This document shows, in pieces, positions 1 to 25,170 of a stretch of DNA of 25,170 nucleotides. Within the stretch, counting starts at the first letter, position 1. Each line of letters opens with the position of its first letter. The DNA lies in IMG/VR virus record IMGVR_UViG_3300010361_000036, positions 1-25,170 of that record, one strand, 5' to 3'. The notes under the pieces were generated by a model. That model worked only from the letters and a program-made list of their open reading frames with translations. It was not told the DNA's origin and ran no database searches. The position numbers and the translations under genes were made by a program. Source of the stretch: a virus. Lineage: Duplodnaviria > Caudoviricetes.

Positions 1-418
1 GGAAGCCGTCGATGCTGACGATAGGCGCACCGTTCTGGTCGGGCTTGTCCTCGACCTCGACCTTGCGGGCCTTGATCGCCCGGAGCGAGATGCCGAAGTT
101 GTTGAGGAACGGGTCCCAGCGGAACTTGGCTCCGGCGATAAGCGGAGCGTTGAGCCAGAACGTGCAGCCGTTGAACTCGGCCAGCTCGCCATCGTTGTCG
201 CCGGCCACCGTGAGGATCTTCAGCATCGGGTCATTCCCGGAGCCGTCGGCCTTGGTCGCGGTGCGGGTCCACCACATCCGCTTGACGTAGGCGAATAGCT
301 CCGTGCCGACCGGAGGGACTTCGCCGGCATAGCTGTCGTACGTCTCGGTGGAGTATTCCTGTTCCTCCAGTTCCTTGACATCGAGACTGGCGACATCCTC
401 CGTCTTGAGTCTTGCCAT
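1..418 (-). CDS. Probable single-stranded DNA-binding protein (DUF669-like), runs off the window edge
   Basis: Not in the ORF track. ATG at 418 after GAAAGGA; frame open to base 1: MARLKTEDVASLDVKELEEQEYSTETYDSYAGEVPPVGTELFAYVKRMWW... The position just after a Sak4-like ATPase is where phages usually encode an SSB; function inferred from synteny. Confidence 0.6.
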   Translation of the reverse strand, partial: MARLKTEDVASLDVKELEEQEYSTETYDSYAGEVPPVGTELFAYVKRMWWTRTATKADGSGNDPMLKILTVAGDNDGELAEFNGCTFWLNAPLIAGAKFRWDPFLNNFGISLRAIKARKVEVEDKPDQNGAPIVSIDGF

Positions 419-420
419 GA

Positions 421-609
421 CTAGGTAGTCCTTTCGTGATAGTGGTCTAGATTTGCCTGATGTAGCCTATGATCGGCCTCGTGTTCTCCCTTGGTTACGT
501 ACCGGAGTAGCGGATGACGCCTGGCGGCGTGTTTGCGTAGCCACTCGGCTGGCTGACCGTACGGGTCTGCGAGCCGTTCGCCTTCCGGTTCCGGCATCTT
601 CCGTGACAC
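421..609 (-). CDS. Small hypothetical protein (62 aa) overlapping the 3' end of the Sak4-like gene out of frame
   Basis: GTG at 609 is preceded by GAAAGGCGA at 5-nt spacing (615-623); the stop lies 2 nt before the next ATG (418). Confidence 0.45.
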   Translation of the reverse strand: MSRKMPEPEGERLADPYGQPAEWLRKHAARRHPLLRYVTKGEHEADHRLHQANLDHYHERTT

Positions 610-1459
610 CTACATCGCCTTTCTTGAGCGAATTCTCGATTGCCTCGATCATCCGCGCCATTGCGAAGTAATCGCCTTCCTCCACGTCCCATGTCTTGCC
701 TAGCGCAGAATACCTATCCTTTGCGAACCATGGCGGTAGCGGCTGGCAGAGGGCTCGCCTTGTAATCTCGCCGGTCATCTCTTTCGATTCCCGCGCTACC
801 GCGTAGTATATCGCGACGGAGAACTGAGAGGAAATAGCGTCTGATATCTCGCTTTTCTTCCCGAGTAGCAGCGGGATAACGCGTGGCTCTCCCTCCGCGT
901 CATCAACCGACATTGACGTCGTGATGTAAATGACGTTTGCCGGCATCGAGATAATCCGGCCAGACCACCGCTTGAAGCCGTTCTGGTACTTCTGGTGGTT
1001 CTGGACGGCCGGAATGTCTAGGTCACGTTTCGGGTTGAGCCTGTTCTCTACCTCCAGAATCCACCGCATGTACATTTCCTGCATGACCGTAGCGGAGTCG
1101 ATAACGAGCCAGTCACCGTGAACCAGGTTCTGTTCCGCCCAGCGGACTCCGGCAACGGCCGCTTCCCATCCAGGACAGCGGATAAGCTCTGCCTGCGAGC
1201 CGACCGAACGGGGCGAGGCGATACCCTCCACCTCAGTCGAGAGGAAGACCACACGCCTGTCGCCGTTCGCGGCTCCCCCAGCAAGCATCGTCTTGCCATG
1301 GCCGGAAGGCCCGTGGAGAATAATGTTGATCGGGGCATCCTCGTGAGAAGTCGCGAGATCCTCAATCACGATGTCAACTTCTGCCTCGACCATCGCGGCC
1401 GGAGCTTCCTTGGCCTGCTTTGCTGTCTGACGCGAGGCTCGCTCGCCGGTAAGAGCCAT
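467..1459 (-). CDS. Sak4-like / AAA_24 RecA-fold ATPase (single-strand annealing recombinase)
   Basis: Walker A GPSGHGKT, Walker B LVIDS, C-terminal FAKDR motif; flanked by an exonuclease and an SSB-like gene. Confidence 0.85.
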   Translation of the reverse strand: MALTGERASRQTAKQAKEAPAAMVEAEVDIVIEDLATSHEDAPINIILHGPSGHGKTMLAGGAANGDRRVVFLSTEVEGIASPRSVGSQAELIRCPGWEAAVAGVRWAEQNLVHGDWLVIDSATVMQEMYMRWILEVENRLNPKRDLDIPAVQNHQKYQNGFKRWSGRIISMPANVIYITTSMSVDDAEGEPRVIPLLLGKKSEISDAISSQFSVAIYYAVARESKEMTGEITRRALCQPLPPWFAKDRYSALGKTWDVEEGDYFAMARMIEAIENSLKKGDVGVTEDAGTGRRTARRPVRSASRVATQTRRQASSATPVRNQGRTRGRS

Positions 1460-1869
1460 TATCCTGTCGCCCCAATCACGAGGTTGTAATAGAATTCGGT
1501 GAAGTTAGGCCAGCAATGGATTCCAGGAAGACAGTGGAATACGTGTTCCCGTGGCCCGATAATGATGAGCTGCTTCTGAAGGGCCCAGGCAATACCGAAT
1601 TCGACGTGCCGCCCGCCACGGCCCTGTCCGTTGGTAAAGCTAATAACGGTATCGGCCGCAACTATGTCCGCAATATCTTTCTCTGCGTACGGAGTCCCGA
1701 GACTAGGGTCTGCGTTCAGGTCAGACTCGCCTAGAGCCTCCGTGAGCGAGCCTCCGTGCTGATCGATCCAGCGCGAGGTAACCTCATAGCCGAAAGGCGT
1801 CAGCCTATCCCGGTAATTACGCATTTCCGCGTTCCGCGCGTAATGGGCCGCAAAGTACAGTCTCTTCAT
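1459..1869 (-). CDS. Nucleoside 2-deoxyribosyltransferase-like / nucleotide N-glycosidase
   Basis: N-terminal LYFAA, KDIADIVAAD, GGRHVEFGIAWALQK with the catalytic-type Glu; translationally coupled to both neighbours. Confidence 0.8.
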   Translation of the reverse strand: MKRLYFAAHYARNAEMRNYRDRLTPFGYEVTSRWIDQHGGSLTEALGESDLNADPSLGTPYAEKDIADIVAADTVISFTNGQGRGGRHVEFGIAWALQKQLIIIGPREHVFHCLPGIHCWPNFTEFYYNLVIGATG

Positions 1870-2840
1870 GCTGATTTCCTCATATCCTCGTACGGGTCTA
1901 CACGGATGAAATTGCTCTGGAGTACTGACTTATACGATTCGGCTCCGCGCTCGTGGAGTACGCATGGGCCCCAGAACGGGCAGCGCGGACAGTCCTTAGT
2001 AGGCGTCTTGGTTAGTGGGATGGTACCGTCGCGGACGGCATTCATGACGGCAACCTCATCGGCTATCCGGTCCAGCTGAGTATGCTGTTCCTCGCGCGAG
2101 CGGGTAACAGGCTCACGTACGAACATCGGAGGTGGCTGTTTCTTGCTTACCGTCTCATCCTTATTCAGGTACAGGCCCTGCGAATTCCTTGGCCTCTGAT
2201 CCGGCATCGCCTTCCGGAGGAAGTTATAGACAATTCCCTCGATTTCCTCGCCTTTCCTCAGGACGCCTTCCGCCTTGAGAATCTGCGAGGCAACGGCTAG
2301 GTAGCTTCCGCCCTGATCGTCAAGCTCAAGGTAGGCCGTCGATATCTGTGCGGCCGATTTGTTCTCAAGTAGCTTTATCCGGCCGTCCACGAGATCGCGG
2401 ATCACCGCATCCCAGCGGGAGGCAAAAATAGCAACAGGCCTTCCCTTCCGGATAATCCGGACACGGAAAGGCCGTTCAACCGCAATAACATGCCACTGCG
2501 GGTCCTTGCCGTAATAATCTACGTACGCCTCAAGCATGGACTCGCCTAGCTCTGCGGCATCGACCCATACTGGCTCATCAAACGTATCGTCAAGATAGGT
2601 ACGCGCGAACGCAATCTCATCGCCCACCCAGGCATTCCAGGTATCGGCCGGATGCGGGCCGCGACGCTTACCCTTCAGGTACCACTTCGCCAGGGCCTCG
2701 TGAATCCCTATCCCGAACCAGAGCGCATCCGCCTGGACGTGGCGCGGCCGGTAGCCTTCCCGGTACTCCAGCCACCAACGGAACATGCAGCGCTTTGCGG
2801 CCGCACGCTCTGACGTCCGGAGAATAGGAAGCTGATCCAT
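1866..2840 (-). CDS. Cas4/RecB-like PD-(D/E)XK exonuclease
   Basis: LRTSER..KRC near the N-terminus, VE..F, RWD, ENKS, C-terminal CPRCPFWGPC. Start moved to ATG 2840, which follows GAAAGGCGAGGCGA. Confidence 0.85.
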   Translation of the reverse strand: MDQLPILRTSERAAAKRCMFRWWLEYREGYRPRHVQADALWFGIGIHEALAKWYLKGKRRGPHPADTWNAWVGDEIAFARTYLDDTFDEPVWVDAAELGESMLEAYVDYYGKDPQWHVIAVERPFRVRIIRKGRPVAIFASRWDAVIRDLVDGRIKLLENKSAAQISTAYLELDDQGGSYLAVASQILKAEGVLRKGEEIEGIVYNFLRKAMPDQRPRNSQGLYLNKDETVSKKQPPPMFVREPVTRSREEQHTQLDRIADEVAVMNAVRDGTIPLTKTPTKDCPRCPFWGPCVLHERGAESYKSVLQSNFIRVDPYEDMRKSA

Positions 2841-2876
2841 TCGCCTCGCCTTTCCTTTTGCCTTCACCCTCAGGGC

Positions 2877-2977
2877 TCCGTCCGGAGTGGGGCCTGTTCC
2901 CTCCGGACGGAACGCTCAGGATGCCCCGTAACGGGCCTAGGCCCAGCCGTCCGTCCGTGGAAGCAGCTGGGCCTAGG
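2877..2977 (-). terminator. Two intergenic stem-loops (terminator or processing structures)
   Basis: TCCGTCCGGAG/CTCCGGACGGA (2877-2911) and CCTAGGCCCAGC/GCTGGGCCTAGG (2936-2977); no clear U-tract. Confidence 0.45.
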
Positions 2978-2979
2978 TT

Positions 2980-3387
2980 CTAGTAGGCAGCGGCGCTGCC
3001 GGCCGTCTGCCGGCCACCACGGCCTCGCCGGCCAGCGGGAGCGGCTGGCTTGGTACCGGCGCTGCCCTTGCCCCTGCCGCGCCTCGCCGGAGTGGGCTCC
3101 GGAGTGGGCTCCGGGGTGGACTCCGCAGCGCGAGCGTCACGCCGCTCCTGTCGGCGCTGGACGTTGAAGTCCGACTTCTGGAAGTACGGGTACAGCGTGG
3201 AACCCAGGGCCAGGAGCCGCGCGGGATCCACCTTGTCGAGGTCGGCCACGTTTTCCTCGAACCACGTGCCGTAGTCGGTCATCGTCGCGGACAGGTCCTT
3301 GGTGAGGTAGATCTCGAAATCCGGTTCGCCGTCCGATGTGGGCTCCGGCTCTACCGGAGCCGTCCTGCGGCCTCGTGCGGTTGCCAT
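2980..3387 (-). CDS. Hypothetical protein with basic RRGRG repeats (possible nucleic-acid binder)
   Basis: ATG 3387 follows a purine-rich RBS and its own promoter (3424-3452); tail contains ARRGRGKG and GRRGRGGR. The frame is also open upstream to 3699. Confidence 0.7.
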   Translation of the reverse strand: MATARGRRTAPVEPEPTSDGEPDFEIYLTKDLSATMTDYGTWFEENVADLDKVDPARLLALGSTLYPYFQKSDFNVQRRQERRDARAAESTPEPTPEPTPARRGRGKGSAGTKPAAPAGRRGRGGRQTAGSAAAY

Positions 3388-3699
3388 TCTCTCTCTCCGT
3401 TTCCTTGAGGTAGCCTTACCTGAACTATATCGCGAGGGCACTCGTTTCGCTAGTCCTTTCTCATGCGTATTTCCTGTATGGTCCTCTAGACTGAATCGCG
3501 AGAGGCCGAAATAGCGGATAGTCACAAATCCGCCATCGTCTCCGGCCTTCCAGTCCCTTCCGGAGCCCAGCCGTTTCTGCTCCTGAACGGTATACGGGAT
3601 AATAGTGTCACGGATGACCGATTCCGGGAACCAGGCCTTCAGGGCCTCAATTAGCTCCAGTACGTTCGCCGTCTCCGGCCTAGGGATTACGATGGGCAT
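2980..3699 (-). CDS. Long in-frame form (239 aa) of the 2980-3387 gene
   Basis: ATG 3699 preceded by GAAGGTGG and overlapping the stop of the upstream gene; no stop codon before 3387. Confidence 0.45.
   Translation of the reverse strand: MPIVIPRPETANVLELIEALKAWFPESVIRDTIIPYTVQEQKRLGSGRDWKAGDDGGFVTIRYFGLSRFSLEDHTGNTHEKGLAKRVPSRYSSGKATSRKRRERMATARGRRTAPVEPEPTSDGEPDFEIYLTKDLSATMTDYGTWFEENVADLDKVDPARLLALGSTLYPYFQKSDFNVQRRQERRDARAAESTPEPTPEPTPARRGRGKGSAGTKPAAPAGRRGRGGRQTAGSAAAY
3424..3452 (-). promoter_or_regulatory. Promoter of the repeated family
   Basis: TAGCGA-17 nt-TATAGT-T on the minus strand. Confidence 0.6.
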
Positions 3700-3833
3700 G
3701 ATTCCACCTTCACGCCGTCCGGGAGGTTCCCGGTCAGGAGGTAATCCCTAGCCGCTGCAGTAGGGCTCATCCAGTACGGACAGGTTAGCCAGAAAAATGG
3801 CATCCCGTTCAGCCGTATCAGGTACTTATTCAT
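3687..3833 (-). CDS. Small hypothetical protein (48 aa)
   Basis: MNKYLIRLNGMPFFWLTCPYWMSPTAAARDYLLTGNLPDGVKVESCPS; ATGA overlap with the upstream gene; fills the gap. Confidence 0.55.
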   Translation of the reverse strand: MNKYLIRLNGMPFFWLTCPYWMSPTAAARDYLLTGNLPDGVKVESCPS

Positions 3834-4012
3834 CGCTCACTCTCCGGCCTCTCCGCTACCGTATCCGCGTACGCGAGGACAAACGCATCTTCCTCCGGCG
3901 TCACGTCATCATACCAGCGCTTGCCGATAATCCGGAGCGCATCCGCGATAGCCTCATACCAGGAATCGTCCTGGCCCGGATTCCATTGCGTAGCCTTGAA
4001 TTCTACCATCAC
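3830..4012 (-). CDS. Hypothetical protein (60 aa)
   Basis: GTGA coupling to the helicase stop; acidic, phage-like small ORF. Confidence 0.6.
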   Translation of the reverse strand: MMVEFKATQWNPGQDDSWYEAIADALRIIGKRWYDDVTPEEDAFVLAYADTVAERPESER

Positions 4013-5949
4013 GCCGCCTTCCCTGCTATTGCTAGCTCCGAGAGCTTACGCGGGCTCGCGCCCATGACTACTGCGCGCTGCTCATCCGTTAGGGAGGCCA
4101 TCCACTCATCGACCGTACCCACAGAAACGAGCCGGTAGACGATGACCTGATGTATCCGGGATACCCGGTGAATCCGCGCGTTGAGCTGCTCATCCCGGTC
4201 GGAAACCCACGGGAGGTCAAGGACAACCATCTCATCCGCCGCATCGAGCGTAATCGACTCGCCACCGGCATCCCGGTTGATAACGACTACAGAGAGCTTG
4301 TCATCTGGGTCCTGGAACCTCTCGACTAGGCGAGCCCGGTCACGGTCAGAGGTCGCGCCGGTAAGCGTATGGACCTCTAGGCCAAGCTGGTCGCGGAGTA
4401 CATCGGCCGTAAACTCCACCCACTCCGTGAAGCTGCTCGCGATAACGACCTTGGCTCCGGAGTCCATCCGCTCCTGCATAAACTCGATAAGCCATTCGAT
4501 CTTGTTCGACGGTAGGGCCGGAATGATCTTGCGGCCTTCCGCTAGAGAGCCGGAGCCGTTCGCGAACTGCCGTAGCCGCGTAATCTCCGCGAGTACGCCG
4601 GTAGCCGTGATACGGCCCTCCGGGAGGTTCGCCTCAGCCTCAGCCTCCATCTGCCAGTAGAGCTTGGCCTGATCCGGGAGCATGTCTATCTGGACGTACC
4701 TAGGCGACTCGTCATCGTCTGGGTCGATGGGCGTTCCGGCGTACTGAATGGGAGGGAGATCCGGCGCAGCGTCGGCCTTGGTCCGCTTGAGGTAGTACGG
4801 CCGCAGCATCCGGTCCCAGGCCTCAGGATCTCTCGGCTCCAGGACCTTAACAGGCTTGCCGTCCGGGCCGGTGCCGCCTACAATCTTCCCCCAGCGGCCT
4901 TCCTCTACGCCAAAGTGCGTCTCGGCAAACCGCCAGTACGAGCTGAAGACATCCGGCCGGAGCCAGTTAAGCGTGCCCCAGCCTTTCTCGACCTTAGACC
5001 GGAACGGAGTCCCACTCATCGCGATAGCGAGCCCGCCATCAACGAGCCGCTTACGGAGCTGCATCGCGCCGAAACGCTGCTGCGTGATCCGCTTGCTCTG
5101 GACGTTCGCGGTAGACGCGAGCAGGTTGTGCGACTCGTCAAGGATGATCGCGTCCCACTCGTTATCGGTCAGGAACGGCCATTGCGGCTCCGCGTGGATC
5201 TTGTGCTTGGGGTGGCCCGCTGGCGGACGGCCCTTGTAACGGCAGTCGCCGTTGGTCTCAGGGCACGTCTCGATTCGCTTCGCCCGGATCATCTCGATGT
5301 TGATAATCAGCATCTTCGGGCCAGGGCCGGCCATCCAGAAGTCGGCCATCGTCGCCATCCGCTCCGTCCGCGAGCCCTGCGCCACGAACGTCTTGATATG
5401 CGGAGTCCACCGGGCCGTCTCCCGCTCCCACACGGTACGGGTAGCCGTACGCCGGCACGCCACGAGGATACGGTTGCTACCGGCCTGAACCACCGCCGCG
5501 AGGCCCTGTAGAGTCTTGCCTAGGCCTGGGTCATCGCCCAGGATGACATCGCGGCCGGTAAGGATGAAGCCGGTGCCGCTAATCTGGTACCGGCGAGTCT
5601 GTAGAGCCGCGTAGAGCTTGGGAGCCCGCTCCGCTACCCGCGAGAGGTCAACGGCCTCAATCGCTTCCTCGCGTAGCGTCTCCAGGCTCCGCTCACGGCT
5701 GACTTCCTCCTGTGCCCAGCGCGCGAGGACCGGCATCACGGTCAGCTCATCGCCAAATACGCGGCGGAATGCCCGGCACGTTTCCATCGAGAGCGGGTAG
5801 ACCCAGCCCTTGAACACGTTTGGAGTGACGGTCTTGTCCCAGTCCGCACGGGCTCCGGGAACCTGCTTGGCAAGCTTCGGGCCGTGCCCGTTCGCGTAGT
5901 CGATACGCGCCATGATCCGCTTGCCGTCCGTCGTGATCGCTGCCTTCAT
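4009..5949 (-). CDS. SNF2-family (SF2) helicase
   Basis: LGDDPGLGKT (motif I), IILDESH (II), MSGTP (III), GGESITL (V), QLNARIHRVS (VI). Confidence 0.92.
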   Translation of the reverse strand: MKAAITTDGKRIMARIDYANGHGPKLAKQVPGARADWDKTVTPNVFKGWVYPLSMETCRAFRRVFGDELTVMPVLARWAQEEVSRERSLETLREEAIEAVDLSRVAERAPKLYAALQTRRYQISGTGFILTGRDVILGDDPGLGKTLQGLAAVVQAGSNRILVACRRTATRTVWERETARWTPHIKTFVAQGSRTERMATMADFWMAGPGPKMLIINIEMIRAKRIETCPETNGDCRYKGRPPAGHPKHKIHAEPQWPFLTDNEWDAIILDESHNLLASTANVQSKRITQQRFGAMQLRKRLVDGGLAIAMSGTPFRSKVEKGWGTLNWLRPDVFSSYWRFAETHFGVEEGRWGKIVGGTGPDGKPVKVLEPRDPEAWDRMLRPYYLKRTKADAAPDLPPIQYAGTPIDPDDDESPRYVQIDMLPDQAKLYWQMEAEAEANLPEGRITATGVLAEITRLRQFANGSGSLAEGRKIIPALPSNKIEWLIEFMQERMDSGAKVVIASSFTEWVEFTADVLRDQLGLEVHTLTGATSDRDRARLVERFQDPDDKLSVVVINRDAGGESITLDAADEMVVLDLPWVSDRDEQLNARIHRVSRIHQVIVYRLVSVGTVDEWMASLTDEQRAVVMGASPRKLSELAIAGKAA

Positions 5950-5964
5950 CGTCGCCTCTCATCG

Positions 5965-6008
5965 TCGCCTTCCGGCCCAAGTCTACTCCAGTCTGGACCG
6001 GAAGGCGA
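5965..6008 (-). promoter_or_regulatory. Promoter (GTAGACTTGGG) inside an 11-bp inverted repeat
   Basis: -10 TAGACT at 5980-5985; arms TCGCCTTCCGG (5965-5975) and CCGGAAGGCGA (5998-6008). Confidence 0.6.
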
Positions 6009-6020
6009 ACGGAAAATGCA

Positions 6021-6293
6021 CTAGACGCAGCGGCTAGGCGAATTCTGCTTTGTTGGCATGGCCGGCCCACAGTGGACGTAGCCGATCAGGACCCACATCC
6101 ACCCGATACCCGGTATGTACTGGCACTGGTAGATATAGCCGTTAACGGCCTTGTAGAAACCCTGCTGCCAGTAAGGGCAGGCCCCATCAGTCGGCACGGC
6201 AGACGATGAGGCCCTAGCCGCTCCCGCCAGAGCCAGGGAGGCTCCGAGAGCGAGCGAGACAGAGAGCACGAACGCGAGGATTAGCCGTCTCAT
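6021..6293 (-). CDS. Small secreted Cys-containing protein
   Basis: ATG 6293 after GGAAGGGA; signal peptide MRRLILAFVLSVSLALGASLALAGAARA; mature part has 4 Cys. Confidence 0.65.
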   Translation of the reverse strand: MRRLILAFVLSVSLALGASLALAGAARASSSAVPTDGACPYWQQGFYKAVNGYIYQCQYIPGIGWMWVLIGYVHCGPAMPTKQNSPSRCV

Positions 6294-6355
6294 TCCGTTC
6301 CCTTCCCTACGGGCCAGAGAGCGATTCTCCGGCCTCCGGCTCCGATCGTACCGGC

Positions 6356-7192
6356 CTAGGCCCTCGATGCGCTCTCCGGCTGGCTCTGGGCCGCTCCGGG
6401 CCACAGCGAGCCTCCGTGGAGTGCGCTCCGCTCGCGCCAGTCCGGGATGAAGTCGTTAAGCATCCTCTGCCAGGCTACCCGGAGCGGCCTGTTGGGTGGA
6501 TTTGTGTACCGTGGCCAGCGCTGGTGAATCCGGAACAGGCAGGCATACTCTGCCTCGGTACGTAGCTCCGGAGTCCGGAACCTCGCATTGATACCTCCGG
6601 GAGCGTACCGGGCTCCGATCGAATCGCACCTCACATCGCAGTGAGCACGCCACGGGATTCCCTTGCTAATCCCTAGCCGGCATAGCTCCGCATCCTCGCC
6701 GTACGAGTGAAGCAGGGCATCGAAATTGCCGATCTGGGAGGCCGTCCGGACGTTGAGGCCGAATAGCTGGAATCCCCAGCCTCCGGGGCAGAGGATCACG
6801 CCTTTGTTGCGCGAGATCGCGCCATGCGTGAAGTGATCGTGAATCGGCCGGACAGCACCGACACCGAGCACGCCAGGCCGCGCAGCCTCCGTCAGGAGCG
6901 GCCTCACGTCGGATACCGGCTTCATGTCATCATCGGTCATGATGATGGACTCTAGGCCGTACCGTCTTGCGTGAATAACGCAGGAACGCCTCGCGGCTCC
7001 GATACCGATGCCTTTCTGCATGATAACCTTGACATCCTTGAGATGCCATCCGGCCTCGCGGCCGAAAATGACGTGCTCCTGAAATTCGCCTTGCGTAACC
7101 ATGAGCCGTACCGGAATGCCCTGATCCAGCCAGCGAGGCACTATCTTCATCAGGTTGTCGTACCGGCTCATGGTCGGTATGTAGACGGTCAT
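6356..7192 (-). CDS. GT-A fold glycosyltransferase, resembling the TET-associated/GREB1-like phage family
   Basis: VYIPTMSR start, GIGAAR, IIMTDDD (DxD), GEDAEL, then PGGI. Confidence 0.7.
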   Translation of the reverse strand: MTVYIPTMSRYDNLMKIVPRWLDQGIPVRLMVTQGEFQEHVIFGREAGWHLKDVKVIMQKGIGIGAARRSCVIHARRYGLESIIMTDDDMKPVSDVRPLLTEAARPGVLGVGAVRPIHDHFTHGAISRNKGVILCPGGWGFQLFGLNVRTASQIGNFDALLHSYGEDAELCRLGISKGIPWRAHCDVRCDSIGARYAPGGINARFRTPELRTEAEYACLFRIHQRWPRYTNPPNRPLRVAWQRMLNDFIPDWRERSALHGGSLWPGAAQSQPESASRA

Positions 7193-7431
7193 ATCTTCTC
7201 CAGGTAGCCGGTAATGCCGAACTTCCGGCCTCGCGCATCCCTATGGTCGCCGGAGATATGCGGAGGTAGGACGCAGGTGTTGTTCTCCGTATACGGCCAG
7301 ATAGTATGACCGCATATCTGAGGTACGTACTCGAATACCAGGGTGCCCTTATCGATCCTAGCGAACCGGATATGGTGAATAGCCGGAGACGGCCGCAGGC
7401 CCTCCGGTAGGCCCTCAATCCGTGTCCTCAC
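7189..7431 (-). CDS. Hypothetical protein with a Cys/His metal-binding-like motif
   Basis: CGH...CVLPPHISGDH; 4-nt overlaps at both ends. Confidence 0.6.
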   Translation of the reverse strand: MRTRIEGLPEGLRPSPAIHHIRFARIDKGTLVFEYVPQICGHTIWPYTENNTCVLPPHISGDHRDARGRKFGITGYLEKI

Positions 7432-7628
7432 GGCTTCAGGCCGTTCCTGCCGGGCCTACGCCAGGCTTTCTTGGTCCAGCGCTCTACCGGGAAGCCCGCA
7501 TAGTTCACCACCAGGACCGTATGCGGGCCGATGTCGATGAGCCGCTCTACGTCGCCTCCTGCGGCCTTGAGAGCGGCCTGAACCGTGCCCTTATCGGCTC
7601 CACCCTTGATGACTGGAATCTGTGCCAT
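7428..7628 (-). CDS. Hypothetical protein (66 aa)
   Basis: GAAAGG RBS; coupled to the next gene. Confidence 0.65.
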   Translation of the reverse strand: MAQIPVIKGGADKGTVQAALKAAGGDVERLIDIGPHTVLVVNYAGFPVERWTKKAWRRPGRNGLKP

Positions 7629-7650
7629 GACATAACCTTTCGATAATAAT

Positions 7651-7679
7651 GGACCGGGCTCCCGCGCGGAGCCCGGTCC
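7651..7679 (-). terminator. Intrinsic terminator-like hairpin
   Basis: GGACCGGGCTCC-N5-GGAGCCCGGTCC followed by ATTATTAT on the minus strand. Confidence 0.65.
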
Positions 7680-7686
7680 TGCCGTA

Positions 7687-7833
7687 CTAGTTGCCCTGCT
7701 CCGTCTTGCGGTCCAGCGGGCTGATCCGCAAGAGACCCAGGTTCAGGATACCGACCGTGGTGGTGTCCTCGCTCCCGGAGCCTACGCCAGCGCCATTAGG
7801 ATTACCCAGGTTGGCGCCCTGAGAGTTGCTCAT
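7687..7833 (-). CDS. Small Gly/Asn/Ser-rich peptide (48 aa)
   Basis: Strong RBS GGGAGGTGA before ATG 7833; MSNSQGANLGNPNGAGVGSGSEDTTTVGILNLGLLRISPLDRKTEQGN; followed by a terminator. Confidence 0.6.
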   Translation of the reverse strand: MSNSQGANLGNPNGAGVGSGSEDTTTVGILNLGLLRISPLDRKTEQGN

Positions 7834-7837
7834 CAAA

Positions 7838-8416
7838 TCACCTCCCATCTCGCCTAGCGGCCTCCGGCTCCGGCTGCCGCTGGAAAGCGTAGCGAGCGGC
7901 CACGTCACGCTCGACTTCCTCCACCTCAAGGATGGAGCGGACTGGGACTCCGGCCGTTCCGCAGTACTTCCCGGAGTGCGTACGATCCGGGCCACGGCCG
8001 CTAAACTGAAGCGTGCTGCCCGGCCCGGTACGGCCCGGATACTGCTGGCCCATGAAGTGCATACGCGAGTAGCGAGGCTTCCGCTCTACGCCAGGGATCA
8101 TAGTCACGATCTTGTACTCACGGCCTTCCACGAGCCGGAAACTCCGGCCTCCGGCCGTCCACTCGATCACGTTCCCTTCCGGCATGGGCGACTCCGGAGC
8201 CATCTCGCACCGGCCCGACGCGAGCGGCTCACCGTCCGTCAGGTAGGCGAGGAATTCGCCGTGGATCAGCCGGCCAGCAAGCGAAGACACCCGCTCAAGG
8301 TAGGCCATGACCTGCTCATCGGTCAGCCCACGCTCCGTCCGCAGGTACTGGTAGAAATCGCTCAGGATCATCTCGTCATCCGTGAGCTGAACCTCGGTGT
8401 CGCTGATACGCTTCAT
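7838..8416 (-). CDS. Hypothetical protein (192 aa)
   Basis: ATGA coupling; tiles the operon. Confidence 0.7.
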   Translation of the reverse strand: MKRISDTEVQLTDDEMILSDFYQYLRTERGLTDEQVMAYLERVSSLAGRLIHGEFLAYLTDGEPLASGRCEMAPESPMPEGNVIEWTAGGRSFRLVEGREYKIVTMIPGVERKPRYSRMHFMGQQYPGRTGPGSTLQFSGRGPDRTHSGKYCGTAGVPVRSILEVEEVERDVAARYAFQRQPEPEAARRDGR

Positions 8417-8679
8417 GTCGCATCCATTCCGTCTCGGTAGCAGAGGTCTGCTATCTCAAGTACCGCTTCCTCCAGGACCGGGCTCAGCTCGATTACCCGG
8501 ATGATGACGGCCTTGGTATCGGGCGCAAAGCCAATCATCGCCATTTCCCGCGAGGTAAGCTCGCCTCTCATCGCCCTGAGGATAAGCTCAGCATCCTCAG
8601 CGCCTCTTGCCCTCCGGCCCGTGCTAGCCATCTCAGTCGCCTTTCTCAGTAGTCCTACCGGTATTCTACCGGACTCCAT
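8413..8679 (-). CDS. Hypothetical protein (88 aa)
   Basis: Tiles the operon; start uncertain. Confidence 0.6.
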   Translation of the reverse strand: MESGRIPVGLLRKATEMASTGRRARGAEDAELILRAMRGELTSREMAMIGFAPDTKAVIIRVIELSPVLEEAVLEIADLCYRDGMDAT

Positions 8680-8989
8680 CCGGCCGCACTAGATCTCCCC
8701 ACAGCCGGCCATTCCTCGGAACGGCTACGCACTCCGGGCAGTATTCGCGGAAGTGCCCCCTGGTCTTGATACGAGCCTCTAGGGTCTTCCCTCCGGGAGT
8801 GATCCTGGCAACCACGAACGGGATGCCTCGCCGGTGAAACTCCGCAACGATAGGCACGCCGCTCGTACCATTCCGGTGAGAGGTCAGACGGCTCTCGCTC
8901 CAGTACGAGCCCACGTAGTGCTGCGCGAACATACGCGGACGCGAGAGGTCGCCTATCGGCTCCCGGTAATGGAGCAGATAGACGACCAT
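8666..8989 (-). CDS. GIY-YIG-like endonuclease
   Basis: From ATG 8989: VVYLLH...HYVG...RLTSHRNG...LEARIK...CPEC. Confidence 0.7.
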   Translation of the reverse strand: MVVYLLHYREPIGDLSRPRMFAQHYVGSYWSESRLTSHRNGTSGVPIVAEFHRRGIPFVVARITPGGKTLEARIKTRGHFREYCPECVAVPRNGRLWGDLVRPDGVR

Positions 8990-9002
8990 CGTCCGCGAGT
9001 TT

Positions 9003-9614
9003 CTAGGCACCCTGGCTCCGGCAGTCAGGCCCGATCCCAAGAGCCCGCGAGGTCTCATCGGTAAGATGCCGGTTACACTTCCGGCACTGGCCCAGCTCGA
9101 CTCCGTAGCGAGTCCCGCAGACCTCGATGCCTTCCGTAATGATCGCGGAGAGCGCACCGAACCGGGTAGCACCGCGCACCGGAGCCTCCGGCTTGCCGCC
9201 GATGATCCGCTTGACGAATATCCTGCCGGCCCACCGGCCCTCAGCCGGGCAGTCCACCCGCCAGAAATCGTAGTCGTTTTTGCCGGTCAGGCTCGCCGTC
9301 GCGTAGTGTCCGGCCGGAATGTTCTTGAAGTCCTCGCGGAAGGCCGGAGCCCGCAGGCCGGCCATCGCCGTCTCCGGTACCGCGATCTTCTCAGGGCACG
9401 TACCGTCAAGGTGGAATACGTCCCACCCGCTCTCAGCGTTCCGCTCGATACGCCCAGCCTGGGCCTCTACGCGGTGCCCGCACTTGACGCAGGTTCCCGC
9501 GAACTTGTTGGAGCGGACGGCCGGAGCGGAGCCCTCGCCACCGCCCACCGCGTAGCACGCGCGGACTTCCGCGACAGTCTCGTGCTCGTGGCCCTTCCCA
9601 CACCGAATCGCCAT
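9003..9614 (-). CDS. DUF6011-like zinc-finger protein
   Basis: ATG 9614 after AGGCGACGAAAGGCGA; NKFAGTCVKCG and C-terminal CRKCNRHLTDETSRALGIGPDC. Confidence 0.75.
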   Translation of the reverse strand: MAIRCGKGHEHETVAEVRACYAVGGGEGSAPAVRSNKFAGTCVKCGHRVEAQAGRIERNAESGWDVFHLDGTCPEKIAVPETAMAGLRAPAFREDFKNIPAGHYATASLTGKNDYDFWRVDCPAEGRWAGRIFVKRIIGGKPEAPVRGATRFGALSAIITEGIEVCGTRYGVELGQCRKCNRHLTDETSRALGIGPDCRSQGA

Positions 9615-9661
9615 TTTCTCGCCTTTCGTCGCCTCGCCGGATCTTCTCTCCGGCCGCATAG

Positions 9662-9695
9662 CCCAAGTTTACTCCATGCACCGACTGCCAGGCTA
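9662..9695 (-). promoter_or_regulatory. Promoter of the repeated family
   Basis: TAGCCT-18 nt-TAAACT-TGGG, with A/T tracts upstream. Confidence 0.6.
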
Positions 9696-9947
9696 CTCCG
9701 GCCCGGAAATTTCCCTGGAATTTTTGCGCACCTCACGCAGACGGCGCATCCGCTCCGCTTCCCGCTCGCATCTCTGGATGTAGCGATACCCCAGGGCTCC
9801 GAGAGATCCACACGAACACATCGCCTTCCCGTAGAGCCCGAACGCATGCCAGGTAAGCGGGTGGACGAACGGGAGTAGCACGGTTAGCATGAGCATGACT
9901 AGTCCGGTAAAGACCACCAATGCCCACGCTAGCTTCCGCTTCATCAC
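9693..9947 (-). CDS. Small membrane protein
   Basis: Hydrophobic LAWALVVFTGLVMLMLTVLLPFV segment, basic tail, GTGA coupling. Confidence 0.6.
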   Translation of the reverse strand: MMKRKLAWALVVFTGLVMLMLTVLLPFVHPLTWHAFGLYGKAMCSCGSLGALGYRYIQRCEREAERMRRLREVRKNSREISGPE

Positions 9948-10903
9948 AGGGCCTTCCTCGGAGCCCCACCCGCCGCAGGGTTCAGGTTCGCCGTCCGCGC
10001 GTGCCGGACTCCGCGAGCATAGGCAGTATCATTGAAGCTGTACTGCCTGGCCCTGGTCTTGGTACGGTTCGGGAAGTCGGTATCCATCGCGGCCGTGATG
10101 TTCTGGGACTTGTCGGCAAGCACAAGCTCCGTTCCCGTTCCGCGCTTACCAGCAATCTCCCGGAGCCGTATCCGGATAGTCAGGAGGTAGCCGTTGACGG
10201 CGTTGCGCCGGAAGTTCGCGGAGCCCGATGGCGGAATCCGGAGCGGAGCCTCACCGCGAGCCTTAAGCTCAGCCACATACGCGGCCTTGATCCGGCCGAC
10301 CGTCCTGCCCCAGGAGGCACGCTCCCTGGTCTCACGGTTCCGGTACATGTGCTTGGGCTCTCCGGCCCAGCTATCCGTCTCCACCCAGCCGTAGGCCTGC
10401 GCAATGTCGTACCAGTTGAGCCCGGCATTGTGAAGCTCGTAAGCGTTCTGGCCCATGGTCTTAGCCGGATCTGGTGACGGGAAGATCGCGCCGGTCATAT
10501 GGAGCAGGAGCGTAGTAACGAGCAGCTCAAAGTACCGGAGGTCAGACTCATAGCCGTAGACATAGCAGTATTCCTTCCGCCCAGCCGGAGCGTAAGCAGA
10601 GCCCTGCATCCAGACGGATGAGCACTTACAGAAGTTCGCCACGACATCGACCAGGGTAGCTAGCTCCTGGAGGAATAGGTTGCCTTCCTCGCCTATATCG
10701 ATCTTGACCCGCTCCGGCTTGAAGCTGATGTCCGTATCGCGGAGCAGCTGCCATTCCTCGACAGCGTACTTCTGCATCATCTCATCGGCTCGCTCGCGGA
10801 GGGCCTTTGCCTCGTTGAGGCTGTTCTCATCTCCCAGCATCTCCAGGTTGTCGGCCTTTGCCACGAGAGCCCGGATACGCTCTAGGGTCTTGCTAAGTTC
10901 CAT
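9944..10903 (-). CDS. DUF2786-domain protein
   Basis: N-terminal LERIRALVAKA...EAKALRERADEMMQKY, central YGYESD, C-terminal AYARG..ARTANL; GAAAGGCGA leader. Confidence 0.8.
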   Translation of the reverse strand: MELSKTLERIRALVAKADNLEMLGDENSLNEAKALRERADEMMQKYAVEEWQLLRDTDISFKPERVKIDIGEEGNLFLQELATLVDVVANFCKCSSVWMQGSAYAPAGRKEYCYVYGYESDLRYFELLVTTLLLHMTGAIFPSPDPAKTMGQNAYELHNAGLNWYDIAQAYGWVETDSWAGEPKHMYRNRETRERASWGRTVGRIKAAYVAELKARGEAPLRIPPSGSANFRRNAVNGYLLTIRIRLREIAGKRGTGTELVLADKSQNITAAMDTDFPNRTKTRARQYSFNDTAYARGVRHARTANLNPAAGGAPRKAL

Positions 10904-10917
10904 CTTCCGTCGCCTTT

Positions 10918-11154
10918 CTAGCCGGTCACCGTGTGGCCGATACGCTCCGCTACCGACACCAGGGTGGCGCGCGTAGCGGGCTTGTTCCTCCGCGAGTAGA
11001 CCGTGTAACCGGTCGCGTAGCCGGAGGCAGCCGTCTGCCGCCAGAGAATCGTGCCTTTTGAGTTCATAACCCAGAGGTAGGTAACCCTGCCCTCATGGCT
11101 CGTGGTCCGGATACGCGCGGCCTCCGTCGCGCCATTCGCGGTGATCTTCGCCAT
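10918..11154 (-). CDS. Hypothetical protein (78 aa)
   Basis: ATG 11154 after GAGGCGAAAGGCGAGGAA. Confidence 0.7.
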   Translation of the reverse strand: MAKITANGATEAARIRTTSHEGRVTYLWVMNSKGTILWRQTAASGYATGYTVYSRRNKPATRATLVSVAERIGHTVTG

Positions 11155-11197
11155 TTCCTCGCCTTTCGCCTCACGGAGCCGCGCGGCTCCGCATAAC

Positions 11198-11238
11198 CCC
11201 AAGTATACCCGCTCTGTACCTCTCCGGTCTACCGGAGA
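11198..11238 (-). promoter_or_regulatory. Promoter of the repeated family with a dyad over the -35
   Basis: TAGACC-18 nt-TATACT-TGGG; palindrome TCTCCGGT-CT-ACCGGAGA at 11221-11238. Confidence 0.6.
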
Positions 11239-11426
11239 CGGCTCATCACTTCCCGCTCTAGCACGGCCGCATCCACGTCATCCGGGATGGCCATGCTAGC
11301 CTGGAAGATCCATCCGATACCTCCGCGAACCCACACCAGAACCTGGCGCGGACGGTCCACGTAACCCTGAACCTCTACCTTGTATGTCTTGTTCTGAAGC
11401 ACCTGTACTGATCGCTTGCCCCGCAG
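11229..11426 (-). CDS. Hypothetical protein, probable CTG start (alternative GTG at 11402)
   Basis: Not in the ORF track. Open frame ...VLQNKTYKVEVQGYVDRPRQVLVWVRGGIGWIFQASMAIPDDVDAAVLEREVMSRLR; GAAAGGCGA lies 4 nt before an in-frame CTG. Confidence 0.55.
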   Translation of the reverse strand: MRGKRSVQVLQNKTYKVEVQGYVDRPRQVLVWVRGGIGWIFQASMAIPDDVDAAVLEREVMSRLR

Positions 11427-11438
11427 GGCCTCGCCTTT

Positions 11439-11888
11439 CTACGCCGTAACCTCAAAAATCTCGTACCGGAACGGAGGGTACATCGGCCGGAACTGCTGGC
11501 CGTTGATGACCGACCAGAGGTGGGCCTTCCGGCCTCGTGTGCCGCCTACATAGAATGCACGGCCGGAACGCGAGGCCCGGAGCGCATCCTCAAGCTTAAA
11601 CCGGTACGACATCCGCGTAACCGTGTAGCCGTACGACTCGAATACGGCTCTTGTTACGTCGCGCCTGGTACCGTGACCGGGCCGGAACCCAGACGCGAGG
11701 AAGGCCGCTGCGGCTTCCTCGTACGTCGCGCCGGTAATCTCCATGAACGTCTGGACAGCGCAGTCGCTTTTGTACCAGACTCCGGTATCATCGCGCCGGA
11801 GTTTCGCGAGCGCTAGGCAGTCCGCGCAGAATGCGAGGTCATGCCGTTCGCAGGGCTCTCCAGATTCCCAGTCCGTAATAACACTCAC
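11439..11888 (-). CDS. Putative papain-like (C39-type) peptidase-fold protein
   Basis: GTGA-coupled start at 11888; SDCAVQTFMEITGATYEEA (Cys at the start of a helix) and KAHLWSVING (His); N-terminal CERHDLAFCADC. Confidence 0.5.
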   Translation of the reverse strand: MSVITDWESGEPCERHDLAFCADCLALAKLRRDDTGVWYKSDCAVQTFMEITGATYEEAAAAFLASGFRPGHGTRRDVTRAVFESYGYTVTRMSYRFKLEDALRASRSGRAFYVGGTRGRKAHLWSVINGQQFRPMYPPFRYEIFEVTA

Positions 11889-12100
11889 GGCATACTCCGG
11901 TAGATCCGGATGACCTTCCGGAGCACATCCTGACCGGCTACGCACGCGTCCCACTCCGGAGCGTCATCGTCCGCGACCAGGTAGTCAAGAACCTGCGCCG
12001 CCTGCTCCGGGCCGACCTCGCCGTTACCCGTACCACGGGTAGCAGCCGTCATTATGATCGTGATCAGTTCCTCGCGGAGTACGGCCTTTGACATCGCCAT
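11885..12100 (-). CDS. Hypothetical protein (71 aa)
   Basis: Leader AGGCGAAACGAAAGGCGATACG-ATG. Confidence 0.7.
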   Translation of the reverse strand: MAMSKAVLREELITIIMTAATRGTGNGEVGPEQAAQVLDYLVADDDAPEWDACVAGQDVLRKVIRIYRSMP

Positions 12101-12124
12101 CGTATCGCCTTTCGTTTCGCCTAG

Positions 12125-12156
12125 GGCAAGTCTACGCTATCCTGCCAGGATATCAA
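12125..12156 (-). promoter_or_regulatory. Promoter of the repeated family with a palindromic spacer
   Basis: TTGATA-16 nt-TAGACT-TGCC; TATCCTG-C-CAGGATA dyad. Confidence 0.6.
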
Positions 12157-12159
12157 AAT

Positions 12160-12193
12160 GCCGGAGGCCCTAGGTTCGCCTAGGGCCTCCGGC
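12160..12193 (-). terminator. Intrinsic terminator
   Basis: Perfect 15-bp stem GCCGGAGGCCCTAGG, 4-nt loop, then ATTTT on the minus strand. Confidence 0.75.
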
Positions 12194-12203
12194 CGTCTCG
12201 CGC

Positions 12204-12710
12204 CTACTTGTCGTCGCGCATCCCGAACATGTAGGCTACCCGCTCTGCCTGAGCCTTCATCATCGCGTGAAGCTCCGGATCGCTTGAGTAAACCGAGTCT
12301 TTGAGCTGATTCTCGATACCGGCCCACAGAGCCGCGCGAGCCCTCGCGCGGAGAGCGTAGCTCTTGCCACGGGAAACCGGAGCGGGCTCCGGATCGCTGA
12401 GGTGTTCCTCGTACGACCCAGGCTCATCAGTGCCACCGTCCGGAAGCTCACGCGTGCAAGGCTGGAAGTTCATCTCAGCCATCACGTCAAACGAGCCCTC
12501 GCCGTGATCGGCCTCGTACTCTTCCAGGATTCCGTTGTTCCAGTAGTCGTACGCGAATTCGTACTTGCTGGCCCAGTCCGTCTGCCCGAACTCAACCTGG
12601 TCGGAACGCCAGTGGCCCTTGCGGGTCTTGTTCATGCGCTTGATGTCCGCGCATCCGGCCTTGTGGATCTCCACTTCGCCGGAGCTAGTGTTGAAGGCTA
12701 TCAGTTTCAT
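12204..12710 (-). CDS. Hypothetical protein (168 aa), possible His/Cys metal site
   Basis: GAAAGGCGAGGCGAC leader; IHKAGCAD...QPC; has its own promoter and terminator. Confidence 0.75.
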   Translation of the reverse strand: MKLIAFNTSSGEVEIHKAGCADIKRMNKTRKGHWRSDQVEFGQTDWASKYEFAYDYWNNGILEEYEADHGEGSFDVMAEMNFQPCTRELPDGGTDEPGSYEEHLSDPEPAPVSRGKSYALRARARAALWAGIENQLKDSVYSSDPELHAMMKAQAERVAYMFGMRDDK

Positions 12711-12737
12711 GTCGCCTCGCCTTTCTCGATTGCCTAC

Positions 12738-12792
12738 GGCAAGTCTACTACATGGATGGCATGTTCGGTACGTTCCCGCTGAAAATTTTCAG
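12738..12792 (-). promoter_or_regulatory. Promoter of the repeated family
   Basis: GTAGACTTGCC at 12738-12748; upstream A/T palindrome CTGAAAATTTTCAG (12779-12792). Confidence 0.55.
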
Positions 12793-12806
12793 AATTAAAT
12801 CAGAAC

Positions 12807-12838
12807 GGGAGGCCCGTCTGGTGAATGACGGGCCTCCC
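12807..12838 (-). terminator. Intrinsic terminator closing the FtsK/TraB-like operon
   Basis: 12-bp stem GGGAGGCCCGTC/GACGGGCCTCCC followed by GTTCTGATTTAATT. Confidence 0.7.
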
Positions 12839-12928
12839 TACTGCTCTGAGACCTGGGGTGGCGCGCTTGGCGCCACCTTGGTTCGCTAACGTCTAGGCAT
12901 CACCTCCCCCACTCCCCTAGACACTCTG

Positions 12929-13303
12929 CTAGGCCGGAGGCTTGTCCTGTTCCTTCCGGGCCACGAGGCTCTTGCCGTCTGGGGTGAACGCTAGCTCTAC
13001 GCCTCCGGCGAGCCAGTTGGCGTCCTGGGCCATCTCGGCACGGTCGGCCTCCGCAAGCGCAATTGCCGGCTCCGTCGCACGCTGGAGAGCCGCACGCCTC
13101 CGGAACCACCGGATAGAGCTGAAGGCGAACGCGAGGGCAGCCAGTACGAGCCCGAACAGCCCGATAGCAATCAGCATCGTCAGGAGCGTATCGATAATGA
13201 CGCGCCGGTAAACGTAGACAATAGCGCAGATGCCTACGATGGCAACAAGCACCGATAGCGCCGGAGACATCTGAGCGCTGTCGCATCGCATCCATTTCTT
13301 CAC
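12929..13303 (-). CDS. Small two-helix membrane protein
   Basis: GGAGG 6 nt before GTG; two hydrophobic segments. Confidence 0.7.
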   Translation of the reverse strand: MKKWMRCDSAQMSPALSVLVAIVGICAIVYVYRRVIIDTLLTMLIAIGLFGLVLAALAFAFSSIRWFRRRAALQRATEPAIALAEADRAEMAQDANWLAGGVELAFTPDGKSLVARKEQDKPPA

Positions 13304-13306
13304 GGT

Positions 13307-14971
13307 TCACCTCCGGTTCTCAAGAGCGTATTCGCGGAGCCAGTCTTCATCATCATAGAAACCCTGGACCCATGTCCGCTTATTTCCACGGCACATAAGG
13401 ATCTTACCCGGTCCCTCTATACATTCGGCAGCAGGATTCCCGACAGTCCGGGCAAACTGCCCCGGAAGGAAGCCTGCCGCGCCGAATACCGAGAAAGCCA
13501 TTTTGAGGCTCTCGCCTCCCATAGCCTGATCCCGGAGGTCCTGGAACATCCACTCTCCGAAGATCCGGGCCTGCCTTCCCTGCCGGAGTAGCGGGCCAAC
13601 GCACTCACCCCAGATTGACGGGCTCGCGGTAGTCTCGCCAAGATTATTCTTCCAGTAGCTCTTGTAGCACGCGCCTAGATCGTTGCCCTCATCGACCAGT
13701 AGCCAGATATCGTTGAAGTCACGCTCAGTCGCGCGGCCTTCCCGGATAGCCGCATACCGGTCGCGCATTATGCCGGCGAGCGTAAATGGCAACTTCCAGA
13801 TAGCCTCCATATCCGACTGCGGGTTGTCGAATATGTGAACGCGCGGAATCCCCTTGAGGTGAGTAAAGGAAACCTGCTTGGTATCGATACCATACACTTC
13901 GGCCGCAGGATCATTGTGGCAGATCTGCGCCGCCTTGATAAGGAAGCCCATGGACTTCCCGGTGCCGGAATTCGCGAACCGGCAGTGCCACGGAGAGTCG
14001 CCGTTATGGCTACTCACGTACATCGACCGGTCAGCTACCACGCCCACGCCTAGCTCGCGCGGCCGGAGGCCCTGAAGCTGAGGCAGGTAATCGCGGAAGC
14101 GGACCTTGTCCGGTAGCGAATGCTCGACTACCGGCACCCACGACAGGGTACGCGGCGTCTCCGTAGTGGTCCACGAGAAACGGACCTTGCCCCGCGTATG
14201 CGCCTCTATGATCTCCTGGATGGGCTCCCGCTCTTTGAGTAGGGCTGCGAACGTATCCGGGAGCGCAATCGAGCCCGACTCCGGAGTCAGCCGGAGCCGC
14301 GAGGACACCTCAGCCGTAGAGCACCCCATCCGCGAGGCGAGCAGGCCGGCCAGGACGCTATGTGGCACGCCTTCCAGCTGCGGTGCTCTCTCTTCCACGA
14401 GTACCGGAGTCGAGCCAGACGTCATCTCATCCGCGCTAAACACAGTCTTCGCCCGGATAGTCATGGCGGTGGCCGGCTTGTGAACCGGACTGAGCTTCCG
14501 GATCTTCTCACGCTTCCGGTACACGGCCAGGGAGATCCGGGCCGTTATCAGGATCACGATCACGATCGTAACGGCCCGGACGGTCCCAGCCGGGTCAATA
14601 GCCATACAGCTAAGCAGCACCAGGATAACGAAAACTGCCAGGTTATTCCTGACGGCCCGGTAAGGCCGCGAACGGGGCGTGAAGTAGACGATGGTACCTT
14701 CTGCGGTCGCACGGCTACTCCCTCCGGCCGTACGCCTATTCAGACGCTCATCACCATAACTCTTGTCCGGATGGATATGCAGCCCGGTATGGAACCGGTA
14801 GAGCACCTTATGAATCTTGCCGGGCCGTCCGGGATGGCGCCAGCCTAGGTACTCCTGCGCATAGCCGTTAATCATCCACCCAGCAGCCATGAAGGTGTAA
14901 AGCCCGAACCAGATCACAAACGGGACCCACCACTGAACGTGAAGATGCCGCAGGACATAATCAGTAGTCAT
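13307..14971 (-). CDS. Membrane-anchored FtsK/SpoIIIE (TraB-like) ATPase
   Basis: N-terminal hydrophobic helices; variant Walker A ANSGTGKS, IDTK, Walker B LLVDE, LRQGRQ...Q motif typical of FtsK-HerA ATPases; no C-terminal winged helix. Confidence 0.8.
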   Translation of the reverse strand: MTTDYVLRHLHVQWWVPFVIWFGLYTFMAAGWMINGYAQEYLGWRHPGRPGKIHKVLYRFHTGLHIHPDKSYGDERLNRRTAGGSSRATAEGTIVYFTPRSRPYRAVRNNLAVFVILVLLSCMAIDPAGTVRAVTIVIVILITARISLAVYRKREKIRKLSPVHKPATAMTIRAKTVFSADEMTSGSTPVLVEERAPQLEGVPHSVLAGLLASRMGCSTAEVSSRLRLTPESGSIALPDTFAALLKEREPIQEIIEAHTRGKVRFSWTTTETPRTLSWVPVVEHSLPDKVRFRDYLPQLQGLRPRELGVGVVADRSMYVSSHNGDSPWHCRFANSGTGKSMGFLIKAAQICHNDPAAEVYGIDTKQVSFTHLKGIPRVHIFDNPQSDMEAIWKLPFTLAGIMRDRYAAIREGRATERDFNDIWLLVDEGNDLGACYKSYWKNNLGETTASPSIWGECVGPLLRQGRQARIFGEWMFQDLRDQAMGGESLKMAFSVFGAAGFLPGQFARTVGNPAAECIEGPGKILMCRGNKRTWVQGFYDDEDWLREYALENRR

Positions 14972-15858
14972 CAGCCGCTCCGCTCCTCATCCGGATGAGC
15001 GGCGTAGTATGCGTCCACTCCCTCCGGGAGGATACGGCCGTGCGTACCTACCCTGTCCTTCCACTCCGGCTGAGTCCGGAGCCAGTCGCGGATATGGCGC
15101 ACGGGAGAATGCGGGCTCTGCGACCCAGAGTGGCGCGTACGGGTGTCGGAGTAGCCGGAGGCCCGACGCTGCTCGCGATGCTCGCGATGCTCCCTGAGGA
15201 CGCTCTCTGGCTCGACTACGGCTGGATCTGCGGCCTCCTGCGGAGCCGGAGCGGGCTCGCTGACCCGCTCGCGTGTGTTCCTGACACGGTCGGCCTCGCG
15301 CCGGAAGTCATTCACGACCGTAGTGGCGGCCGCCACAAGGGCATCCCTCCTGGCAATCGTGATATCCCGGAGCTTGCCAAGAGTCGAGAGCGGGAACAGT
15401 AGCCACGCCATCACGCCGAAACTAGGCAGCGGTGACGGGTAGATCGATCCGGCACGGGCAAGAGCCTTCCGCTTCTCCCACCGTATGTGGATCTCGTAAA
15501 CGACCATCGCACCTATCGGTAGCGCTGCCCACATGATCCAGGAGCCCGGTAGCTCGTGATCGATCCGGGCATGGAGCGTCTGGAGGAAGGCTGCGGTGAA
15601 CGCGAATAGGCGGACAACGAACTTTGGAAAGCTACCCGATAGCCCAGCCTGGGCGTAATCGACAGACTTTCGCGCCGCGAATAGCGCCACCCCATCGAAA
15701 CACGTACTGAACGCGATAGCGATGAACCATGGCGCGCCCAGATACCGGCCGATGTAGTAGAGCGAGTATGCCGAGACGCCTAGGATAGGCACCAGCACGA
15801 CTAGCCATAGGAAGCCACCCACGATTACGTCAATGGCTCGCCTGACCGACTTCCACAT
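14971..15858 (-). CDS. DUF2637-like multi-pass membrane protein with a C-terminal Lsr2-type DNA-binding domain
   Basis: Four hydrophobic helices with S...L...G, FDG, H and ALP..YE patterns; C-terminus IRDWLRTQPEWKDRVGTHGRILPEGVDAYYAAH resembles the Lsr2 pattern IRxWA...V..RGRIP..V..AY.AA. Confidence 0.75.
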   Translation of the reverse strand: MWKSVRRAIDVIVGGFLWLVVLVPILGVSAYSLYYIGRYLGAPWFIAIAFSTCFDGVALFAARKSVDYAQAGLSGSFPKFVVRLFAFTAAFLQTLHARIDHELPGSWIMWAALPIGAMVVYEIHIRWEKRKALARAGSIYPSPLPSFGVMAWLLFPLSTLGKLRDITIARRDALVAAATTVVNDFRREADRVRNTRERVSEPAPAPQEAADPAVVEPESVLREHREHREQRRASGYSDTRTRHSGSQSPHSPVRHIRDWLRTQPEWKDRVGTHGRILPEGVDAYYAAHPDEERSG

Positions 15859-15882
15859 ATCCCTTTCCCTTTCGCTATGGCG

Positions 15883-15930
15883 GCCCCATGGCTATGGGCC
15901 AAGTATACGGATGGGGCAGGGGAATGGCTA
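15883..15930 (-). promoter_or_regulatory. Promoter of the repeated family driving the transfer-like operon
   Basis: TAGCCA-17 nt-TATACT-TGG; GCCCCAT/ATGGGGC arms flank the -10. Confidence 0.6.
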
Positions 15931-15952
15931 GAGGAATCCGGTTATGGAACCA

Positions 15953-16447
15953 TTACCTGCCCGAATCGCGGAGTAGAGCCCGGATAACGGCCGGAAGCTC
16001 ACGGATTATGATCCAGTCCTCATCCGACATCACTGCCCAGAATGCAGGGTTATCCGCTATCTCACTGATCGCACCGGAGGCCGTCATCACCAGCCCGTGC
16101 GCTGAGTGGTCCTCTGGCTCCCGGTGCCGGCCTCCGGCGCTGCCCTTCCCGGAGCCCTCGCCTGGGTCGCCACGGACCTCTACTGAATTGTAGATCTCGT
16201 TGAAGCTGGGCAGCCCTCCGTCCGCATCGAGCCCGCCAAGCTTCCGGCCTACCAGGTCCCAGCAGTTGAACATATACCGGACGTGCGTATGGCTCTTGCC
16301 TATTTCCTGCCCCAGCTGACGCCGCGACTTGCCTTCATTGACTTCCTCCCAGATAAGCTGCGCAGCTATCCACCGGTGCTCGCTTGTCGTGGCGTCATTC
16401 CGGTCGGCTATTGCCTCGTGCTTCCTGATTTCCTCTACCCGGTCCAT
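15953..16447 (-). CDS. Helix-turn-helix DNA-binding protein
   Basis: GKSRRQLGQEIGKSHTHVRYM HTH signature; GGAGGGAG RBS. Confidence 0.7.
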   Translation of the reverse strand: MDRVEEIRKHEAIADRNDATTSEHRWIAAQLIWEEVNEGKSRRQLGQEIGKSHTHVRYMFNCWDLVGRKLGGLDADGGLPSFNEIYNSVEVRGDPGEGSGKGSAGGRHREPEDHSAHGLVMTASGAISEIADNPAFWAVMSDEDWIIIRELPAVIRALLRDSGR

Positions 16448-16455
16448 TGCTCCCT

Positions 16456-16475
16456 CCGGAAACTAGCGTTTCCGG
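16456..16475. promoter_or_regulatory. Operator-like palindrome between divergent genes
   Basis: CCGGAAAC-TAGC-GTTTCCGG within a 40-bp intergenic gap. Confidence 0.5.
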
Positions 16476-16487
16476 TATCCTACCGTC

Positions 16488-17027
16488 ATGACGATTAAAC
16501 CGATAGAGACAAGATACAGAGGCTACCGGTTCCGCTCGCGGCTAGAAGCGAGATGGGCCGTGTTCTTTGACGAATGCGGGATTGAATGGGATTACGAGAT
16601 CCAGGGATTCAGCGTCACGACTCCGCGAGGCAACATCAATTACCTACCAGACTTCTGGCTCCCGGTATCGGGACAGTGGGCAGAGGCCAAGGGATTCCTT
16701 GACATCAGCGGCATGCGGAGGATTCACGCTCTCGCCTGCGGGATGTCGGCGTGCGGCTCCGGTAACGACCTAGCCATATTTGGCGACATACCCAGGCTCC
16801 GGAGCATCCTCTGGCCCGTCCAGCTCCACTACCACGGACGGCTCTGGGGCGTACCGTGGCGGCCGGAGCCCGGATGCCCTCTGGACCGTCCGCGAGTCGC
16901 GGTAGAGACAACGGAGGAATTTGCCGCCCATCTGACCGATGGCTTCCCGTTCGGAATCCCAGACTGGGCCCAGGACGGCCTTGACCGGGCTCGCTGCGCG
17001 CGGTTTGAATGGGGCGAGTCCGGATGA
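16488..17027 (+). CDS. PD-(D/E)XK-type nuclease
   Basis: YRFRSRLEARWAVFFD, WDYE, YLPDF, WAEAKG. Confidence 0.8.
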   Translation: MTIKPIETRYRGYRFRSRLEARWAVFFDECGIEWDYEIQGFSVTTPRGNINYLPDFWLPVSGQWAEAKGFLDISGMRRIHALACGMSACGSGNDLAIFGDIPRLRSILWPVQLHYHGRLWGVPWRPEPGCPLDRPRVAVETTEEFAAHLTDGFPFGIPDWAQDGLDRARCARFEWGESG

Positions 17028-17031
17028 CCGC

Positions 17032-17059
17032 GAGCCCGGTAGGCGAACCTACCGGGCTC
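17032..17059. terminator. Hairpin between convergent genes
   Basis: GAGCCCGGTAGG-CGAA-CCTACCGGGCTC, a perfect 12-bp stem. Confidence 0.65.
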
Positions 17060-17099
17060 TACGGCCTCCGGCGACCCACACCCTCGCAGGGCCGGAAGT

Positions 17100-17393
17100 C
17101 TAACCAAGCCAGTCGTCCTGCGGCGAGCGGCCGGTGTCCAGGTCTATCCCGCCCGGAGGCTCCGGAGTCTCCAGGCTCTCCGTGATCCCGAGCACGACCA
17201 GCCTCGCCTGGTCCGGGCCGTCTACCACGTCGCAGTAGCGCTTGACGTAGCCGAGCATATCGCCTAGCTCGCCGTTGAGGATGATGTCCTCAAGCATCGT
17301 CTCCGCCATCTCGACCACTAGCATGGCGTCCTGGCCCGGAAGGCTCGCGAGGTAGCCGATAGCCGCTCTCGCGCGGATCAGTTCAGCGTTCAT
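17100..17393 (-). CDS. Hypothetical protein (97 aa)
   Basis: ATGA-coupled start at 17393 (MNAELIRARAAIGY...). Confidence 0.65.
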   Translation of the reverse strand: MNAELIRARAAIGYLASLPGQDAMLVVEMAETMLEDIILNGELGDMLGYVKRYCDVVDGPDQARLVVLGITESLETPEPPGGIDLDTGRSPQDDWLG

Positions 17394-17530
17394 ACCATTG
17401 CCGCCTTCCGGAGCCGGATGAAGATCTTGAGTAGATGCTGGAAGAGATGGTTCTGGTCTCCGTCGCAGTGGAACGCGAGAGCCAGGGCCTGGTAGATAAA
17501 GTCCCAGACAAACTCGATCACAGGACTCAC
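17390..17530 (-). CDS. Small hypothetical protein (46 aa)
   Basis: MSPVIEFVWDFIYQALALAFHCDGDQNHLFQHLLKIFIRLRKAAMV; 4-nt overlaps at both ends. Confidence 0.55.
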   Translation of the reverse strand: MSPVIEFVWDFIYQALALAFHCDGDQNHLFQHLLKIFIRLRKAAMV

Positions 17531-17655
17531 CTCCCGCCACGGATACGGCCGACAACGCGCGCCTTCCGGAGCCTACGCCGGAGCTTACGCATGACGTCCT
17601 GGTATCCTCGCGTAAGCAGAACGCCTAGCAGGACACCGATTACCAGGTTAGTCAT
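17527..17655 (-). CDS. Small hydrophobic/basic peptide (42 aa)
   Basis: AGGCGACGAAAGGCGATTCG-ATG; MTNLVIGVLLGVLLTRGYQDVMRKLRRRLRKARVVGRIRGGR. Confidence 0.65.
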   Translation of the reverse strand: MTNLVIGVLLGVLLTRGYQDVMRKLRRRLRKARVVGRIRGGR

Positions 17656-17753
17656 CGAATCGCCTTTCGTCGCCTTGTTATTGGGGCCTGCCACGGGCCT
17701 TCCCGCTACCCTGTTGCCGGCATCCCGGCTGGTTCTGGCCTCAGCCCCAACAC

Positions 17754-17796
17754 CTCAAGTATAACCCCAGACGGGCTCCGGCGTCTACCCGTTTCC
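17754..17796 (-). promoter_or_regulatory. Promoter of the repeated family
   Basis: GGAAACGGG-TAGACG-18 nt-TATACT-TG; shares GGAAACGGGTAG with the promoter near 19285-19322. Confidence 0.6.
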
Positions 17797-18267
17797 CAGA
17801 TTGGCGAACGGGTTTCCGGCGAGCTTGCTGGCAGGGCCGGAGATCACGAGATAGTTGCCATCGACCCTGATCCTGATGTCTTTCTCGGAGGCCGCTGCTA
17901 TCGCCAGGAGCGGCGGGAGCAGGGCCTTGCCCGTGTCGGAGATCCCAACTGCGGCTTCCGCCTGGTCTCCCTTGATGCCGGCCGCAGCGTCTCCGCTGAT
18001 CATGCTCGCGGCCATCTGGCCGTCCTGGCTCTTGTCCTGCGCCATCTCGGTACGGACCTCTGCCGGGCTGAGCGTCCTGATGACCTTGTAGCCGTCGCCG
18101 GAGACGATGCTACGCGCGTTCACCGGGAAGCGCGATGCCGAGAGCCCGAATACGAGCCCCAGAGCCAGCGCGAGAGCCGCAGCGAGGGCTCCGGCTCCGA
18201 TAACTACCCACCGGACATCGATGCGCTTACGCGTGGGCTCCGCGCTTCCCGTGTCGTATGCGATCAT
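17785..18267 (-). CDS. Single-pass membrane or exported protein
   Basis: ATGA-coupled start at 18267; helix VVIGAGALAAALALALGLVFGL. Confidence 0.7.
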   Translation of the reverse strand: MIAYDTGSAEPTRKRIDVRWVVIGAGALAAALALALGLVFGLSASRFPVNARSIVSGDGYKVIRTLSPAEVRTEMAQDKSQDGQMAASMISGDAAAGIKGDQAEAAVGISDTGKALLPPLLAIAAASEKDIRIRVDGNYLVISGPASKLAGNPFANLGNG

Positions 18268-18443
18268 GACTGGGCCTGCGGCCGTGAGTCGTGGAGCCGC
18301 GCGATGTACTCCGCGTTCCAGACGTCGATCAGTGCCTTCTTGCGCACGATCTTGCTGAAGTACGGAAGGCCCAGGGTCAGGATGTTCCCGAGGATGTACC
18401 AGAAGGATTCCCAGCCGGTGAGGGAGAGCCGCTTGTGATTCAT
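18264..18443 (-). CDS. Small membrane protein (59 aa)
   Basis: Not in the ORF track. GAAAGGCGAAATC-ATG; MNHKRLSLTGWESFWYILGNILTLGLPYFSKIVRKKALIDVWNAEYIARLHDSRPQAQS. Confidence 0.7.
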   Translation of the reverse strand: MNHKRLSLTGWESFWYILGNILTLGLPYFSKIVRKKALIDVWNAEYIARLHDSRPQAQS

Positions 18444-18530
18444 GATTTCGCCTTTCTGCGATTGGACGTTCCCGGACGGAACGCCTAGCCAGGGCCCACA
18501 AGGCTCTCGCTACGCACTCCGTACGTACGG

Positions 18531-18541
18531 GGCAAGCCTAC
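18531..18541 (-). promoter_or_regulatory. Variant -10 box of the repeated promoter family
   Basis: GTAGGCTTGCC about 90 nt upstream of ATG 18443. Confidence 0.4.
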
Positions 18542-18753
18542 CTACACGCGGGATCTCTCCCACCCATCGCACGCCCATTCCCCGGAAAACGTGCGCCCAC
18601 CTCATCTCGGTAGGCTCCGCGCCCCATTGCGCGGCTCCGGGCCTCCCATCCGCCGACCTTGGAGTAGCGCCGGAGGCCCAGGTGCCTCGCCTATCGTACC
18701 GGACACCGGAATACCGGGCTCCAGAAAGAGCCCGGCATTCCGTCCGGAGTCCT

Positions 18754-19239
18754 CTACTCCGGCTTGCGCCAGTCGGAAGTGGTCGGCCGCGCAAAGCCCT
18801 TCGGCCAGTAGCGCTGCCATGCCGCGCCTCCGGTCGGAAGGACCTTCAGCCAGTTCGCGATCTTCTCCTGGTCAGCCTTGGAGTGACCCTTGAAGTGGCC
18901 GGCCACGAGGTCGATCAGCTCGCGGGCCAGGACCTGATTGACCTCGCGAGCGGAGGTCCCACCGTTCGCCTCCGGCTTGGCGGCCGCAGGCTTCCGCGTG
19001 GTCTTCGCCGGAGCCTTCGCCGGAGCCTTGCCGGTCTTGGTCTCCGGAGTCGCCGGAGCCTTCCGCGTACGAGTCGCGGGCTTGACAGCCGTCTTGGTCT
19101 CCGGAGTGGCACGCCGCCCACGCCGCGCAGAAACCGCAGGCTTGGTCTCGGTGTCCTCGCGGAGCACGCCGGCCAGAACGCCCTCATTCGCCTTACGCTC
19201 AGCGTCCACGGGCTCCGGCTTGGTCTGGGTCTCGGTCAT
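18754..19239 (-). CDS. Lys/Ala/Pro/Thr-rich (histone H1-like) protein
   Basis: ATG 19239 after AGGCGACGAAAGGCGAGAAA; ATPETKT twice, KAPAKAPAK; compact Trp-containing C-terminal domain. Confidence 0.75.
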   Translation of the reverse strand: MTETQTKPEPVDAERKANEGVLAGVLREDTETKPAVSARRGRRATPETKTAVKPATRTRKAPATPETKTGKAPAKAPAKTTRKPAAAKPEANGGTSAREVNQVLARELIDLVAGHFKGHSKADQEKIANWLKVLPTGGAAWQRYWPKGFARPTTSDWRKPE

Positions 19240-19263
19240 TTTCTCGCCTTTCGTCGCCTGGGG

Positions 19264-19322
19264 GCGTCTCCCCCAACAAGACCAACTATACCCCACGCTT
19301 GGGGGAGACGCTACCCGTTTCC
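19264..19322 (-). promoter_or_regulatory. Promoter inside a 13-bp inverted repeat
   Basis: TAGCGT-17 nt-TATAGT-TGG; arms GCGTCTCCCCCAA (19264-19276) and TTGGGGGAGACGC (19299-19311). Confidence 0.65.
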
Positions 19323-19331
19323 TGAACTTTT

Positions 19332-19994
19332 CTACGGGGCAACAAACCCCATGGTCTCGCCCCATCCCTCGCCGTAGAGAGCCGCAAACGCAGCTTCCTC
19401 ATCGCGGAGTACCTCCACGAGCCACCGGGCGCACTCGTCATCGGGCTCGCCGTAAGCGCCGATCAGCTCGCAGACGTCGCGCAGGAGGTGAACCGCGACT
19501 AGCGCGGAGTCAGAGGCGAACGTCTCGGAAACGCGAGCGGAGTCAAGCTCGCGCTCACGGACATTCTCCCAGAATCCCGTAGGGTCGGGCCTTTCGCAGT
19601 TCCACGTCAGGTCCTCCGCACCGGGCATCGCGTAATAAAACGGCTCCGGGGCAGGCCCACGCCTCGCGTAGGTATACCGGCCCTTCAGAATCATCTCGTC
19701 AAACTTCCGGGTAGCGCGGTAGGTCACCGGACGGCCATCGATCACCTCAGAGATACGCCGGAGGAACCCAGGCTCATCACCCTCTCCGGTCAGCATCCGG
19801 AGGCCATCGCTCAGGATAGCAATCCGGCCATCGGCTAGCGTCACGCCGGCCATAAAGGCCGACCACCTACGGCCCAGAAACTCTCCGGCCGGAGACCACC
19901 ACGCGCACGGGACCTTATAGGTCTCAAGGTCAAGATACGCGATCTCGCGCCGGTACGTTCCCGGCACCTCGATCAGCCTAGCTTTCTCCGCCAT
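19332..19994 (-). CDS. RNase H-fold 3'-5' exonuclease-like protein (YprB/RNase_H_2-like)
   Basis: ATG 19994 after GAAAGGCGACGAAA; YLDLET, VTYRATRKFDEMIL and HLLRDV resemble the ExoI/II/III motifs. Confidence 0.6.
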   Translation of the reverse strand: MAEKARLIEVPGTYRREIAYLDLETYKVPCAWWSPAGEFLGRRWSAFMAGVTLADGRIAILSDGLRMLTGEGDEPGFLRRISEVIDGRPVTYRATRKFDEMILKGRYTYARRGPAPEPFYYAMPGAEDLTWNCERPDPTGFWENVRERELDSARVSETFASDSALVAVHLLRDVCELIGAYGEPDDECARWLVEVLRDEEAAFAALYGEGWGETMGFVAP

Positions 19995-20018
19995 TTTCGT
20001 CGCCTTTCTCTCGGATAC

Positions 20019-20051
20019 CCCAAGTCTACCGGACTCCAGAGCCGGAGTCGA
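20019..20051 (-). promoter_or_regulatory. Promoter of the repeated family
   Basis: TCGACT-17 nt-TAGACT-TGGG; dyad GACTCC-N6-GGAGTC. Confidence 0.6.
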
Positions 20052-20079
20052 GTGCACATGGAAGTAACGCTCTGGTAAC

Positions 20080-20285
20080 GAATGAGGCCCGGTCGGCTCT
20101 CGCCTTCCGGGCCTCCGGCCAGCTGCCCTAGCTATCCCCAGGTACCAGTGCACCTTCCCTGGTTCAATCCACCCTTCCCATTCATGCCTCCACCGCGTAC
20201 GGCCTGGCCGGATCTTTCCCGGCTGGGTTCCCTACTCGCGTCACCCACCAGTGGCGCTCAGCGGCCTCATTCCTCGGACAGCCTA
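20080..20285 (-). ncRNA. Candidate structured non-coding RNA (~200 nt)
   Basis: Downstream of GTATACTTGC (20288-20297); no convincing ORF; terminal 10-bp pairing GAATGAGGCC/GGCCTCATTC; internal hairpins. Confidence 0.4.
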
Positions 20286-20397
20286 GCGCAAGTATACCCT
20301 ACGCAGAGCGAGCCCGGTAGGCCGCGCGCTGGGGGTGGCAGCCGCCTACCGGGCTCCGGATGGGATGCTGCCCGCGCATCCCGTTATGAGGCCCTAC

Positions 20398-20616
20398 TCA
20401 CATACCGGTCGATTCCATCCAGCCTCCGATGAACCGCGCGTGCCCTCTATTCTCATCCCACTCGCCGGAGCCGATCACTACGACGTCAGGAATCCAGACG
20501 CTACCAGCCTTCAGTTCCTGCCTCAGGCTATCCGTCCGCTCATCCTCGTGATTAACGTCATGGCTTTCCGGTACGGTCTTGCCGCAGAAGTTACACCACT
20601 TCGCACCTTTAGGCAT
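20398..20616 (-). CDS. Small protein with a CxxC...H motif (72 aa)
   Basis: ATG 20616 after GGAGGAAG, overlapping the stop of the RuvC-like gene; WCNFCG...H...H. Confidence 0.6.
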   Translation of the reverse strand: MPKGAKWCNFCGKTVPESHDVNHEDERTDSLRQELKAGSVWIPDVVVIGSGEWDENRGHARFIGGWMESTGM

Positions 20617-21172
20617 TCGCTTCCTCCGGGAAATCGACGGTCCACAAGGCCCGGTAGGGCCATAGCTGCTTCGCAAATTCAGTATTCTCGCGGGCTCGCC
20701 GGAGGCCGGTAAACGCATGCCGGCACGCATCGCGGATATGCTCGCTTCCCTCTACCCATAGCCCACGCGAGCGGAGCCGCTCATCCGTGTACGCCTGCTT
20801 TGCTAGCGAGCGGTCCTGGAACGTGAGGGTTGCGTCGCCTAGCTTCCCCTGATGCCGGAGTAGCGAGAGCATCGCGCCTATCCGGATGGGGCTGAGCTGA
20901 TCTGGGTCCGTGGACTTGTATGTAGGGTCAATCGTCCAGCCCTCGCAGATCACGGCAGGGCCAGCCTTGTACTCGATTCCCTGGACCTCACGGATAAGCC
21001 GCGCGATCTCGGTTGCCTGAACTTCCTCCGGGCCGGTGAACTCGCCCCAGTCATACTCCAGTACCTCCGGAGGATGCCCGGCAAAAATGCTGTAGCGCGG
21101 AACGGTAACCACGTACCATCCCGTAGTGCCTCCAGGGTCTATGCCCATTACGTGAATGTTCCTTGCGGTCAT
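20609..21172 (-). CDS. RuvC-like Holliday junction resolvase
   Basis: VMGIDPGGTTGW, VICE, HIRDACRHA. Confidence 0.8.
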   Translation of the reverse strand: MTARNIHVMGIDPGGTTGWYVVTVPRYSIFAGHPPEVLEYDWGEFTGPEEVQATEIARLIREVQGIEYKAGPAVICEGWTIDPTYKSTDPDQLSPIRIGAMLSLLRHQGKLGDATLTFQDRSLAKQAYTDERLRSRGLWVEGSEHIRDACRHAFTGLRRARENTEFAKQLWPYRALWTVDFPEEANA

Positions 21173-21204
21173 CGCCTATCCCCAGCCTTTCCGCCTTTCG
21201 CCTC

Positions 21205-21300
21205 AGGAGCGCCAGGCCGGCCAGGGAGGCGACGCCCTGACCGGCCGGCAAATCGTGCGTGGGCCCAGTGAAAGGCGATAACCCTGGGCGCTGCCGCCGC
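21205..21300 (-). ncRNA. Candidate two-hairpin RNA whose loops are antisense to the start-associated motif
   Basis: Stems 21263-21268/21284-21289 and 21216-21226/21235-21245; minus-strand loops GGTTATCGCCTTTCA and CGTCGCCT; -10-like TATTCT at 21310-21315. Confidence 0.55.
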
Positions 21301-21346
21301 ACTAAAACGAGAATACCCTACGCGGCCGGAAAGCGGAAGCGAGCCC

Positions 21347-21409
21347 TAGAATGACATCGCTCACAGGAGTAAGATAGAGGCTCCGGCCGCATCCCACAGC
21401 CGGAGCCTC
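21347..21409 (+). promoter_or_regulatory. Promoter and leader hairpin of the primase-polymerase gene
   Basis: TAGAAT-17 nt-TAAGAT, then an 11-bp stem GAGGCTCCGGC/GCCGGAGCCTC; AGAAAGGA RBS downstream. Confidence 0.55.
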
Positions 21410-21444
21410 AACAGTCTCTCTCCACCGAGAAAGGACCACCGATC

Positions 21445-23661
21445 ATGAGTATAGCGGACGGCTCCGTAAAAGGAAACCCGGATCTTTATGTCGCACGGAT
21501 TCTGGCCGGAATGGGTGTGCCTATCTTCCGCTGTAAGCTCGATGCTAGCGGGAATCCCGCAAAGGCATTCGGATGGCAGAACACAAAGCCCGGTGATATT
21601 AGCTACTCGGCTATTGACCGGTGGGAGCCCGGATGGGGCCTGGGGGCTGTATGCGGCTCCGTATTCGATGTCGTTGACGTTGATCCCCGGAATGGCGGCC
21701 TTGAGTCCTGGCCGCTCCTGCTCTCGCGCCTCGCGGATGACCCTCCGGTCATCTTCGGCATCCAGGCCACGCCGTCGCACGGCTTCCACTTCCTGATTCC
21801 TGCTCAAGGCGTGACCCGCTGTAAGCTGCTGCCCGGAATCGATCTCCAGGCCCGTTCCGGATTCGTGTTCATCGCGCCTACGATCCGGCCGAGTAAGGCT
21901 CCGGGCGACTCCGGCGAGCCTCGCGGCTACCGGTGGATCTCGCCTGTCCAGCCGGAGGCTACCCCGTGGTACCACGAGCCGTCACAGGCCTTCCTAGAGC
22001 TACCGTGGGACGCTGAGCGCATAACTGGGCCAGGAACGGCCCGGAGCGGCCGCAGGAGCCCACAGGAGCTTCAGGCCGCAGTCCTAGCCGCAGAGGCCGG
22101 AGAGCAGCGCACAGCGCTCCTGCGGCTGACCGAGGAATACGAGTTTGCAGGATGGCCTCCGGAGGCGATCAGGGACACGCTCCGGAACTTCCTGCCGTCC
22201 GTGCCGGTATTCGATCCGGATGACCCATGGTACCCTGCTCGCGGAGGGAACCCAGACAGGCACATCAACGGCCTAATTGACAAGTACCGTGACGGCCGGT
22301 ACCTGAGGCACGGCAGGCCGATTATCCCAGACGCTACCGAGGATGAGCTTGCCGGTATCCGGGAAGTCGAGCCGGTAGTTGTCGGCAGGGAAGCGCCACC
22401 CGCAGAAGAGGCATTCTGGACCGCGCGGAAGGATCTTGCGATTATCCGGCAGTGGGCGCAAGCCCAGCAGGTCTCACCATGGGCCCTACTCGGAGAGATC
22501 CTAGCTGAAGTCATAGCCCGCGTACCACCGACATTCGTACTGCCACGGATCATCGCCGGATACGGCACACTCAATATGCTTATCGCGCTAACCGGCAATT
22601 CATCGGCCGGTAAAGGTGGCGCATCATCCGTCGCTGAGGATGCTGTCACATACGGTGAGCCAGCACTGCTAATGAGGCCCGACCGCATCCCACTAGGAAG
22701 TGGCGAGGGCCTAGCCAAGAACTACGGCTACTGGCGCAGAGACACCGGCCTTACCCGGTGCGCTTATACCTCAATCCCCACCTGTTACGAGATAGACACA
22801 TTCACAGCCATAGTCGAGCGAGGCGGCGCAACACTCACGGCTGAGCTACGTAAGTTCTTCAGTGGAGAGACGCTAGGCTTTGGTTATGGCGGCCAGGATA
22901 AGCGGATCATCATACCTAAATACTCATACCGTGGCGTACTTATCGCCGGAGTCCAGCCAGAACAGTCAAGCATTATCCTCAACGATACCGGCTCCGGATT
23001 CGCGCAGCGCTGGTTCTTCCTTGACGCTACCGATCCATACGCACCGGATAGCGAGCCCGATAGGCCAGCCTCGCTCGAATGGACGCTGCCGCGAGAGCTT
23101 GATGAACTCGATGTCGAAGCAGCCAAGCCACTTCAGGTAATGGATATCTGCGCGAAAGCGGAGGAAGAAATCAAGCTGAACCGGAAACAGAACCTACGCG
23201 GAAACGGAGATAAGCTCAGAGGTCACGCACTCTACACGCAGGAGAAATTTGCCGCAGGCCTCGCCCTACTCGCTATGCGTACTGAGATTACCGAGGAAGA
23301 CTGGGACCTCGCAGCCTACGCAATGCGGAAGTCGGATATGATCCGGGCTCGCTGCGAGCACGAGCTAGAACAGAAGCGATACGGACAGGCCTGGGCCCAG
23401 GGAAAGGCAGAAGGTATCAAGCAGACAGCCGCAGAAGACTCACGCGAGCTAGAGCAGAAGAAACGAGTAGCAAGGCTTGTTATGAGTCACGTTCCGGCTA
23501 CCGGACGTATATCAAGAGGCGCACTCGGGAAGAAAATGCCCGCTGACCGGGAAATCCTACAGAAAGTGCTGCCTGAACTGGTCTCGCTGAAGCTGCTAAT
23601 CATGGAGAATGACACATATCAGGGCCGTTCAGTCGATTATTACAGGAGGCCCGGAAAATGA
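21445..23661 (+). CDS. Bifunctional DNA primase-polymerase fused to a P-loop helicase-like (DUF3987-like) domain
   Basis: Prim-Pol motifs VVDVDPRNGG, TPSHGFHF, IDLQARSGFVFIAPT; C-terminal GNSSAGKG, GSGEGL, SGFAQRWFF. Confidence 0.85.
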   Translation: MSIADGSVKGNPDLYVARILAGMGVPIFRCKLDASGNPAKAFGWQNTKPGDISYSAIDRWEPGWGLGAVCGSVFDVVDVDPRNGGLESWPLLLSRLADDPPVIFGIQATPSHGFHFLIPAQGVTRCKLLPGIDLQARSGFVFIAPTIRPSKAPGDSGEPRGYRWISPVQPEATPWYHEPSQAFLELPWDAERITGPGTARSGRRSPQELQAAVLAAEAGEQRTALLRLTEEYEFAGWPPEAIRDTLRNFLPSVPVFDPDDPWYPARGGNPDRHINGLIDKYRDGRYLRHGRPIIPDATEDELAGIREVEPVVVGREAPPAEEAFWTARKDLAIIRQWAQAQQVSPWALLGEILAEVIARVPPTFVLPRIIAGYGTLNMLIALTGNSSAGKGGASSVAEDAVTYGEPALLMRPDRIPLGSGEGLAKNYGYWRRDTGLTRCAYTSIPTCYEIDTFTAIVERGGATLTAELRKFFSGETLGFGYGGQDKRIIIPKYSYRGVLIAGVQPEQSSIILNDTGSGFAQRWFFLDATDPYAPDSEPDRPASLEWTLPRELDELDVEAAKPLQVMDICAKAEEEIKLNRKQNLRGNGDKLRGHALYTQEKFAAGLALLAMRTEITEEDWDLAAYAMRKSDMIRARCEHELEQKRYGQAWAQGKAEGIKQTAAEDSRELEQKKRVARLVMSHVPATGRISRGALGKKMPADREILQKVLPELVSLKLLIMENDTYQGRSVDYYRRPGK

Positions 23662-23667
23662 TAAAAT

Positions 23668-23814
23668 CATAGGGTAATTTCCATAGGGTAAAATTACCCT
23701 ATGAGCGTCCCTCCGGAGCCTCTTTATATATATAAACCCCCTATTTTCACGTAAGATATATAGAGCGAGAAAGCGGACCATAGGGTAACGTTACCCTATG
23801 AAATTTACCCTATG
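23668..23814. repeat. Putative replication origin: six 10-bp iterons around an AT-rich core
   Basis: CATAGGGTAA at 23668, 23682 and 23779; TTACCCTATG at 23694, 23791 and 23805; TTTATATATATAAA at 23723-23736. Confidence 0.8.
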
Positions 23815-23830
23815 AAAACCAGGAGATAAA

Positions 23831-24112
23831 ATGCTAATAGTAGCGGTAAAACCGCTCTCCGGAGGGCTGGACTGGGAATGGCCTACTACATACGGCCCTT
23901 TCGAGAGCGAAGATGATGCAAACCGGTTCGCTTTCAGGCTCTGTAGCGACTGGATTAAGGCCGGTGACTCTGAACTAGTGGTAAAAGTACTGAACGTATA
24001 CTCACCGGATCCAGATACATCAGCAATACCAACTCCTGGTGGATGGGATGAATTCCGGACGGAAGTTATCCGCCGCTCAATCCTCCGCGCCGGAACCGGG
24101 CCGGACACATAA
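23831..24112 (+). CDS. Hypothetical protein (93 aa)
   Basis: AGGAG RBS; YGPFES..DA motif. Confidence 0.65.
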   Translation: MLIVAVKPLSGGLDWEWPTTYGPFESEDDANRFAFRLCSDWIKAGDSELVVKVLNVYSPDPDTSAIPTPGGWDEFRTEVIRRSILRAGTGPDT

Positions 24113-24254
24113 CAAAGTGCCCCGCTATGAAGTCGATGTTCGCGTATTCCGCGTGGCAGAACCTGCAGCACACCGGCTCGTAATCCCTCGCTGATACAAA
24201 GATGAGGCCCGGAGCCAGTAGCTCCGGAACCTCATCCTCATCCGGCTCGCTCAT
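24066..24254 (-). CDS. Small zinc-finger-like protein
   Basis: CRFC...H...C; ATGA coupling. Confidence 0.55.
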   Translation of the reverse strand: MSEPDEDEVPELLAPGLIFVSARDYEPVCCRFCHAEYANIDFIAGHFVMCPARFRRGGLSGG

Positions 24255-24607
24255 ACCGGAGCCTGTGGGCCTTCCGGAGTCCGGTACTGGAAGTGCGCCG
24301 CGAGGTATTCCGCTACCGATCGCGTCCGGAGCGGGCCGTTGTACCGGGCCTCGAATACCAGATGGATGATCTCATCTGCCTCGCGCCGGTACGGGAGGCC
24401 GTCCAGGGCCTTCTGGGCTTCCTGGTACGCGCGAGCCCGCTTAACGCGAGCCGTCTCGGCCGGAGACGTGATCTTGTGAAGGCTGGCGATGTACGCCTGT
24501 CCGGCCGGAGTGCCAGCCCGCTCGTTAAGGTCGGCCGCCTCCGATGCGGAGAGCGGACGGTCACCCCATTCCGGGATAACGTCGCCCTCGTGGAATTGCT
24601 CTGTCAT
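24251..24607 (-). CDS. Hypothetical protein (118 aa)
   Basis: AGAAAGGA RBS; starts 1 nt after the upstream stop. Confidence 0.7.
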   Translation of the reverse strand: MTEQFHEGDVIPEWGDRPLSASEAADLNERAGTPAGQAYIASLHKITSPAETARVKRARAYQEAQKALDGLPYRREADEIIHLVFEARYNGPLRTRSVAEYLAAHFQYRTPEGPQAPV

Positions 24608-24608
24608 G

Positions 24609-24935
24609 TTACTGTCCTTTCTGCGTTGCCTTAAGGCTGATAACCCGGAGCGGGCTCGCCGTCTGATAGCAGCCCTCTACTCCCATGTAGTCATTCTCGG
24701 GATCGGGCTCATACGAGCCCGTGGGCTCTACCGCGTAGATATACACATCCCGCCAGTAGCCGAGAATTTCGGCAAATTCCTCGTTACCAAGGAAATCCGC
24801 CCAGTATTCAGCGGCCGTCATGTTGTCGGAAAAGAACACATGCTCCATCGGCTCATCCGCAAAGTTCGCGGGAAAGCCTATGGAGACTAGCTCGCCGTCT
24901 GCTAGCCGTGCCGGGCTCGCGTGGTAGTACGTCAT
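24609..24935 (-). CDS. Arr-like (rifampin ADP-ribosyltransferase family) ART-fold protein
   Basis: ATG 24935 after GAAGGCGAC; YYHAS, L..GE, GFPANF, HVFFS, IYAVEPTG.YE.DP and Y.T..PLRVI parallel the Arr motifs FYHGT, HIYFT, VYxVEPTG.FE.DP and YRS..PLRV. Confidence 0.7.
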   Translation of the reverse strand: MTYYHASPARLADGELVSIGFPANFADEPMEHVFFSDNMTAAEYWADFLGNEEFAEILGYWRDVYIYAVEPTGSYEPDPENDYMGVEGCYQTASPLRVISLKATQKGQ

Positions 24936-25108
24936 GTCGCCTTCCGTCTGGGCCGGAGCCCTAGGGAGGAACCGCACTCGGTGGGGGCTGCCCACTCTGC
25001 TCTATACCGGCCCGGAGGCCGGAGCGGCTGCCTTACGCGGACGGAACGGGCCGGAAGTCCTCTCAGCACCCGTCATATCCCTGTTCCCTAGGGCTCCGGT
25101 AGCTCTCT

Positions 25109-25140
25109 CCAATTGTAGCCTAGATCCGGCCGTTACGCTA
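25109..25140 (-). promoter_or_regulatory. Promoter of the repeated family
   Basis: TAGCGT-17 nt-TACAAT-TGG. Confidence 0.55.
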
Positions 25141-25170
25141 CCGCGAGAGCCGGAGTCAGGCGGCCAGTCC

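What the first reader, a model, noticed from the sequence alone, without database searches (positions are those of the whole stretch)
21205..21315. Candidate phage sRNA with two loops antisense to a motif shared by ~14 gene leaders
Seen: read on the minus strand, this non-coding segment forms hairpin A (stem GCCCAG/CTGGGC, loop GGTTATCGCCTTTCA) and then hairpin B (11-bp stem, loop CGTCGCCT). Loop A contains the exact complement of GAAAGGCGA(T); loop B is the exact complement of AGGCGACG. These are the two halves of the leader AGGCGACGAAAGGCGA before the starts at 9614, 17655 and 19239, and one or both halves precede about 11 more genes. The loop order (A is 5', B is 3') is what antiparallel pairing to the tandem site needs. 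The single imperfect pair in stem B is G-U on the minus strand but C-A on the plus strand, which favours a minus-strand RNA. A -10-like TATTCT lies just upstream. Inference: one phage RNA could pair over the RBS of a whole gene class, either shutting off early translation or acting as an adaptor. It could also act in cis on the RuvC-like leader directly downstream, which has several AGGCG copies. If the plus strand is the transcribed one, it would instead be a CsrB/RsmZ-style decoy displaying AGGCGA in loops. I do not know a described phage system like this.
Basis: partly seen in the sequence, partly recalled or inferred. Interest (0 to 1): 0.9.

Follow-up and report, generated by a model that had tools for sequence, protein, structure and literature searches.

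The report
Phage RNA mirroring gene-start address tags
An uncultured phage, likely of Actinobacteria, carries a conserved two-hairpin RNA gene whose exposed loop mirrors a short tag at the start of 14 of its own non-virion genes; loop and tags change together among relatives, so one RNA likely pairs with and silences that gene set, although no transcript has been seen.

Summary
Confirmed and extended. The minus-strand element is a conserved RNA gene upstream of a RuvC-like gene (48 of 52 related loci). A -10 box sits just upstream in 36 of 36 elements (10% background). Stem B shows double-sided changes at 12 of 14 pairs and 44 G-U cells against 3 unpaired, which fixes the minus strand and rejects the CsrB-style decoy.

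Loop A complements GAAAGGCGA (14 minus-strand copies, 11 just before an ATG). Loop and leader switch together at orthologous leaders (L151, L156, L143; 0 of 100,000 permutations, uncorrected for kinship) and across lineages. In G018 the match covers the AUG, favouring repression over an adaptor. Tags are absent from virion genes in two complete relatives. Loop B is antisense only in some lineages.

Cluster K1 mycobacteriophages show an analogous, non-homologous hairpin against their unexplained SAS tags, in the gap where Adephagia late transcription starts. TM4, Pixie, ShedlockHolmes and OkiRoe lack it in the parts read.

No RNA data exist here; timing and host are unknown. The scan noted this type before in eight notes on other DNA, not this family. 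Closest known: c4 antisense RNA (not a member).

The parts
21310..21315 (-). -10-like hexamer TATTCT, 7 nt before the first stem
   Evidence: TANNNT 2-14 nt upstream of P1 in 36 of 36 elements, 10% background; the E. coli-type promoter scan finds none
21205..21302 (-). Predicted RNA, about 98 nt: outer stem P1, inner stem P2 with loop A, then hairpin B (P3)
   Evidence: fold; alignments A3, A4, A6; pair counts
21269..21283 (-). Loop A, GGUUAUCGCCUUUCA: conserved seed, complement of GAAAGGCGA
   Evidence: only plus-strand GAAAGGCGA in the window; co-varies with leaders in relatives
21210..21250 (-). Hairpin B (P3), long compensated stem; loop B 21227-21234 complements AGGCGACG in this lineage only; possibly a leaky terminator or 3' shield
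   Evidence: 99.1% of cells paired, 12 of 14 pairs with double-sided changes; U-rich tails follow it in several distant relatives
21173..21204 (-). Leader of the RuvC-like gene with several tag copies; predicted to pair in cis with loop A over the AUG in a read-through transcript
20609..21172 (-). RuvC-like Holliday junction resolvase gene, the constant downstream neighbour
   Evidence: tblastn to annotated actinophage resolvases; AlphaFold model pLDDT 92.7 matches RuvC structures
19995..20008 (-). Tag GAAAGGCGA before ATG 19994
19240..19259 (-). Tandem tag before ATG 19239
18444..18456 (-). Tag before ATG 18443
17656..17675 (-). Tandem tag before ATG 17655
12711..12725 (-). Tag before ATG 12710, below a TAGACT -10-like box
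12101..12122 (-). Tags before ATG 12100, below a TAGACT -10-like box
11155..11171 (-). Tags before ATG 11154
10904..10918 (-). Tag before ATG 10903 (phrog_421 gene)
9615..9634 (-). Tandem tag before ATG 9614 (DUF6011 gene)
8632..8645 (-). Tag before ATG 8631
5950..5970 (-). Two AGGCGACG tags before the SNF2-type helicase ATG 5949
2841..2854 (-). Tags before ATG 2840 (PD-(D/E)XK exonuclease)
24936..24944 (-). Tag before ATG 24935 (Arr-ms domain gene)

Best explanation
The element is the gene for a predicted RNA of about 100 nt on the minus strand that likely base-pairs, through loop A, with a shared tag overlapping the ribosome-binding site of the phage's own non-virion genes and likely blocks their translation as a set. 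Shown by sequence comparison: strand, conserved -10 box, compensated stems, complementarity, loop/tag co-variation, and restriction of tags to non-virion genes. Inferred: each tag is a working Shine-Dalgarno core (AAAGG or GGAGG) plus a phage-specific suffix (CGA or a variant), so tagged mRNAs are translated until the stable RNA accumulates and outcompetes the 30S subunit, while untagged virion genes escape. Inferred: hairpin B ends or shields the RNA and read-through supplies the RuvC-like gene, whose leader is folded shut in cis in this phage. The timing (a delayed shut-off during lytic growth) is inferred and untested.
For: Element upstream of the RuvC-like gene in 48 of 52 non-redundant or near non-redundant loci. 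-10 box in 36 of 36. P3: 99.1% paired, 12 of 14 pairs with double changes, 44 G-U cells against 3 unpaired. Orthologous leaders switch with the loop: L151 CUAGCCUUUC / GAAAGGCTAG, L156 UCCGACUU / AAGTCGGA, L143 UUCCGGCUU / AAGCCGGAA, against UCGCCUUUC / GAAAGGCGA in most others; summed cognate complementarity 180 against 143 on average, 0 of 100,000 permutations, n=22. L143, L156, L148 and L155 form one clade (100/98) with different loops. G010 has three antisense segments, each matched by leaders. G018: CAUGAUCUCGCC matches GGCGAGATCATG at 4 ATG starts, with CAU in the loop. G020: loop CUCGCCUCC with GGAGGCGA leaders. Genome-level matrix 92 against 51.7, 13 of 100,000. Tags at 0 of 30 virion-block ORFs in G010 and 0 of 28 in G011. 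Loop A duplexes -15.3 to -20.7 kcal/mol on the 14 tagged leaders against -5.4 to -14.2 on 12 untagged ones (accessibility ignored). L158, L162, L166 and L200 have a second -10-like box, most with a pyrimidine-rich tail, between the element and ruvC, as a stand-alone RNA would (read by eye).
Against: No transcript or reporter evidence. Exceptions among the 22 orthologous leaders: L173 no match, L149, L147 and L179 only 5 contiguous pairs. Cognate RNA ranked first or tied in only 8 of 16 genomes, and poorly in G011, G002, G003 and G012. Both permutation tests ignore kinship, and I chose which leader to use where a gene was inserted (L143, L146, L155). The RNA's promoter resembles that of the neighbouring tagged operon, so late timing is not shown. 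A likely terminase start in G014 carries the tag. No element found in L164/G019. In the window no U-tract follows hairpin B.
Confidence: 0.7

Rival explanations
1. Same pairing and repression, but the role is immunity: the RNA is made by a resident phage (carrier or prophage state) and silences early genes of itself and of superinfecting relatives with the same tag, so tag switches define immunity groups, as c4 does for P1 and P7.
For: Fast loop/tag switching inside a tight clade fits selection for new specificity; host-type -10 box; G020 has three hairpins with the same loop; c4 precedent (PMC5320573, PMC12197685, passages).
Against: No integrase among 43 G010 ORFs of at least 120 aa scanned against PHROGs, of 52 called; most relatives keep the same UCGCCUUUC loop; lifestyle unknown.
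Confidence: 0.15
2. The RNA is a translational adaptor or activator that binds the tag and helps ribosomes load.
For: Some G010 leaders have a weak Shine-Dalgarno core; in many relatives a purine-rich Shine-Dalgarno follows hairpin B.
Against: The loop covers the Shine-Dalgarno core itself and, in G018, the AUG; tagged leaders pair with a recalled 16S tail as well as untagged ones; stand-alone relatives end in pyrimidine tails with no such handle.
Confidence: 0.06
3. The RNA guides a protein, for example the adjacent RuvC-like nuclease, to tagged mRNAs for cleavage.
For: Constant linkage to the RuvC-like gene; the position equivalent to the last catalytic Asp (D148) is Ala in 29 of 48 homologues; the conserved stem B could be a protein handle.
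Against: The model matches dimeric Holliday junction resolvases best; other genes or a second promoter often separate RNA and ruvC; D148 state does not track leader type; cultured phages have the resolvase without the element.
Confidence: 0.05
4. The plus strand is transcribed and shows AGGCGA in loops as a decoy for an RNA-binding repressor (CsrB/RsmZ type), or the hairpins are a DNA or RNA replication origin beside the primase-polymerase gene.
For: The plus strand also folds; a decoy would co-vary with leaders too; the element is next to the primase-polymerase gene; RNA-based origins exist in cluster A mycobacteriophages (PMC7157519, passages).
Against: 44 G-U cells would be A-C mismatches on the plus strand and weak in DNA; -10 box on the minus strand in 36 of 36; only one or two motif copies; an origin does not explain tags at start codons.
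Confidence: 0.04

Closest known systems
c4 antisense RNA of phages P1 and P7 (PMC5320573 and PMC12197685, passages read; original papers not read)
   Same: Short structured phage RNA cut from or heading a longer transcript; loops pair near ribosome-binding sites; specificity differs between related phages through matched changes in RNA and target.
   Different: c4 has a three-stem-loop fold, is RNase P processed and controls one antirepressor operon. This RNA has a two-domain fold, no Rfam C4 match, and 14 or more dispersed targets across the non-virion arm.
Start-associated sequences (SAS/ESAS) of cluster K mycobacteriophages and cluster EF Microbacterium phages (PMC3203893, PMC7302621, PMC11373665; passages read)
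   Same: Oriented, over-conserved tags holding a Shine-Dalgarno core a few bases before ATG of non-structural genes; function unknown in print. In K1 phages Anaya and Adephagia the lone reversed SAS lies in a hairpin loop in the gap where Adephagia late transcription is reported to start.
   Different: Shorter and different tag; no sequence or model match to K or EF phages. TM4, Pixie, ShedlockHolmes, OkiRoe and EF phage Sparcetus keep SAS with no antisense loop in the parts read, so the RNA cannot explain all SAS.
Multi-target bacterial seed-pairing sRNAs (GcvB, RyhB type, recalled; GibS/FopS of Bacteroides seen as search listing and abstract only)
   Same: One seed region pairs with a shared motif in many translation initiation regions.
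   Different: Here the RNA and its targets are in one phage genome and switch sequence together; Actinobacteria lack Hfq (recalled).
T4 RegB endoribonuclease (abstract only, PMC1702504)
   Same: A phage turns off early mRNAs through a motif in their Shine-Dalgarno region.
   Different: RegB is a protein nuclease; here the specificity element is an RNA loop.

Membership tests
c4 antisense RNA (Rfam C4 families) | Match to a C4 covariance model | tested here: not met
c4 antisense RNA (Rfam C4 families) | Three stem-loops closed by a P1 stem | tested here: not met
   two domains, P1/P2 then P3
c4 antisense RNA (Rfam C4 families) | Loop complementary to ribosome-binding regions, with matched changes between related phages | tested here: met
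c4 antisense RNA (Rfam C4 families) | Target is an antirepressor operon; role in lysogeny | tested here: inconclusive
   no antirepressor or integrase hit among scanned ORFs; small ORFs not scanned in relatives
c4 antisense RNA (Rfam C4 families) | RNase P processing | not testable with these tools
   needs RNA end mapping
SAS (cluster K type) | Oriented conserved tag 3-9 nt before start codons of non-structural genes | tested here: met
SAS (cluster K type) | 13-bp GGGATAGGAGCCC or GGGAAAGGACCCC consensus | tested here: not met
   tag is GAAAGGCGA
SAS (cluster K type) | ESAS 17-bp inverted repeats upstream | not tested
   only a recurrent GTAGACTT -10-like box was seen
CsrB/RsmZ decoy RNAs | Target motif shown in many loops of the transcribed strand | tested here: not met
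   transcribed strand carries the complement
trans-acting base-pairing sRNA | A discrete transcript exists and changes target expression | not testable with these tools
   no RNA data or experiment available

The most novel reading that the evidence does not exclude
These phages run an RNA-only master repressor: one hairpin loop addresses a whole regulon through tags written into the ribosome-binding sites, loop and tags are re-coded together to create new specificity (immunity) groups, and the same logic, evolved separately, explains the SAS tags of cluster K1 mycobacteriophages.
Probability: 0.3. Interest if true: 0.92.

Novelty: new variant of a known kind. Interest (0 to 1): 0.78.

Why it matters
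Phage early-gene shut-off is usually credited to proteins. Here a conserved RNA family shows natural compensatory changes between one loop and many start sites, the comparative signature of a regulon controlled by a single phage RNA. It gives a concrete hypothesis for SAS tags, whose role a 2024 paper still calls unknown (PMC11373665), and that hypothesis can be tested in a cultured phage (Adephagia in M. smegmatis). The natural loop/tag pairs would also be orthogonal translational switches for Actinobacteria.

Tried and rejected
No RNA holder listed for window 19000-23000. Rfam: nothing at gathering level and only sub-threshold hits. blastn of the element against cultured phages: short chance hits only; model R1 found nothing in 11 loci, 10 of cultured phages. 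Loose DNA pattern scan returned 120 loci that I judged chance and did not examine; a tight pattern gave one known locus and one chance repeat (L278). Genome collection scan gave no prophage or host, so the host is inferred only from protein relatives and GC content. A test of G-U against A-C asymmetry in loop/leader duplexes was uninformative (145 against 159). Search for targets of loop B in G001, G004, G008, G012 and G013 found none at starts. A link between the D148 state of the RuvC-like protein and leader type was not seen. A second marker added only L277, where no element was found within 4 kb. The E. coli-type promoter/terminator scan found nothing.

Full report
Context. The window is a 25-kb virus record with a SNF2-type helicase, PD-(D/E)XK exonuclease, Sak4-like protein and a bifunctional primase-polymerase. 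Its cultured protein relatives are phages of Gordonia, Mycobacterium, Rhodococcus and Microbacterium at about 30% identity, so an actinobacterial host is inferred; no prophage or host was found. The element lies between the divergent primase-polymerase gene (21445, plus) and a RuvC-like gene (21172, minus), at the head of the leftward non-virion arm.

Observation. Both hairpins, both loops and TATTCT are as described. AGGCGA is enriched (67 against 23.3, 0 of 100 shuffles). GAAAGGCGA has 14 minus-strand copies, 11 of them 0-10 nt before an ATG (background 0.083), and one plus-strand copy, loop A. With three more AGGCG-type leaders there are 14 tagged starts. Several lie just below a TAGACT-type -10 box.

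Conservation. Searches with the RuvC-like protein returned 34 viral and 40 metagenome loci. I dropped 22 as duplicates, truncated or distant (the distant L167, L168 and L208 showed no element) and kept 52. An element was found upstream of ruvC, on the same strand, in 48 of the 52 (46 distinct; L150/L179 and L003/L182 are redundant): 39 by alignment or model R1 (L173 only in part) and 9 distant ones by eye from hairpin scans. It was not found in L164 or in L171, L189 and L207, which hold under 700 nt upstream. R1, trained on 31 of these sequences, gave one full-length same-strand hit per contig. Other genes are often inserted between the element and ruvC.

Strand and structure. In 23 aligned elements, stem B is paired in 99.1% of cells, 12 of 14 pairs show changes on both sides, and 44 cells are G-U against 3 unpaired (structure drawn by me from one row; P1 is less well aligned, 71.7%). 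On the plus strand those G-U would be A-C. A TANNNT box lies 2-14 nt before P1 in 36 of 36 elements against 10% of random positions. In L158, L162, L166 and L200 a second -10-like box, mostly after a pyrimidine-rich tail, separates the element from ruvC, which points to a stand-alone RNA. In others a Shine-Dalgarno and start codon follow directly, so it is also a 5' leader.

Co-variation. The first gene after ruvC has an orthologous leader in 22 loci. Most have GAAAGGCGA with loop UCGCCUUUC. L151 has GAAAGGCTAG with CUAGCCUUUC, and its contig has no AAGGCGA. L156 has AAGTCGGA with UCCGACUU; L143 has AAGCCGGAA with UUCCGGCUU; L179 has GGTAA with UUACC. Flanking bases also track (L145 GAC/GUC, L152 GAA/UUC, L144 GAG/CUC). 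Summed cognate complementarity is 180 against a permuted mean of 143 (0 of 100,000). L143, L156, L148 and L155 form one clade (100/98) and L151 lies in another, so at least three switches are likely independent. Limits: kinship is not corrected; where a gene was inserted I used the inserted gene's leader for L143 and L146 and the orthologue's for L155; L173 has no match and L147, L149 and L179 have only 5 contiguous pairs. Across lineages, G010 carries three antisense segments, each matched by leaders; G018 has CAUGAUCUCGCC against GGCGAGATCATG at 4 ATG starts among 12 GCGAGATC hits; G020 has CUCGCCUCC against GGAGGCGA leaders. A 16-genome matrix gave 92 against 51.7 (13 of 100,000), with the cognate RNA first or tied in 8 of 16 rows and weak in G011, G002, G003 and G012.

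Loop B. It is antisense to the tag in the window, L153, L187, L188, L191 and L190, but unrelated in the large L001/L002 clade, where I found no target. It is a lineage-specific second seed, not the core.

Targets. In the complete relative G010, 16 ORFs are tagged (15 on the non-virion arm plus the primase-polymerase) and 0 of 30 in the virion block; in G011, 0 of 28 (simple ORF calling). One exception is a likely terminase start in G014 (identified by size and position only).

Mechanism. The loop covers the Shine-Dalgarno core and in G018 the AUG. Loop A duplexes on tagged leaders are -15.3 to -20.7 kcal/mol, against -6.9 to -12.8 for a 16S tail that I recalled (accessibility ignored). This favours occlusion of the 30S subunit. 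In the window a read-through transcript is predicted to fold loop A over the ruvC leader and AUG. Timing is open: the RNA's promoter resembles that of the next tagged operon, which fits delayed negative feedback as well as immunity. The RuvC-like protein folds like Holliday junction resolvases; a guide role is not excluded but has little support.

Known systems. No Rfam match. The nearest mechanism is c4 RNA of P1/P7 (PMC5320573 and PMC12197685, passages), which controls one operon. The tags resemble SAS of cluster K and EF phages (PMC3203893, PMC7302621, passages; PMC4351075, passages). Pope et al. note a single reversed SAS in K1 phages and leave an RNA or protein partner open. In Anaya and Adephagia that copy lies in a hairpin loop below TAGACT, in the 92-93 gap where Adephagia late transcription is reported to start (PMC11373665, passages; figures and supplements not seen). 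The gap is conserved in 217 records, but Pixie, ShedlockHolmes, OkiRoe and TM4 keep SAS without the loop in the right-arm parts read, Amohnition has a near match, and EF phage Sparcetus has none. This is an analogy, not homology. Nine literature searches found no description of a phage RNA silencing its own tagged gene set; the library lacks most subscription papers. The scan's own notes list eight similar arrangements on other DNA (unchecked here) and none for this family.

Verdict. A real, conserved RNA element with strong comparative evidence for pairing to a tagged regulon; repression is likely, while expression, timing and host are untested. New variant of a known kind; interest 0.78.

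Noticed in passing
window 5940-6030, minus strand: A second antisense copy (TTCGCCTTCCGG) lies upstream of the helicase's own -10 box; read-through transcripts are predicted to fold over the helicase tag (z -4.3), while short transcripts stay open. Similar pairing is predicted in G012, G013 and G014.
   Followed up: partly
L253:34871 and L254:33683 (Anaya, Adephagia): The lone reversed SAS of cluster K1 phages sits in a hairpin loop in the gap where late transcription starts.
   Followed up: partly
G020:C1:3995(+), 15605(+), 73543(-): Three separate hairpins with the loop ACUCGCCUCC in one genome whose leaders read GGAGGCGA.
   Followed up: partly
window 20609-21172, residue 148: The position equivalent to a catalytic Asp of RuvC is Ala in 29 of 48 homologues while D12, E77 and H145 are kept.
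   Followed up: partly
window 13307-16447, minus strand: A weak FtsK/SpoIIIE hit (E 7e-4, below cut-off) with an adjacent phrog_10376 gene and a possible helix-turn-helix gene; the layout recalls conjugative modules of actinomycete elements (recalled).
   Followed up: no
window 24609-24995, minus strand: Small ORF with an Arr-ms (rifampin ADP-ribosyltransferase) domain hit, E 1.6e-9; it carries the tag.
   Followed up: no
L002:10730-11140 and orthologues: A conserved 135-aa gene after ruvC with invariant Cys/His residues, possibly zinc-binding, with no PHROG hit.
   Followed up: no
L144, L145, L146, L150, L151, L152, L157, loop B: Loop B keeps GAGCGC in several loci with no target found in the phage genomes tested; a host target or protein site is possible.
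   Followed up: partly
L007: A contig 100% identical to the window's primase-polymerase over residues 300-738 extends past the window end and has further tagged starts.
   Followed up: partly
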